Assembly (NCBI GenBank): GCA_963840455.1
Contig: CAWIYV010000010.1
Coordinates: 256,001 to 320,000, forward strand
Length of the DNA: 64,000 bases
Reading direction: 5' to 3'
Source: Nitrospirota bacterium
GTDB lineage: Bacteria; Nitrospirota; UBA9217
In this document: in pieces, positions 1-64,000 of the stretch
Position numbering within the stretch: position 1 is the stretch's first letter
How the letters are laid out: the number at the start of each line of letters is the position of its first letter
The notes under the pieces: generated by a model
Database searches by the model: none
What the model was told of the DNA's origin: nothing
What the model saw: the letters and a program-made list of their open reading frames with translations, nothing else
Translations under genes and position numbers: made by a program

Positions 1-588
1 ATACTCGATCCGAGAAACCGCGTCAGATGCGCCGGCAAGTACAATCTCGGCCCGGCCCAACCTGATGAGATCATAGGCATATGCAATTGCATAGTTGCCT
101 GCGGCACAGGCAGTAGAAAACATAAAATTAGGACCATGGCAGCTCAGCTCGGCGGCAATGGCGGCCGGTGCCGTGTGCGTCGGCATTTGAGAGAACAGCT
201 CTTTTCCCGGCTTCCGCTGTCGAACGAGCAGCACATCAACATCTTCTATTGCCTGGGCAGCACCTAATGTCGTTCCATGGGAGACGCCGATCGTGCGGTC
301 AGCAGCATCCCCGGCCGTGATGCCTGCGTCGTCCCACGCAAGTTTAGCCGAGGCCACGGCCATCTGGGTGGCGCGGTTCATGAATGGCAGCCGGTCCCCG
401 GGGATGAAATTTTCGGCCCTGAAATCTCGCACTTCGCCGCCGTTGTGGGTGAAATGGTTCGCAGTATCGAAAGACGTAACCGGGCTGATCCCTGATCTCC
501 CGTCCAGAAGATTCCCCCAGAACTCCTTCCATCCGATGCCGATGGAGGAGACGACGCCCAGGCCAGTTATGACGACGCGCTTATTCAT
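1..588 (-). CDS. fabF: beta-ketoacyl-ACP synthase (FabF-like KS), runs off window edge
   Basis: Manual translation from ATG 588: MNKRVVITGLGVVSSIGIG...GPNFMFSTACAAGNYAI; catalytic Cys in TACAAG. Not in ORF track. Confidence 0.85.
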   Translation of the reverse strand, partial: MNKRVVITGLGVVSSIGIGWKEFWGNLLDGRSGISPVTSFDTANHFTHNGGEVRDFRAENFIPGDRLPFMNRATQMAVASAKLAWDDAGITAGDAADRTIGVSHGTTLGAAQAIEDVDVLLVRQRKPGKELFSQMPTHTAPAAIAAELSCHGPNFMFSTACAAGNYAIAYAYDLIRLGRAEIVLAGASDAVSRIEY

Positions 589-1021
589 GCTTTACGCTGA
601 ACACCAGCTCCGCCTCAGCGACCTTTGTCTCGCCTACCGAGGCCGCTCCCGACACATAGGCTCCGGTTGGCAGGGATTTGACGTTTTCAACGGTTATTCT
701 GATCTGATCTCCCGGAGTGACCGCATGCAGAAAGCGGGCTTTGACCGAGCCGAAGTAGTACAGAGGCTTTGGAGCCCCCTCCGGCGGCCCGTTCTTCGAT
801 GCGAACATGACAATGGCCGCCTGCGCCATGGCCTCGATGATGGCCGCCCCGGGCATGACGGCCTTTTCCGGGAAATGGCCGAGAAAGAAGATGTCGTTCC
901 CTGAGACGTTCTTGATCGCCACCGCGCGCTTGCCCGGCTCGATCTCGACGATCCGGTCCAGCATGATGAAGGGAAAACGCTGGGGGATAAGCTTCTTGAT
1001 CTCTTCAAAATCGAGCTGCAT
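581..1021 (-). CDS. fabZ: 3-hydroxyacyl-ACP dehydratase
   Basis: IPQRFPFIMLDR, FFLGHFPEKAVMPGAAIIEAMAQ hotdog-fold motifs. Confidence 0.92.
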   Translation of the reverse strand: MQLDFEEIKKLIPQRFPFIMLDRIVEIEPGKRAVAIKNVSGNDIFFLGHFPEKAVMPGAAIIEAMAQAAIVMFASKNGPPEGAPKPLYYFGSVKARFLHAVTPGDQIRITVENVKSLPTGAYVSGAASVGETKVAEAELVFSVKHE

Positions 1022-1024
1022 GTG

Positions 1025-2260
1025 TCACCGTCCTCTGCCGCCGAGGATGACGGCCGCATTCTGTCCGTAGGGGTCGGCAGCGGTCACGAGCACCCTGCCC
1101 ACCGGCCGCTGTCGGGCCGAGTTCGGCACGTTGTCGAGGTCGCAGTGCGGGTCAGGCCTGTGATAGCTCACCGTGGGGGGAATAAAGCCCTTTCGTATGG
1201 CTCCGACCGCGGCAGACAGCGCCAAAGCGCCCGAAGCGGAGAATGACTCTCCTATCATCGACTTGATCGCGCTCACCGGAACGCTGGACGCATGACTCCC
1301 GAGCACCTCCTTCAAGACCCTCGTCTCCATACGGTCGAGCCCTGGCGTTCCGTTCGCGCAGGCGCAGACATATTCAAGATCTTCGGGCCGGCTTTGAGCG
1401 TCTTCGAGCGCAAGTTCGATGGCGGTCTTCAGGCCTTTTCCTGCACGTTCAAAAGAACTGTCCGATCCGGGATCAAAGGCGTTCCCGGCGCCCAGCACCA
1501 CGGCGAGTATCTCGGCTCCCCGGCTCACGGCATGCTGTTCATCTTCCAATACCAGCATTGCCGCGCCCTCAGACAGGACGAACCCATCCCTGGCCGCATC
1601 AAAGGGCCGGCTGACCGGTTCGCCGCCGCTCATCCCGGACAGATATCCCAGGTTATGGAACAGGAGAAATGTCTCTTCGCAGAGCTCTTCCACACCCCCG
1701 GCAAGGACAACATCAGCCCTTCCCTGCCGGATGAAATCAGCTGCGTAGGAGACGGCATCGAGCCCGGCACAGAAGCCGGTGGATATGGTGGTATTGAAAC
1801 CCTTGATGTTGAAACGGATCGAGACCTGACTTGCCGGAGCGTTGATGACCGTGTTCGGGAAATGGGATGGATTGACGAGCCTCGGTCCTTCGATGAGGCC
1901 TGAGCGGTCGAACTGGGAGATGCTGTGGAGGCTTCCGAAGGTCGAACCAAGCGATACGCCGATCGCGCCGGTATTGACGTTAGTGATATCAAGCCTGCTG
2001 TCGTCCAGGGCGAGCTTCGCTGCGGAACAGGCAAGACGCGCGCTCCGGTCAAGTTCCCGAAGCCCTTTTTTCCCGAGATATTCCACCGGGTCGAAACCGG
2101 CGATCTCGCCCGCAAGCTTCACAGCATACGGAGCCGCGTCAAAAAGCGTTATGGGCCGGAAGCCCTTCTCACCGTGTGCCAGTGCCTGCCAATATGCATC
2201 CCTGCCCTTTCCGATCGAGGAGATGACCCCCAGACCGGTTATGACGACCGTTTTCCCCAT
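1025..2260 (-). CDS. ketosynthase-like protein lacking the catalytic triad (chain-length-factor-like)
   Basis: KS fold, but TGFCAG, ACANGT and KSMIGES replace TACxxG, NAHGT and KSMxGH. Confidence 0.8.
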   Translation of the reverse strand: MGKTVVITGLGVISSIGKGRDAYWQALAHGEKGFRPITLFDAAPYAVKLAGEIAGFDPVEYLGKKGLRELDRSARLACSAAKLALDDSRLDITNVNTGAIGVSLGSTFGSLHSISQFDRSGLIEGPRLVNPSHFPNTVINAPASQVSIRFNIKGFNTTISTGFCAGLDAVSYAADFIRQGRADVVLAGGVEELCEETFLLFHNLGYLSGMSGGEPVSRPFDAARDGFVLSEGAAMLVLEDEQHAVSRGAEILAVVLGAGNAFDPGSDSSFERAGKGLKTAIELALEDAQSRPEDLEYVCACANGTPGLDRMETRVLKEVLGSHASSVPVSAIKSMIGESFSASGALALSAAVGAIRKGFIPPTVSYHRPDPHCDLDNVPNSARQRPVGRVLVTAADPYGQNAAVILGGRGR

Positions 2261-2266
2261 GTCCCC

Positions 2267-3052
2267 TTACATTCCCAGGCCGCCGTCTATCTGGACAACC
2301 TGCCCGGTCATATAATGCGACGCATCGCTCACCAAAAAAAGCACCGCCTGCGCAACCTCGCCGGCCGTGCCGAACCGTCCCAACGGGATCTGCTGGAGGG
2401 CCTTTTCCCGGAATTTTTCGCCAAGCTGCGATGTCATGTCTGTTTCGATGAATCCGGGAGCGACGGCATTTACGCGGATGTTGTACGGTGCCACTTCTTT
2501 TGCCAGCGACTTCGTGAATCCGATGATCCCCGCCTTGGCCGCGGCATAGTTCACCTGGCCCGCCATGGGCCGGATGCCGCTGACCGACGAAACATTCACG
2601 ACGTTCCCGCTTTTCTGCTTGAGGAAAGTGATGATACAGGCGCGGGTCGTATTGAAGACTCCCGTCAGATCGGTGTCGATGACGTCGCCCCAGTCCTCCC
2701 TGCTCATCGCCATGAGCGACCGATCGCGGGTGATGCCGGCGTTATTGACGAGGATGTCGAGCCTGCCGAACTCGCCTTTGACCTGCTCGATCATGGTTTT
2801 CGCGCCTTCGAAGTCCCGGACATCGAGCCGTATCGGTAAAGCCCGTTGTCCCAAAGCCCGAACCTCGGCAGCCAGGGCCTCGGCGGCTTCCTGGTGAGCC
2901 GTATAGGTGAACGCGCAGTCAGCGCCCTGCCCGCTCAGGGCAAGCACAATGGCGCGTCCTATGCCCCGCGACCCGCCCGTAACAATGGCCGTGTTATCGC
3001 GCAGCCGCTTCTGGTCCAACAAACCTCCCGGTCCTGCGGAACGATACGTCAT
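2267..3052 (-). CDS. fabG: 3-oxoacyl-ACP reductase (start may be TTG ~3019-3022)
   Basis: TGGSRGIG, NNAGITRD, YAAAK SDR motifs. Confidence 0.92.
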   Translation of the reverse strand: MTYRSAGPGGLLDQKRLRDNTAIVTGGSRGIGRAIVLALSGQGADCAFTYTAHQEAAEALAAEVRALGQRALPIRLDVRDFEGAKTMIEQVKGEFGRLDILVNNAGITRDRSLMAMSREDWGDVIDTDLTGVFNTTRACIITFLKQKSGNVVNVSSVSGIRPMAGQVNYAAAKAGIIGFTKSLAKEVAPYNIRVNAVAPGFIETDMTSQLGEKFREKALQQIPLGRFGTAGEVAQAVLFLVSDASHYMTGQVVQIDGGLGM

Positions 3053-3137
3053 CAGCGAAGCCAGGTGAACGAGAATTCCCGCCCGCTCGATTTCAGAGGC
3101 CTTGGTTTCGTCCGCTCCGCCTGTCCCGTGCGCCCCA

Positions 3138-4187
3138 TTACTTGGTGGACGAATAGAACACGATCACACCGCTCCTGTCGCGGGTCATGGTCATCTTGTC
3201 CACAGGTATTCCCGCCTCGCCAAGGATCCGCTCGAAGTCCTTCACTGTCCGCTGCAGGAACCCGTCCCAATCCGCGATCCAGTGGTACTCCTGGGCACGG
3301 TAGCGGTCCGCATCCTTGAACGCGGCAATGAGCTTCCCGCCTTTGTTCAGCAGCTGGTAGAGGGACCGCAGCAGCTTTACGAGAAAATCATCAGGGAGGT
3401 AATCGAAATATCCCACGCTGTAGATCACATCCTGGGGACCGAACTCAGCTTTGGCGATGTCGTGGTCGAACATCCTGAGCGCGTTGTACTTGGTCACCGT
3501 TATCTGCTCAGGAGCCAGGTCCGCAGGCGCGAACCGTTTCACGGCGAAATCCAGGGCGTCGCCGTCGAGGTCGATGCAGGTGAACTTCGCCTTCGATTGT
3601 CTGATATCCGGGACCAGCATCGAGACCTCACGGCACGAACCGCAGGCAATATCCAGCACTTTCAGGTCCTGCCTCGCGGAAAGCTCGGCATGGAGAAGCT
3701 CGGTCAGCTTCTCAAGCCTCCCTCGCAGGGCGTGGGCGAGCGGCCAGTCCAGGATATATTTGTCCAGATAGTATCCAATTCCGTCGGACATTGGCGTGTT
3801 CCGATACGCGGTTTCTAGTGTCTTGTAGTCTCCCTGGTAGCCCTGCGGCCAGGTCCGGATCCGGTTGATGGCATAGCTTTTTGAAAGAAAGGGGTGGGTC
3901 CTCTTGCGGAAATAGGACCGGGTGGCCTTTATCACGTTCTCATCCTTGACCTCCGCCTCGAACTGTGCACAGACCTTCAGGACCGTATCGTTCAAGGTTA
4001 CGATGTCCCGGAGAATGGCCTCCTCATCCGCCTGGTCACCCGCGATGCGTCGCTCCAGGGTCCTCAGTTCCTCCATGTAGCGCTCGATCGCCTGCCCGAG
4101 GATGAGCGTGTATTTTTCCTGCTCTTCTCCGACCGACCAGAGGGCATCCTGCTCAGCATTAACCCCGTATTTCAGTTCGTTCTCCAT
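3138..4187 (-). CDS. class I SAM-dependent methyltransferase (possibly PhcB-like)
   Basis: VLDIACGSCRE motif I, YSVGYFDYL, WPQGYQGDY; AGGAG RBS before ATG 4187. Confidence 0.75.
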   Translation of the reverse strand: MENELKYGVNAEQDALWSVGEEQEKYTLILGQAIERYMEELRTLERRIAGDQADEEAILRDIVTLNDTVLKVCAQFEAEVKDENVIKATRSYFRKRTHPFLSKSYAINRIRTWPQGYQGDYKTLETAYRNTPMSDGIGYYLDKYILDWPLAHALRGRLEKLTELLHAELSARQDLKVLDIACGSCREVSMLVPDIRQSKAKFTCIDLDGDALDFAVKRFAPADLAPEQITVTKYNALRMFDHDIAKAEFGPQDVIYSVGYFDYLPDDFLVKLLRSLYQLLNKGGKLIAAFKDADRYRAQEYHWIADWDGFLQRTVKDFERILGEAGIPVDKMTMTRDRSGVIVFYSSTK

Positions 4188-4609
4188 AATAATTGCTCTC
4201 CTTATTGTCAGAATGTTTGATGTGATGCCGGCACACCGGATACCGTGGGGCGTGACCACTTGGGGCACGGCAGCGGTCAGCTCATGAACAGATGCGGGGG
4301 GTCACCTCCTTCTTCTAGCAAAGTGATAGTGCATCAATGCTCAGCCCCGATAGTGCCGGCCAGGGGCTATTTCTCAGTACAGTGAACGATTGATAATGAA
4401 AAGGACAGGGTAGCGTAACGAGCGACTGCGACGACTAAAACATTACCTGCAGAGCGGAATTAAGTCAAGTTTTTTTTGTTTCAAAAGTGGTCGTGCGAAA
4501 GGTTCAGGAAGGCATAAGAGGACTACTTTAGGATTATGAACGAGCAACGCCTCGTCGTTGCGGTTATGTGCGCTGCATCTGATGCGAGAACAGGAAAGGG
4601 AGGGGAGCT

Positions 4610-5290
4610 TTAGATGGCGGAGATTATGCCGCGGTCCATACGGAAGTGCTGCTGGGTCTGGCGGGCAAGGTCGGAATTATGGGTGACCATGATGAAGGTG
4701 GTGCCGTGCTCTTTGTTCATCCGGAGAAAGAACTGCATCATGTCGTTCTCGGTCTCCTCGTCAAGGTCGCCCGTCGGTTCGTCGGCGAGGATGAGCTCGG
4801 GGCTGTTCATGAAGGCCCGGGCGATGGCCACGCGGCGCTGCTGACCGCCCGAGAGCTGGGAAGGATGGGCATTGATCTTGTCGCTGAGCCCTACTGCACG
4901 GAGGAGCTCCGTCGCTCTCTGCTCGTGGCCATCACCGGCTGTCCGCTGCGGCCGGAACGCGACAGGCAGCAGGAGGTTCTCCTTCGCCGTCAGGATCGGG
5001 AGCAGGCTCGCGGACTGGAACATGAAGCCGACCTGCTCGCACCGGTACTCCGAAAGCCGGTCGCTGGTCCAGGTATAGAGGTCCTCGCCGTTGAACAGAA
5101 CCCGGCCCGCTGTGGGAGAGACCATCCCGCCGACGAGCGACAGGAGTGTCGTCTTGCCCGAGCCGGAATGGCCCACGATGGAGACGAACGATCCCTTCTC
5201 GATGGTCAGGGATGCGTTCTTCACCGCGACGATGGTGTCGCTTCCCACCGGGTACTCCTTCACTACCTTGTCGATCACGATCTGGCTCAT
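4610..5290 (-). CDS. ABC transporter ATP-binding protein (LolD/MacB type)
   Basis: GHSGSGKT, LSGGQQRRVAIARA, ILADEPTG. Confidence 0.93.
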   Translation of the reverse strand: MSQIVIDKVVKEYPVGSDTIVAVKNASLTIEKGSFVSIVGHSGSGKTTLLSLVGGMVSPTAGRVLFNGEDLYTWTSDRLSEYRCEQVGFMFQSASLLPILTAKENLLLPVAFRPQRTAGDGHEQRATELLRAVGLSDKINAHPSQLSGGQQRRVAIARAFMNSPELILADEPTGDLDEETENDMMQFFLRMNKEHGTTFIMVTHNSDLARQTQQHFRMDRGIISAI

Positions 5291-5292
5291 GC

Positions 5293-6483
5293 TTACTCCG
5301 TTTTGATCACCATCAGGGGCTCCATCTTCTTGAGACGCTGGATCGGCCCCAGTGCGCCGAGCACGCAGATCGCCGTCCCGCCCAGGAAGCTCATTACCGA
5401 GATCACGACCCGTTCCATGACGGAAAGATCGGTGGAGAGATGCTTGACGATGGAGAATGTCTTCGCGAAGAGCGCGGATAGGCCAGTCCCCGCGACGATG
5501 CCGAGGACGCTCCCGGCAAGGCCGATGACCAGCACCTCGATCAGGAATATCCGGAAGATGTGCCGTTCCTTCGCGCCCAGGGCGCGCATGATGCCCACCT
5601 CCTTGGCCCGCTCGTTCGCGATGGCGGTAAAGATGGCCCAGACCAGGAAAAAGGACATGATCGCCGTCAGGGAGATGGTCATGGTGAAGATCCTGCTCAT
5701 GTCCGTGAGCGTTGTGATGATGTTCTTGCCGATGTCCTTGCGGGCCATGGCATCGGCCTCGATGATATTGTCCTCGACCTCCGCAGCAACCGTTGCCGGG
5801 TCGACACCGGGCTTTACCTTGACCAGGATCACCGAGATATCATCAGGCTGCAGGTTCTTCACCTTGCCGCTCGCGACGATCGCCAGCATGTTCTCCATCC
5901 CGATGAACACCGCCCTGTCGTACCCCGTACCGGTCCTTTCCAACGACCCGACGAGCCTGAACACGTTCCCGAACAGCATGCTGTCCATCTCGACGAGCCC
6001 CAGCCGGATGTTGAACGCCGATTCGTCGCCGGCGACCGCCTCTCCCTTGCCGAGCCTGCGCTGAAGCTTCTCCGCCAGCCAGGGCTTGATGATGAAGTCC
6101 GTGTCCTGGTTGAAGGCGATCACCATCGAATCGGGGACGGAGCAACATACGCCCGCGACCGTGACGAGGTACACCTGCTCGGTGGCCTTCTCGACGCCCG
6201 GAAGGGCCCGCACACGATCAAGGATGCTCCGTTTCATATAGAAGGTCTTGATCCGGTTCTCGAGCAGGATCTCCTCGGCCGCTCCCCGCGCGTTGGTGGG
6301 CACGACCAGCACGTCCGCTCCGAGCCGCTCCGTGCTCTTCTTGATGCTGCCGTTCACACGCTGGACAAAGGACAGCGAGAACACGAGCGCCGATGACAGC
6401 AGCGCAATGGCGAAAATCAGGATGGCGGTTCGGAGGGGCTTCCGCTTGAGGTTCTTGATGGCAAAGGGAGTAAGGCTCGGCAT
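5293..6483 (-). CDS. ABC transporter permease (FtsX/MacB type) with periplasmic CC motif
   Basis: ERAKEVGIMRALGA motif, 4-TM layout, VCCSV in periplasmic domain. Confidence 0.88.
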   Translation of the reverse strand: MPSLTPFAIKNLKRKPLRTAILIFAIALLSSALVFSLSFVQRVNGSIKKSTERLGADVLVVPTNARGAAEEILLENRIKTFYMKRSILDRVRALPGVEKATEQVYLVTVAGVCCSVPDSMVIAFNQDTDFIIKPWLAEKLQRRLGKGEAVAGDESAFNIRLGLVEMDSMLFGNVFRLVGSLERTGTGYDRAVFIGMENMLAIVASGKVKNLQPDDISVILVKVKPGVDPATVAAEVEDNIIEADAMARKDIGKNIITTLTDMSRIFTMTISLTAIMSFFLVWAIFTAIANERAKEVGIMRALGAKERHIFRIFLIEVLVIGLAGSVLGIVAGTGLSALFAKTFSIVKHLSTDLSVMERVVISVMSFLGGTAICVLGALGPIQRLKKMEPLMVIKTE

Positions 6484-6634
6484 GGGAAGGTCTATCTTTC
6501 TCGCATCATGATCGCGGTTCAATATCTAGATCATTATACCGGATGGATGAATTCTTATGCAAGCGGCAAATGAGACGATCTGCCGGATTCGGCCCGGGCC
6601 CATCCGGGGCGCACCAGCTCCGGCGCGCAGGCAC

Positions 6635-6673
6635 AAAAAAACCTCTCCCCGCGGATGGACCGCAGGGAGAGGT
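6635..6673 (-). terminator. intrinsic terminator
   Basis: ACCTCTCCC/GGGAGAGGT stem followed by U-tract on minus strand. Confidence 0.7.
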
Positions 6674-6695
6674 CATGGTCAGCAGATGGTGGTGA

Positions 6696-7853
6696 TTACT
6701 TCTTGAAGTTCGCGTCGAGGCCGCAGAGCACGGCGTTCTTGTCGCCCTGGCCCATGCTCTTGTGGCAATTAAAGCAGGTCGACATGGTCCTGGAGGAGAC
6801 CGTCCTTGCGCCGGCATCATAGAGCATGAACACGCCGTCGGTGATGGTCTTTGCTTCGCCCTTCTCGTCCTTGATCCCCTTGCCTTCCACATCGCAGCCC
6901 TCGGCAACGTTGCGGACCGTCAGGAGCGCGAACTTGCCGTCAGGCGTCGGCATGGCGTCATGGAGCTGATGGGCGGCAGGCATCATCTTCTCGTCAACGA
7001 GCTTCAGGGTCTTGGCATCGAGCACCCAGAGGCGGTCGGCAGCGGACTGCATGATGTACTTGCCGTCCTTCGTGAAATACTGGCGGAAGGTGATGGTGTT
7101 GTTCGGGTCGCCCTTTATCGTGTTCTTGGTGATGACCTTCAGCTTGCCCTTCTCGAGCTGAGCCAGGTCAACCAGCACGAAGTCCACGTCGCCGGTCATC
7201 TTGCCGTCCTTCACCTGGTTCATGGTGAACACCCAGGTCTTCATGTCAGGCGAGTTCGTGCCGTGCGTGAACTTGTAGGTGCCCTTGGCATAGCCCATAT
7301 CGCTGATGAACACGCGGTGCAGGTGCTTCAGGTCCTTCTTGCTGAACACGTCCACATAGCCTTCCACGCCCATGAATACCGGCATGTAGTTATCCTTGCT
7401 CTGGCCGGAAGCGCAGTATAGCGGAGGCTTGTCACCAGGCGCGCGCGCCGGATCCGGCGTCAGAGTTACGTCCTGAATGACCTTGCCGGTCTTGAGGTCG
7501 GACTTGCCGACATGCATCTTCTTGTTGGTATCGGGAATATAGGTGGACCAGAACAGCACGGTCGGGTCGTTCGAGTCGATCCGGGCGTCATGCGTGGCAT
7601 GAGAGGTCTTGTCCCCGATGTCCACTTTATCCAGCTTGGTGATCTTCACCGGCTCGTTGGCATTGCTCGGGTCGATGATCACCTCAGCCTGGGCGAAGTG
7701 GCCGCCGTGACCGGCAACGTACACCGTGGCCGAATAGGTCGGGCCGGCCGCGACCGCTGTAGGCACCGCGGTGGTCGGCGCGACCGTCGTGAGCGCAAGA
7801 TAGCTCACCAAGACTACTGCGACAATTGCGAAAAGCACTGCAAACTTTTTCAT
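6696..7853 (-). CDS. exported His-rich beta-propeller-like protein with C-terminal c-type heme motif
   Basis: Signal/anchor N-terminus, blade-like TxDGK repeats, several His motifs, CFNCH near C-terminus. Confidence 0.65.
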   Translation of the reverse strand: MKKFAVLFAIVAVVLVSYLALTTVAPTTAVPTAVAAGPTYSATVYVAGHGGHFAQAEVIIDPSNANEPVKITKLDKVDIGDKTSHATHDARIDSNDPTVLFWSTYIPDTNKKMHVGKSDLKTGKVIQDVTLTPDPARAPGDKPPLYCASGQSKDNYMPVFMGVEGYVDVFSKKDLKHLHRVFISDMGYAKGTYKFTHGTNSPDMKTWVFTMNQVKDGKMTGDVDFVLVDLAQLEKGKLKVITKNTIKGDPNNTITFRQYFTKDGKYIMQSAADRLWVLDAKTLKLVDEKMMPAAHQLHDAMPTPDGKFALLTVRNVAEGCDVEGKGIKDEKGEAKTITDGVFMLYDAGARTVSSRTMSTCFNCHKSMGQGDKNAVLCGLDANFKK

Positions 7854-8046
7854 TGTGGATCTCCCCTTTCCTTCGTATGATTAAGATACCTTGTTGAGTT
7901 AGTGACCAGAACGTTTACTTCTGACTCAAGAGTGTTGTATTCTTGCCCGCTCTCACCTCCCCTTTTTACAAGATCTGCAGGATCGTTAATGAAGTCTTTC
8001 CGAACAGGCCACGTCATGGGCCCGCCCCTTTTAACCTTTATCTTAT

Positions 8047-8502
8047 CTACTTCTGGAACTGGAACGGCACCGTCCGTTGTCCGGACCGTTCGAACCGGAG
8101 CGTAAGGGCCAGCTCCGATCCTTTCTGGATGGTCTTCGGCATATTAAAGATCATGATATGGAAGCTTCCCGGTTTGAGCTCCACGGTATCCCGGGCAGGG
8201 ACGGGGATCTCCTCGATCCGTACCATCCGATTTTCCCTCACGTCGTGGAACTCAATCACCGTCTTCGGCAGCGACGCCGTGACCCCGATCAGGTTGTCAC
8301 GGCCGCCGGCGTTCCGGATCGTCATGTAGAGAGAGCCGGAGCCGATAAAGAGCGGCGAAAGCTCGGCATACTGGCCTTCAATGGTGATCTGCGGCGGGGA
8401 AGAGGAGCATCCCGTGCCCGCGATGATCAGGACCGCCAGCACCACCCCCCGAAGAACGATCAACGATGCATGTGAGCGGTTGGCTTTCCGTTGCATCATC
8501 AT
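8047..8502 (-). CDS. copper chaperone PCu(A)C, probable lipoprotein
   Basis: EFHDV..RMV..IPVPA..VELKPGSFHIM Cu(I) motif; GTGC lipobox-like. Confidence 0.88.
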   Translation of the reverse strand: MMMQRKANRSHASLIVLRGVVLAVLIIAGTGCSSSPPQITIEGQYAELSPLFIGSGSLYMTIRNAGGRDNLIGVTASLPKTVIEFHDVRENRMVRIEEIPVPARDTVELKPGSFHIMIFNMPKTIQKGSELALTLRFERSGQRTVPFQFQK

Positions 8503-8752
8503 GGAAGAATTGCCGGATCCATCAGATATGAGCTATGAGCACACGAGAGCATTCTGATGAAGTACCGTATATTAGTGCAGGGTCTTGCGGCATGTCAACG
8601 TAAAATTCTAACTTGAGAGTATATATTGTTCATTTTTAGGGGTTTTCTTTGCTCTTTTCGTTACGAAAAGTGATGCGTGGCGCGCCCTTCCCCTTTTCCG
8701 CTTTTTTTGGTATGATTATCACCAGCCGGACATCACGAAAGGAGACCGAACA

Positions 8753-9178
8753 ATGGTACAGAAAGCCAGCACCAAGCTGACCGATATGCTCCAGCAGGCG
8801 ATCGCACGGGAGATACAGGTGAGCGTGCAGTATATGTGGCAGCATATCATGGCAAAAGGCCTCGAATCGGCGGAGATCGCCGATGTCTTCGAGGATGCCG
8901 CGATCGAGGAGATGAAGCACGCCGAGAAGATCGCGGAGCGCATCTTCTACTTCGATGTCGCCCCCACCACCAAACCGTCGCCCATCGTCGTCGTGCCGGG
9001 CCTCAAGGAGATGCTCGAGGCAGATGCCAAGGCGGAAGAAGAGGCGATCGACCTCTACAAGGCCATCATCAAGCAGGCCGAATCCGAGGGCGACTCCACG
9101 ACCCGGCTCCTCTTCGAGCAGATCCTCGCCGACGAGGAACGGCATCACGACACCTTCACGACGCTGCTCGGGAAATAG
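8753..9178 (+). CDS. ferritin-like/bacterioferritin-family di-iron protein
   Basis: EEMKHAE and DEERHHD ExxH pairs. Confidence 0.85.
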   Translation: MVQKASTKLTDMLQQAIAREIQVSVQYMWQHIMAKGLESAEIADVFEDAAIEEMKHAEKIAERIFYFDVAPTTKPSPIVVVPGLKEMLEADAKAEEEAIDLYKAIIKQAESEGDSTTRLLFEQILADEERHHDTFTTLLGK

Positions 9179-9209
9179 TTCCCGTCACCAGCACGACCGT
9201 CCCGCGAAC

Positions 9210-9247
9210 AAGAAAAGGCCGAAGCTTCACGCTTCGGCCTTTTTCTT
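9210..9247. terminator. bidirectional intrinsic terminator
   Basis: AAAAGGCCGAAGC-TTCAC-GCTTCGGCCTTTT between convergent genes. Confidence 0.8.
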
Positions 9248-9268
9248 CCCGATGGGACGAACCGCTCC

Positions 9269-10012
9269 TTATGCCCTTCCCATGCCGTAGATACGGTCAA
9301 GCAGATCCCTGTCCTCCAGCACTTTGGCGTGGAGCCACGGCATGTACTCCAGGGTAACGACGCCGTTCCATTCCAGCTCCTGCAGGCGGTCCAGGAGGTC
9401 GAGGCAGAAGTTGTCGCGCTCAACGGGCTGGAATTTCTTCGCGACGCCCTTGAGCTCGCGGTCGCGGGTCACCGCCGAAAGATGAAGGTTGACGATATGA
9501 GTATGGTAGCTTTCAATGACCCAGGTGATCTCCGGCTTGGGAAGATTCGAAGTGTCCAACACCATCGGCAGGCTTTCCTTCATGATCAGATCGGGCGTCA
9601 GGACCAGCTTTGAGTTCCACAGGGTCTCCACGGCGATAACGACCCGCGTGCGCTCCTGCAGATGCCTGATGTTCTCGACCACGGACAGATGGTCCAGGTC
9701 GCCGCTTTCTGGGCCCACGGCCTCGGGGTGGAAGACCGCGATGCCGGACCCCACGGCCTCGGCGAACTGGACGGCCTTCCCTGCCCAATCGATGAACTTG
9801 CCGTCGGCCAGATGTCCGTCAGGGGCGTGGACCGAGTAGACAGGAACCTGGTAGTCCCGGACCTGCCGCTCGATGTCCGGAAGGCGGTCCTTGTCCTTCA
9901 GGAACGCGTCAAGGTCCTGCGGCAAGGCCAGCTCGATGGGCACGCCCTGCAGCTTGCTGAGCCGCTCATCGCTGTTGATATACTCGATCTGTCTTCGAAT
10001 ACAGAAGTACAT
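9269..10012 (-). CDS. xylose-isomerase-like TIM barrel (AP endonuclease 2 family); start uncertain
   Basis: SVHAP, VFHP, IAVET, VLDTS, LHLS, TLEY metal-binding pattern. Confidence 0.65.
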   Translation of the reverse strand: MYFCIRRQIEYINSDERLSKLQGVPIELALPQDLDAFLKDKDRLPDIERQVRDYQVPVYSVHAPDGHLADGKFIDWAGKAVQFAEAVGSGIAVFHPEAVGPESGDLDHLSVVENIRHLQERTRVVIAVETLWNSKLVLTPDLIMKESLPMVLDTSNLPKPEITWVIESYHTHIVNLHLSAVTRDRELKGVAKKFQPVERDNFCLDLLDRLQELEWNGVVTLEYMPWLHAKVLEDRDLLDRIYGMGRA

Positions 10013-10291
10013 TAGGTATTGTGGCCAGGCTTCCGGCGAAACTAAGCGGCTGCAACGGTCCGGAGGCGCGGCCGGAAGGCCGCGCTTGTGAAAAAAGATT
10101 ATAGCATTGACCCGGCTCATTTTGTTGTTTTTTTTACCATCGTCCGGATAGTGGGTCGGTCCGCCTTCAAGCATTTTCTATAGATTTATTAGGAATATTT
10201 ATGGGCATTTCCGGGTTTCTGCTTGACAAGAAACTGGCTTTCCGGTAGATTTTTCGAGCATAGCATCATCCCCCCAAGGAGCGCTCAGGTT

Positions 10292-10969
10292 ATGAAAGAA
10301 GGCCCTCTGCTGTTGCCGGAGATCCACGGAATTCCGGAGATCGTCACCTATACGTGGTTCGCCATGGCCGTGCTGATCGTGCTTGCCCTTGCGGCGCGCG
10401 CCAGCCTGAAAAGGACGGCGCCCACAGGCATTCAGAACGTGTTCGAGGTGATCTTCGAAGGCCTTGACAATTACATCGAAGAGATCATGGGACCCGACGG
10501 AAAACGGTACTTCCCGCTCATCGGCAGCCTCTTTCTCTTCATCCTGGTGTCCAACCTGCAGGGGCTGGTCCCGGGCTTCGAATCGCCCACCGGGAACATC
10601 AATACGACCGCGGCCCTGGCCATCACCGTGTTCTTCGCGACCCATATCATCGGCGTGTCGAGGCACGGCTTCTCGTACTTTAAGCACTTTGTGGGCCCCA
10701 TGGTGCTCCTGGCGCCGCTGATGATCCCCTTGGAGGTCATCAGCCACCTTGCCCGGCCTGTCTCTCTGGCATTCCGTCTCTTCGGCAACATGCTCGCGAA
10801 GCACAAGCTGCTCGTTGCGCTCCTCGCGCTGTCGCCCTTCGTGCCTGTGTTCATGGTCCTGGGCCTCGGTGTGTTCGTGGCCTTCGTCCAGGCGGGCGTG
10901 TTCACGCTCCTGACCATGCTGTACCTTGCCGGCGCCATCGAAGAAGCGCACGGCAGCGAACATCATTAG
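10292..10969 (+). CDS. atpB: F0F1 ATP synthase subunit a
   Basis: RPVSLAFRLFGNM, AFVQAGVFTLLTMLY. Confidence 0.95.
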   Translation: MKEGPLLLPEIHGIPEIVTYTWFAMAVLIVLALAARASLKRTAPTGIQNVFEVIFEGLDNYIEEIMGPDGKRYFPLIGSLFLFILVSNLQGLVPGFESPTGNINTTAALAITVFFATHIIGVSRHGFSYFKHFVGPMVLLAPLMIPLEVISHLARPVSLAFRLFGNMLAKHKLLVALLALSPFVPVFMVLGLGVFVAFVQAGVFTLLTMLYLAGAIEEAHGSEHH

Positions 10970-11120
10970 AAGACCCGCTTGCAGGCCTGCAAGCTGACAA
11001 GCTGGAAAGCTTAAGTCACCCTGGCGAACGCTGTTCCCGCGAATGCGGGAGTCGCCTGGAGGTAGCAACCCGGCACGATTCCGGCCAGAAGTCTATATTG
11101 AGAAGAAAGGAGAGAAATCG

Positions 11121-11432
11121 ATGAAAAAGCTCGCAGTTCTCGTTCTGACCCTCAGCCTGGTCCTCGTCGCCGCCGTTGCGTTCGCGGCCGAAGGAGCAGC
11201 CCCTGCAGCGGCAACCGGCGGCCTGACCACTGGCGTGGCAGCGCTCTTCGCCATCGCCATCGCGGCGTTCGGCGGCAGCCTCGGCATGGGCCTGAGCATC
11301 AGCAAGGCGGTCGAAGGCATCGCGCGCAATCCCGAAGCCTCCGGCAAGATCATGACCACCATGATCATCGGTCTGGCGCTGATCGAATCGCTGGCCATCT
11401 ACACGCTGGTCATCATCTTCATCAAGGCGTAA
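11121..11432 (+). CDS. atpE: F0F1 ATP synthase subunit c with N-terminal extension
   Basis: EGIARNPEA loop, LALIESLAIY; AGGAG RBS. Confidence 0.95.
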   Translation: MKKLAVLVLTLSLVLVAAVAFAAEGAAPAAATGGLTTGVAALFAIAIAAFGGSLGMGLSISKAVEGIARNPEASGKIMTTMIIGLALIESLAIYTLVIIFIKA

Positions 11433-11456
11433 GCCAGACCAGCGAGAGCAGTACCC

Positions 11457-11491
11457 GAAGAGGGGACGGTGAGAACCGTCCCCTCTTTTTT
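11457..11491 (+). terminator. intrinsic terminator after atpE
   Basis: AAGAGGGGACGGT-GAGA-ACCGTCCCCTCTT followed by T-tract. Confidence 0.88.
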
Positions 11492-11492
11492 A

Positions 11493-11524
11493 TTGAAGAT
11501 CCCTGCAGCTTGCAGGGATCTTAA
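11493..11524. repeat. solitary hairpin related to the ~118-bp element
   Basis: TTGAAGATCCCTGCAGCTTGCAGGGATCTTAA resembles the element's first hairpin. Confidence 0.55.
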
Positions 11525-11745
11525 GCAGGACTGTGCACAAGCATGCGGATGCAGTCATGGCCGATGACATCACCAATTTCTGTTCCGCCTGATCCTCGTT
11601 CATCGGACCTTATCCATGTCCCTTTGATTTGCTTTTCTTCTGGCGTTCGAAGTATCATCGCGGTTTTTTCCCTTTTTCCCTCCTCCCCTTTGCGGTATAA
11701 TAACGCCTCGATTCCGACCATTATCAAAGGAGCATCACTATCATC

Positions 11746-13185
11746 ATGAATACCGTTCGCGTAAGGTTCGCGCCCAGCCCCACCGGCGCGCTGCATATCG
11801 GCGGCGTCCGCACCGCGCTTTTCAACTGGCTCTTTGCCCGCCATCACAAGGGAGCCTTCATCCTCCGCATCGAGGACACGGACCAGGCGCGGTCCACGGA
11901 CGAGTCCATCAAGATCATCATCGACGGCATGAAGTGGCTCGGCATGGACTGGGACGAGGGTCCGTCCGTATTGTCGGACGGAGCGGTCAAAGGGCACCGT
12001 CAGACCGAGCGCATGGACATCTACCGCGAGTACGCTGACCGCCTCTTACGTGATAACAAGGCATATTATTGCTACTGCTCGCCGGAAGAGCTCGACATGC
12101 GGCGCAAGAAGGCCATGGCGGCCGGGAAGGCGCCCAAGTACGACCGAAAGTGCCTCGGCATGAAGGAGCCGGTCGCAGGGCGGATGCCGGTGCTCAGGTT
12201 CCTGTCCTCCGATGAGGGCGAGACCGTGGTGCGCGATCTGATCCGCGGAGCAGTGACCTTCGAGAACAAACAGCTCGACGACCTGATCATCATGCGTTCC
12301 GACGGGTTCCCGACCTACAACTTCGCCGTCGTGGTGGACGACGTGACCATGAAGATCTCCCATGTGATCCGCGGCGACGACCACCTGAACAACACGCCCC
12401 GCCAGATCCAGATCTACCGGGCGCTGGGGTACGAGCCTCCGGAGTTCGCCCATCTTCCCATGATCCTCGGGTCGGACAAGACGAAACTATCAAAGCGCCA
12501 CGGCGCGACCGCGGTCACCGAATATATCGACCTGGGTTATCTTCCCGAGTCGCTCGTCAACTATCTTTCCCGGCTCGGCTGGTCCCACGGTGACCAAGAG
12601 ATCTTCTCCCGCCAGGAGCTGATCGAGAAGTTCACGCTCGACAGCGTGGGCAAGGCGCCGTCGGTCTTCAATCCTGAAAAGCTGCTCTGGCTGAATCACC
12701 ACTACATCCAGCAGGCGGACCATGGCAGGCTGGCGGGGCTCGTGCTCGATCTCCTGAAGAAGGACGGCATTGTGCAGGACGGCAAAGAGCCTGACGCTGC
12801 TTGGATGAAGAGTCTCGTCAAGATACTGACGGAGCGCAGCCACACGCTCGTCGAGATGAAAACAGGCGCAATCCCGTTCGTCCAGGATGAGATCGCCATG
12901 GACGAGAAGGCAAAGACCAAGCACCTGACGCCCGATGTGGCCCCGCTCCTGATTGAGCTTGCAGGGGCGCTCAAGGCACTTGAGCCCTTCGTCCATGACA
13001 CGATCGAGAAGGCCTTCAACGATCTCGTGGCCGCAAAAGGCATCAAGCTCGGCAAGCTCGCCCAGCCCGTGCGCGTGGCCTTGACCGGCGGGACCGTAAG
13101 CCCCGGCATCTTCGACGTCATCGAGGTCATGGGGAAGGACAAGGTGGTCCGCAGGATAGAGGCGGCGGTTCATCTGATCAGTTAA
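11746..13185 (+). CDS. gltX: glutamate--tRNA ligase
   Basis: [14 protein letters not shown] (HIGH), KLSKR (KMSKS). Confidence 0.97.
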
Positions 13186-13221
13186 GCAGAACAGACAAGG
13201 GCCGGACCCCCGATGCAACGA

Positions 13222-13325
13222 TTGGACGCGGATGAACGCGGATAGAATCCGAGTCTTAGGTTCTTGCGTCAGTGATTCATAATAGGTTGTGTTGTCAGCC
13301 GTGATCATATCTGATCCGCGTCCAA
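13222..13325. repeat. REP-like inverted repeat (CGCGGA/GCAGAG family)
   Basis: TTGGACGCGGAT...ATCCGCGTCCAA. Confidence 0.55.
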
Positions 13326-13345
13326 GTGATCTTGCAGGATTAGCC

Positions 13346-14128
13346 ATGCCAGACCTCATGCCGCTCCTGTTCGTCGGTCACGGTTCGCCGATGAACATCA
13401 TCCAGCAGAACGATTTTACCGAGAGCCTCCGGAAGGCAGGAACAGCGCTGCCGAAGCCCCGCCTCATCCTCTGCGTCTCCGCCCACTGGGTGACCGACGG
13501 CACCTTCGTCACCGGCGCGTCCAAGCCGAAGCAGATCTATGACTTCTACGGCTTCCCGGACGAGCTCTACCAGGTCGCTTATCGTGCAGCCGGCTCCCCG
13601 AAGGACGCGGAATATATTACAAAGCTCGGCAAGAACATCCCGGTCTCGCCCGATGACCATTGGGGCATCGACCACGGCACCTGGGCGGTCCTGCATCACC
13701 TCTATCCCGGGCACGGCATCCCGGTCATCCAGCTGAGCCTCGACGGCAACAAGGAAGAAGATGAGCACTACCGCCTCGCGTCATTCCTCCAGCCGCTCCG
13801 GTCCGAGGGTGTGCTCATCATCGGGAGCGGCAACATCGTGCACAACCTGCGGCTCATCAGCTGGCAGCAGTTCGGCGAGGAGCCCTTTCCCTGGGCGAGG
13901 AAGTTCGACGAGCAGGTGAAAGATGCGCTGGCACGGAAGGATGATGATCTCCTGATCAACTTCGACAGCCGTGACCGGGACATGGGATTCCATGCTGTCC
14001 CGACCAACGAGCATTACCTGCCGCTTCTATATATCGCCGCTCTTCGCGGCAAAGTAGAGAACGTCGAATATATTCATGAAGGCTTTCAGCATCGCTCAGT
14101 ATCGATGCGGAGCTTCATCGTACGTTAA
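13346..14128 (+). CDS. ygiD: 4,5-DOPA dioxygenase-type extradiol dioxygenase
   Basis: FVGHGSPMN, VSAHW, IDHGTW, GSGNIVHNL, PTNEHYLPL. Confidence 0.9.
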   Translation: MPDLMPLLFVGHGSPMNIIQQNDFTESLRKAGTALPKPRLILCVSAHWVTDGTFVTGASKPKQIYDFYGFPDELYQVAYRAAGSPKDAEYITKLGKNIPVSPDDHWGIDHGTWAVLHHLYPGHGIPVIQLSLDGNKEEDEHYRLASFLQPLRSEGVLIIGSGNIVHNLRLISWQQFGEEPFPWARKFDEQVKDALARKDDDLLINFDSRDRDMGFHAVPTNEHYLPLLYIAALRGKVENVEYIHEGFQHRSVSMRSFIVR

Positions 14129-14140
14129 AGGCGGAAAAAG

Positions 14141-14482
14141 ATGACCGGTCCTGACCCGAGAACGCACGCTGTTATGAACGTCGAAAAAGGCGAGAAAGGA
14201 GCAGGCCTCTGGGCGACGCCGCAGATACCGGACATCGGGATCTACAAGCTGGCCGTGAAAAAACGGCTGGACGGTAAATTCGAGTGGGTCCACTTCCAGC
14301 ACCGTTTGGACGGCACGCGCAAGGTCCTGCTCCGGGGCGAGATAGAGTCCAAGGACCGGCTCTCCGCTGTTCTGGAGGTGACGAACAGCACGCTCTTGCG
14401 CATCTATGGCGTCATCATGCAGGTCGCCGACTTCTCCGCATCAACGACGGACGGCAAGAAGTTCGACGGCCCTGTGCAATGA
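14141..14482 (+). CDS. hypothetical protein
   Basis: Co-oriented ORF tightly packed between neighbours; no motif recognised. Confidence 0.6.
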   Translation: MTGPDPRTHAVMNVEKGEKGAGLWATPQIPDIGIYKLAVKKRLDGKFEWVHFQHRLDGTRKVLLRGEIESKDRLSAVLEVTNSTLLRIYGVIMQVADFSASTTDGKKFDGPVQ

Positions 14483-14988
14483 ATATCCAGAATCGTTTTT
14501 CTCTCGCTTGCATGCGGCTCTGCATTGAAAAGAAAACGCTCCTCTCCGGTGAAGTCCACACCTACCCCTGCGAGCTGCTCCATTACGAGAGCGGCTCGGG
14601 CATCCTGCGGTATGTCATCGACCGGAAGTATGACATCCATGGAGTGAAACTCTCACCCGGGGACGAGACCATCGCCCTGTACTGGGAAGGAAGGCCCTAT
14701 ACCTTGTACGTCTGGCGCAGGCGAGCGAAGAAGGACACGACGTACTATTTCAACATCGCCGACCGTATATCGCTCACGCCGCAGGAATTCATCTGGCGTG
14801 ATCTTGCCGTGGACATCCTCGTGGACAGCAGGGGCGTCCATGTCCTTGACGAGGACGAGCTTCCTTCTGGTCTTGATGCTGGTTTCCTTCATTCCATCCG
14901 GGAAGCGCAGGCGCATATCCTCAGCAACTACCCCCGCATCATCGACGAAGCTGTCTCAAAACTGCTCTCTTTCGCACCTCCGTGCTAG
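14479..14988 (+). CDS. DUF402-family protein
   Basis: YYFNIAD, WRDLAVDILV, VLDEDEL; ATGA overlap with upstream gene. Confidence 0.75.
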   Translation: MNIQNRFSLACMRLCIEKKTLLSGEVHTYPCELLHYESGSGILRYVIDRKYDIHGVKLSPGDETIALYWEGRPYTLYVWRRRAKKDTTYYFNIADRISLTPQEFIWRDLAVDILVDSRGVHVLDEDELPSGLDAGFLHSIREAQAHILSNYPRIIDEAVSKLLSFAPPC

Positions 14989-15043
14989 GGATCCTTCACT
15001 CTTCTCTGTTTTGCATTGTTAAATCGCTCGCTTTACGCTACAA

Positions 15044-15334
15044 TTGTCCGTGCGGCTCGACCTGTTCCTGAAGACCACCCGGCTGGTGAAACGAAGGACC
15101 GTGGCGCAGGAAATGTGCGATGCAGGAAAGGTGCTGGTGAATGGCAGCCCTGCCAAATCGGCAAAGGAGGTCAGGCCCGGTGACATCCTGCGGTTATCGT
15201 ACGCTTCGCGGACCATCGACATCGAGGTCCTCGGCGTCCCGGCATCGTCGAAAAATATCAAGACCCCTCCGGAAGAACTGTACCGGGTGACCAGAGACCA
15301 GCGGCTGCAGCGGGAAGATCGCTTGCCCGGATGA
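15044..15334 (+). CDS. S4 RNA-binding protein (YabO/RqcP/Hsp15-like)
   Basis: RLDLFLK..RLVKRRTVAQEMCDAGKVLVNG..AKSAKEV. Confidence 0.88.
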   Translation: MSVRLDLFLKTTRLVKRRTVAQEMCDAGKVLVNGSPAKSAKEVRPGDILRLSYASRTIDIEVLGVPASSKNIKTPPEELYRVTRDQRLQREDRLPG

Positions 15335-15476
15335 ACCGGAACAAGACCTTGGAACCGCGGCGTGCGATGGTTTGACGATATTTCAGAAAAGCACAGGCTC
15401 CAGGGTTTTCTTCCGCTTTGCGTGCTTCGCGGTAAACGGGTTTTGTCACACTCCATAAGCAGGGTTCAGGGTGAAG

Positions 15477-15594
15477 TTGAAACTCCCTGCACCAAGCTGC
15501 GGGGAGTCTTCGATCCTCAAGGTTGTACTTTTATTCAAATCGCTCACATTCCCCGCAGCAAGCTACCGGGGAATGCGCTCGCTCCTGGATTCAA
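15477..15594 (+). mobile_element. ~118-bp two-hairpin element, copy A
   Basis: TTGAA-hairpin-CTTCGATCCTCAAGG...hairpin-GCGCTCGCTCCTGGATTCA; matches other copies in window. Confidence 0.75.
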
Positions 15595-15595
15595 T

Positions 15596-16615
15596 ATGAA
15601 TAAAAAACCCCTCATTGCATTGACCATGGGCGACCCGGCGGGCATAGGGCCGGAGATCATCGCCAAGGTCTTCGACACCGGCGAGGTCTTTTCTCACTGC
15701 CGTCCGGTCATCGTCGGCAACGCCGGCGTCATGAAGAAGATCGTCGAGGACCTGCGCCTCTCGGTCTACATACGCACCATCGGCACCATCGCTGAGGCCG
15801 ATCCGGCTTCCGGCAAGGCCGACGTCCTGCACCTCGCCAACGTTGACCTCGCGAAGCACCTTTGGGGCCGGCCGAACGCAGCGTCGGGGAAAGCGGTCGT
15901 CGAGTACATCAAGCTGGCAGCAGAGCTTGCGATGTCGCGGAAGGTCGACGCCATCGTAACGGCGCCGATCAACAAGGAACTGATGAATGCGGCCGGGTTC
16001 GACTATAGCGGCCATACGGAGCTCCTGGCGAGCCTTACCAACAGCACGAACTACGGAATGATGTTCGTCGGCGGCGGGCTCAAGCTCATCCTCGTGACGA
16101 TCCACCACGCGATCACCGACCTCCCCCGGCTCATCACCCGTGACCGCGTGCTCAGGACCATCAGGCTGGCGCATGCTGCCATGCAGGGGTTCGGCATCGA
16201 GAAGCCGCGCATCGGCGTTGCCGCGTTCAATCCCCATGCCAGTGAGGGCGGCCTCTTCGGCCACGAGGAATTGAATGAGATTCTTCCCGCCGTGCTCGAA
16301 GCGCGTGGTGAAGGCATCGACGCCAGCGACCCCCTTCCGGCCGACACGCTGTTCTTCAAGGCAAGGAACAACTACTTCGACATCGTGGTCGCCATGTACC
16401 ATGACCAGGGCCTGGCCCCTTTGAAGATGCTCGCCTTCGGCAACGCCGTGAACGTCACCGTCGGCCTTCCGATCATCCGCACGTCTGTTGACCACGGCAC
16501 GGCCTACGACATCGCCGGAAAAGGGTGTGCTGATCCGACCAGCCTGCTCGAGGCCGTCAAGCTCGCCGCACAGATATCAAAACAGCAAAAGAGTCCCGGT
16601 GAGGAGCGCGCATGA
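15596..16615 (+). CDS. pdxA: 4-hydroxythreonine-4-phosphate dehydrogenase
   Basis: MGDPAGIGPE, TAPINKE, GHTE, NPHA, MYHDQGL, RTSVDHGTAYDIAGKG. Confidence 0.95.
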   Translation: MNKKPLIALTMGDPAGIGPEIIAKVFDTGEVFSHCRPVIVGNAGVMKKIVEDLRLSVYIRTIGTIAEADPASGKADVLHLANVDLAKHLWGRPNAASGKAVVEYIKLAAELAMSRKVDAIVTAPINKELMNAAGFDYSGHTELLASLTNSTNYGMMFVGGGLKLILVTIHHAITDLPRLITRDRVLRTIRLAHAAMQGFGIEKPRIGVAAFNPHASEGGLFGHEELNEILPAVLEARGEGIDASDPLPADTLFFKARNNYFDIVVAMYHDQGLAPLKMLAFGNAVNVTVGLPIIRTSVDHGTAYDIAGKGCADPTSLLEAVKLAAQISKQQKSPGEERA

Positions 16616-16869
16616 GCGGCCAGCCCTCACTTTTTCTCACCCGCCCCCATCTCTTCGCCGTGATCTTTTTCGCGATCTTCATCTTTCTGCTCTACCAGAT
16701 GACGGGGCTCCTTGCGCCATTTTCCTCGTCCCTTCTGTGGGCGGCGATCATCGCGCTTGCACTGGCCCCGCTCTACCACCGCGTGGAAATAGGAACAGAG
16801 ACTTATCGGGCAAAGCATTGCGCCACAGAGGGCATGGCCGCAGGCCACAGGCAGAGTTCAACGGGATAG
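16612..16869 (+). pseudogene. truncated AI-2E family transporter (N-terminal helices only)
   Basis: LAPFSSSLLWAAIIALALAPLYHRV, then non-homologous tail and stop. Confidence 0.65.
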
Positions 16870-16966
16870 GCCGAAGGACCGGTATTTGTTATTCCTCGGT
16901 GTGCTCGGTGAGCTTTGTGGCAGATGAATTCTGCTCTTGTTTGCATCGGGAAGGAGAATGGGGAGA

Positions 16967-17650
16967 ATGGAAGATCTTGCTAAATCCGACACATGGCGGG
17001 TGTTCCGCATCATGGCGGAGCTGGTCGAAGGATTTGAGGCGCTGAACGGCATCGGACCGGCGGTGACCGTCTTCGGCAGTTCGCGGCTCCAGCCCGGCTC
17101 GCCGTACTACAACAAGTGCCTGAAGGTCACGGAAAACCTCGCGAAGAGCGGCTTCACCGTCATCTCCGGCGGTGGTCCCGGTATCATGGAGGCCGCGAAC
17201 AAGGGGGCTCAGAACGGCAACGGGATCTCCGTGGGGCTGAACATCGCGCTCCCCCATGAGCAGTCGGCGAATCCTTTCCAGGACATCAAGGTCGAGTTCC
17301 GCTACTTCTTCGTCCGAAAACTGATGTTCGTGAAATACGCGGTGGGATATGTCATCTTTCCGGGCGGGTTCGGGACCATGGACGAACTGTTCGAGGCGCT
17401 CACGCTCATCCAGACCAAGAAGATCCGGAGCTTTCCGGTGATCCTGGTGGGGAGGCAATACTGGGCGGGAATGATCGACTGGATGAGGACCGCCGTCCAG
17501 GGCATGGGGAATATTGACGCCGGGGACCTGGACCTCTTTCATGTGGTCGAAGAACCCGAAGAGGTCTGCGAGATCATATTCCGGCGGTACAAGGACCGGA
17601 CAGCGGCATTTCCCAGCGACAAGCGCGCGTCCCACCGCAAGGGCGTGTAG
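16967..17650 (+). CDS. LOG family nucleotide phosphoribohydrolase (TIGR00730-like)
   Basis: GGGPGIMEAANKGA, FFVRK, PGGFGTMDELFE. Confidence 0.92.
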   Translation: MEDLAKSDTWRVFRIMAELVEGFEALNGIGPAVTVFGSSRLQPGSPYYNKCLKVTENLAKSGFTVISGGGPGIMEAANKGAQNGNGISVGLNIALPHEQSANPFQDIKVEFRYFFVRKLMFVKYAVGYVIFPGGFGTMDELFEALTLIQTKKIRSFPVILVGRQYWAGMIDWMRTAVQGMGNIDAGDLDLFHVVEEPEEVCEIIFRRYKDRTAAFPSDKRASHRKGV

Positions 17651-17668
17651 CGATCCGCTCGGGCGGCG

Positions 17669-18406
17669 CTACGGCTCATTTTCCCATTTTTTCCTTCGTT
17701 TTTCCGCGCGGACCTTCCGATGGTGCCTGGCCCGATGCATGCGGAACCACGCCTCGATGTTCTGCCGGTAGATCATGACCAGCAGGATGGCGGCGATGCC
17801 GATGCCGACCACCGTGAAGAACGCCCCATACCGAGCGTCGCGGAAGAACGTCCCGCCGACGGTCAGGAGCGTCGTGCCGAGGAGCCTCCCACTGGTCGAC
17901 ACAAGCAGGAAATCCCGCTGACCCATGTGCCCCAGTCCCAGCACGTAGCACAGGATGTCCTTGGGAAAACCCGGGACCAGGAACATGATGAAGGCCAGGA
18001 ACAGTCCCTTGTGCTTCATCACATAGTCGTACCGCTTGATGACCTCGGCGTTCACAAACACCTCGACAAGGTGCCGTCCCAGCATCCGCGCTATCAGGAA
18101 CGCTATCCAGGAGCCGATAGCCAGCCCGATGGTCGAGTAGACGATCCCCCAGAAGTTTCCGAAGAAATACCCTCCCACGAAACCCGTTACCTCACCCGGC
18201 ACAGGCGCGGCCACGACCTGGAGAGCCTGCAGGCCGATGAAGATGAGCGCGGCATTCGCGCGGTGCTCATGGATGAGCATCGTCATCCGGCGCCGGTCCA
18301 GGAACAGATCGATCAGGCCGAATGAGTACAGCAGGTAGGTCCCTACGGTGAGCAGTGTGCCAATGAGCAGGAGCTGGATGATGGATTTTCTGTCGAGTTT
18401 GAACAT
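17669..18406 (-). CDS. DedA/TVP38 (VTT domain) membrane protein
   Basis: LQVVAAPVPGE, FLVPGFPKDILCY. Confidence 0.88.
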   Translation of the reverse strand: MFKLDRKSIIQLLLIGTLLTVGTYLLYSFGLIDLFLDRRRMTMLIHEHRANAALIFIGLQALQVVAAPVPGEVTGFVGGYFFGNFWGIVYSTIGLAIGSWIAFLIARMLGRHLVEVFVNAEVIKRYDYVMKHKGLFLAFIMFLVPGFPKDILCYVLGLGHMGQRDFLLVSTSGRLLGTTLLTVGGTFFRDARYGAFFTVVGIGIAAILLVMIYRQNIEAWFRMHRARHHRKVRAEKRRKKWENEP

Positions 18407-18425
18407 GGCTGATAACGCGGTCAGG

Positions 18426-18713
18426 TCATTTCTTGAACAGGTCGTCCAATGCCTTTCGGGCATTTTCAGGACCGTCTCCGGTTCGAGAACCCGCCGCAGC
18501 TTCAGCGAACAGGAAAAGGTCGCAATGGTTGGCCTTGTCCTTCTCCCGCACCAGCTCCGCGATCGGCTCGCGGCACTGCTTCGGCGCCGTCCGGTCGAAG
18601 AACCGGCAGTTCAAGCAGCAACGCAGGTCGGCATGGCAATAAGGGCACTCGTCCCTGCGACCGATCTCGCGTGCGAGGGCAAGCTCCTTCTTGCATGCGT
18701 GGCAGACCTTCAT
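18426..18713 (-). CDS. small Cys-rich putative metal-binding protein
   Basis: CHAC, CPYC, CLNC plus further Cys. Confidence 0.75.
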   Translation of the reverse strand: MKVCHACKKELALAREIGRRDECPYCHADLRCCLNCRFFDRTAPKQCREPIAELVREKDKANHCDLFLFAEAAAGSRTGDGPENARKALDDLFKK

Positions 18714-18791
18714 GACTGGTTCTACTATATATCATCGCCTTTTGTTAGGCAAGAGCAATGGCCCGCATTTGCCCGTAAGGGTGCTGGACGC

Positions 18792-18825
18792 AAAAAAAGC
18801 AGGGCTGTATAGACCAGCCCTGCTT
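18792..18825 (-). terminator. intrinsic terminator
   Basis: AAGCAGGGCTG...CAGCCCTGCTT with U-tract on minus strand. Confidence 0.75.
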
Positions 18826-18860
18826 CGTGCGGTGTCAATGTGAGAATTTGACTCCTTCGC

Positions 18861-20358
18861 CTATTTAAACTTAAAGTCAGCTTTGTATTTGCTTCCGTCT
18901 CCCAGGGCAAGGACCATTGTTCTACACTGGCCGGCGTATGTCTTCGGTGTCTTCCAGTTGAACTGCCAGTAACCATCGCCATCGTACTGCAGCCCCGAAG
19001 CGCCTGCCGCATACTCTTCAATTGCGTCTGTCGGGTCCCCTGTCAGGCTGCCGCAGTTGATCATGTATGATCCTAAGTCCCTGAAGCTGGTCGGATCAGA
19101 GATCGCCACTCCGTTTGCGTCAGTGAGCCGCCATTTGACGGGGATGGCCTGACCGGCCTTTGCGCTATTCACGATCGGCAGATTATCGACGGGGCTGAAG
19201 AACCCGGAGAAGAGGATCTCCGTGGTCGTCACGCTGAAGGCGCCGCTCACGCCGCCAATGGTGAGTGTTGCATTCGTCGTGGTTGCATAGGATCCCGACG
19301 AGGTCAGCTGTACGCTCACACGATCCCCGTTGTTAATGGTCCCGGTTGCGGATGTATAGACCCCGCCGTTGATCGAATACTGCCCGCCCGTGATCGAGAC
19401 CGGTGCGGGCGAGTTGATCCCAGTAACGGTTATTGCATTTGACGTCATCACCGTGTTCAGCAGGACTCCGGTTTGAGCAATGAAAGTGTAAGGATCAGGC
19501 GTAGTGTCCACAGGTGCGTTCTGGGTCGTAACACTGAACGTGTCGCTCACGCCGCCGATGGTGAGCGTGGCATTCGTCGTAGTGGAATACGATCCAGACG
19601 AGGTCTGGCTGACTGCAACCGCAGAACCATTGCTAACGGTCCTGCGGATGCGGATGTGTAAATCCCGCCATTAATCGAATACTGGCCTCCAGTGATCGAG
19701 AGTTAGATCCCTGACTGTTACGATGAAGCTGGAAATTGCGTATTACCGATATGCGCGCAGGACGCGTTCATGCCAGAGACGGTTATGGTGTTCGAGGCGG
19801 GACGGACGCGTAACGATATCGCAGCAATGTGACGAGTGTATTCAGCGCAATATTGGTCTGGACTATGAAGGTGAATGGATCGGGGGTGATGTCTGACGGC
19901 GCAGTCCATGCAGTCTTTACGCAGGAGTTCGAAGCGCTGAAGTTGATCCACCCGATGTTCTCACCCCAGGCATAGCCGGTGAACTTGCCGTCGCTCCCAA
20001 TGATCACCCCTCCGCCTGAGGGCTTGAAGTTGATCCATCCGACGTTCTCCGCCCAGGCATAGCCCGAGAGGTTTCCCTTCCCATCATTCACAACGGCGCC
20101 GTTCGCGGGATCAAGCTTGATCCATCCGATGTTCTCCCCCCAGGCCATTCCCGTAACTGCCGTATCGGTAACTGTCACACCGGGCCCCCACGAGGGCTGG
20201 AAGTTGATCCAGCCAACATTCTCCGCCCAGGCATACTGGCAGCCTGTAGAGCCAGGATCCATGTTCTCGGCATAAGCGCCGAAAGCATACAATACAAAAA
20301 CGGCAGTGATGAGGAGGATGGTTGGACGTTTCCATTGACTGAGTATGTTTCGCTTCAT
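18861..20358 (-). pseudogene. secreted adhesin-like protein (AWxENxGWI repeats, DxTPDPxTF repeats, C-terminal PxKF-like domain), interrupted ~19640-19830
   Basis: ORFs 19783-20379 and 18861-19550 join through a frameshifted copy of the TPDP repeat. Confidence 0.7.
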
Positions 20359-20379
20359 GATTATTCTCCTCTTATCCAA

Positions 20380-20928
20380 TTACTGAACATCATGGCTCTG
20401 ACCGCCTCGCACACACCATACGTAATTGCCGGAAATAGGGAACGGGAGGCCAGTGGAGAAGTCTACGCTCCAATAATTAGAAGTCGACCAATGTAGGCTT
20501 CTAAAATAGGGCAATGGGGCTGCACCGAAGGAATAATTAAAAACTATATCGGAAAGGCTCGTTAACTGCTCAATTGTCGGGAGGTGCCATCCTTGCCGAC
20601 CGCCTACTACTTTAGCAACGCAGGTATCAATAGCGGTTTGCAAATCAATAATTTCAGTCTTACCCGCAAAGCTCTCCCAAACAAGGCCTGTTTCCTTGTC
20701 CAGCACTGCAGCGCCATCGAGCACCACCTCAAATCTTGGACACGCAGTGATGTCGCAACTAAGTTTCTGGCTCCAAGTCGGCGGAATCTGGTCCAGCGTC
20801 TTCATCGTCGGAGCAGGTACGGCTGAAGGCTCGAGACTGCCTGCGTTTCCCATTACGGGAAAGAACAGTACCACAGCAATTGCAATCACTATTGCTGCAC
20901 TAATAACGTATGACCCTTTTTTATACAT
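20380..20928 (-). CDS. DUF1566 (Lcl C-terminal, CLec-like) protein
   Basis: VLDKETGLVWE, GWHLPTIEQL, VWCVRGG. Confidence 0.85.
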   Translation of the reverse strand: MYKKGSYVISAAIVIAIAVVLFFPVMGNAGSLEPSAVPAPTMKTLDQIPPTWSQKLSCDITACPRFEVVLDGAAVLDKETGLVWESFAGKTEIIDLQTAIDTCVAKVVGGRQGWHLPTIEQLTSLSDIVFNYSFGAAPLPYFRSLHWSTSNYWSVDFSTGLPFPISGNYVWCVRGGQSHDVQ

Positions 20929-21065
20929 GGTCTGATACTTCTTTGCATTGAATATCCGGAAAACTTCATGACATGCTCATATTAGTCCACATCCGGTTAA
21001 TACAGCCAGCATAGGTTCACCTCTGCACCCAACTAACAAATTATCAACCATCTCAAATCACCCAA

Positions 21066-21641
21066 TTACTGACCATCATAGCTCTGTCCACCTCGCACAC
21101 ACCACACAAGCGCAGAGTCGGTCTTAACAAAGTGGCTCACGGCGCTAGTGCCGATCATCAAGGTAAACGCGCGGGAGGGAGTGTCGGGGAAGAGAGTAGA
21201 CGTCCAGTAGTAGCCCGTTACCACGCCTGTAAAGGGATGTCCTGCCGGCAGCTTTGGATATCCAGCGGAAGACGAGTCAACGAGGCTCGCGAATTGCTCA
21301 ACTGTAGGGATGTGCCATCCTTTTCGGCCGCCCAACCATTTGTCAATGCAACCATATACAGCATTAATCCAAGGTGCGGACGTCGTACTCGGCGACTTTT
21401 CCCACACTAGGCCTGTTTCCTTATCAAGAACAGCAGCACCATCGAGCACCAACTCAAACCTTGCTGCGCCGGAAGTCTTCTGACTCCAGGTCGGCGGGAT
21501 CTGGTCAAGCGTCTTCATGGTCGGAGCGGGTGCTGCTGAAGGTTCGAGACTGCCCGCAATCCCCATCACCGGAAAGAACATCACCACAGCAATTGCCAGA
21601 ACGATTACTGCGCCTACGACGTATGGCTCTCTCTTACACAT
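21066..21641 (-). CDS. DUF1566 (Lcl C-terminal, CLec-like) protein, paralog
   Basis: VLDKETGLVWEKSP, GWHIPTVEQ, YWTST, VWCVRGG. Confidence 0.88.
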   Translation of the reverse strand: MCKREPYVVGAVIVLAIAVVMFFPVMGIAGSLEPSAAPAPTMKTLDQIPPTWSQKTSGAARFELVLDGAAVLDKETGLVWEKSPSTTSAPWINAVYGCIDKWLGGRKGWHIPTVEQFASLVDSSSAGYPKLPAGHPFTGVVTGYYWTSTLFPDTPSRAFTLMIGTSAVSHFVKTDSALVWCVRGGQSYDGQ

Positions 21642-21679
21642 GGCCTGTACCTCCTTCTCGACTGACATTAATTTCTGCC

Positions 21680-22405
21680 CTATTGTTTCTTTGCGCCTTT
21701 TTCATAGAAAGCAAGGTTCTCCTTGAGCCCCTTGTTCTCCGGCTCCAGCTCGATCGCCTTCTTTTCCGTTTCGATCGCCTCCGCCTTCTTGCCGTTGATG
21801 AAGTATGCCCGTGCGAGCGTGTCGAGCGCCTCGGCATTCTTCTCCTTCGTCATTTCCACGGCCCTCACTGCGTGCTCCAGGGCCTTGACCTTGTCCTGAA
21901 GCTTCTCGTCCTTTGCCGATGCATAGAGCCACGCCAGATTATTGTGCACACTCGGGTCCCTCGGGTTCAGTCCCAGGGCTGTGTTGTAGTCCTTCAGCGC
22001 GCCTTCCTGATCACCTCCTTGCATCCTCACCAGCCCCCGGTAGGTGTAGGCTGATGCCATTCGCGGGTCTAGGATGATCACCTTGCTGAGATCCTCCTCT
22101 GCCTTCTTCCCGTCCCCTTTCCGGTATGAGGCAACGCCCCGGTCGAAGTAATGGGAGGCCACAAAAGGAGAGGCCTCTATTGCCTTCGTGTAGTTGTCGA
22201 TGGCCGCTTGGTAGTTCTTCCGGTCCAGCGCGGCCTTTCCGTCGCGAACGACCTGTTGATAAGCCTGGTATTTCTGCGCAAAGTCCTCCTGCGCGGCGCT
22301 CGCGCGGTGAAGCGTCAGCGCCCATGCGCAGAGCAGAATAAAGGCAATGAGCAGCCCGCGAAGCGAACTAGAAAGATACGTTAAATGTGTGAACTTATTG
22401 CTCAT
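21680..22405 (-). CDS. exported TPR protein
   Basis: Signal peptide, TPR repeats, NNLAWLYA...LDTLARAY. Confidence 0.88.
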   Translation of the reverse strand: MSNKFTHLTYLSSSLRGLLIAFILLCAWALTLHRASAAQEDFAQKYQAYQQVVRDGKAALDRKNYQAAIDNYTKAIEASPFVASHYFDRGVASYRKGDGKKAEEDLSKVIILDPRMASAYTYRGLVRMQGGDQEGALKDYNTALGLNPRDPSVHNNLAWLYASAKDEKLQDKVKALEHAVRAVEMTKEKNAEALDTLARAYFINGKKAEAIETEKKAIELEPENKGLKENLAFYEKGAKKQ

Positions 22406-22435
22406 TGTGGTTTATCCCAAAAGGGGCATCATTCA

Positions 22436-22483
22436 AAACAAAAAGCCGAGCATACCAAAGGTGTCAACCTTCGGTAGCTCGGC
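22436..22483 (-). terminator. riboswitch expression-platform terminator
   Basis: GCCGAGCUACCGAAGG-UUGACA-CCUUUGGUAUGCUCGGC followed by U-tract, overlapping aptamer 3' end. Confidence 0.82.
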
Positions 22484-22550
22484 CGTCTTGATATCATCAG
22501 ACCCGTTGCTTTCCGTCCCCGCCTCACGACGGGTTTGGCTTTATCGAGTT
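22470..22550 (-). ncRNA. cyclic di-GMP-I (GEMM-I) riboswitch
   Basis: GCCAAACCCGUC-GUGA-GGCGGGGACGGAAAGC...GGGUCU...AGACGGCCGAGCUACCGAA fits GEMM-I consensus. Confidence 0.9.
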
Positions 22551-22614
22551 GGTTTCGCTATATCACGAAACAGATGCGAATATGCACGATTTCTAAAATG
22601 CGATATTGGAAAAC

Positions 22615-22730
22615 TGAATCCAGGAGCGAACGTATTCCCCGTAGTTTGCTGCGGGGTTAGCGAGCGATTAGAATGAAATTACTGCCTTGAGGATCGAAGA
22701 TTCCCTGCAGCTTGCTGCAGGGAATTTCAA
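22615..22730 (-). mobile_element. ~118-bp two-hairpin element, copy B
   Basis: Reverse-complement match to copy A. Confidence 0.75.
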
Positions 22731-22923
22731 TGCTCGTGTTGCACTACGAATTTAGTTTGAATATAGCAGAGGAGGGGACACTATGATGGGGTATTTTTAG
22801 GGTATTGCATGAAATTGCAGCATATTCATGAAGCATACACTTGTGAGGATCGCGGGGATTTTCCGGGGACGGATGACGCTTCCTCGCGTTCTCTAACCGT
22901 CTGACGGTTCTTGGAAGAAAATC

Positions 22924-24252
22924 CTATCCCTTGTCGCTGTTCTGGATCGCCTGGTACAAACGCTGCACGAGGACCTGGTTGTAACCGTGAGAGGTCATGT
23001 TGGCCGTAATGCGGCCTTTGATGGGGAAACCGAGGAGATAGAGGTCGCCGATCAGGTCCAGGATCTTGTGGCGCACGAACTCGTCGGGATAACGGAGCTC
23101 CGTGTTGATGACCTTGCCGTCGTACATGATGATGTGCGACTGGAGATACCCGCCTCCGACCTTTCCCAGTTTCTGGGCCATATCGATGTTCTCAAAGGTG
23201 TTGAAGGAGCGGGCCGGAGCTATGTCCCGCGCGAAAGAGCCCGTCATCGGATTGAACGTAAGGACCTGTTCGCCTATGGGGAGCGGATAGTCGACGCGCA
23301 TCGATATCTCGAACCCTTCATAAGCCTCCGCATAGAGATGCTTTTCATGCTTTTCTTCTTTTCCAAATCCGATCTTTTGGCGGATGACAGCGACCTTGGT
23401 GGAGGCGGACTGTTCCTCGATCCCCGCCTCTTCGATGAGTCCGCAAAAATCCTTGGCGGAACCGTCCACGTTCGGTATCTCCTCGTCGACCTTGATGAGC
23501 ACATTGGTTATACCGTACATGGAAAGGACCGCCATCAGGTGCTCAACCGTGCGCACCCGCCGCCTGCCGTTGTCCAGGGTGGTGGAGTTGGCGGAGAAGG
23601 TCTTCGAGGAGCCGACCTGGGCGTAATCCTCAAGGGACGTAATATGTCCACGGATGGTCTGGCCGTCAAGCGTTTGATAGACGATCCCTTCGTTGATACC
23701 GAGGGGGCTTAGAATGATACCGGTGTTCCGGCCGCTCAGGAGCCCGATGCCGTTCAGGACCATGTTCCCCCGCAGGGTGCGCTGTGGTTCAGGGGAATCC
23801 ACCACGTCCACCACGCCGGGAGGCATCGAAAGATCGGCGCTGACGATCTCAAGCCTCGTATCCGAGGGCAGGACCGTGCTGCGCCCGGCAGGCCGGTGCT
23901 TCAGCGCGGACTCCACCTTGTCGAGCAGGACCTCCATATGCAGCGGCTTTTCCAGAAAATCGTAGGCGCCCGCCTTGATGGCGGCAACCGCCGACTCGAT
24001 GCCGGCATGTCCGCTCATCATGATGACAGGGAGCTGGGGGAACCGGCCATGCAGACGTTTCAGAAGCTGCATGCCGTCCATGCCGGGAAGCCAGACATCC
24101 AGCAGGACGAGAGAGGGCTCCATGGTAGCGAGCCTCTCCCAGAAGCTCTCCGAATCTGGAAATATGAGGGCCGGATATCCCTCGTCCTTCAGGATGCTCG
24201 CGACCGTGGAACAGATGGAAGGTTCGTCGTCTACTATACAGATAGGGTTCAT
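22924..24252 (-). CDS. lpxC: receiver domain fused to UDP-3-O-acyl-GlcNAc deacetylase
   Basis: IVDDE, LLDVWLPGMDG, FLEKP (REC), then TVEHLMAVL and HKILDLIGDL (LpxC zinc motifs). Confidence 0.9.
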   Translation of the reverse strand: MNPICIVDDEPSICSTVASILKDEGYPALIFPDSESFWERLATMEPSLVLLDVWLPGMDGMQLLKRLHGRFPQLPVIMMSGHAGIESAVAAIKAGAYDFLEKPLHMEVLLDKVESALKHRPAGRSTVLPSDTRLEIVSADLSMPPGVVDVVDSPEPQRTLRGNMVLNGIGLLSGRNTGIILSPLGINEGIVYQTLDGQTIRGHITSLEDYAQVGSSKTFSANSTTLDNGRRRVRTVEHLMAVLSMYGITNVLIKVDEEIPNVDGSAKDFCGLIEEAGIEEQSASTKVAVIRQKIGFGKEEKHEKHLYAEAYEGFEISMRVDYPLPIGEQVLTFNPMTGSFARDIAPARSFNTFENIDMAQKLGKVGGGYLQSHIIMYDGKVINTELRYPDEFVRHKILDLIGDLYLLGFPIKGRITANMTSHGYNQVLVQRLYQAIQNSDKG

Positions 24253-24429
24253 AGAAGATCATGCCTCATGTTCGTACCGGGCAGATTGCGCGCTTCACCT
24301 ACGAGCAAGCAATGTCTGTTGATAATCAGGAGATCCAAAGTACCGGATGAAACACGCACATCGACGGAATTAACCGGCCCCTTTGATCCTATTGCCTATT
24401 TGGCGCGATGGCCTCACCAATGTTAGTGC

Positions 24430-24861
24430 TTATTTTGAAAAATCAAACTCAAATGCTGTTGCATCTCCATCGGCGAGAGACTTGACACCGTAATATTTAC
24501 CACCAGCTTTGAATATGTATTTGCACCATTTTTCAGTGCGTTTAGGCCATTCAAGCGTAACGCAATAAGTTCCATTTTTACCAATATGCCATGTACCTTG
24601 AGCGGTTACTTGCGTCATTAACTTTTTCATACTACGGCCAACATCGCTATAGGCAACAAATTTACCATCGAGCTCATTCGTCCACTTGCGGGTGCTCCCG
24701 GCGATATAGCTGATGACTTTGGCATTCGGCATAAGCTGGTTTAGCTCGTCTGTTGATAGCTGAACCCCGTTCTGTGCCTTAAGGTCGTTCAGAACCAGGT
24801 CACCAGCTTGAGCAGCCAAGGGAAAGGCAAGCAAAACGGATACAAGGATTGAACGAAGCAT
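24430..24861 (-). CDS. exported hypothetical protein (DUF995-like), lower GC
   Basis: Signal peptide; GTWHI..GTYCV..W..WC pattern. Confidence 0.6.
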   Translation of the reverse strand: MLRSILVSVLLAFPLAAQAGDLVLNDLKAQNGVQLSTDELNQLMPNAKVISYIAGSTRKWTNELDGKFVAYSDVGRSMKKLMTQVTAQGTWHIGKNGTYCVTLEWPKRTEKWCKYIFKAGGKYYGVKSLADGDATAFEFDFSK

Positions 24862-24994
24862 GAGACACCCCCTAATCAGTTATTCGGCATCTCCAGCTTT
24901 GATCACCTCGGCTATAAGTACAGGATGATCTTACATGACGACTATAGCATAAACGTTTTATTTCTAAAAGTAGTTTCCCGGCCGACGTACTTGC

Positions 24995-25032
24995 AAAAAA
25001 ACAAAGGCCCGTGCCATTCCGCAACGGGCCTT
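24995..25032 (-). terminator. intrinsic terminator
   Basis: AAGGCCCGT...ACGGGCCTT with U-tract on minus strand. Confidence 0.65.
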
Positions 25033-25119
25033 CCTTCATATTGGATCTTAAATAACGAATCGTCGCACTGAGAAAATGCATTTCTCCTTTGCCGAAATGG
25101 CAAAGAGGATGCCGATGAA

Positions 25120-26094
25120 CTACCCCTTTCCGATCGCAGCAAGGTCCTCCTCGATCATGCCACGGAAGAGCGGGACCTTATACTCGTTCTCTTTGAGCGG
25201 CTGCGCGTTCTTCATCGCGGCCTCTGCTGCCTTCGTGATGACATCAGCATCGAGCTTCTTGCCTGTAATGGCCGCCTCAATCTCCCGGGACCTCCAGGGA
25301 ACAGGCGCGGCGCCGCTCAGGACCGCGCGGGCATCAGCGACCACGCCGTCCTTGAACCGGAGCGCCAGTGCGATTCCGGCCAGGGCAAAATCCCATGACG
25401 CCCGCGCCCGCACCTTGCGGTACGAGCTGCGCAGTCCGCGTGCAGGCGGCAGCACGATCTCGGTAACGATCTCTCCCGGCTCGAGCACCGTTTCCCTGCG
25501 CACATCCGTACGCGGCAGAACGTGGAACTTCTCGACCGGAACGGTCCTCGAGCCTTTCGGTCCCGTGATCCGCACCGAGGCATCGAAGGCGACAAGCGCC
25601 GGCGCCGTGTCCGAAGGATGGACGATGAAGCAGGGCCCGCCGCCCAGGATGCAATGATACTGGTTCTCGCCGGCAACAGCGAAGCACTTCTCCCCGCCCT
25701 TCCGGAGGCAGTCGAACTCTCCGCGGTAGTACCAGCAGCGCGGCTTCTGGCAGAGGTTGCCGCCCATGGTCCCCTGGTTCCTAAGCTGGGGGCTCGCAAC
25801 CTCGCGGGCTGCCTGCGCAAGCGCCGCATAGTGTTCATTCACTGCCGGATGCTCCGCCACCTCGGTGATGGTCGTGAGCGCGCCGATGCGCAAGCCGTTG
25901 TCTGGGGTTGTGGTGATCCCTTTCAGCTCTTTGAGCCCGCTGATGCTCACCAGCTTCTTGACGGCAAAAACATGATCTCGCAAGCATCCGAGGAGGTCGG
26001 TCCCTCCCGCATGCAGACCGGCGCCTGGCGAGGAGAGTTGTTTCATTGCCTCCTTCAGGGTTTTTGGACGTACATAGGAAAAGTTTGTCAGCAT
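25120..26094 (-). CDS. xanthine dehydrogenase family FAD subunit (PaoB/YagS-like, 4Fe-4S insert)
   Basis: AGGTDL, ASPQLRNQGTMGGNLCQKPRCWYYR. Confidence 0.9.
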   Translation of the reverse strand: MLTNFSYVRPKTLKEAMKQLSSPGAGLHAGGTDLLGCLRDHVFAVKKLVSISGLKELKGITTTPDNGLRIGALTTITEVAEHPAVNEHYAALAQAAREVASPQLRNQGTMGGNLCQKPRCWYYRGEFDCLRKGGEKCFAVAGENQYHCILGGGPCFIVHPSDTAPALVAFDASVRITGPKGSRTVPVEKFHVLPRTDVRRETVLEPGEIVTEIVLPPARGLRSSYRKVRARASWDFALAGIALALRFKDGVVADARAVLSGAAPVPWRSREIEAAITGKKLDADVITKAAEAAMKNAQPLKENEYKVPLFRGMIEEDLAAIGKG

Positions 26095-26134
26095 GGATTT
26101 TCCTCCCGATGTTCACCTGACGCAAATGTTTCTC

Positions 26135-28459
26135 CTACTTCATTGCCTGGCTGAACAGCTTCATGAGCCGCGGCGGGATCATCGGCGTTTCAAAGACCCT
26201 CACGCCCGTGGCATGATACACGGCATTCCCGATGGCCGCTGCCGTAGGGATGGTCACAGGCTCACCCAGTCCCTTAGCGCCCGTAAGATTCGCTTCGGGA
26301 TCCGGCCGGTCTATGGGAAGGCACGTCATGTCCGACGGGACATCGAGCATGGTCGGCAGTTTATAGTCGTGCCAGTTCTTGTTCACCAGCTTGCCGGTCT
26401 GATCTTTGTCAAGGACCCTGCCCTCGGTCATGGCAAAGCCGATGCCCATCGTGATGCCGCCGAATGTCTGGTTGTCGAAGGTCAGCCGGTCCATTACCCT
26501 TCCGCTGTCCTGTGCCGCCAGGAAGCGGACGATCCGGACCTCGCCTGTCCTCGTATTCACCTCCACTTCGCAGAACTGCGCGGCAAAAGGGTTCACGACC
26601 TTGCCTTCCGGGTTCGGGCCGCGGTAGCCTACACCCACAATGACCCCGCGCTTTTTAAGCCCCGTGACACCGGTGATCTTGATCTTTTTCGACGGATCGG
26701 AGAGCGAGACGATCTCGTCCCCGCTCAGCACCAGGTCCGAAGAACTTGTTTTTAGATCTTCTGCCGCATGCTCCAGGAGCTGCTGCTTGACGCTCAAGGC
26801 CGCTGCGCGCACGGCCGGCGATTCCGTCGGCACGGTCTTGCTGCCGCCGCTCGGCGTTGCATACTGCGTCGTGCCTGTGTCGGCATGCTCGATCTGGAGC
26901 GCGTCGGGCTTCACACCCAGCTCTTCGGCGACGACCATGGCCATCACGGTCTTGGTGCCGGTGCCGAGGTCACTCGCGCCCATGTTGAGGTTCGCGCTGC
27001 CGTCGGCAAAGAACTTCACGAGTACCGTGGACGGAGGATTGCCGCCGCCAGCGACCCAGAGGCCGGCCGCCATGCCCACTCCTCTCCTGATATGTCCGGT
27101 CTTCGGCAGCCCGGCGATCTTGTTCCGCGCTTCCTTCCATCCGAAGGCTTGAGCGCCTTTCTCAATGCACACTTGCAGCCCGGTCGTGGTGTAGGGCGGA
27201 TTGTCCGGCCGCGCCTGGCTGAAGGCCGGAACGTTCTTGAGCCGCAGCTCGACAGGGTCCATCCTGACCGCCTCTGCCAGACTGTCGAGCATCTGCTCGA
27301 GCGCCCACGCACCCTGGGGATGGCCGGGCGCGCGAAACGGCCGGGCAGGACCGGCATTGATGTACACATCCGTCGTATCGGTGCTGACATTGGGACAGCG
27401 GTAAAGGTCGCGGACCAGCCAGTCAAGAAGCGATGTTCCGCCTGCGGGATAGGCGCCGCTGCTGCCGATGCCGCTGAATTCGAGGGCGGTAAGCGTCCCG
27501 TCCTTCTTCACCCCCGCCTTCAGTTTCATGGTGCTCGGCGGCCGGTTCCCCGCGGCGAGGTAGGTCTCTTCGCGCGAGAAGAACAGCTTGACCGGACGGG
27601 CGGTCCTCTTCGCGAGCAGCGCGGCGATTATGGTTGCCTTGTCCGCCATCAGCTTGCTGCCGAAGCCGCCTCCCATATAATGCCCGATGACGCGCACTTT
27701 CGAGAGCGGCAGTCTCAGCACCTCGGCGACCCGCGCCTGGACCGCGAACACCCCCTGCGTGGATTCCCAGATCGTGAGGGAATCGCCGTCCCACTTTGCA
27801 ACGCACCCGTGCAGTTCCATGGGCGTGTGGAGCTCGCTCTCGTTCCGGTACGTCTGCTCGAGCACGACGTCCGCTTCGGCAAATCCTTTCGCTACGTCGC
27901 CGCGCTCGTACTTGTCCGTCTTGACCTTGTTCCCTTCCTTGTGCACCTGCGCGGCTCCCGCATCGAGTGACTTGCGCTCATCGGACACGAACGGGCAGGA
28001 TATCATAGGCTCACCTTGATCGACCGCACGGCATCCCATGCCTGGTACGGGGTCTCTGCTGCCACTGCGGCTACGGTCTCTCCCTCGAACCGGCACTGGG
28101 GATCAAAGAGCTTTGTCTTCACCTCCGGTGTATAGGGCCACAGGATGTCCGCACCCGGCGTTTTGGCGGAGAGAACAGCTCGAACGCCCACAGCCTTCTC
28201 TGCCTCCCTCGTGTCCACGTCCTTGACCACGGCATGGGCGTGCGGACAGCGGAGGATCGCGGCGAACAGCATGTCCGGGAAGATGATGTCAGAAGGATAG
28301 ACTGCGTTCCCGCTCACGCGCTCGTAGGCGTCCACGCGCGGCAGGGGCTTGCCCACCACCTTCGTTGTCTGCCAGGGCTTCACTCCCGATGCGGGCCTGG
28401 GCGTCTCCGGCAAGGGAATGTTCTGTGCGATAATAAAGTTCTCGTTCGTCCTTTTTCAT
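26135..28459 (-). CDS. xanthine dehydrogenase family molybdopterin subunit, apparent 1-bp frameshifts near 28429 and 27990-28010
   Basis: GGGFGSK, FRAPG, GAKGLGEP; N-terminus lies in ORF 28003-28413; RBS before ATG 28459. Confidence 0.8.
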
Positions 28460-28543
28460 GGTCCACCTCGTTCGATGACGCTTTCGCGGTACAGGTGCTG
28501 TGTGTCCCTGTTCTGGGTCCTCGCTTACCGGTCTGAACTGCTC

Positions 28544-29191
28544 TTATACTTTTTTCAGCTCGGCCGCGCGCGTTGCGGCATTCACGATATGCTTATAGGC
28601 GCCGCACCGGCACAGGTTGCCGCTCATGCCGCTTCGGATCTCTTCGACCGAGGGTCGGGGCTTCTTCCGCAGCAGTCCCTCGACGGACATGATCTGGCCC
28701 GGCGTGCAGTATCCGCACTGGAAGGCGTCGTGCTCTGCAAAGGCCTGCTGGACCGGGCCGAGCTCCTCGCCCTTCATCAGCCCCTCGAGTGTCGTGATCT
28801 TCGCGCCCTCGGCCTCCACGGCAAGGGTCATGCAGGCATACCGCGGCACATCATCGATCAGCACCGTGCAGGCCCCGCACTCTCCGCGTTCGCATCCGAC
28901 CTTGGTGCCCGTCAACCCCAGCCCTTCCCGGAGCACATAGAGAAGCGACCACCGCGGTTCCACGAGCAGCCGATAGCTGCGGCCGTTGATCAAGAGCACC
29001 ACGTTCGTCATCTCGCCGCGTTCAGTCATCTCCGCTTCTGCTGCAGGCGTCGCGTTCAGCTTGTCCGCCATAGCAAGCGAAACGGCACCGACCCCCATGG
29101 TCGTCAGGAATCCACGGCGCGTCAGCCCGCGGGCCGTCTCCTGGTCCTTTGCTTCCTGGTCCTGCGTGTCGGCATCATTCTCGTTCGTCAT
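28544..29191 (-). CDS. 2Fe-2S subunit with Tat signal (PaoA/YagT-like)
   Basis: TRRGFL, GCERGECGAC, QCGYCTPG, CRC. Confidence 0.92.
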   Translation of the reverse strand: MTNENDADTQDQEAKDQETARGLTRRGFLTTMGVGAVSLAMADKLNATPAAEAEMTERGEMTNVVLLINGRSYRLLVEPRWSLLYVLREGLGLTGTKVGCERGECGACTVLIDDVPRYACMTLAVEAEGAKITTLEGLMKGEELGPVQQAFAEHDAFQCGYCTPGQIMSVEGLLRKKPRPSVEEIRSGMSGNLCRCGAYKHIVNAATRAAELKKV

Positions 29192-29540
29192 AGTGCTCTC
29201 CTTCTCAAAAAATGCGTCTCGCGCTGGTGAAAAGAACTTGTCCCGGGGAAAGTGCGGATACAGTTAAAGCATAGCGCGGCAGAAGGAAATTGGCAAGGGA
29301 GGGCGTTCCCCCGGATGATTCTAAAGTATGAATAACACAAAAGCGAAATTGAGCAAAGCTGCACCATTATGTAATTGTCGCTTAGTTAGAAGGTGCTTCT
29401 TGCTTGACGGCTTGAGGATACAAGTATTATTCCAAAAGTGGTTTCTTGACAGCCATGCTGGCCAGATAACAAAAGCCCGTACCGGACATCCGGCACGGGC
29501 CTTCTTGAATTATGAATCTTGAATATTGAATTGTGTTCAG

Positions 29541-29745
29541 TTAGAACACGCCCTTCACCTTGCCCGTTTCCACGTCAACATCCACGCGGCGGTAGGCCGG
29601 GTCGGACGAGGTCCCCGGCATGAGGGTGATCGTGCCGGCAACGGGTACCACGAAGCCCGCGCCCTTGTAGATCAGGATCGGCCTCCAGATTCTTGACCTT
29701 TGCCTCGGGCATGTGATCCATGCCGTCCGCGCCATGGGCCTCTTG
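29541..29745 (-). pseudogene. fhs: remnant of a second fhs 3' end with internal deletion
   Basis: [15 protein letters not shown] joined out of frame to [25 protein letters not shown]. Confidence 0.8.
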
Positions 29746-29751
29746 AACTTC

Positions 29752-31515
29752 TTAAAACAACCCCGAGACCTTGCCGGTGTTCACATCCACGTCCACACGG
29801 CGATAGGCCGGGTCTGATGCCGTGCCAGGCATGAGACTGATCGTCCCCGCACAGGGGCAGAGGAACTTGGCGCCGGAGTAGATCAGGACATCTCTGATGG
29901 GCAGCGTCCAGCCCTTGGGCACTCCCTTGAGCGTCGGATCGTGGGTCAGGCTCAGGTGGGTCTTGACCATCATGGTGGCGAAGTCAGCGTACTTGGGATC
30001 GCTTTCCAGCATCTTGGCCTTGGCTTCCGCATCAGGCAGCCAGGAAACACCATCCGCACCGTAAACTTCCTTGGCGATTATCGCTACTCTATCGCGCAGC
30101 TTCATCTCAAGCGGATAGAGGAACTTGAAGTCGTTCTTCTCGTTGCAGGCATCGATGACCGCGTCAGCCAGTTCCAAAGCCCCGTCGCCGCCCTTGAGCC
30201 AGTGCTGGGACTCGGCGCAGCGCGCACCGGCTGCTTCGGCGGCCTTTTTGACCGCGGCAACTTCGGCATTGGTATCGGTATAAAAACGGTTGATGCAGAC
30301 CACCGGGTTTATGCCGGACTTGCGGATGACATTGATCATGTGAACCATGTTGGCGCAGCCCTTTTCAACGAGGCCCACATTCTCCTTGGTGTACTCTTCA
30401 GGAATCGGCTTTCCGGCCACGACTTTGGGTCCGCCGCCGTGCATCTTCAGCGCGCGGACGGTGGTGGTAAGCACGGAAACGTGCGGCTTCAACCCGCTGT
30501 TGCGGCACTTGACGTTCCAGAACTTTTCGAACCCGATGTCGGCCGCAAAACCGGACTCGGTCACATGGTAGTCGAACAGCTTCAGGCCGACACGGTCGGC
30601 GATAATGGACGACTGGCCCACGGCTATATTGGCAAAAGGCCCGGCATGCACGAGGCAGGGGTTGTATTCCGCTGTGCACATAAGCGTAGGATTGATGGTG
30701 TTGCGCATGAAAGCGGCCATGGCATTGCCGACCTCCAGATCACCGGTGGTGACCGGTTTGCCGCTTTTATCGAAGGCAACCGTGATATTGTTCAGGCGTT
30801 CTTTCAGGTCCGCGAGGTCCTTGGCAATGGACAGGATAGCCATGCACTCTGAACCGACGGCGATGCCGAACTTGGACTGCATCATGAATCCATCCGTTCT
30901 GCCGCCGATGCCGATGATGATATTGCGGAGGCTCTGGGCGCAGAAGTCTATGATCCACCCCATCTCCACGCGGGTGGGATCGATGTCGAGCCTTCTCATC
31001 CTGGTGAGCCTCTTGAGCTGCTCATCGTTGTAATTACGCTCATGCTGCATACGGGAGGTCATCGCAACCATGGCCAGGTTGTGGGCGTTCATGATATCGT
31101 TGATGTCGCCGGTAAGTCCCAGCGAGAACTCGGTCATGGGGATCAGCAAAGAGTTTCCGCCGCCCGCGGCCGTCCCCTTCACGTTCATGGTGGGGCCGCC
31201 TGAAGGCTGACGCAGTGCGCCGCCGACGTTCTTGCCCCGCTTGCCAAGGCCCTCCATCAGACCGCACGAGGTCGTGCTTTTGCCTTCGCCCAGGGGGGTC
31301 GGGGTGATGGCCGTCACCTCGATATACTTGCCGTCGGGCTTGTTCTTGAGACGGTTATGGACCTTCAGGAAGTCGATCTTGGACAGGCGGCCCATGGGCA
31401 GCATCTCGTCTTTCTGCAGACCCAGTTTTTCGCGCCAAGCCTCGGGTGTCGGCATGTTCTTTTCCGCTTCCTCGGAAATCTGCCAGTCAGCCAACTTCGT
31501 TGCATCAAATGACAT
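29752..31515 (-). CDS. fhs: formate--tetrahydrofolate ligase
   Basis: [45 protein letters not shown]. Confidence 0.96.
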
Positions 31516-31644
31516 AGTAATCTCTCCTTTCCTGCTTTAAAATTTGCGAGCCCCTTGCGGCTCGATTTAAATGCTGTCTCTGAGACCCAATACTATGAAT
31601 CGGAGAATCGGCGATGCATGCGAAACAAATCTCTGTTTCTCCGA

Positions 31645-31821
31645 TTGAAGCTCCCTGCAGCAAGCTGCAGGGAATCTTCGATCCTCAGGGTAGTTTTTAT
31701 TCAAACCGCTCGCTAAGCGCTCGCTCCTGGATTTAAGCTCCCTCCTGCAAGAGGCATGGAGCTTCGATCCTCAGGGTAGTGTTTATTCTAATCGCTCGCT
31801 AAGCGCTCGCTCCTGGATTCA
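31645..31821 (+). mobile_element. tandem dimer of shortened two-hairpin element (copy C)
   Basis: Two units joined at GGATTTAAGCTCC; second hairpin deleted. Confidence 0.75.
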
Positions 31822-31843
31822 TAACTATTTTTCTGAAAAAAAA

Positions 31844-32302
31844 TTAATAGCTGATCAGGGCCTTCATAAGCTTTTCGTTCATGGCGTGTACGTTCCTGCT
31901 CGCCATCCTGGCCATGGTCCTCATGATCTTGTACATCATGACCGGATGGGACCGCTCGAGCTCCTTGAAGTCATCGGTGGTGATGCGGTACAGCTCCGTG
32001 GTATCCAGGGCCGTGGTGTTCGTGCTGTGCGTCTTCCGGTCCTCGATCACGGACAGCTCACCGAAAAAGTGGAGCTCGGTGAGGACCGCCAGGGTCTGCT
32101 TCCATCCGTCAGGCGTCGTCTTCGAGATCTCCACCTTCCCCTTGCGGATCAGGCAGATCCCCCGGGTCGCTTCACCCTCCCGGAAGATCGCAGACCCTTT
32201 CGGATAACGCTCCACCTGGATCTTTTGCGCCACTAGAGCGAGTTCGGCGTCATCCAGGTCGCTGAGCAGCCTCTGCGGCTTGAGGTCCGGTATGCCTGTC
32301 AT
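31844..32302 (-). CDS. stand-alone cyclic-nucleotide-binding domain protein
   Basis: IFREGE, FFGELSVI; no HTH. Confidence 0.88.
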   Translation of the reverse strand: MTGIPDLKPQRLLSDLDDAELALVAQKIQVERYPKGSAIFREGEATRGICLIRKGKVEISKTTPDGWKQTLAVLTELHFFGELSVIEDRKTHSTNTTALDTTELYRITTDDFKELERSHPVMMYKIMRTMARMASRNVHAMNEKLMKALISY

Positions 32303-32315
32303 CTGGCCCTCCCTG

Positions 32316-32493
32316 TTGAAGCTCCTGCAACAAGCTGCAGGGATGCTTCGATCCTCAAAGTAGATTATTTATTCTAATCGCTCGCTAAGCGCTCGCTCCT
32401 GGATTTAAGCTCCCAACTGCAAGAGGCGTGGAGCTTCGATCCTCAGGGTAGTTTTTATTCTAATCACTCGCTAAGCGCTCGCTCCTGGATTCA
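32316..32493 (+). mobile_element. tandem dimer of shortened two-hairpin element (copy D)
   Basis: Same layout as copy C; last 3 nt form the fdh stop codon. Confidence 0.75.
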
Positions 32494-35166
32494 TGACTTT
32501 GCAATCTTAACGGCCGTTACCTTGAGCGAAGGGATCTTGCAGACCGGATCGAGGCCGCTGCTGCTCGTCAGGACGTTGGCCGCCGCTTCATGGAAATGGA
32601 AGGGGATGAACACCACGCCCCGTCCGGGCCTTCGGGAAACCCGTGCCTTGAGCGTCAGCGAACCGCGACGCGAGGTGACCGTGACCAACCCATCATGCTC
32701 GATGGAAAGCTGCTTCGCATCCTCGGGATGGATCTCCACGTACGGCTCATGGGCCACTTGTTCAAGAGGTGCCACGCGCCGTGTCATGCTTCCCCCATGA
32801 TACTGGAACAGCATCCGCCCCGTGGTGAGCGTAAACGGATACTCGGCATCGGGCTGTTCCGGCGAAGGTCTATAGTGTACCATAGAGAAGGCGGCTTTGC
32901 CACGGGGGAAACCGCCCTTGAACAGGTACGGCGTGCCCGGGTGGTCCGGCGTCGGGCAGGGCCACTGCAGCCCGCCTTCGTCGTCGAGCCGGGAATAGGA
33001 TATCCCGGCCATGGCCGGCCATGCCTTTCCGATCTCCTGGAACACTTCCTCGGTATGGTGGTACGTCATCGGATGGCCGAGCCTTCTGCTCAACTCCATG
33101 ACGATATGGGAATCCTTCATGGCGAGACCAGGCGCGTTCACCACCCTCCTCACCCGCTGGACCCGACGCTCGGTGTTCGTGAACGTTCCCACCTTCTCGG
33201 CGAACGACGTCGCCGGCAGTACTACATGCGCCAGCTCGGCAGTCTCGGTCAGGAAGATGTCCTGCACCATGAGGAAATCCAGTGTTCCGAGGGCCTTTCG
33301 CGTATGGGCCATGTCCGGGTCGGTGATGACCGGGTTCTCCCCCATGATATAGAGCGCCTTGAGCCTGCCCTCCAATGCAGCGTCGATCATCGCGTTCGCC
33401 ATCAGGCCTTCGCGTTCAGGCAGCTTCACACCCCACAGCTCCTCGAACCGCTCGCGGACCTGCGGGACCACGACGCGCTGGTACCCCGGGTACAGGTTCG
33501 GCGAGCAGCCCATGTCCGTGGAGCCCTGGACGTTGTTCTGGCCCCGCAGCGGGTTCACGCCCGAGGATTCCCTGCCCAGGTTCCCGGTCATGAGGGCAAG
33601 GTTCGCAATGGAGAGCACATTGTCCGTGCCATGGGAATGCTGGGTGATGCCCATGGTGTAGTAGATCCCGGCCTTCTTCGATCGGCCGTAAAGGCGTGCC
33701 GCTTCGATGATCTTCTCCTTCGGAACGCCGGTGATCCGCTCCGCCGACTCAGGCGTGTATCCTTCGAGGTTCTTCCGGAAGCCCTCATCGAACCCCTCGG
33801 TCCGGGCCTCAATGAACTCCCGGTCCACGAGCCCCTCGTTCACGATCACATGCATCATGCCGTTCAGGAGCGCGACGTCCGTTCCCGGCCGCTGCTGCAG
33901 CCAGAGATGGGCCTGCCGGACGAGCGGCACCCGGCGCGGGTCCGCGATGACCAGCTTCGCGCCCTTCCGCACTGCCTTGATCATGCGGAGCGCCACAATG
34001 GGGTGGTTCTCTTTCGTGTTCGAGCCGATGACGAAGAGCACGTCGTTGTTCTCGATCTCGGCAAGGGAGTTCGTCATCGCCCCGGATCCGAACACAGTGG
34101 CCAGACCGGCCACCGTAGCGCTGTGTCAATAGCGCGCGCAGTGGTCCACGTTGTTCGTGCCGATGGCCGCGCGCATGAACTTCTGGAAGAGATAGTTCTC
34201 CTCGTTAGTGCAGCGTGCCGAGGCGAGGCCCGCAATTGCGTCGGGCCCCTCCAGATCCCGGATCCGCCTCAGCTGATGCGCCGCGTACGTGAAAGCCTCG
34301 TCCCAGGAGGCCTCTACGAGGGCCCCGTTCTTCCTGATCAGCGGGGTCTTCAGACGGTCCGGGCTGTTGACAAAGGAGAATCCGAACCTGCCCTTGGCGC
34401 AGAGCCAGCCCTCATTGATCGTGTCCTGCTGCGACGAGGCGCGGATCACTTCGTTCTTGCTGACATGCAGGGTGAGGTTGCAGCCGCACCCGCAGTAAGG
34501 GCAGACCGTCTCGACGCTCCTGATGTCCCGCTGCCGCCCCTTTCCCAGGGACGGCTTGCTGACCAGGGCGCCCGTCGGACACACGGTGATGCACTGGCCG
34601 CAGAACTCGCAGGAGAGGTCACGCTCAAAGGGCGGGCAGATCTTGGTCGCAAATCCCTTGTACGCGTAGTCGATGGCGCCCACGCCCTGCACCTCGTCGC
34701 AGACCTTTACGCACCGGCCGCAGAGGATGCACTTCTCCATGTCGCGCTCGACGAACGGGTTCCCGTCGCGCGTGGGATAGATCCGCCGTTCGCCGTGGAA
34801 CACCGGGGTCCGGATCTGGTACTTGTACGCCAGTTCCTGAAGCTCACACTCGCCGGCCCGTTCGCAGACCATGCAGTCGTACGGATGGTCGGAAAGAATG
34901 AGGTCGATGATGTCCCGCCGGAGGCCCTCGATATAGGGCGACGCCGTGGTCACCTCCATGCCGTTCTCCACGCGCGTGGTGCACGACGTCACCGGCTGCC
35001 CTCCTATCTCGACGATGCAGACACGGCAGGCGCCGGTGACCGAGAGCTTCGGATGGTGGCACAGGACGGGGATGGTGATGCCCAGCTTCTGGGCCGCCGC
35101 GAGAACGGTCGTGCCCGCGGGAACGGTGACCGGCATGCCGTCTATGTTGAGCGTGATATCACCCAT
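32491..35166 (-). CDS. fdhF: selenocysteine-containing formate dehydrogenase alpha subunit with N-terminal Fe-S domains
   Basis: NNVDHCARY-UGA(34126-34128)-HSATVAGL in frame; CPYCGCGC; PLRGQNNVQG. Confidence 0.93.
34094..34116 (-). promoter_or_regulatory. bacterial SECIS hairpin of fdh
   Basis: ACGGUGGCC-GGUCU-GGCCACUGU just 3' of the UGA. Confidence 0.85.
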
Positions 35167-35168
35167 GG

Positions 35169-36932
35169 TCACTGTTTCCTGATCGCCTTGAACTTGCACG
35201 CACGGAAGCACGCGCCGCACTTGATGCAGCGGTCGGGATCGATGACGTGCACTTTTTTTGGCTCGCCTGAGATGGCCTTCGTCGGACAAACGCGCTTGCA
35301 GATGCCGCAGGCCTTGCAGCGCTCCTCGCTGACCGAGAAGGTAATGAGGGCCGTGCAGACACCGGCCGGACACTTCCGGTCCCGGATGTGCGCCAGGTAT
35401 TCGTCCCGGAAGTGGTTGAAGCTCGTGATGAACGGGTTCGGCGCCGTCCTGCCGAGGCCGCAGAGCGAGGTGGAGGCCATGACCCCCGAGAGCCGCTCAA
35501 GCGTCCTCAGGTCCTCGTCCTCGCCCTTCCCTTCCGTGATCCTTGTGAGGAGCTCCGACATCCGCTTCGTGCCGATGCGGCACGGCGTGCACTTGCCGCA
35601 CGATTCGCGCTGCAGGAACTCCAGATAGAACTTCGCTACCGACACGATACAGTCGTCCTCGTCGAAGACGACCATGCCGCCCGACCCTACGATGCTGCCG
35701 ACCTTCGCCAGGTTCTCATAGTCCAGGCCCAGGTCGATCATCGACGGCGGGATGATGCCGCCTGACGGCCCCCCGACCTGGATGGCCTTGAGCGCTTTGT
35801 CCCCCTCAATGCCACCGCCGATGCCGTATACGATATCGCGGAAGGACATCCCCATGGGGATCTCCACCAGGCCGTTGTTCCGCACCTTGCCCGAGAGGGT
35901 GAAGACCTTGGTGCCCTTGCTCGCCCCGGTCCCGATGGACGAGTACCACTCCCCGCCCTTGCCGATGATGATCGGTATATTCGAGAAGGTCTCGGCGTTG
36001 TTGATGACCGTCGGTTTTCCCCAGAGCCCCTGGACAGCGGGGAACGGCGGACGCACCCGCGGCATGGCCCGCTTGCCTTCGATGGACTCCATGAGCGCGG
36101 TCTCTTCGCCGCAGATGAACGCCTCGGTCCCGAAGCTGAACTCAATATCGAAATCGAAGCCGGTCCCGAAGACGTTGGGCCCGATGAACCCCTTTTCCCG
36201 CGCCTGCTCGATGGCTATCCGGAGCCGCTCCACCGACATATGATACCGCTCCCGGATGTAGACGAAACCCTTCGATGCGCAGATCGCATAGCCGCCGATG
36301 AGCAGGCCCTCGATGATGGCGTGAGGATTGCCCTCGGCGAGCGGGCGGTTCACCTCGCCCACGTTGCAGATGATGTACTTCGGGTGCGCCTCTTCACGCC
36401 GGCAGACCTTCCACTTCTCGCCGGTGAGGAAGCCGCTCCCGCCCCTGCCGCGCAGCCCCGACCGTACCACCTCGTCGATCACGTCGTCGGGGGTCATGCG
36501 GGTCATCGCCTTCCTCGCGGCAAGGTAGCCCTGCATGGCGATGTACTCGTCGATGTTCTCCGGATCGATCTCGCCGCAGGGGCCGAGGACGATCTTGTAC
36601 TGCTTCTCGTTGAACGACGCGTATTCTTCGCTGACCGTCCATTCAGCGATCGGCAGGCCGCCCACGATGTGGTCCTGGACGATGCGCTCGACCATGATCG
36701 GCGTCACCGACTGGTAGGTCGTTTTGTTCCCGTCCACGACAACATCGACCAGCACGTCCTTGGAGCAGAAACCGCGGCACCCGACCTTCTTCGGGGAGCA
36801 GCGGTGGCCGATCTGTGCCTCGATGCCCTTCTCGGAGATGTGGTGCTTGAACATCCCCAGCACCTCTTCGCCGCCGGCAGCGCTTCCCGAGGTGCCGAGA
36901 CAGACCTTTATTTCAACAGGCAGATTGCTCAT
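35169..36932 (-). CDS. NuoF/HydB-like flavin Fe-S subunit
   Basis: GLRGRGGSGF, ICGEETAL, ESCGKCTPCR, C-terminal 2x[4Fe-4S]. Confidence 0.9.
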   Translation of the reverse strand: MSNLPVEIKVCLGTSGSAAGGEEVLGMFKHHISEKGIEAQIGHRCSPKKVGCRGFCSKDVLVDVVVDGNKTTYQSVTPIMVERIVQDHIVGGLPIAEWTVSEEYASFNEKQYKIVLGPCGEIDPENIDEYIAMQGYLAARKAMTRMTPDDVIDEVVRSGLRGRGGSGFLTGEKWKVCRREEAHPKYIICNVGEVNRPLAEGNPHAIIEGLLIGGYAICASKGFVYIRERYHMSVERLRIAIEQAREKGFIGPNVFGTGFDFDIEFSFGTEAFICGEETALMESIEGKRAMPRVRPPFPAVQGLWGKPTVINNAETFSNIPIIIGKGGEWYSSIGTGASKGTKVFTLSGKVRNNGLVEIPMGMSFRDIVYGIGGGIEGDKALKAIQVGGPSGGIIPPSMIDLGLDYENLAKVGSIVGSGGMVVFDEDDCIVSVAKFYLEFLQRESCGKCTPCRIGTKRMSELLTRITEGKGEDEDLRTLERLSGVMASTSLCGLGRTAPNPFITSFNHFRDEYLAHIRDRKCPAGVCTALITFSVSEERCKACGICKRVCPTKAISGEPKKVHVIDPDRCIKCGACFRACKFKAIRKQ

Positions 36933-36950
36933 TGCTGTGGTCGCGACCGG

Positions 36951-37427
36951 CTACAAATAGCCGAGGAACTCCTCGCGTTCGTATCCCTTGATCAATTTGG
37001 TGACCTTGACCGGGTCCATGCTGCTGTGCACCTGCTTGTTCAGGATCACGACCGGCGCGATGTTGCACGCCCCGATGCAGGTGGCCTTCTGCAGGGTGAA
37101 GCTGAGGTCCTTCGTCGTATCCTCGTCGCCGGAAAGCCCCAGGGCCTCGCGCGCTGAGTCGATGAGCTTGTCCGCGCCCTTGATGTGGCACGCGGCGCCG
37201 CAGCACACGGTGAGCGTGTTCTTTCCGACCGGCCGGGTCCGGAACTTCGGGTAGAAGGTGATGACGCCGAAGAACCTGCTCTCGGGGATGTCCAGCTGCC
37301 GGGAGAACCAGGACACATGGTCCTCGGAAATATGGCCGAAGGTGTCCTGGATCCTCTGCAGGAGGGCGATGAGGCTGCCTTTGTCCTTTCGGTGCTGGTC
37401 CAGTATTTTTGCGAGGACTTTTTCCAT
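36951..37427 (-). CDS. NuoE/HydC-like 2Fe-2S subunit
   Basis: VCCGAACHIKG, TCIGACNIAP. Confidence 0.9.
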   Translation of the reverse strand: MEKVLAKILDQHRKDKGSLIALLQRIQDTFGHISEDHVSWFSRQLDIPESRFFGVITFYPKFRTRPVGKNTLTVCCGAACHIKGADKLIDSAREALGLSGDEDTTKDLSFTLQKATCIGACNIAPVVILNKQVHSSMDPVKVTKLIKGYEREEFLGYL

Positions 37428-37573
37428 GGTCGTTCTCGTTGCGGGCCCGCCAAGGGCGGCCCCGCAACGATGCGGTGTGCAGACAAAACGAGCCGCCGGA
37501 AGATATTTCGGCGGCTCGCAGATATTCAGCGTAAAACGATGCGGAAGGATGGTGCTACGCCCGTTCTCCCCTG

Positions 37574-39775
37574 TTAGAACATGGGGTCCATGGTGAGCGC
37601 CGGGTGCTGCTTTTCCGCCAGGTACGCCATGAGCTTGTCCGAGTCCTCGGCAACGGTCTCATCGGCGATCCGGTCAATGAGATCGGGAACGCCCTCTTCC
37701 GTGGCGCGCTTCTTGAACTCCTCGGCGAACGACTCCTTCAGGTTCTTGGTCATCCAGACGATCCGCTTGAACCCGCCCTCGGCGGAGAGGAACTTCTTGC
37801 TCGTGAGGAAGAACCGTCCGATTCCCATAAAGCCCGGGGTCTGGGCGCCGCCGCCCACGGTGCCGGCGAGGGTGGAGAACTTCATGCCGATGGGTGTCAT
37901 GCCGGTGAAACCGCGGTTCACGATCATGACGCCGTTCGCTTCGGGAACGATGGCAACGATGCACTCGAAGCAACCGCAGGACGTCATGGGATTGTCCATG
38001 ATGGAGTAGGCGTTGAAGTATTCGAGCGCCTGGTGCGAGTTCTTGTAAACATACTCATCAACGCTCCTCCAGCGGCCTTTCTTCGCGTCGAGGACCTCGC
38101 CCTTCACGACTGGTTGGTTGGCGCCGTTGGGGTCGATCTCGTAAGCCGCCTTGGCGTCGAGCCAGTTGTATGCGCCGCACAAGCCGAGCCGCTCCGGCGA
38201 CACGATGCACACGTGGTTCGGCGCGAAGCTCTGGCAAAGGATGCAGGAGTAGAACGTGTCAACGGACTCGTCGGTCATGGAGGCGAGGCGCACGTCGCGT
38301 TCATGGTAGGCCTTCTGCGCCTCGGCATGCATCTTCTTGACATCGGCCTCGTCCACATACAGCGTTACCTGGCACTTGTCCACGATATTGTTGAACTTGT
38401 GCTTCAGCTGGGTGGTCAGAATGTCGCCGAAATGGCGCAGAACGTAGCCCTCGTTCAGGGCCGCCTTGCTGACGCGGAACCAGTTCTGGTCGCGCTGGCC
38501 CATGTGCCAGATGCCCTGCGCCTCGTTGACGAAGTGGTGGATCTTGCGCTCCAGCACCGGCTCGAAGTCCTTCTGCATCTTGCGGCCGGCAACGTCGATG
38601 ACGACGCCCAGCGGCATCATGCCGCCCTTCTTGTAGCGCTCCTCGGCGTCGGTGCCCACGATGGTCACCTTGCCGTCCTCCACCTTGTCCAGGTCCACCG
38701 TGCGGAGCCACTCGAAGGCCGGCGTGCGCTGCCCGCCCATCTCGATGTGCATGTCCTCCTTGCGAATGCGCTCGCCCTCGAACGCAGGGCCGAAGGCCAC
38801 CGGGATGGGAGGCTTCGAGACCGTGATCTTGAGGCCGCGCACCTCGATGCAACGCTCCACGATCTTCTTGGGATCGAGTTCCTTCTCGACCTCCTCGTAA
38901 ATGGTAACGCCGGTGGGATGGATGGTCGGGATGTCCGTGTTCGCGATTGCCGGGAAACCCATGTTGATGGCGCCGGCGCCGGTGGTCCAGATGCGGTCGT
39001 TCAGCGGACCGAGCACCATGGCGAAAGCGAAAACCTTGTCCTTGGAATACTTGAGGATCTTTTTGAAATCGCCGCCCTTCATGCCGCCGAAGGTGATGCC
39101 CGCCCGCGCCGCCCAGTTCAGGGCGTAAATGGCGTGCTCCACCTCGGGTCCGAGCGGGACGAGGCGGGTATCCCATCCGAGCTGGACGCCTTTTCGAAGA
39201 AGTTGCTTGGTCATGCTGTCGCCGTTCACGTTGCCGCACATCAGGGTGAGGATGTTCTTCTGCTGCAGGTCCCGGGCGATCTCGAAGGCATGATCATCGT
39301 CATTGGCCGCGCCGATGATGCAGACATATCCTGGCATGGAACCGTCCACGAGTTGTACGCCGAGGTTCCGGAGGATCGTGTCCGAAATGAAACCATTATA
39401 GGTGAGCCCGATGGAATCATCCTTCACTGGTTCCTGGCCATAGATGTACCGGATGGCCATGATCATCTCCTGGGCGAAGAGCGCGGCCATGCCTGCATCG
39501 AGGGCTTCGCCCAGATAGGGCTTGTACATGTGCTCGACCGGTGCATCGGTCAAGAGCGGCTTCACATTCTTTTCGAGCGCGGTCTTCATGTCGCCCACGG
39601 TCCTGACCTCGAACCCGGTCATGGCGAACATCTGGGGGAGGAAGTACCCCGTATCGGGGAACTCGAACTTGAAGTCCGCGCCCTTTTCGGAGATGGCCTT
39701 CTCGACAAGCGCTTCGGCCTGCTTCACATAGTAATGTGAACCCAGGATGGCACCAGTAGCAATCGCTTTTGACAT
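37574..39775 (-). CDS. acsB: acetyl-CoA synthase
   Basis: SCILCQSFAPNHVC, GLCGAY, TSCGCFEC A-cluster ligands; bacterial-type N-terminal domain. Confidence 0.96.
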   Translation of the reverse strand: MSKAIATGAILGSHYYVKQAEALVEKAISEKGADFKFEFPDTGYFLPQMFAMTGFEVRTVGDMKTALEKNVKPLLTDAPVEHMYKPYLGEALDAGMAALFAQEMIMAIRYIYGQEPVKDDSIGLTYNGFISDTILRNLGVQLVDGSMPGYVCIIGAANDDDHAFEIARDLQQKNILTLMCGNVNGDSMTKQLLRKGVQLGWDTRLVPLGPEVEHAIYALNWAARAGITFGGMKGGDFKKILKYSKDKVFAFAMVLGPLNDRIWTTGAGAINMGFPAIANTDIPTIHPTGVTIYEEVEKELDPKKIVERCIEVRGLKITVSKPPIPVAFGPAFEGERIRKEDMHIEMGGQRTPAFEWLRTVDLDKVEDGKVTIVGTDAEERYKKGGMMPLGVVIDVAGRKMQKDFEPVLERKIHHFVNEAQGIWHMGQRDQNWFRVSKAALNEGYVLRHFGDILTTQLKHKFNNIVDKCQVTLYVDEADVKKMHAEAQKAYHERDVRLASMTDESVDTFYSCILCQSFAPNHVCIVSPERLGLCGAYNWLDAKAAYEIDPNGANQPVVKGEVLDAKKGRWRSVDEYVYKNSHQALEYFNAYSIMDNPMTSCGCFECIVAIVPEANGVMIVNRGFTGMTPIGMKFSTLAGTVGGGAQTPGFMGIGRFFLTSKKFLSAEGGFKRIVWMTKNLKESFAEEFKKRATEEGVPDLIDRIADETVAEDSDKLMAYLAEKQHPALTMDPMF

Positions 39776-39832
39776 TGTTCTGCTCCTTATAATACAATTT
39801 TCACCGCGGAGATCGCGGAGTTCGCGGAGGAA

Positions 39833-39948
39833 TTGAAGCTCCCTGCAGCAAACTGCAGGGAATCTTCGATCCTCAGGGTAAGTATGTTTATCCTAATCGC
39901 TCGCTAACCCGCAGCAAGCTGCGGGGAATACGCTCGCTCCTGGATTCA
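39833..39948 (+). mobile_element. ~118-bp two-hairpin element, copy E, nested in a REP-like repeat
   Basis: Full copy flanked by CACCGCGGAGATCGCGGAG and CTGCGTCCTCTGCAGTAA arms. Confidence 0.75.
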
Positions 39949-40004
39949 TGAGCTGCTTCAGATTTTACTCAGCGCTCCCTGCGTCCTCTGCAGTAACTTT
40001 GTTC

Positions 40005-41345
40005 CTATGCCCTGCCCTTCAGGAAGCTGGGGAGCTGGTTCGCTTCGCGCGGACCAACGGTGATCTTCCACCCGGGCAGTTTTTCCTCAAGCGCGCCGGA
40101 GAGGATGGCGACGTATCCAGGGATGATGAGCTCCTTGTGCTTGATGTTCTTCTCCACGCCGCTCTCGGTGATGAACGCCGCGATCTTGCTGGCAGTGAAC
40201 TTGCCGGCCGCCCAGGCCGTGAGCACGGAAAGCCCCTCGTTGTCCATGACCGCGAGCCACGCCGGGACCTTGCTGTTCTCGACCTCGCCCCGTACGATGA
40301 AGTAGGAAAGCGAGAAATTGGTCGTGATCATGAGCGGAGACGCTTCCTTCGCGTCGCCGACCTTATAGATGTTCTGCGCGACCTGCATCGGCACCTGCGG
40401 GTCGGTGTAGATGTTCTGGCGCAGCGACAGGAGCGCGAGCATCTTCCACTTTTCCACGTTGTTCAGAATGACGATGGAGGCGTACTTCATGGTGCCGATG
40501 GCCGCGACCATGGCCTCGGCCAGGCTGTTATCCCGGCCCGCAAAGGCGATGATGGGATAGCCCAGCGGCTTGAAGTTCTTCTTGATGGCAGCGCGACGGA
40601 TGATGGTGTAGTGCTCGATCATGTCCTTGGCCTTGCGTGCACCGGAATCAAGGACCAGATCGTCCACACCCATGGCCTTCACCTTCTCCGAAAGAGCAGT
40701 GAGCGCGTCGAGCCCGTCGGCGGCGATGGCGAGAGAGGCCTTCTTTTCCTTGGCGATCTTGGCCATGGCCTCGGCGTTATCGGCCGTGGCGGCATAGATG
40801 AGCGGCCGCTTGTCTGCGCAGTGCACGATGCCGGCCTCGATCGTCGCGGGGTTCTTGCTCACCAGGATGATCGGCACGCCCGGCGCTCCATCCACGACCT
40901 GCTTCACGACGGACGCGAACTTAGCCGCATCGCCGCCTTCGTCGGTCACGGCAATGGCGTCGACCCGGAGCTTCTGGCCGACCCGGTCGATCTCGGAGGT
41001 CTTGACCGACTCGATCTTTTTGGCCGCAGCGTCGCCCGCCTCAGAGGCCTTGATCGCGACAGCAAACACGTTCGGATTGAAGAACTTCTTATCATGCCGG
41101 AAAAGGCAGATCTCCTCGCCCACCTTCACGGCCTTGTCTCCCTGGCCGAGGGTGATGCCCCGGATCGGCGGAGCCGCGGACTCGCCGAGGATCTTCTTTG
41201 CTTCTTCTGATGCATCGGGGCAGGCATCGAGGCTCGCCTGCTTGGCGGCAAGCTTCATGGCGAAGGCGAGGCAGGTCGGGTGGCCGCACTTCTTGCAGTT
41301 GGTCTTCGGAAGATGCTTGAATATTTCAACACCGGAAAGTGCCAT
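40005..41345 (-). CDS. acsC: corrinoid Fe-S protein large subunit
   Basis: LPKTNCKKCGHPTCLAFA, SVLTAWAAGKF. Confidence 0.96.
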   Translation of the reverse strand: MALSGVEIFKHLPKTNCKKCGHPTCLAFAMKLAAKQASLDACPDASEEAKKILGESAAPPIRGITLGQGDKAVKVGEEICLFRHDKKFFNPNVFAVAIKASEAGDAAAKKIESVKTSEIDRVGQKLRVDAIAVTDEGGDAAKFASVVKQVVDGAPGVPIILVSKNPATIEAGIVHCADKRPLIYAATADNAEAMAKIAKEKKASLAIAADGLDALTALSEKVKAMGVDDLVLDSGARKAKDMIEHYTIIRRAAIKKNFKPLGYPIIAFAGRDNSLAEAMVAAIGTMKYASIVILNNVEKWKMLALLSLRQNIYTDPQVPMQVAQNIYKVGDAKEASPLMITTNFSLSYFIVRGEVENSKVPAWLAVMDNEGLSVLTAWAAGKFTASKIAAFITESGVEKNIKHKELIIPGYVAILSGALEEKLPGWKITVGPREANQLPSFLKGRA

Positions 41346-41466
41346 TTCTGAACTCCTTTCATTGAAACGAGAGGGTAAGAAGTGATGAAGGAAGGAAGGT
41401 AAGCGCCGCGTTTTTGGACGCGTTGTTCTTACCCTCTTGCCCTGTCACCTTCGCAGCTTCGTGATT

Positions 41467-42408
41467 TTATCCCATCAGTTCGGCTATGAACTCCTTGGCC
41501 TTGGCCGCAGCGCCGGGGTGCCGCATGATCAGCATGTCCGCGCCCGCCGTGATCATGGCCGAGGCGGTGACCGCCTCCCAGGCGAGAGCCCGGTCCTCCA
41601 GGCTTCCCCACTCGGGAACTTCAGCATCAGGCGCCATGGTCTCCTTCACCTTCCAGACGTTCGCGCCGATGTCGCACACCACCGGGGTCTGCATCATGGG
41701 GTCGTTCTGGAGCAGCGCCGCCTGGCGGATGCGCTCCATCACGCTGTAGGTGTATTCGAGTCCGTAGCCCAGGGCCGACGACATGGGGTCCATGATGATG
41801 CGCTCTTTGTCGAATCCCATCTGAGTAAGAAGGATGTTGAGCTGCTTGGCCAGGTTCACGTCGAGCTGGCTCATGGCAATGAGCTTGTGGTCGTTCGCCA
41901 TGGCGGCCGCCGCAATGGTCTTGTAGTTCTCTTCCACGGCCTTGCCGATGGTGCAGTTCTTTCCGCGCGTGGCCGCAGCCGCCGCCTGGAGCACCTGGGT
42001 GTCCTTTTCCACGTGGCCGCTGCCGAGGATGATGAGCGGGATGTCGATGGCCGCGGCCACTTCCGCCGCGATCTTGGCCCCTTCATCGGCGCTCTTGTTC
42101 TTCTGATCGGGATGGGTCCCGATCAGCCTGAGCGCGACCACGTCGGCGCCGTTCTGCTGACAGAACTTCGCCCACTGCACCGGGTTCGACGCGGAGCCGG
42201 CAACGGCCTTTTTCACGGTCTCGGGCCAGTCATCGGGAGCGATATCCGTCACCTCGAGCGCGACCGCGGGCTTGTTCGGGAACGTGCCTTCGAATGCCAG
42301 GAAAGGAAGCGCGCTCGCACCGCCGATGGTCACGGCCTTAGCGCCAGACCCGAGCTGTACATTATAGATCTTACCGCTGTATGACTCTTTCGGTATCACC
42401 AGTGCCAT
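41467..42408 (-). CDS. acsD: corrinoid Fe-S protein small subunit
   Basis: DVNLAKQLN, ALGYGLEYTYSVMERIR, MRHP. Confidence 0.95.
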   Translation of the reverse strand: MALVIPKESYSGKIYNVQLGSGAKAVTIGGASALPFLAFEGTFPNKPAVALEVTDIAPDDWPETVKKAVAGSASNPVQWAKFCQQNGADVVALRLIGTHPDQKNKSADEGAKIAAEVAAAIDIPLIILGSGHVEKDTQVLQAAAAATRGKNCTIGKAVEENYKTIAAAAMANDHKLIAMSQLDVNLAKQLNILLTQMGFDKERIIMDPMSSALGYGLEYTYSVMERIRQAALLQNDPMMQTPVVCDIGANVWKVKETMAPDAEVPEWGSLEDRALAWEAVTASAMITAGADMLIMRHPGAAAKAKEFIAELMG

Positions 42409-42566
42409 AGAAGCCTCCTCCAGAAAATTTCGCACATACTATCAGATTTGCCGGTCAAGGACAACAGAAAACATCACAAATTGTAACACTGTCAATGAGT
42501 TGCTAAATCTGCAATATTTCGTTCATATCGCGCGGCTGTCGGCCGGACCGCTTGTCCCCGTTCTTG

Positions 42567-43355
42567 CTACATTTCGAGATAGGAATGGGCGTACATGGTC
42601 TTGCCCATGATCATCTCCACGGTCTTGACCGTGTCCATCATGTCCTTGTCGAGGGGGTCGATGATGGCGTGCGTCAGCCCTTCCATGAGCAGCATGGTCA
42701 TGTAGTTCCGGTTGATGATATGGCGTACGTGCTTCGGCGCGCCGTTGGAGATGTTCGAGAGACCGACCACGGTCTGCATCGGCGGATCATTGAGGTCGCG
42801 GAACATCTTGATCGCCCGCGCCGACTGGATCGCCTGGTTCTGCATCGTCGCGATCTGCAGGATGAGCGGATCGAGCAGGATGTTCTCCATAGGCACGCCG
42901 AACTCCATGCCGCGCGCCATGATCTCGGATGCGATGACGCAGCGGTCCTCGGCGTCGGCCGGCAGGCCGCCCTTGCCGAGGGTGAGCGCGACGACCTTCG
43001 TGCCGTACTTGCCCGCCAGCTCCATCATGGGAAACCGCTCGGGCTCGTTCGACGTGGAGTTGATGATCGGGAGGCCCCAGGCATTGTTGTGCGCCTTGAT
43101 GCCCGCTTCCATGGCCTTCACGTTCGTCGTATCGAGGCAGATGGGCTTCTGCACCACCTCGTGCACGATCTTCACGGCCCAGTCCATGAGCTGCGGTCCG
43201 TCATCCTCGGCGGGGCCGATGGAAACGTCGATATAGTGAGCGCCTGCGTTGGCCTGCGCCACGGCAAGCTCCTGGATCGGCTTGGCGTCGCGTTTCATGA
43301 GCGCCTCGCGCACCTTCTTTGCCATCACACTGATCTTCTCTCCAATGACTATCAT
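42567..43355 (-). CDS. acsE: methyl-THF:corrinoid protein methyltransferase
   Basis: MIVIGEKI, ICLDT, IINS, LDPL, VGLSNISNG. Confidence 0.93.
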   Translation of the reverse strand: MIVIGEKISVMAKKVREALMKRDAKPIQELAVAQANAGAHYIDVSIGPAEDDGPQLMDWAVKIVHEVVQKPICLDTTNVKAMEAGIKAHNNAWGLPIINSTSNEPERFPMMELAGKYGTKVVALTLGKGGLPADAEDRCVIASEIMARGMEFGVPMENILLDPLILQIATMQNQAIQSARAIKMFRDLNDPPMQTVVGLSNISNGAPKHVRHIINRNYMTMLLMEGLTHAIIDPLDKDMMDTVKTVEMIMGKTMYAHSYLEM

Positions 43356-43405
43356 GCTCTGAATATCTCCTTTCGAATCGGCATGTACGGCACACCGTTA
43401 GTCCA

Positions 43406-44287
43406 TTATTTCAGCAGTTCCAGCATTTCCGCGGCGGCCTGCGGGCCGAGGCTGCCCTTGTCCCGCGCCACAGCCACTGTGTGCCGGGCCAGCTCTCGAT
43501 ACAGACCCGCGAGCTCCGGCGTGCGGAGCCGTATGGCCTCGAGATGACCGCGCACGGTCTGGACATCTCCCCGCATGATCGGCCCGGTAAGGGCATCGGG
43601 TATCCCAGCGGCCTCGATGTTCGCCAGCGTCCCCCGGATCAGCGGGAGCACCGCTTTGAGCGCGTCCTTCCGCTCGGCGCCGAGCGCTTCGTAGAACCGG
43701 AGCCCGAGATCCACCAGGGCGACGAAAAAGTTCGATACCGTGACCGCGCCAGCGTGATACAGAGCAGCCGAATCCCTGCCGGCAGTCCATTTCGGCATCA
43801 CCAGCTCGATGCCGCCCATGGCCTTCACCAGCGACCGGGCGACTGCCATGGCCTCGGGGTCCGCTTCGACCCGGAAATAGGAACCAGGGATGTTCGTCAC
43901 CCCCAGCTCCATGCTCGGGACCGACTGGAGCGGGTGGAGGACCGCACAATACGCGCCTGCCGCGCTTGCCGCTAGCAGGAGATCGAGAGTCTGGGCGCCC
44001 GACGCGTGCACGACAAGCATACCGGACCGGAACCCGCCGCCTGCGGCGATAGCCTCACAGGTGCGTTTGATCGCTCCGTCCGGTGTGGTGATGAAGATGA
44101 TGTCCGCTAAGGAAGCTGCCTTGACCGCATCGGTCAGGGGTTCGCCGCTGCCGATGAACGCCCGCGCTCTATCCGCCGTTGCCCGGTTCCGCGCTGCCAC
44201 GGCGGTCACGGTGTATCCGGCCCTGGCAAGCAGCCGTCCGATGGCCCCGCCCACCCGGCCCGCGCCGATGATGGCAACGGTCTTCAT
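43406..44287 (-). CDS. Rossmann/DUF2520 protein (PanG-type ketopantoate reductase candidate)
   Basis: GAGRVG, HASGA, LHPLQS, YHA, LTGPIMRGD; panB nearby. Confidence 0.82.
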   Translation of the reverse strand: MKTVAIIGAGRVGGAIGRLLARAGYTVTAVAARNRATADRARAFIGSGEPLTDAVKAASLADIIFITTPDGAIKRTCEAIAAGGGFRSGMLVVHASGAQTLDLLLAASAAGAYCAVLHPLQSVPSMELGVTNIPGSYFRVEADPEAMAVARSLVKAMGGIELVMPKWTAGRDSAALYHAGAVTVSNFFVALVDLGLRFYEALGAERKDALKAVLPLIRGTLANIEAAGIPDALTGPIMRGDVQTVRGHLEAIRLRTPELAGLYRELARHTVAVARDKGSLGPQAAAEMLELLK

Positions 44288-44393
44288 GATACGCTCTTTC
44301 GTGAGACGTGAAACGGAATACGTGAGAGCATCAACGCCATCGCGAATCGCCTGCTCGTTCCCCGTCGTACGTCTGACGTTTCACGGTGACTTA

Positions 44394-45164
44394 CTACGGG
44401 ATCAACTTGTCCAGGATCGTGAAATAGCTCGTGATCGCCCGGGAGTCCGGCGGCAGCTGGACGAGCGGCCTGCCGTTGAGGTCATACTCAAAGATCAGCT
44501 CGTCGGCGGGGACAAAGCCTGCGAACTCGACGCCCTGCTGTTCGATGGCGTGCAAAAGCGACCTGTCCTCGCTGGTCCCATCCTGCACGCGGTTCACGAT
44601 CAGCGCCACGCGCTTGACGTTCAGGCTAAGCTCCTTTACCAGCTCGCCGATGCGCCCCGCGGTCATGATCCCGCGCACCGATGAATCGCTGATGATGAGC
44701 AGCAGGTCCGTGTCCTGCGTGGTCCGGCGCGAGAGATGCTCCAGGCCCGCCTCGTTGTCCATGACCGTGTACGGATAATTGTCCGCCAGCTTGTCCATGT
44801 ACTTGCGGATGATGTTGTTCGCCGCGCAGTAACAGCCGGCGCCCTCGGGACGCCCCATCACCAGGAGGTCGAAGCCCTTTGCCTCGATGAGCGCCTGCTG
44901 GATCTGGTAGTCGAAGAGCTGCTCCATGCTCATGCCGCCCGGCCGCGGCGCTGTTGACTTCACCGCTTCGAGAGAGGTCTCCCGCAGCGCGCCCACGGTG
45001 GCGTGGACCTTCACGCCGAGCACATCGTTCAGGTTCGCGTTCGCGTCGGCATCGACGGCGAGCACGGCCCCGCGCTTTTTCTCTGTCAAATACCGTATGG
45101 TCAGGCCGCACAAGCTGGTCTTGCCCGTGCCGCCCTTGCCTGCAACTGCGATCGAAAAACCCAT
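44394..45164 (-). CDS. cooC: CooC/AcsF nickel-insertion ATPase
   Basis: AGKGGTGKT, GAGCYC, DNEAGLEHLSR. Confidence 0.92.
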   Translation of the reverse strand: MGFSIAVAGKGGTGKTSLCGLTIRYLTEKKRGAVLAVDADANANLNDVLGVKVHATVGALRETSLEAVKSTAPRPGGMSMEQLFDYQIQQALIEAKGFDLLVMGRPEGAGCYCAANNIIRKYMDKLADNYPYTVMDNEAGLEHLSRRTTQDTDLLLIISDSSVRGIMTAGRIGELVKELSLNVKRVALIVNRVQDGTSEDRSLLHAIEQQGVEFAGFVPADELIFEYDLNGRPLVQLPPDSRAITSYFTILDKLIP

Positions 45165-45183
45165 TACTACCTCAAAACCGTCC

Positions 45184-45272
45184 CACCGCGGAGATCGCAG
45201 AGAGCGCTGAGAATAACAATTAATTAGTTCGAAAAAAACCTTCTCCGCGTACTCTGCGTCCTCTGCGGTAAA
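45184..45272. repeat. REP-like inverted repeat (GCAGAG family)
   Basis: CACCGCGGAGATCGCAGAG...CTCTGCGTCCTCTGCGGTAA. Confidence 0.7.
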
Positions 45273-45277
45273 TGATT

Positions 45278-46006
45278 TTATTTTTTTATCCCGTATTTCT
45301 TCCGCACTTCCTCGATCTTCCCGCAGGTCATCTTGCCCTCCGGGCATGCCGCATAGAGACAGCCGGGGCCGGATTTCCCGAAGATCGTCGGCGCAATGAC
45401 TTTGACCAGGCCAAGCATCCGTTCGGCCATCTCTCGGATCTCCCACTGGGCCCGGTTGCAGCACCGGACCCGGAAGAAGTGCAGCAGTTCCCGGGCGTTC
45501 ATGGTCATGACGATCCGGGTCTCTGCAGCGTTCGGCAGCAGATACCGCGCGTCCTGCTGCCCCGCCTCGCCCTTGAAGCCGAGCTCTTCGAGCCGCTTGA
45601 GGACCTTGGTGTAGTTCGCCTGGGCCTCGGCCATGCACTGCTCGAACTCACGGGCAAGCGCCGGGTCCTGCTTGATGCTCGGCGGGATGATGTAGTCGAA
45701 CTGCTCGGCCCTGACGTACCGCTGGCTCTGCTGCGAATACGACGCCAGCCGGTGCCGTACGAGCTGGTGCGAGCAGGCCCGGGAGATCCCACCGATGCCG
45801 AAGGTGAACGAGATATGCTCGACCGGAGAAAGGTGGCCGATGGCTGCCAGCTTCTCCACGAAGGCCGCCTGGTCCTTTGCCTCGATCTTCTGCTTCAGCT
45901 CCTCCACGCCGGACGGGCTGTAGCAGAGCTTCGCGGCCATGGCGACGACCTCTTCCGGCTCCGGCGTATGCCGGAGGAGCACTACGTTCAATGCCGCTTC
46001 AGGCAC
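45278..46006 (-). CDS. thyX: FAD-dependent thymidylate synthase
   Basis: HQLVRHRLASYSQQSQRY, NARELLHF, AQWEIR. Confidence 0.96.
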   Translation of the reverse strand: MPEAALNVVLLRHTPEPEEVVAMAAKLCYSPSGVEELKQKIEAKDQAAFVEKLAAIGHLSPVEHISFTFGIGGISRACSHQLVRHRLASYSQQSQRYVRAEQFDYIIPPSIKQDPALAREFEQCMAEAQANYTKVLKRLEELGFKGEAGQQDARYLLPNAAETRIVMTMNARELLHFFRVRCCNRAQWEIREMAERMLGLVKVIAPTIFGKSGPGCLYAACPEGKMTCGKIEEVRKKYGIKK

Positions 46007-46240
46007 CGGCGTCCTCCTCAGGGCTCCCCGCCGACGACCCGAAAAGCCTCTTGATGATCCTCTACATTATCGTATGAATGTATAAAGAAAGAACAATTTG
46101 CCAGCAACGGGAAGGCTATTATATAGAGAGCTGTTTTGTTCCGTCAAGCAAATTTAAAAACAGGAAAGACAATAATTTTAATAAAACCATAATAACTGCT
46201 CATAACCGCATGAAATTCCTACGAAATGCAACGTACTCGA

Positions 46241-47041
46241 TTATTTGAAACTCTGCTCGTCGCTCGGAAATGCCCCGCTCTCCACTTCCTTTTTATAATC
46301 TCTGACCGCTTTGAGCGCCTGGTCCTTGAGCGATGCGTACCGTTTCACGAATTTCGGGGTAAAGCGGTCGAACAATCCGAGGAGATCATGGATCACCAGG
46401 ACCTGCCCGTCGCAATGCGGTCCAGCGCCGATGCCGATGGTCGGGATGGACAGGATGCCGCCGATCTCCCTGGCGAGAGATGACGGGACCGCCTCGAGCA
46501 CCACACTGAAAGCACCGGACTCCTGGACAGCGCGGGCGTCGGCCAGGATCTTCTCCCGGGCCGCTTCGTCCCTCCCCTGCACCTTGAACCCGCCGAGAGC
46601 GTGAATATGCTGCGGCGTGAGGCCGACATGCCCCATCACCGGGATGCCGGCAGCAACGATCGCCCGGATGACGGCAGCCACGGCAGTGCCGCCTTCAAGC
46701 TTCACCGCTTCAGCGCCGGCCTCCTTCAGGAACCTGCCTGCGTTCCGCACCGCCTCGTCGATGCCCGCCTGGTAGGACAGGAACGGCATGTCACCGACGA
46801 CCAGCGCGGTCTTCGCGGCACGGGCGACCATCCGCGTGTGATAGATCATCTCGTCCATGGTCACCGGCAGGGTGCTGTCGATACCCTGGACGACCATGCC
46901 GAGTGAATCGCCCACCAGGGCAATGTCGATCCCCGCCTCATCCACGATCTGGGCCGTGGGGAAGTCGTAGGCCGTGAGCACCGTGATCTTCCTGCCCTCG
47001 GCCTTCTTCTTATAGATGTCGGGTATGGTGATCTTCGGCAT
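46241..47041 (-). CDS. panB: 3-methyl-2-oxobutanoate hydroxymethyltransferase
   Basis: [33 protein letters not shown]. Confidence 0.96.
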
Positions 47042-47058
47042 GGGTGTCTATTCGACCG

Positions 47059-47466
47059 TTATTCCCTTCGCTTCCGCTCGATCGCATCGCGCATGGCATC
47101 GGGAGAATATCCCCGGATGATGATCCCCTCGACATCAACGACGGGCACTCCCCGCGAGCCGCTCTTTGCCATCATCTCTTCACGCCTCGAGGGGTCCTTC
47201 TCGATATCGTGTTCGACCAGCCTGACGCCCATCCCACGCAGGAACTCCCGCGCTTTGTTGCAGTAGGGTCACCAGTTGGTCTGGTACATGATGACGTCGA
47301 TGGCGCCGTACGACCGCTTCGGATCGCCCTCGATCGGCCCCCCGCGGCGCGTCTCCGCCCTGGCAAGGGATGACCAGAAGATCGCGATGCAGATGAGGAC
47401 CAGCGCACAGAGACCAATCGTAGCCTTGGCATCCCGCATTTTGTTGACCCATGACCTATGTCCCAT
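47059..47466 (-). CDS. selenocysteine glutaredoxin-like protein (UPYC) with N-terminal signal/anchor
   Basis: YQTNW-UGA(47269-47271)-PYCNKAREFL...SRGVPVVDVEG; hairpin at 47236-47253. Confidence 0.85.
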
Positions 47467-47478
47467 GACCCGCCCTGT

Positions 47479-48450
47479 TTATACCTGCGGCCGCGGGTAC
47501 AGCCCGGCTGCCTTGACGATGCCCTCGATTGCGCTCTCCCACTCGATGGCCTGGATATGGACGCCCTTGACGCCGGGTATCTCGAGGATCTGGTGGATGA
47601 GCTCCACCGTAATCTTAAGGCCCTCGGCCTCCTGCAGCTCGCGCATCTTCTTCTTGTCCTCGCCTGCCGCCTCCTTCGCCTTGTTCATCCGGTCGATGAG
47701 CGCTTTCGGCACCGTGACCCCGGCGACCGAGGAGTCCATGTACTTCAGCATCATGGCGCTCCGGGGCACGATGATGCCGCCGAGGATAGCGGTCCTTTCA
47801 TGGAGGCCCAGGTTCCTCGCCTTCTCCATCTGGGACTTGAAGATCTCTACATCGTAGATCCCCTGGGTCTGGATGAAGTCAGCACCGGCGTCCACCTTCT
47901 TCTTGAGGTTGTAGGGCCGGAAGTCGATGGGGTCGCCCATGGGCGTCCACGATGCGCCGATGAAGAACTTCGGCGGGACGTCGATCTTGTCGCCGCCCTC
48001 CTGCAGGCTTTCGTCGCGCATCTTCTTCATGATCCCGACGAGCTGGCAGGTGTCCACGTCGTAGACGTTCTTGGCACCCGGGTGGCCCTTGAGCTTGCCG
48101 GCTGCGCTGAACTTCTGGTGGTCGCCGGCAATGCAGAGGCAATTCTTGAGCCCCAGGGCAGCTGCGCCGAGGAGGTCCGCCTGCATGGCGATGCGGTTCC
48201 GGTCCCGGCAGGTCATCTGCATGACCGGCTCAAGTCCCTCGCGCAGGGCGATGAACGCGGCAGCGATGCTCGATATGCGCACCACGGCGGTCTGGCAGTC
48301 TGTGATGTTGGCCGCATCGCAGAAGCCCTTCAGCTTGTGGGCCTTCTCCACGACCTCATGGGGATCGGCGCTCATAGGCGGCCCCAGCTCGGCAGTGACC
48401 GCGGGCTTGCCGCTGGCGATTACTTTTTCCAGATTGCTTCCGCTCTTCAT
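47479..48450 (-). CDS. metF: methylenetetrahydrofolate reductase
   Basis: TAELGPP, NITD, TCRDRNR, GDH, KKVDAGADFIQTQ. Confidence 0.95.
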   Translation of the reverse strand: MKSGSNLEKVIASGKPAVTAELGPPMSADPHEVVEKAHKLKGFCDAANITDCQTAVVRISSIAAAFIALREGLEPVMQMTCRDRNRIAMQADLLGAAALGLKNCLCIAGDHQKFSAAGKLKGHPGAKNVYDVDTCQLVGIMKKMRDESLQEGGDKIDVPPKFFIGASWTPMGDPIDFRPYNLKKKVDAGADFIQTQGIYDVEIFKSQMEKARNLGLHERTAILGGIIVPRSAMMLKYMDSSVAGVTVPKALIDRMNKAKEAAGEDKKKMRELQEAEGLKITVELIHQILEIPGVKGVHIQAIEWESAIEGIVKAAGLYPRPQV

Positions 48451-48560
48451 CGAAACCTCCGATAGATAACGTCAAAAGCTGATGGCGCCACAGAGTCACG
48501 GAGAAATTCTAAACAGGCTTTTTGCTTTCCTCCGCGTTTCTGTGACGACGTAGTGGATAG

Positions 48561-49256
48561 TTACTTTCCTGCCTTTTTCTCTTCTTCCAAATCCATGATG
48601 TGCTCGTACACGAGCCTGCGCGGACCGCCATGGGTGCCTGTTGCCCAATTCCGAGGAGGCTGGATGGAATAGAGCTCCTCGATCCTGCCGAGTGCCTTCA
48701 TGCGCTCGACGATCAGGTACCAGGCGCAATCTATATCCTTGCCCACCTCACACTTGCCCTTGTCCGTGCCGCCGCAGGGGCCGTTCATGAGCGACTTGGA
48801 GCAACGCACCACCGGGCAGATGCCGCCGGTCATGTGCAGGATGCAGTTGCCGCAGCCGCCGCAGAGCTCGACGAAGAAGCCCGCCTTGGGAACGGCGCCG
48901 TAGAAGGTCGTGTTCACGCCGGGATAGACCGGGATGTTGCCGATACGGTCGGATAGGAAATTGACCCCCACACCGCAGGCCGTGGAGAGCACCAGATCGT
49001 AGGTCCTGACCTTCTCCATCAGGGGCTCGAAGAACTCGGGCTCGCAGTGGCGCTCGATGGCAGCATGGTCGACCAGCATGTCAACGCCTTCCTGGGTCGC
49101 CTTCATCCGGATCATGGACGCGAGGATCTCCGCTTCCTTGCCGCCGCCGGCATGGCTGATGGCCACGCAGGTGTTGCAGCCGAAGACCAGGACCTTCTTG
49201 AAGCCCTTGACCATGCCCCAGATCTCATCAAATGGTTTCTGTTGACCGACGATCAT
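48561..49256 (-). CDS. metV: MTHFR Fe-S/Zn subunit
   Basis: CGGCGNC..GGICPVVRCSKSLMNGPCGG..CAW. Confidence 0.92.
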   Translation of the reverse strand: MIVGQQKPFDEIWGMVKGFKKVLVFGCNTCVAISHAGGGKEAEILASMIRMKATQEGVDMLVDHAAIERHCEPEFFEPLMEKVRTYDLVLSTACGVGVNFLSDRIGNIPVYPGVNTTFYGAVPKAGFFVELCGGCGNCILHMTGGICPVVRCSKSLMNGPCGGTDKGKCEVGKDIDCAWYLIVERMKALGRIEELYSIQPPRNWATGTHGGPRRLVYEHIMDLEEEKKAGK

Positions 49257-49260
49257 TGCA

Positions 49261-49773
49261 TTACTCCTTTTCCGTGCCGCATAACTTCTGGTGTTTTGCG
49301 AGCGCGACCGGTGAAGGCCCGAGCTTCCGGACCTTCTCGGTGAACTCGGTGCAGATCTCCGCCCACCGCGGACCCATGGCGGCCGAGAGATTGAACATCT
49401 CAAGGCGCGCGGGATCGATGCCGACCCGGGACAGCAGCTTTTGCGCGTATTCGATCCTTCGTGCAGCGAACTTATTACCTTCCAGGTAATGGCATTGGCC
49501 TTTCAGTCAGCCGGCCACAAAGATGCCGTCCACACCCCGCTCGAAGGCACGGAGGATGTGGATGTGGTCCAGCTTGCCCGTGCAGGGCAGCCGGATGATC
49601 TTCACGTTCGGCGGATAGGAAAGCCGCATCACGCCGGCCAGGTCCGCTGCGGCGAAGGCGCAGTAGTGGCACGCGAAGGCCAGGATGTTCGGCTCCCATC
49701 CGGCAGGCGTCTCGTGCGGTTTCTCGATGGACGGCGGCGCGGCCTTTTCCGGAGCTTCTGCTGCTACAGCCAT
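49261..49773 (-). CDS. mvhD: selenocysteine-containing MvhD/FlpD 2Fe-2S subunit
   Basis: ACHYCAFAAAD, PCTG, VAG-UGA(49507-49509)-LKGQCHYLEGN read-through to TAA 49261; hairpin at 49474-49490. Confidence 0.9.
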
Positions 49774-49810
49774 GGATGCACTCCTCTCAAAAGAATCGAA
49801 GATCAATTTC

Positions 49811-49923
49811 CGCCACGAAGACACTGGGGCACAGAGAACATCAACTTCAGCTACGAAGAACTGCTCAGGACAATTACGATTTAACTCTTTTTGTCTTCCT
49901 CTGTGTCTCTGTGCCTCTGTGGC
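49811..49923. repeat. REP-like inverted repeat
   Basis: GCCAC...GGCACAGAG...CTCTGTGCCTCTGTGGC. Confidence 0.6.
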
Positions 49924-49939
49924 AACTCTTATGGCCTTC

Positions 49940-52900
49940 CTACGACCCGATGACTCCCGCCTCTTCGGACTCCACGGCCGCATCGATCATGGCGATGATC
50001 TGGTCGTCGCGGAAGTTGTTCACCTGGAACGCCTTGGCCGGGCAGATGCCGGCGCAGATGCCGCAGCCCATGCACTTGACCTCGTTGTGCGAGATCTTCC
50101 CATCCTTGTCGATGAAGGGCGACCCGAAGGGGCAGACCCGCAGGCACGAGAGGCAGGACATGCAGAGCTCCCGCTTGTGCTTGGCGATGATGCCCGAGAC
50201 CGCGAGCTTCTCGTGCGACAGGATGACCCCTGCGCGGCCCGCGGCGGCAAGCGCCTGGGTGATGGTCTCGTCGAGGTTCTTCGGAGCGTGGCCGAGGCCT
50301 GCCACGAAGAGCCCTTCGCTCGGGAAGTCCACCGGCCTGAGCTTGACGTGCGCTTCGAGATAATAGCCGTCGGGGTTGCGGGTGACCTTGTACAGGGCAC
50401 CGACACTGTCGGTCGTGGGATGAGGCCGGAGCCCGACTGAAAGGACGAGCCAGTCCGCATCGAACTGCAGTTCCCGGTCCAGCATGTAGTCCCAGGCCTT
50501 GACCTGGACCTTGTTCCCTGCCTGCACGACAGCGGGCTTTTTATCCACGTCGTACCGGACAAAGAGCACGCCGAGGTCGCGGGCCTTCTTATAATAATCC
50601 TCGCGCAGACCGTACGTGCGGATGTCCCGGTACACGATGACCACTTCCGCTGCCGGATTCCGCTCCTTGATGGCAATGGCGTTCTTGATGGCGTCCTGGC
50701 AGCAGACGCGGGAGCAGTACTGGGCAGGCTCTTCGCGGGAGCCCACGCACTGGATCATGACGAAGCGCTCACCGGACCTCGGGACAAGCTTCTCGCCGAA
50801 AAGCTTCTTTTCCAGCTCGCGCTGGGTGATAACGTTCTTGCTCTGGCCGGCAAGGTATTCCGTTGGCTGGTATTCAACGCCTCCGGTCGCAAGGATGATC
50901 GCGCCATGCTTCACGACCTTTCCGTTGCTCAGGGTCGTCTCGAAATTGCCGACAAATCCGTCGGTGTTCTTCACCTCCGCGCCGGTATGTACGGTGATCT
51001 TCGGATGGGCCTTCACCTCGGCGATCTTTGCAGCAAGGAACTGCTGGACATCAGAGCCGTCGAGGCTCCGGTAGAGGTTCCTCGCCAATCCTCCGAGCTC
51101 AGGGTCCTTCTCGATGATATGCACGGGATAACCCTGGTCGGCCAAGGTAAGCGCCGATGTCATGCCGGCAACGCCGCCGCCGATGACAAGCGCGGCCGGG
51201 GTCACGCCCACGGTCTCGCTCTTGAGCGGCTCCTGGAGCCGGGACTTCGCGACCGCCATCTTCACGATCTTGATCGCCTTCTTCGTGGCCACCTCGTTCT
51301 GGCCCTTGTGGCACCACGAGCACTGCTCGCGGATGTCGGCGAGATCGAAGAGATACTTGTTGAGGCCCGCCTCGCGGATCGTTTCCTGGAACAGCTTCTC
51401 GTGGGTCCGGGGCGTGCAGGACGCGATCACGACGCGGTTCAGGTTCTGGTCCTTGATCGTCTGTTTGATCACGTCCTGGTTGTCCTGGGCGCAGGCGTAG
51501 ATGGTGTTCGTGACGTAGGCGACGCCCTTTTCCTTCTTGATGGACTCGACGACCTGGTCGATCTCGACGGTGGACGAGATGTTCGTGCCGCAGTGGCAGA
51601 CGAACACGCCGATGCGCGGCGCCTCGCCGGCCACGTCCTTCTCAGGCGGCAGCTCCTTCTCGACCGTCTCGGTGCCGCGCGCCTCGGAAAGGAGGGCCAT
51701 GACGCTGCCGGCAACACCGCTCCCCTGCATGACCGTATCGGGTATGTCCTTGGGGCCCTGGTAGATGCCGGTGACGAACACGCCGTCGCGCGAGGTCTTG
51801 ACCGGCGCGAAGTGCGAGGTCCTGGCGAAGCGGTAGTCGTTCATCTCGATGCCGAAGGTCTTCGCGAATTCCGCGGCGTCCTTGTGGGGCTCAAATCCCA
51901 CGGACAGGACCACCATGTCGAATTTCTCGTTCGAGAGCTTGCCGTCCTCGCCGGCGGTGCGGAGGATGAGGTTGCCAGTGCCCGGCTCCTCACGGACCGC
52001 GGACACCATGGCGCGGCGGTACTTGACGCCGTAGTCGTTCTTCGCGCGCTCGACGTACTTGTCGAAGTCCTTGCCGAAGGCCCGCATCTCCATGTAGAAG
52101 ACCGTGGGCTCGATGTTCTTGTCGTGCTCCTTGGCGATGATGGACTGCTTGGTGGCGTACATGCAGCAGACCGACGAGCACCAGGGATTCGCGTTGTGAT
52201 TGTCCCGGGACCCGACGCATTGGATCCAGGCGACCTTGACCGGGTGCTTCTGGTCCGACGGCCGCTGGACAACGCCTTTATAGGGGCCTGACGCAGAGAG
52301 GATGCGCTCGAACTGGACGGAGGTGACCACGTTCGGCCAGCGGCCCAGGCCCAGCTCGGGCCGCACCCGCGCATCGTATCGGCTGAGGCCCGGCCCCAGG
52401 ATGATGGAGCCGACCTTCAGCTCGATCTCCTGGTCCTGGTCCTCGTAGTTGATCGCGTTGGCCTTGCAGGCCTTTTCGCAAAGACGGCAGCGTTTCTTTT
52501 GCGGGTCCGTGAGACAAAGGCAGCTCTTCGCATCGATGGCGCGCGTGTTCGGCACTGCCTGGGGAAAGAGCGAGAAGATGGCCTTGCGCTGGCCCAGCTG
52601 CTGGTCGAACTCGCTCGGCACCTTCTTGGGACACTTGGCCTCGCAGTCGCCGCAGCCCGTGCACTTGTCAGTTCTTACGTACCGCGCGGCCTTTTTGACC
52701 TTCACGGTGAAGTTGCCCGCCTGGCCGGAGACCGACGTGACCTCTGACAAGGTGTGGATGTCGACATTGAGATGGCGGCCCACCTCGACCATCTTGGGCG
52801 AGATCATGCACATGGCGCAATCGCCCGTGGGGAAGGTCTTGTCGAGCATGACCATGGTGCCGCCGACAGACGTGTCCCGCTGGACCATGTGCACCTTGAA

Positions 52901-52996
52901 ACCGCTGTCGGCGAGGTCAAGCGCCGCCTGCATGCCGCCGATGCCGCCGCCGACGATCAGAACGGAGCCGCGCTTATTGGTTTTGGATGCGCTCAT
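49940..52996 (-). CDS. hdrA: large heterodisulfide reductase subunit A-like protein (two FAD modules)
   Basis: GGGIGG, LDKTFPTGDC, two IQCVGSR..CSxVCC, SCTPRTHE, GGGVAG. Confidence 0.93.
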   Translation of the reverse strand: MSASKTNKRGSVLIVGGGIGGMQAALDLADSGFKVHMVQRDTSVGGTMVMLDKTFPTGDCAMCMISPKMVEVGRHLNVDIHTLSEVTSVSGQAGNFTVKVKKAARYVRTDKCTGCGDCEAKCPKKVPSEFDQQLGQRKAIFSLFPQAVPNTRAIDAKSCLCLTDPQKKRCRLCEKACKANAINYEDQDQEIELKVGSIILGPGLSRYDARVRPELGLGRWPNVVTSVQFERILSASGPYKGVVQRPSDQKHPVKVAWIQCVGSRDNHNANPWCSSVCCMYATKQSIIAKEHDKNIEPTVFYMEMRAFGKDFDKYVERAKNDYGVKYRRAMVSAVREEPGTGNLILRTAGEDGKLSNEKFDMVVLSVGFEPHKDAAEFAKTFGIEMNDYRFARTSHFAPVKTSRDGVFVTGIYQGPKDIPDTVMQGSGVAGSVMALLSEARGTETVEKELPPEKDVAGEAPRIGVFVCHCGTNISSTVEIDQVVESIKKEKGVAYVTNTIYACAQDNQDVIKQTIKDQNLNRVVIASCTPRTHEKLFQETIREAGLNKYLFDLADIREQCSWCHKGQNEVATKKAIKIVKMAVAKSRLQEPLKSETVGVTPAALVIGGGVAGMTSALTLADQGYPVHIIEKDPELGGLARNLYRSLDGSDVQQFLAAKIAEVKAHPKITVHTGAEVKNTDGFVGNFETTLSNGKVVKHGAIILATGGVEYQPTEYLAGQSKNVITQRELEKKLFGEKLVPRSGERFVMIQCVGSREEPAQYCSRVCCQDAIKNAIAIKERNPAAEVVIVYRDIRTYGLREDYYKKARDLGVLFVRYDVDKKPAVVQAGNKVQVKAWDYMLDRELQFDADWLVLSVGLRPHPTTDSVGALYKVTRNPDGYYLEAHVKLRPVDFPSEGLFVAGLGHAPKNLDETITQALAAAGRAGVILSHEKLAVSGIIAKHKRELCMSCLSCLRVCPFGSPFIDKDGKISHNEVKCMGCGICAGICPAKAFQVNNFRDDQIIAMIDAAVESEEAGVIGS

Positions 52997-53871
52997 AACA
53001 GGTTCAACTCCTTTAACAGGCCCATGGCGTCGACGAAATGCCGGTCCACCTGCATTGCCTCGGGGCTCATGCCCATGGAGACGCCGATGAGCTCGGTGAT
53101 GAAGTAGACGGGCAGCCGCTTCTCGATGCCGTATTTCTTTCCCACCGCGTCCTGGTAGGCGTCGACATTGAACTGGCAGAGCGGACAGGTGGTGACCAGG
53201 CAATTCGCACCGCGCCCGATGGCGTCGGTGAAGATGCGGGACATGAGCAACTGGGACTGGTCCGCGTCGTTGACCGAGGCCGACGCGCCGCAGCAGTCCG
53301 TCTTGTAGCCCCAGTCCACCGGGACTGCGCCCAGGGACCTCAGGATGGTCTCCATGCCCTGGGGGTTCTCTACGTCGTCGGGCACGTCCACGTCGAGGGG
53401 AAAACGCGTGAGGAGGCAGCCGTAGTAGCAGGCCGGCTTGAGCCCTTCAAGCTTCTTCACCGTCTTCGCCGTAAGCTCGCCGGATTTTGCTTTCGGCACC
53501 AGTACCTCGAGAATGCTCGAGACCTTGATGTCGCCCTTGATCTTCTGCGAAAGTTCGGCGTTGATAGAATCCTTGAGCGCTGGATCGGCAGCCAAAGCCT
53601 TTTGCGAGACCAGAGTCCTGCTGTAGCACGAAGAACAGGGGATCACGATCTCCGCGAGGCCGGTCGCCGCGGCTAAACCCAGGTTCCGCGCGGGCAGTGC
53701 GACAGCGAGGAAATCATCGGTCTTGGCCGCGGCAGTGGCGCCGCAGCAGTTCCAGTCCTCGATCTCCCTGAGCTCGATGCCCAGGTTCTGGAACACCATC
53801 TTGCATTGCACGTCATAGAGCTCCGATGACGAGTGCAGGGAGCAACCGGGATAGTAGGCAAGTTGTGTCAT
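52993..53871 (-). CDS. hdrB: heterodisulfide reductase subunit B
   Basis: YYPGCS, WNCCG, YYGCLLTR, DCCG, CPLCQFN (CCG domains). Confidence 0.93.
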   Translation of the reverse strand: MTQLAYYPGCSLHSSSELYDVQCKMVFQNLGIELREIEDWNCCGATAAAKTDDFLAVALPARNLGLAAATGLAEIVIPCSSCYSRTLVSQKALAADPALKDSINAELSQKIKGDIKVSSILEVLVPKAKSGELTAKTVKKLEGLKPACYYGCLLTRFPLDVDVPDDVENPQGMETILRSLGAVPVDWGYKTDCCGASASVNDADQSQLLMSRIFTDAIGRGANCLVTTCPLCQFNVDAYQDAVGKKYGIEKRLPVYFITELIGVSMGMSPEAMQVDRHFVDAMGLLKELNLL

Positions 53872-53891
53872 GGATTTCTCTCCGGGGACCG

Positions 53892-54494
53892 CTAGCGGCC
53901 CTTTGCTTTTTCGTACAGGGCCTTCACTTCCGAACGCGCCTTCACCTTGTCCAAACCGAGATGCAGCCGCTTCTTCTTCATCATATCCACCGCGAGACGA
54001 GCCTGGCCGACCATCTCGTCGATGACCGCCTTCACCTTCCCCTTCGAAAGCTCCTTGATCGCGGTCTTGGTCTCGTAGATCGTGAGGGCCTCGATCTCGT
54101 TGAAGCGGCCCAGGTGCCGCGTCGATGTCATGAATGCGCTGTGGAAGTCCGCGATACGGGGGGTGAGCGGCGTGGCGTGGGCCTTCTTGGCCATCTGCTT
54201 CAGGGTCTCGGTGATCCGCGCAGTCTGGATGTTGTTGGGGCAGCGCGTGCCGCAGGTATAGCAGGCCACGCACTTCCAGACCAGCAGGTTGTTCAGTGCG
54301 GCCTCCCGGTCGCCGACCACGATCAGCCTGATCAGGCGGTCCGGCGTGACACCCGTCTCTTCGCCGACCGGGCAGCCGGCCGCGCAGCGCCGGCATTGAT
54401 AGCAGGCCTGGAGGTTCTGGCCCGATCGCTTTTGGACCTCGTCCAGGAGCGGCTTCGAGGTTGCGGCATCATAGGTTAATACTGATGATGACAT
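53892..54494 (-). CDS. hdrC: heterodisulfide reductase subunit C
   Basis: CYQCRRCAAGCP, CVACYTCGTRCP. Confidence 0.92.
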   Translation of the reverse strand: MSSSVLTYDAATSKPLLDEVQKRSGQNLQACYQCRRCAAGCPVGEETGVTPDRLIRLIVVGDREAALNNLLVWKCVACYTCGTRCPNNIQTARITETLKQMAKKAHATPLTPRIADFHSAFMTSTRHLGRFNEIEALTIYETKTAIKELSKGKVKAVIDEMVGQARLAVDMMKKKRLHLGLDKVKARSEVKALYEKAKGR

Positions 54495-54704
54495 ATGCAC
54501 TCCCTTGACCGGATGGCCTTCGTTGGTTCCCGGCAAATCAAGTTCTTATTACACGGATGACTCTTTACCGCGAAGACGCTAAGAACGCGAAGAAAACCTT
54601 GGGATTGCCGTCTCGGCAGAAAACCCTTCGCGACCTTCGCGCCTCAGAGTGGCCCTCTTTTGGGCCATAGCGGTTCCAACGCTCCAGGTTCCGGCCTGTC
54701 CCTT

Positions 54705-55268
54705 TTAAGACCGCTCTTTCAGAAGCTCCAGCATCTCCATGCGCGTGGACTCCTTGGTGCGGAAGATGCCGCGGACAGCTGAGGTGACCACCCGGGAGCC
54801 CGGCTTCTTCACTCCGCGCATGCTCATGCAGAGGTGCTCGGCATCGATCACGACCATGGCGCCCTTGGGCTTCAGGCTGCTCACGATGAAGTCGGCGAAC
54901 TGTGTGGTCAGCCGCTCCTGCACCTGCGGCCGCTTGGCAAAAATCTCGAGGGCCCGGGCCAGCGCGCTGATGCCCACGATCTTCCCGGCGCCCGGGATGT
55001 AGGCGATATGGGCCTTGCCGAAGAACGGCAGGAGATGGTGCTCGCAGACCGAGTAGAACGGGATGTCCCGGATCATCACCATCTCGTCGTGGGTCTCGCC
55101 CGCCATAGGCTTGAGCAGCTCGCTCGTGTCGGCCGCGATGCCCGAGAAGATCTCCTGATACATTTCGGCCACGCGCTGGGGCGTGCTTCGGAGCCCCGGC
55201 CGCTCAGGGTCCTCCCCGATGCCTTCGATGATGAGCCGTACGCCTTTTTCTATTTTTTTGAGATCCAT
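54705..55268 (-). CDS. folE: GTP cyclohydrolase I
   Basis: [27 protein letters not shown]. Confidence 0.96.
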
Positions 55269-55289
55269 CCCGATTGTGTATGATAACGC

Positions 55290-55847
55290 TTACTGGCGGT
55301 GAACGTCTATTACTCTTTTTTCCGTTACGATCATCTGCATCGGTATATCATGCAGGTCTGCAGGCGCATCCGAAACGATCTGGAGCTCAAAGGCCAGTGC
55401 CGCGGTCCTTCCTTTATATAAAGGAAGGAGCTTGTCGTAGAATCCCGCGCCATATCCGATGCGGTTCCCCTGCTCATCGAAGGCCGCGCCGGGCACGACG
55501 ATAAGACCGATGTCCTTGAGCTCTACGCGCATGCCTCCTTCCGGCTCGGGGATGCCCCAGGCGCCGGGGAGAACATCATTGTCAAAGCTCTTGATCTCGA
55601 AGAGCTCCAGTTCCTTCCCCTTCACCTTGGGGAGCACCACCCGCTTGCCCTCTGCAAGGGCCCGGCGGATCATGTGATGCGTTTCCACCTCGCTCTGGAA
55701 CGAGGCGTAGAACATGACGATGGACGCGGCGCGGTATTCCGGCAGGCTGAACAGTTTCGCCTCGATCTCCGCGCTCTTTACCCTCCGTTGCTCCGGCGTC
55801 AGCTTGAACCGCGCGTCCAGGACCTGTTTTCTGATCTTATCTTTCAC
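55290..55847 (-). CDS. 5-formyltetrahydrofolate cyclo-ligase
   Basis: GIPEP, VPGAAFD..GNRIGYGAGFYD. Confidence 0.93.
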   Translation of the reverse strand: MKDKIRKQVLDARFKLTPEQRRVKSAEIEAKLFSLPEYRAASIVMFYASFQSEVETHHMIRRALAEGKRVVLPKVKGKELELFEIKSFDNDVLPGAWGIPEPEGGMRVELKDIGLIVVPGAAFDEQGNRIGYGAGFYDKLLPLYKGRTAALAFELQIVSDAPADLHDIPMQMIVTEKRVIDVHRQ

Positions 55848-55853
55848 GGAGGA

Positions 55854-56633
55854 TTATTTCTTCATGAGCTGGTCCAGCGCCGCCTTGATCTTCTTTGCTT
55901 CTTCGACCGCCCCGGGTGATGCATCGAAGGGCGAGCGGCCGTCGAGGTCGGCCTTGACCGTGTCCGGCGTGTAGCTCATGAAACCCAGCACCTTCATGCC
56001 CGGCAGGTTCTTCTGCACGAACTCCTTGTCTGTCTCGCGCTGGATCTTGTTGCCCACAACGAAGACCTGCTTCACGCCCAGCCCCTGCGCCAGGGACTCG
56101 ATGTGCTTCGCGGTCTGCAGGCTCCGCTGGCCCGGCTCCACCACCACGATGAAGGCGTCGACACTGCCGGCCGTGCCGCGGGTCAGATGCTCGATGCCCG
56201 CTTCCATGTCGAGGATCACCACTTCATCGCGGCGCAGGATCAAGTGACTGATGAGACGCCGGAGAAGGGTGTTCTCGGGACAGAAGCACCCTGAACCCGC
56301 TTCGCGGGACTTCCCGACGACGAGGAGCCTGACACCCTCGTGCTGAACGCTGTAGGTCTCGGGAATGTCGTCGACCTTCGGGTTGATGCTGAACACCTTG
56401 GCCGATGAGCCCGGCCGCGCTCCGGTGCGCTCCTCGATCATGTCCGCCTGCTCGGCGAGCGGAAGGGCCTGCTTCGCCGCCTCAGGCGATATGCCCAGAG
56501 CGGACGCGAGGTTCGCGTCAGGGTCGGCATCGACAGCGAGGACCTTTCGGCCCTCCGCAGCGTAGAGCCTTGCCAGAAGTCCGGAGAGGGTGGTCTTGCC
56601 GACGCCGCCCTTCCCGGTAATTGCGATTTTCAT
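55854..56633 (-). CDS. cooC: CooC/AcsF nickel-insertion ATPase (second paralog)
   Basis: GKGGVGKT, GSGCFC, DMEAGIEHLTRGT. Confidence 0.92.
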   Translation of the reverse strand: MKIAITGKGGVGKTTLSGLLARLYAAEGRKVLAVDADPDANLASALGISPEAAKQALPLAEQADMIEERTGARPGSSAKVFSINPKVDDIPETYSVQHEGVRLLVVGKSREAGSGCFCPENTLLRRLISHLILRRDEVVILDMEAGIEHLTRGTAGSVDAFIVVVEPGQRSLQTAKHIESLAQGLGVKQVFVVGNKIQRETDKEFVQKNLPGMKVLGFMSYTPDTVKADLDGRSPFDASPGAVEEAKKIKAALDQLMKK

Positions 56634-56946
56634 GGGAAAAGCTCCTGAAGAAACGACTCAACAAAATAGCATCACAAAAGAGGAGGTGTCAAGGATTTTT
56701 TGTTACCGGAGGTTACAAATGGTAACGGATATTAGCAACTCTATAACGAACGCATGGCCTTTCAGTGCTGCGAAAGACCTTCGTTCATGGCTGGCGACTG
56801 GATCGAGCCGGCGAGCAAGCGATCGGGAAACGACGTTGGCATGAGAAACATATTGGCAGCGTGCTGCCAAGCAATTCGATTTCTGTTCTCTCTGGCAGCG
56901 TGGAGGAAGAACCTCTGCAGAAAGCAACACCTCACTACCGGACCAC

Positions 56947-57327
56947 TCATGCCGGCGGAGCCCCGAACAGCTTGTTGATCAGCGAATGAAGGTCGCTGGG
57001 CTGGAACGGTTTTTTCACATACCCGCTCGCACCCAGGGCGAGGCCTCGCTGAGTGTCCTCTTCCTTTCCCTCGGTGCTCACGATGATGATAGGGATGCTG
57101 GCAAACTTCTTGAGCGCCTTTACCTTCTGGATGAACTCGAGGCCGTTCATGAGCGGCATGTTGATGTCCACCAGCATCATGTTCACATCGGGGTTCTTCT
57201 CCAGCTTGTCAATGCCGTCCTGGCCGTTGAGCGCCTGGACGATCTCGCACCGGTACCGCATGAGCACCATTTTGTACATCTGGTGTATCAGGGCCGAATC
57301 ATCGACCACCAGCACCTTCTTGAGCAT
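56947..57327 (-). CDS. single-domain response regulator (CheY-like)
   Basis: VVDDS, VDINMPLMNG, KKPF. Confidence 0.9.
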   Translation of the reverse strand: MLKKVLVVDDSALIHQMYKMVLMRYRCEIVQALNGQDGIDKLEKNPDVNMMLVDINMPLMNGLEFIQKVKALKKFASIPIIIVSTEGKEEDTQRGLALGASGYVKKPFQPSDLHSLINKLFGAPPA

Positions 57328-57374
57328 TGCCTCATCCTCCTGCCGTCGTAAATGCATCGCGGTCAACTGCCGCG

Positions 57375-57770
57375 CTAGTTCTTGAGCGGGATCCCCAGCT
57401 CCTCGATCTTCTGCATCAGTTCCCGGATATCGACGGGCTTCTGGTAATAATGGGTGGCGCCGCGATCGTAGGCGTCCTGCCGGACCTCCTCGGAGCCATG
57501 CGCGGTCATGATGATGACCTTGGTCCCGGGCCAGTAACGCCTGATATACGTCAGGAGCTCCAGCCCTTCCTCGCCCAGTATGCCCGACATGCGGATGTCG
57601 GCGATCACCAGGTCGAATGCGTGCTTCTTCAACGCCTCCTCGGCGGGCTCGAGCCTGCTCGCCGTGATCACTTCCACGTCCCGGGACCGCAGGGCGTACG
57701 AAAGCGTCAGCAGGATGGTCGGCTCATCATCAACGATCAGTATCTTCTTGGGAGCGTTGGCCTCGCCCAT
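57375..57770 (-). CDS. single-domain response regulator
   Basis: IVDDE, ADIRM, MTAHG, QKP. Confidence 0.88.
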   Translation of the reverse strand: MGEANAPKKILIVDDEPTILLTLSYALRSRDVEVITASRLEPAEEALKKHAFDLVIADIRMSGILGEEGLELLTYIRRYWPGTKVIIMTAHGSEEVRQDAYDRGATHYYQKPVDIRELMQKIEELGIPLKN

Positions 57771-57896
57771 CGTAATGTTCTTCTCCGCGGTGCAGCGCTC
57801 ATGCTTGGAGGATTATACCAGAAAATCAATTTCATGAAAGTATTTATTGTCTGCTCCGCATCCTCCTTCACGTCCGGACACGGACGGGCCCGTGCC

Positions 57897-59321
57897 TGTA
57901 ATGCCAAAATGATAATGTCCTATTCTGCCAAAGTAGAAATGTCCTAATTCCGGCTACAATGCCCTACCAATCGGGAGGGCACAGTGGCAGATAAGGACAT
58001 GATCACGATGAGCAGAAGGGAATCGAAACGTCTTCACGTTATCCATCAGGCATTGGACCGGAAGGTCAGCCAGGTCGCGGCAGCAGCGGTTCTCGGGCTG
58101 AGCGACCGGCAGCTCCGGCGGCTAATCAAGCGGGTTCGGACCGAGGGCGACGACGGCATATGCCACCGGTCTCGCGGCCGGGCGTCGAACAACCGGATTC
58201 TGAAGAAGATCAAGGAGCGGGCACTCAAGCTTTTTAAGCGAGAGTATGCCGACTTCAATCTTGCCCATGCCACGGAGAAACTTTATGAGGTCCATGGGAT
58301 CGCCATAAGCGATGAAACACTCCGGCTCTGGCTGAACGAGGCGGAGGTCCCCTATAAAAAGCGCCGAGTGAAGAAGCACCGGCAGCGGCGCGAACGGAAG
58401 GCCTGTTTCGGCGAGTTGGTACAGATAGACGGCTCCCATCATGACTGGTTCGAGGGCCGGGGCCCGTTCTGCGTGTTCATGGGGTACATTGACGACGCAA
58501 CGGGAACCGTTTATGGCCGATTCTATGATTACGAGGGCACGATGCCTGCCATGGACAGCATGAAGCGGTATATCAGGCTGTACGGTATCCCCCAGAGCGT
58601 CTATCTGGACAAGCACACCACGTACAAGTCATGGGCTAAGCCGACCATCGACGAACAGTTGTCCGGCCGGGAGCCCATGAGCCATTTTGAGAAGAGCTTG
58701 GCGGCCTTGGAGGTCGAGGTCATCCACGCCAACTCTCCCCAGGCCAAGGGCAGGGTGGAACGACTGTTCAAGACGCTGCAGGACCGCTTAGTCCGGGAGA
58801 TGCGCCTTCGGGGGATCAAGAACGTCGACGAGGCGAATACCTTCCTGGACGCCTATCTGCCGAAGCATAACAGTCGGTTCCGGAAACAGGCTCGTCTCAA
58901 GGCCGACCTGCACCGGCCGGCCCCGCATGCAAGAGAACTCGACCGCATCTTCTGCATCAAGGAGGAGCGGACGGTCAAGAACGACTTTACGATCGCGTAC
59001 AACGGCAAGCTTTACCAGATCGAGCAGATGACCCGGGCCAAGAAGGTCACCGTGGAGGCGCGTCTTGACGGCAGTTTGCATATCACTTACAACGGCCAGG
59101 ACCTGCGCTATCGGATGATTACGGAACAGCTGCCAAGGGAAACGCCGGGGCCACTCCCCCTGTTCCCAGCAAAGAAGCCTTGGATACCTCCGACCGATCA
59201 TCCCTGGAAAACGAGGCCCGCCCTCACACCTAGACGACGTCGAGAGCAGCCTCTATCGGCACCGTAAAAACCGGACATTTCTATTTTGGTAAGAATAGGA
59301 CATTTCTACTTTGGCTTGACA
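57897..59321 (+). mobile_element. IS1202-like (ISNCY) element 1, TGT...ACA ends, 16-bp target duplication
   Basis: Ends carry two CCAAAxTAGAAATGTCC-like motifs; flanked by CGGACGGGCCCGTGCC at 57881-57896 and 59322-59337. Confidence 0.88.
57984..59267 (+). CDS. DDE transposase (IS1202/IS481-like)
   Basis: QIDGSHHDWFE, YIDDATG, YLDKH, SPQAKGRVER. Confidence 0.92.
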   Translation: MADKDMITMSRRESKRLHVIHQALDRKVSQVAAAAVLGLSDRQLRRLIKRVRTEGDDGICHRSRGRASNNRILKKIKERALKLFKREYADFNLAHATEKLYEVHGIAISDETLRLWLNEAEVPYKKRRVKKHRQRRERKACFGELVQIDGSHHDWFEGRGPFCVFMGYIDDATGTVYGRFYDYEGTMPAMDSMKRYIRLYGIPQSVYLDKHTTYKSWAKPTIDEQLSGREPMSHFEKSLAALEVEVIHANSPQAKGRVERLFKTLQDRLVREMRLRGIKNVDEANTFLDAYLPKHNSRFRKQARLKADLHRPAPHARELDRIFCIKEERTVKNDFTIAYNGKLYQIEQMTRAKKVTVEARLDGSLHITYNGQDLRYRMITEQLPRETPGPLPLFPAKKPWIPPTDHPWKTRPALTPRRRREQPLSAP

Positions 59322-59337
59322 CGGACGGGCCCGTGCC

Positions 59338-60758
59338 TGTCCTCCCAAAGCGATAATGTCCTATTCTGCCAAAGTTAAAATGTCCTATTTCCAGCTACAA
59401 TGCCCGACCGTACGGGGAGGGCATGATGGCAGAAAAGGACAAGGTTTTAATGAGCCAGACGGAGTCAAACCGGCTTTATGTTATCCGCCAGGCACTGGAT
59501 AAAGCGATAACGCAGCGTCAAGCAGCAGAGATACTTGGATTAACAGATCGTCAGGTAAGGAGAATTGCCAGACGTGTTCGATCGGAGGGCACCGTTGGCA
59601 TTTGCCACAAGTCCCGGGGAAAGCGGTCCCATAACCGGATCGCAGAGAAGATACGGGACAAAGCCGTCACGATCTGCCGGGATACGTACAAGAAATTCGG
59701 TCCCACCCATGCCAGCGAGAAGCTGGTAATGAAGCATGGGATCCAGATCAGCGCTGAGACGCTCCGGGGGTGGTTTCAAGAGGAACAGATTCCCTATAAG
59801 AGTCGGAAGAAACGTCCCCATCGTCAGTGGCGAGAACGAAAGGCCCATCGGGGTGAGATGATTCAGATGGACGGATCCCATCACGACTGGTTTGAGGGGC
59901 GCGGTCCTTGGTGTGTTCTCATGGGGTACGTGGACGATGCCACCGGGACGGTGTATGGGCGTTTTTATGAGTATGAGGGAACGCTGCCGGCCATGGACGG
60001 TTTCAAGCGTTATATCAGGCTCTACGGGCTGCCGCAGAGCGTCTATCTGGACCGGCACTCAACGTACAAGGTCACACCCAAGCAGAGCATCGAAGAGGAG
60101 CTGAGCGATATCCAGCCGATGAGCCATTTCGAGAAAAGCCTGGCCGCGCTTGATGTAAGGGTCATCCATGCCTATTCACCCCAGGCCAAAGGTCGGGTCG
60201 AGCGGCTATTCGGGACCTTTCAGGATCGGGTCGTCAAAGAGATGCGATTGGCCGGAGTAACGAACATCGGGGACGGCAATACGTTCTTGGAGCACTATTT
60301 ACCCGAGTACAACAGAAAGTACGCCAAGGAAGCAGCACAAACGGCGGACTTCCATCGGCCGGTTGTAAGTAAACGGGCGCTTGATACGATTCTCTCGATC
60401 AAGACTGACCGATCACTCCGGAACGACTTTACGGTTGCCCACAACAAGAAGCTTTACCAGATCAAGAGCAGACATTCGAACGAAGAAGGTAGTCGTGGAA
60501 GAAAGAACCGACGGAACCATGCGAATCCTCCATAATGGCCAAAAGCTGAGGTATCAAGAAATTATTGCTCGCCCTCGTCAGACAAAGAAAATCAAGGGGA
60601 GGCCAAGATCACTAACAACGTGGAAGCCGTCTGCGTCGCATCCTTGGAACTCGACCGGGCAAGGCAATGGCCAAAGCAAGAGAAGAACTACAGGCAACAT
60701 CGTAAAACCGGACATTTCTACTTTGGTAAGAATCGGACATTTCTACTTTGGCTTGACA
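59338..60758 (+). mobile_element. IS1202-like element 2 (diverged from element 1)
   Basis: Same end structure; third target copy at 60759-60774. Confidence 0.88.
59423..60705 (+). pseudogene. transposase with apparent +1 frameshift near 60470; 3' end approximate
   Basis: Homology continues in the frame of ORF 60381-60800 (DIRTKKVVVEERTDG). Confidence 0.7.
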
Positions 60759-60774
60759 CGGACGGGCCCGTGCC

Positions 60775-60803
60775 TTGCTTTTCACCGACAAAAATGCTAA
60801 CCT
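60775..60803 (+). promoter_or_regulatory. putative sigma70 promoter of rlmN
   Basis: TTGCTT-17 nt-TAACCT with extended TG. Confidence 0.45.
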
Positions 60804-60822
60804 TGCGCCTGCGAGAAAAGCA

Positions 60823-61878
60823 ATGACCACGAAAGCGATCCCCATAAAGACCCTTTCCTTTGACGAGCTCAAAGAAAAACTGGTCGCGATGGGCCTCAAA
60901 GCATACCGCACCGGCCAGATCTTCGCTTGGATCTACCACCAGCATGCCGTCTCCTTCAACGAGATGACCAATATCGCCAGGGCAGAGCGCGAGCTGCTTG
61001 CCGCGGTTTTTGCCATCACCGCTCCCACGGTCCTGCTCGTGGAGCGCTCATCAGATGGTACCCGGAAGTTCCTCTTCGGGCTCGACGACGGACACACCGT
61101 CGAGAGCGTGCTCATCCCCGACGAGGACCGGCAGACGCTCTGCATCTCGTCGCAGGTTGGGTGCCGGCAGGCCTGTCGTTTCTGCCTTACGGCCCAAAGC
61201 GGCTTTATCCGCAACCTGAAGGCCTCCGAGATCAGCGACCAGGTCCTGGAGGTCTCCCGCGTCCTGCGCAGGGAAGGATCGCGGGACATCACCAACATCG
61301 TGCTCATGGGCATGGGCGAGCCTCTCGCGAACTTCATGGAATTGACCAGGGCGCTTCGGACCATTACCTCCGACAAGGGACTGGGGATCTCGCCGCGCCG
61401 GGTGACGGTCTCCACGAGCGGCCTTGTCCCGGAGATCGGAAAGCTGGGGGCGTTAGGCCTGAGGGTGAACCTGGCCGTGTCGCTGAACGCCTCAACTGAT
61501 GAGGTCCGCGACCGAATCATGCCGGTGAACAAGCGCTACCCCATTCGGGAGCTTCTGGCCGCGTGCCGGCGCTTTCCCCTTGAGCCGAGACGGCGGATCA
61601 CCTTCGAGTACGTGCTCTTGAAGAGGGTGAATGATTCGCCCGAGGACGCCCTCCGGCTCGCGAAGCTCCTCCGGGGCATCAAATGCAAGGTGAACCTCAT
61701 CCCGTTCAATCCCTTCCCGGGCAGCGAGTTCCAGCGGCCCGATGACGGCATGGTGCGCCGGTTCCAGCGGGTCCTTCTCGACCACCACTATACCGCGCCG
61801 GTGCGCGAGTCCCGGGGCCGCGACATCTCTGCGGCCTGCGGCCAGCTCCGGGAGCGGGCTACGATTGCACTCCCGTAA
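60823..61878 (+). CDS. rlmN: 23S rRNA m2A2503/tRNA radical SAM methyltransferase
   Basis: CISSQVGCRQACRFC, MGMGEP, DISAACGQL. Confidence 0.95.
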   Translation: MTTKAIPIKTLSFDELKEKLVAMGLKAYRTGQIFAWIYHQHAVSFNEMTNIARAERELLAAVFAITAPTVLLVERSSDGTRKFLFGLDDGHTVESVLIPDEDRQTLCISSQVGCRQACRFCLTAQSGFIRNLKASEISDQVLEVSRVLRREGSRDITNIVLMGMGEPLANFMELTRALRTITSDKGLGISPRRVTVSTSGLVPEIGKLGALGLRVNLAVSLNASTDEVRDRIMPVNKRYPIRELLAACRRFPLEPRRRITFEYVLLKRVNDSPEDALRLAKLLRGIKCKVNLIPFNPFPGSEFQRPDDGMVRRFQRVLLDHHYTAPVRESRGRDISAACGQLRERATIALP

Positions 61879-61891
61879 CGGCAACCCTGCT

Positions 61892-62500
61892 TCATGGTCT
61901 TTCACCCTGCCGCGCATTATAGATCATGCCGCCCTGCTCCGCGTAGCGCCTGAGGACCGCTGCGGCCTCGGCCCGGCAGACGCTCTGCACCACCGCGATC
62001 CCGCGTTCCTCGAGCTCCCGCTGCCATCTCGCTGGCTTCGCCCCTTCATCAAAGCCAATGCCGGTAACATCCTCCCCGGTTGCGCCGCATACCAGGCGCC
62101 GCACCCCAGACCAGGGAATGGCACCCAGACACATGGCGCACGGCTCCGTGCTCGTCACCAGCTCGAGCGGCGGCATGCCGCCGCCGCCCAGATCGTAGGT
62201 CCCCGCCCACTGCTGGGCGAGCATGATGGCGATGATCTCGGCATGGGCGATCGAACTGTTCAGGGAGATCACGAGATTCACACCGGCCGTGATGAGCCGG
62301 CCTGTTCCGCCGTTGAATACAGCCGCTGCGAATGGGCCTCCCGTTCCCGCCAAAATGTTCTGCTCGGCGAGTCCGATGACGAAGCGCATGCGGTCTTCCA
62401 CAGCGGGAAAGGCCGTGTCCGGCGGCGGCAGGGCCCTTTCCAGCCAGGGGGGCAGGGACAGGGTAATGACGGTTTGGGGGAGAGCGTTCTTCATGACCAT
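61892..62500 (-). CDS. zinc-dependent nucleoside/nucleobase deaminase
   Basis: GGPFAA, AHAE, EPCAMC. Confidence 0.88.
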   Translation of the reverse strand: MVMKNALPQTVITLSLPPWLERALPPPDTAFPAVEDRMRFVIGLAEQNILAGTGGPFAAAVFNGGTGRLITAGVNLVISLNSSIAHAEIIAIMLAQQWAGTYDLGGGGMPPLELVTSTEPCAMCLGAIPWSGVRRLVCGATGEDVTGIGFDEGAKPARWQRELEERGIAVVQSVCRAEAAAVLRRYAEQGGMIYNARQGERP

Positions 62501-62552
62501 GACTGGCGGTATGCTGATGGAGCTGGCGAGGATCGGGCGCGGCGTGGCGGGA

Positions 62553-62936
62553 CTACCCTCGCTTGCCGCTGATGATCTCGTTCACCACGCTCAAAAGGTC
62601 GGCGGTCTGGATGGGTTTGGCGATATAGGCATTGGCGCCGAGGGCAAGGCCTCGCTTGCGGTCCTCATCGGCGCCCTCGGTGGTGATGATGATGATGGGA
62701 ATGGCCTTGTGAACGGGGTCATTACGGACCATGGAAACGAGCTTGAGGCCGTCCATGATGGGCATGTTGATGTCGGTGAGGATGATGTCGAACTTCTGGG
62801 AGGAAAGCTTCTTCAGGGCGTCTATGCCGTCGTTCGCCTCGACGATCTTGCTACCGGGAATGCGCTTGAGGGCAAAGGTAATGAGCTGCCGCATCGTGGG
62901 CGAGTCTTCAACCACCAGGAAATTGTACTCCGGCAT
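62553..62936 (-). CDS. CheY-like response regulator
   Basis: VVEDS, TDINMPIMDG, AKP. Confidence 0.9.
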   Translation of the reverse strand: MPEYNFLVVEDSPTMRQLITFALKRIPGSKIVEANDGIDALKKLSSQKFDIILTDINMPIMDGLKLVSMVRNDPVHKAIPIIIITTEGADEDRKRGLALGANAYIAKPIQTADLLSVVNEIISGKRG

Positions 62937-62949
62937 CGGATAACCTCCG

Positions 62950-63777
62950 TTATTGTTTCTCTTTCAGCAGGTCGAGGAAGCTTTGGATGGTTGAGAGCTT
63001 GCGCTCTGACTGAGAGTAGAGCTTCGAGGAGAAGAGCGCCGTGGCCGCGTGGCCTGCCAGCATGGAGAACAGCTCGTAGTCCATGTTCGAGAACTGCGTT
63101 TTCTGAATCAGGAGCTTGTAGATGACAATGGCGCCGATCACGTGCTCCTTGATCTTGAGCGGTATGCAGACCAGCGGGTGGGTATAATCAACACCCGTGA
63201 GGTCCGTCGGGTCCCCTTCCCGGTAGTATGACTCGCCATCCTTTGCCACCTTTCCGACAACGCCTTCGCCGGTCTTGATGGTGCCGTGCGCCTCCGGCCC
63301 CATGCCCTCCTGGGCGACGACGGCCAGTTCGTGCGTCTTCTCATCGAGCATCATGATGGAGAACTCTTCGGCGCCGATAAGGTTCATGACGATCTCGAGG
63401 ATGATCTTGAGGGATTCGTTGAAGTCCAGGGTCGAGTGCAACTGGTAGCTCGCCACGTAGAGGTTGGCCAGGTTGTTGTTCTCCGCCTCCACCTCGATGT
63501 AGCGGCTGGCAAAGTCCTTGTTCTCCTCTTCCACCTGGCGGTAGCGGTCGAGCAGGTTCTTATTTTCCTCTTCGAGGAACCTGAGGCGTTCTTCCAGGGA
63601 GTGCACCTTGAAGGTCCCCTCGCGGTCGGAGAACTTGTTGACCTCTTCGAGCTGGGCAAGACGGTACCTGAGCTTCTCGTTCTCCCTGAGCAGTTCCTGG
63701 GTGAACTCCTCCCCTTTTTTGAAAACCTGGAGGAACTCTTCGACCTTCTTGTTCAGGGTTCCGGGGTCCTTATCCAT
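62950..63777 (-). CDS. coiled-coil plus GAF domain protein
   Basis: Long coiled coil, then LHSTLD..GEGVVGKVA..CIPLK..LAGHAATAL. Confidence 0.85.
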   Translation of the reverse strand: MDKDPGTLNKKVEEFLQVFKKGEEFTQELLRENEKLRYRLAQLEEVNKFSDREGTFKVHSLEERLRFLEEENKNLLDRYRQVEEENKDFASRYIEVEAENNNLANLYVASYQLHSTLDFNESLKIILEIVMNLIGAEEFSIMMLDEKTHELAVVAQEGMGPEAHGTIKTGEGVVGKVAKDGESYYREGDPTDLTGVDYTHPLVCIPLKIKEHVIGAIVIYKLLIQKTQFSNMDYELFSMLAGHAATALFSSKLYSQSERKLSTIQSFLDLLKEKQ

Positions 63778-64000
63778 CCTGCCCTCCTTGCCTCGGTTGC
63801 GACCAGCACCACGTCCCGGCATCCTTGCGCGTCGGTCGTTACATCGATGCACCGCCGCTCGGCAATCGGCGCACTGCGCCGTCACCAGCGATTTGACCTA
63901 TTATAATCAAGACGTCCGAAATTATCAAGCCTATTTGTTCTGCGCGCTCTTTTCCTGCGCGTTTCAGGCCCTTCCGGAGCACCGGAAAGATATCTCGTCA

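Follow-up and report, generated by a model that had tools for sequence, protein, structure and literature searches.

A response-regulator receiver fused to the sole LpxC of a Nitrospirota bacterium suggests direct sensor-kinase control of the enzyme

Results

A receiver and an LpxC domain in one gene

The window, i.e., the whole stretch of 64,000 nucleotides that was analysed, carries a minus-strand gene in which a receiver domain is joined through a linker to LpxC (Table 1); a plus-strand reading of the same interval meets a stop inside it. Pfam Response_reg (PF00072) covers residues 4-113 of the product (E 4e-29, 101.4 bits, cut-off 30.2) and Pfam LpxC (PF03331) residues 157-433 (E 9e-70, 235.7 bits, cut-off 27), and the NCBIfam lpxC equivalog TIGR00325 is passed with 205.1 bits (cut-off 187.25). 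At the codon level the receiver has D8 and D9 (the DD pair), D52 (in LLDVW), S80 and K102-P103, and the deacetylase has E237-H238, H395-K-I-L-D399 and S421-H422. The original prediction of a single continuous ORF with intact receiver and LpxC motifs thus holds, every motif that it named being present, and its description of the receiver as NtrC/NtrX-like agrees with the best receiver model, NtrX (NF051870). As this model gives 111.9 bits where 600 are required, the match being confined to residues 3-118 and AAA+ and HTH parts being absent, the fused protein is by this measure an NtrX descendant and not a member of NtrX.

Table 1 Features of the receiver-LpxC gene, in positions of the window
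Feature	Positions	Strand	Basis
Receiver-LpxC fusion gene (P0001), whole; 442 codons + stop, ATG start	22924..24252	minus	ORF list, translation, Pfam, NCBIfam
Receiver (REC) domain, residues 1-120, NtrX/NtrC type	23893..24252	minus	PF00072 match
D52 codon, predicted phospho-acceptor in LLDVW	24097..24099	minus	Conservation among relatives
Linker, 36 aa, residues 121-156	23785..23892	minus	AF2 model and conservation in 121 relatives
LpxC (UDP-3-O-acyl-GlcNAc deacetylase) domain, residues 157-442	22927..23784	minus	PF03331, TIGR00325, Foldseek
E237-H238 codons	23539..23544	minus	Alignment to solved LpxC; conservation
H395-K396-I-L-D399...G402-D403 codons (HKILDxxGD)	23044..23070	minus	Alignment to solved LpxC; conservation
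H422 codon, SH motif	22987..22989	minus	Alignment to solved LpxC; conservation

In an alignment with P. aeruginosa LpxC, whose structure is solved, the EH, HKILD, following GD and SH coincide with its zinc and catalytic motifs. The sole motif difference is S349 in place of the Thr of solved enzymes (ARTF to ARSF). By this alignment we take E237 to be the general-base Glu, H238 and H395 the first and second zinc His, D399 the zinc Asp and H422 the catalytic His, while K396 and D403 align with a Lys and an Asp of solved LpxC. The AF2 model (mean pLDDT 86.6) shows the (beta-alpha)5 pattern in the receiver, mostly at pLDDT above 90, and its top Foldseek matches are all LpxC (E 2e-29), with target-normalised TM-scores of 0.79-0.92 against solved LpxC structures. 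Residues 121-135 of the linker have pLDDT below 50, and the inter-domain geometry is therefore not obtainable from the model. A complex prediction of the receiver (1-120) against LpxC (147-442) scored 0.00 in two runs whose controls were not folded, and it counts neither for nor against a contact. A promoter and terminator scan of 22300-24900 gave nothing exceeding shuffled controls. Three RNA-library contigs (X17, X20 and X16) match short parts of the gene, mostly at less than 95% identity, and none of them spans both receiver and LpxC.

Conservation of the fused protein

The top 120 database relatives (83-97% identity) all possess both Pfam domains, and the two-domain architecture is far beyond chance. 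Position 52 is Asp in 121/121 close relatives, and an acceptor Asp is present in 18 of 19 cluster representatives, P0138 having N there. Across 43 diverse fusions D9, W54, D59, G60, S80, K102, P103, E237, H238, H395, K396, D399, D403 and H422 do not vary at all, while D52 reaches a conservation of at least 90%. Among the 121 close relatives the figure is 98-100% for all of these key residues, D52 included. Over 142 LpxC domains, fused and canonical, 26 columns are at least 97% conserved, among them all catalytic and zinc residues, and in the same set G178, K254 and C270 are signature residues of the fused clade. The linker motif LPSDTRLE (residues 128-135) is conserved inside the close clade of 121 relatives. 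In seven genomes with both forms the fused LpxC domain is better conserved than the canonical one in all 21 genome pairs (mean identity 86.2% vs 68.2%), a difference that could partly reflect later lateral spread of the fused copy rather than stronger constraint.

Distribution in the family and in other phyla

The distribution check proposed with the original prediction shows that the fusion is not unique to one assembly: 42 of the 64 family genomes have it, as do MAGs from several further phyla. Within the family 19 genomes have the fused form only, 22 have both forms, 19 have the canonical form only and three have none, and one more (G067), counted apart from the fused-only genomes, has a fused copy plus an untyped fragment. 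When only family genomes with a completeness of 95% or more and a contamination of 5% or less are counted, the corresponding numbers are 8 fused only, 10 both and 6 canonical only. Fused-only, both and canonical-only genomes are interspersed across the family, and from this pattern the fused form is evidently able to replace the ordinary enzyme. Receiver-LpxC fusions form 38 more clusters in several phyla, and 8 of 10 other-phyla genomes have no PF03331 match besides the fused gene. No neighbour gene of the fusion is common to the window and four relatives (G021, G076, G071 and G010). A canonical lpxC spread over three frames (G057) and a split fused gene (G016) were considered as pseudogenes, a reading that we rejected because ntrY, too, is in fragments in these assemblies; both breaks are probably assembly indel errors.

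The only LpxC of the genome

The genome to which the window belongs (G000) is 100% complete and 0.83% contaminated in 14 contigs, and its single PF03331 match is the fused gene. A tblastn search of this genome with the canonical LpxCs of relatives returned the fused gene only, even at E up to 10; the fused form is about 35-40% identical to the canonical LpxCs of its own family. In three relatives (G021, G010 and G009) orthologues of the G000 genes C11:782442-783116 and C11:783389-784096 flank the canonical lpxC; at that site in G000 the two genes are 272 bp apart with no remnant between them, a clean loss of the canonical copy. The second lpxC whose presence the original prediction had proposed to check is therefore missing, both from the complete genome and from the syntenic site. 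The genome also keeps lpxA (338.9 bits), lpxB (358 bits) and lpxK (317 bits). Since the Raetz pathway is thus otherwise there and the fused gene is its only LpxC homologue, we infer that the product of this gene serves as the lipid A deacetylase of the cell.

A candidate kinase

In other phyla, 13 of 26 loci have a kinase directly upstream of the fused gene on the same strand (734-807 aa, HAMP-PAS-HisKA-HATPase), and 11 of these 13 kinases match NtrY_N. The original prediction had noted that no kinase is adjacent; none was found anywhere in the 64-kb window, nor near the fused gene in four relatives or five window-type loci of other phyla, and none of the nine window-type loci has an NtrY-like gene nearby. 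Elsewhere in G000 there is exactly one NtrY_N match, a 745-aa kinase at C14:310657-312894 with no adjacent regulator, which shares 39% identity from end to end with the kinase that accompanies a Thermodesulfovibrionia fusion. We tentatively put forward this orphan as the best candidate partner of the fused receiver, at somewhat less than even chances.

Two further approaches to the partner were tried and set aside. NtrY-type kinases occur in 60 of the 64 family genomes whichever LpxC type is present, and a phylogenetic profile thus has no discriminating power; as genomes without the fusion are included, the presence of the kinase does not track the fusion, and the kinase must have another partner. 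A profile built from the 13 kinase-linked fused receivers ranks a 457-aa GAFTGA regulator at C14:380004 of G000 first (160.8 bits vs 134.6 for the fused protein), and such a ranking does not identify the partner, another regulator being placed above the fused protein.

Origin of the fusion

In the tree of LpxC domains, 62 canonical rows fall on one side of a branch with an SH-aLRT of 96 and all 69 receiver-bearing rows on the other, and the same split has supports of 97-99 in 52-row trees (all SH-aLRT values, from quick searches). Grouping the window-type domains with the resident canonical LpxC domains is rejected by the AU test (log-likelihood difference 73.2, p 0.0018). Resolution is poor in the tree of receiver domains. 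Long relatives have the layout REC + Sigma54_activat + AAA_lid + HTH_8 + LpxC; of 28 such proteins none has GAFTGA and 26 keep the Walker A motif. We suggest that the fusion did not arise in the lineage of the window. It belongs to one clade, which would have started as an NtrX (receiver, AAA+ without GAFTGA, and HTH) that was joined to LpxC and followed ntrY in the genome. Repeated losses of the AAA+ and HTH parts would then have occurred within the fused clade, and in the sub-clade of the window the gene would additionally have become unlinked from that of the kinase.

Discussion

Proposed control of LpxC by a receiver in the same chain

The presence of a phospho-receiver on the sole LpxC suggests direct control of the enzyme by a sensor kinase. 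The original prediction had proposed such control, and the present results support it, most strongly through the lack of a second lpxC. We consider it likely that the only LpxC of this organism is built as a response regulator, with D52 phosphorylation setting the amount of active enzyme. The protein would consist of an NtrX-lineage receiver (acceptor D52), a 36-residue linker and a complete zinc deacetylase; a sensor kinase would set the phosphorylation state of D52 and through it the amount of active LpxC in the cell, and lipid A flux could thus follow an envelope or redox signal directly, bypassing transcription. CheB, a response regulator with enzymatic output (receiver-methylesterase), likewise joins its receiver to a hydrolase through a flexible linker within a single polypeptide, and although its output domain is unrelated to LpxC, the shared layout makes it a natural model for gating; our guess for the mode of control is a CheB-like relief of inhibition. 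We infer the deacetylase activity, the phosphorylation of D52 and its effect from the sequences compared here. A literature search found no characterised receiver-LpxC fusion, in line with the original prediction, whose author knew of none.

The receiver might instead control where LpxC is or how much of it there is, and leave its catalytic rate unchanged: a degron or a protease-adaptor site would become accessible or be masked upon phosphorylation, and the proteolytic logic known for the E. coli enzyme would be kept with a kinase as the trigger. We regard this as unlikely. It draws on the control of LpxC through protein level in model bacteria (PMC3333781, PMC12444477), on the conserved LPSDTRLE, which lies in a low-confidence AF2 stretch as a short linear motif might, and on the C-terminus, which ends 6-9 residues past the LpxC domain with no long tail. 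However, no particular protease or adaptor is indicated, the fused gene was found to have no conserved neighbours, and the clade-specific G178, K254 and C270 inside the LpxC domain fit a domain-domain contact at least equally well.

A second possibility is that the receiver is an unphosphorylated relic (a folding, dimerisation or scaffold module) on a constitutive LpxC. Such a relic would drift at exactly those positions, i.e., the acidic pocket, the acceptor Asp, S80 and K102-P103, that are 98-100% conserved in the 121 relatives and (nearly) invariant in the 43 fusions, and between genera the receiver is as conserved as the enzyme domain (84.3% vs 86.2% identity). We thus find a relic improbable, even though the kinase gene is unlinked in the sub-clade of the window, P0138 has N for the acceptor Asp and the candidate kinase persists in genomes without the fusion.

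It is more improbable still that the LpxC-like domain acts on another substrate or in sensing, an unrelated lipid A deacetylase taking over in the fused-only genomes. Two forms in 22 of 64 genomes are what would be expected of paralogues with separate jobs, and the fused clade has its own signature residues and lower Pfam LpxC scores (237-257 bits vs 341-365 for canonical enzymes); yet the fused protein passes the TIGR00325 equivalog, keeps every catalytic and zinc residue among the 26 columns common to fused and canonical domains, and is the sole homologue in the 8 high-quality fused-only family genomes and in 8 of the 10 other-phyla genomes, with lpxA, lpxB and lpxK beside it in G000. An artefact of assembly or gene calling is for practical purposes ruled out by the continuous ORF, by the two domains in all of the top 120 relatives, which come from many independent samples, and by the fusion in 42 of 64 family genomes and in DNA runs of 15 studies (partial word share).

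Comparison with known systems

The favoured reading, an LpxC under direct kinase control, has partial parallels. The canonical LpxCs of E. coli, P. aeruginosa and Aquifex aeolicus share with the fused protein the fold, the zinc and catalytic residues and presumably, given that it is the sole homologue here, the reaction, but lack the 156 N-terminal residues of receiver and linker and belong to a separate clade; the fused form differs from them in the signatures G178, K254 and C270, in Ser for the Thr of ARTF and in having no long C-terminal tail. Response regulators of the alphaproteobacterial NtrY/NtrX systems (Rhodobacter sphaeroides, Caulobacter, Brucella) supply the model that the fused receiver fits best and the layout of the long relatives, which follow an NtrY-type kinase, sometimes preceded by DUF4390. 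The protein of the window, by contrast, has lost the AAA+ and HTH parts and has the enzyme as its output, and its gene is no longer linked to that of a kinase. In the published systems NtrX is a regulator of transcription, and lpxC is encoded apart from it and has no NtrX site (PMC7240162). When Rhodobacter sphaeroides loses ntrYX, its lpxC mRNA rises 8.8-fold and its LPS rises as well (PMC7240162), and a 2025 review describes repression of lpxC transcription by NtrYX in two alphaproteobacteria (PMC12444477).

The only described LpxC fusion that we found in the literature is LpxC-FabZ (NF009667), reported from Bacteroidota, Chlorobi and Verrucomicrobia (PMC3087551). It also occurs among the relatives collected here (P0239, P0252 and P0268), which are placed amid canonical LpxCs in the tree, and its partner is metabolic and C-terminal, whereas that of receiver-LpxC is a signalling domain at the N-terminus. 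The DVU2931-DVU2934 system of Desulfovibrio vulgaris, whose lineage is related to many fusion carriers, is likewise a two-component system that serves lpxC alone, but it consists of separate proteins and acts on transcription: its DNA-binding regulator has lpxC as the single target, and in Syntrophobacter fumaroxidans lpxC adjoins the orthologous regulator operon (PMC3333781).

Significance

LpxC commits the cell to lipid A; it acts as the control point of LPS synthesis and is also a major antibiotic target. Its control takes several forms: in enterobacteria it is degraded by FtsH, with LapB and YejM taking part, and in some alphaproteobacteria by Lon; a partner protein activates it in Pseudomonas; and control is also exerted on transcription. 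A search for LapB (PF18073) gave a 460-aa match in G000; this model of 28 positions also matches 11 of 14 control genomes, Gram-positives included, and is therefore not specific for LapB. A search of the 2025 review found no mention of a fused or phosphorylation-controlled LpxC (PMC12444477).

A receiver on LpxC would, if the favoured reading is true, add a mode of control that is new and both fast and direct, and it would be the main one in large and little-studied groups, namely Nitrospirota, Thermodesulfobacteriota, SAR324, Acidobacteriota, Binatota, Nitrospinota and Bdellovibrionota. The fusion also provides genomic grounds, independent of experiment, for the connection of NtrYX with the cell envelope that was seen experimentally in Rhodobacter. 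Taken as a Rosetta stone, it may further mean, with a chance that we put just short of even, that NtrYX is at root a system of outer-membrane and LPS homeostasis, and that the family is a natural swap experiment in which a kinase-controlled enzyme has repeatedly replaced the ordinary one. If that is true, the fusion would show such a root role in LPS homeostasis for the old and puzzling NtrYX system.

The fused gene and its two domains

The fused protein is a conserved, apparently unstudied response regulator with LpxC as its output domain. As the original prediction had it, receiver and LpxC form one continuous ORF (P0001; 442 codons, both Pfam domains matched); it lies on the minus strand, the plus-strand reading of the same interval running through a stop. 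P0001 exceeds the NCBIfam lpxC equivalog cut-off (205.1 bits vs 187.25), and its best NCBIfam receiver model is NtrX, at 111.9 bits, far under the full-length cut-off of 600. Every receiver and LpxC motif said to be intact was found at the codons checked, i.e., D8-D9, D52 in LLDVW, S80, K102-P103, E237-H238, H395-KIL-D399, D403 and H422. By HMMER alignment, the catalytic and zinc motifs map onto EH, HKILD...GD and SH of the solved P. aeruginosa LpxC, the sole motif change against the solved chains being S349 in place of Thr. An AlphaFold2 model (43-row alignment) has a mean pLDDT of 86.6 with both domains confident and linker residues 121-135 below 50, and its top Foldseek matches are LpxC structures only (E 2e-29, target-normalised TM-score 0.79-0.92). 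The linker motif LPSDTRLE is kept among 121 close relatives despite its pLDDT below 50, and may act as a short linear docking or degradation motif.

Judged from alignments, both domains are constrained. Residues D9, W54, D59, G60, S80, K102, P103, E237, H238, H395, K396, D399, D403 and H422 are invariant in 43 diverse fusions, where conservation at D8 and D52 is 90% or more; the acceptor position is Asn in one of 19 cluster representatives (P0138), and the same key residues of receiver and LpxC are 98-100% conserved in the 121 close relatives. An alignment of 142 LpxC domains from fused and canonical proteins (canonical meaning ordinary LpxC without a receiver) has 26 columns conserved to at least 97%, among them each catalytic or zinc residue, and four that mark the fused clade: G178 (97% of fused vs 2% of canonical), K254 (96% vs 0%, canonical mostly Glu), C270 (94% vs 3%) and E309 (86% vs 15%). 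When seven genomes with both forms are compared, all 21 pairs show a closer match between their fused LpxC domains than between their canonical ones (mean identity 86.2% vs 68.2%; receiver 84.3%).

The fusion is not an artefact, nor is it unique to this assembly: database relatives, family genomes and other phyla also carry it. At E ≤ 0.001, 7571 of 8000 scored database candidates match P0001; the best 120 of these all have both domains (83-97% identity, 439-462 aa) and come from many contigs of JGI, ENA and NCBI, with depositor names, where present, of Nitrospirota or Nitrospirae MAGs. The closest relatives in named genome records (78-95% identity) are MAGs labelled Nitrospirae, Nitrospirota, Nitrospiria or Nitrospiraceae, with no cultured strain among them.

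The only lpxC of its genome

The genome of the window (G000; 4.03 Mb, 14 contigs, 100% complete, 0.83% contamination) has a single PF03331 match, the fused gene. No second lpxC was found when canonical LpxCs of relatives were searched against the whole genome (tblastn, E up to 10), queries from five loci (L018, L019, L023, L024, L026) matching the fused gene (C10:278939-279784) and nothing else notable. Contig C7 carries lpxB (358 bits), lpxK (317 bits) and, next to an LpxD-like gene, lpxA (338.9 bits, above cut-off). In three compared genomes (G021, G010, G009) canonical lpxC is flanked by orthologues of C11:782442-783116 and C11:783389-784096, which in G000 stand 272 bp apart with no lpxC remnant between them; the canonical gene has therefore been cleanly lost and is not hidden by an assembly gap.

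Distribution in the family and beyond

Searched with PF03331, the 64 genomes of the family yield matches in two score ranges: 341-365 bits for canonical genes, whose open frames span about 300-400 aa, and 237-257 bits for fused ones, at about 440-470 aa. The family is a mosaic: 19 genomes have the fused form only, as does G067 apart from an untyped fragment, 22 have both, 19 canonical only and three, 65-92% complete, no match; these are counts only, kin not being independent. At completeness ≥ 95% and contamination ≤ 5%, eight are fused only (G000, G001, G002, G017, G065, G066, G069, G071), 10 have both and six canonical only. As each state is found in several genera, one form has repeatedly been exchanged for the other. 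Fused-gene identity does not track genus (G019 vs G004 93.3%, same-genus G005 vs G004 90.4%), and the neighbourhood changes from genus to genus (loci L004-L013, L208-L211), which hints at lateral movement within the family.

The fusion also occurs in other phyla; it was not seen in 16 sampled genomes of other families in the phylum. Record titles place it in Thermodesulfobacteriota (Desulfobacteraceae, Syntrophobacteraceae, Desulfomonile, Desulfatiglans), Nitrospinota, Ca. Binatota, Acidobacteriota, Thermodesulfovibrionia, SAR324, Oligoflexales/Bdellovibrionota and one Leptospirales MAG. It is the only PF03331 match in eight of ten other-phylum genomes of unstated completeness; a Desulfatiglandales genome (G086) and an Oligoflexus (G087) have both forms.

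Origin of the fused clade

Searched in full with HMMER, 1.84 billion cluster representatives gave, among the best 150, 23 further receiver-LpxC clusters (about 410-505 aa, one partial) and 15 long ones (650-736 aa) that Pfam resolves as REC, Sigma54_activat, AAA_lid_14, HTH_8 and LpxC, with decayed intermediates such as P0126 (REC, HTH_8, LpxC). Walker A is kept in 26 of 28 long forms and the GAFTGA sigma-54 contact motif in none; an AAA+ domain without GAFTGA is a mark of NtrX. A tree of the 142 domains (IQ-TREE quick search, LG+C20) has a branch with SH-aLRT 96 that separates 62 canonical rows (stand-alone and LpxC-FabZ) from all 69 receiver-bearing rows plus 11 resembling fragments or N-terminally cut forms. 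The split recurs in reduced 52-row trees (SH-aLRT 99 with LG+G4, 97 with LG+C20), and an AU test, its group chosen once the first tree had been seen, rejects grouping the sub-clade of P0001 (window-type) with resident canonical LpxC (log-likelihood difference 73.2, p 0.0018). In the 142-domain tree long and short forms interleave (P0126 beside P0129, P0138 beside P0125), as would be expected if the AAA+ and HTH parts were lost repeatedly. In a poorly resolved receiver tree (124 columns), the window-type receiver groups with those of other fusions and away from 12 other regulators of G000. One window-type gene, 74% identical to P0001, comes from a MAG labelled Desulfocapsaceae (L138) and nests inside the Nitrospirota clade, by either mis-binning or recent transfer.

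A candidate kinase

The fused gene was ancestrally linked to ntrY. We scanned 65/101 ORFs around fused genes at 26 loci of other phyla, leaving out three further loci whose target ORF was missing from the non-overlapping gene set. Directly upstream on the same strand, 13 loci have a 734-807-aa HAMP-PAS-HisKA-HATPase_c kinase, also matched by NtrY_N in 11 cases and preceded by DUF4390 in L113 and L131; two others (L027, L136) have other kinases nearby and 11 none. The window-type sub-clade is consistently unlinked from ntrY: no NtrY-like gene was found in the 64-kb window, in four family relatives or in five loci of other groups (SAR324, Desulfatiglandales, Oligoflexus, "Deltaproteobacteria TL4"), and the window-type gene has no conserved neighbours.

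The single NtrY_N match in G000, on contig C14, has no adjoining regulator gene; along its whole length it shares 39% identity with the kinase beside a Thermodesulfovibrionia fusion (L113), and its neighbouring genes recur in five relatives. When G000 is searched with a profile built from the 13 fused receivers that have a linked kinase, the fused protein comes second (134.6 bits), behind a 457-aa REC-AAA+(GAFTGA)-HTH regulator (160.8 bits), and no other match exceeds 120 bits. Since 60 of the 64 family genomes, canonical-only ones included, carry an NtrY-type kinase, and another regulator ranks first, this kinase is a candidate partner only, possibly with two targets. We give it roughly an even chance of being the phosphate donor to the fused receiver.

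Other features of the window

A molybdenum hydroxylase large subunit (xanthine-dehydrogenase/CO-dehydrogenase type; 26135-28413, minus) is split into two overlapping ORFs, by either a frameshift or a genuine split. Small secreted proteins are encoded in series at 18861-21668 (minus). The grouping of a ligase, a cNMP-binding protein and a formate-dehydrogenase-like ORF (29752-34113) suggests formate or C1 metabolism.

Features of the window and the NtrY-type kinase of the same genome
Feature	Position	Strand	Remark
229-aa protein	18861-19550	minus	no Pfam match
198-aa protein	19783-20379	minus	about five AW(A/G)EN(V/I)GWI(N/K)F-like repeats; no Pfam match
Lcl_C (DUF1566) paralogue	20380-20928	minus	
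Lcl_C (DUF1566) paralogue	21066-21668	minus	
Receiver-LpxC fusion (P0001)	22924..24252	minus	single ORF, translated
Response_reg domain	residues 4-113 of P0001		Pfam, E 4e-29
LpxC domain	residues 157-433 of P0001		Pfam, E 9e-70
LPSDTRLE linker motif	23869-23892		residues 128-135
FAD subunit	25120-26094		flanks split hydroxylase
MoCoBD_1 + MoCoBD_2 ORF	26135-28096	minus	
Ald_Xan_dh_C hammerhead ORF	28003-28413	minus	
2Fe-2S subunit	28544-29191		flanks split hydroxylase
Formate-tetrahydrofolate ligase	29752-31515	minus	
cNMP-binding protein	31844-32302	minus	
Molybdopterin formate-dehydrogenase-like ORF	32491-34113	minus	by eye from translation
Second receiver-domain match	57402-57743	minus	30% identity to P0001 residues 4-114
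NtrY_N match	C14:310657-312894		745-aa kinase

Implications for lipid A synthesis

The original prediction knew of no characterised example, and full-text literature searches likewise found no account of a receiver-LpxC fusion among the papers listed. The words "fusion", "fused" and "response regulator" are absent from a 2025 JBC review of lipid A regulation (PMC12444477), and the only fusion described by Opiyo et al. 2010 (PMC3087551) is LpxC-FabZ. In R. sphaeroides, ntrYX loss raises lpxC mRNA 8.8-fold and also LPS, although lpxC has no NtrX site (Lemmer et al. 2020, PMC7240162); there and in C. crescentus, transcription of lpxC is under NtrYX repression (PMC12444477). In D. vulgaris, the regulator DVU2934 targets lpxC alone (Rajeev et al. 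2011, PMC3333781).

The analysis establishes the architecture, the conservation of residues for both activities, the single-copy status, the clade structure and the ancestral link to ntrY. The fused protein, by its build a receiver-enzyme regulator, is very likely the cell's LpxC. D52 is likely to be phosphorylated, and its phosphorylation would likely alter LpxC activity or stability. We speculate, by analogy with NtrYX, which lowers lpxC expression in alphaproteobacteria, that phosphorylation might restrain the enzyme.
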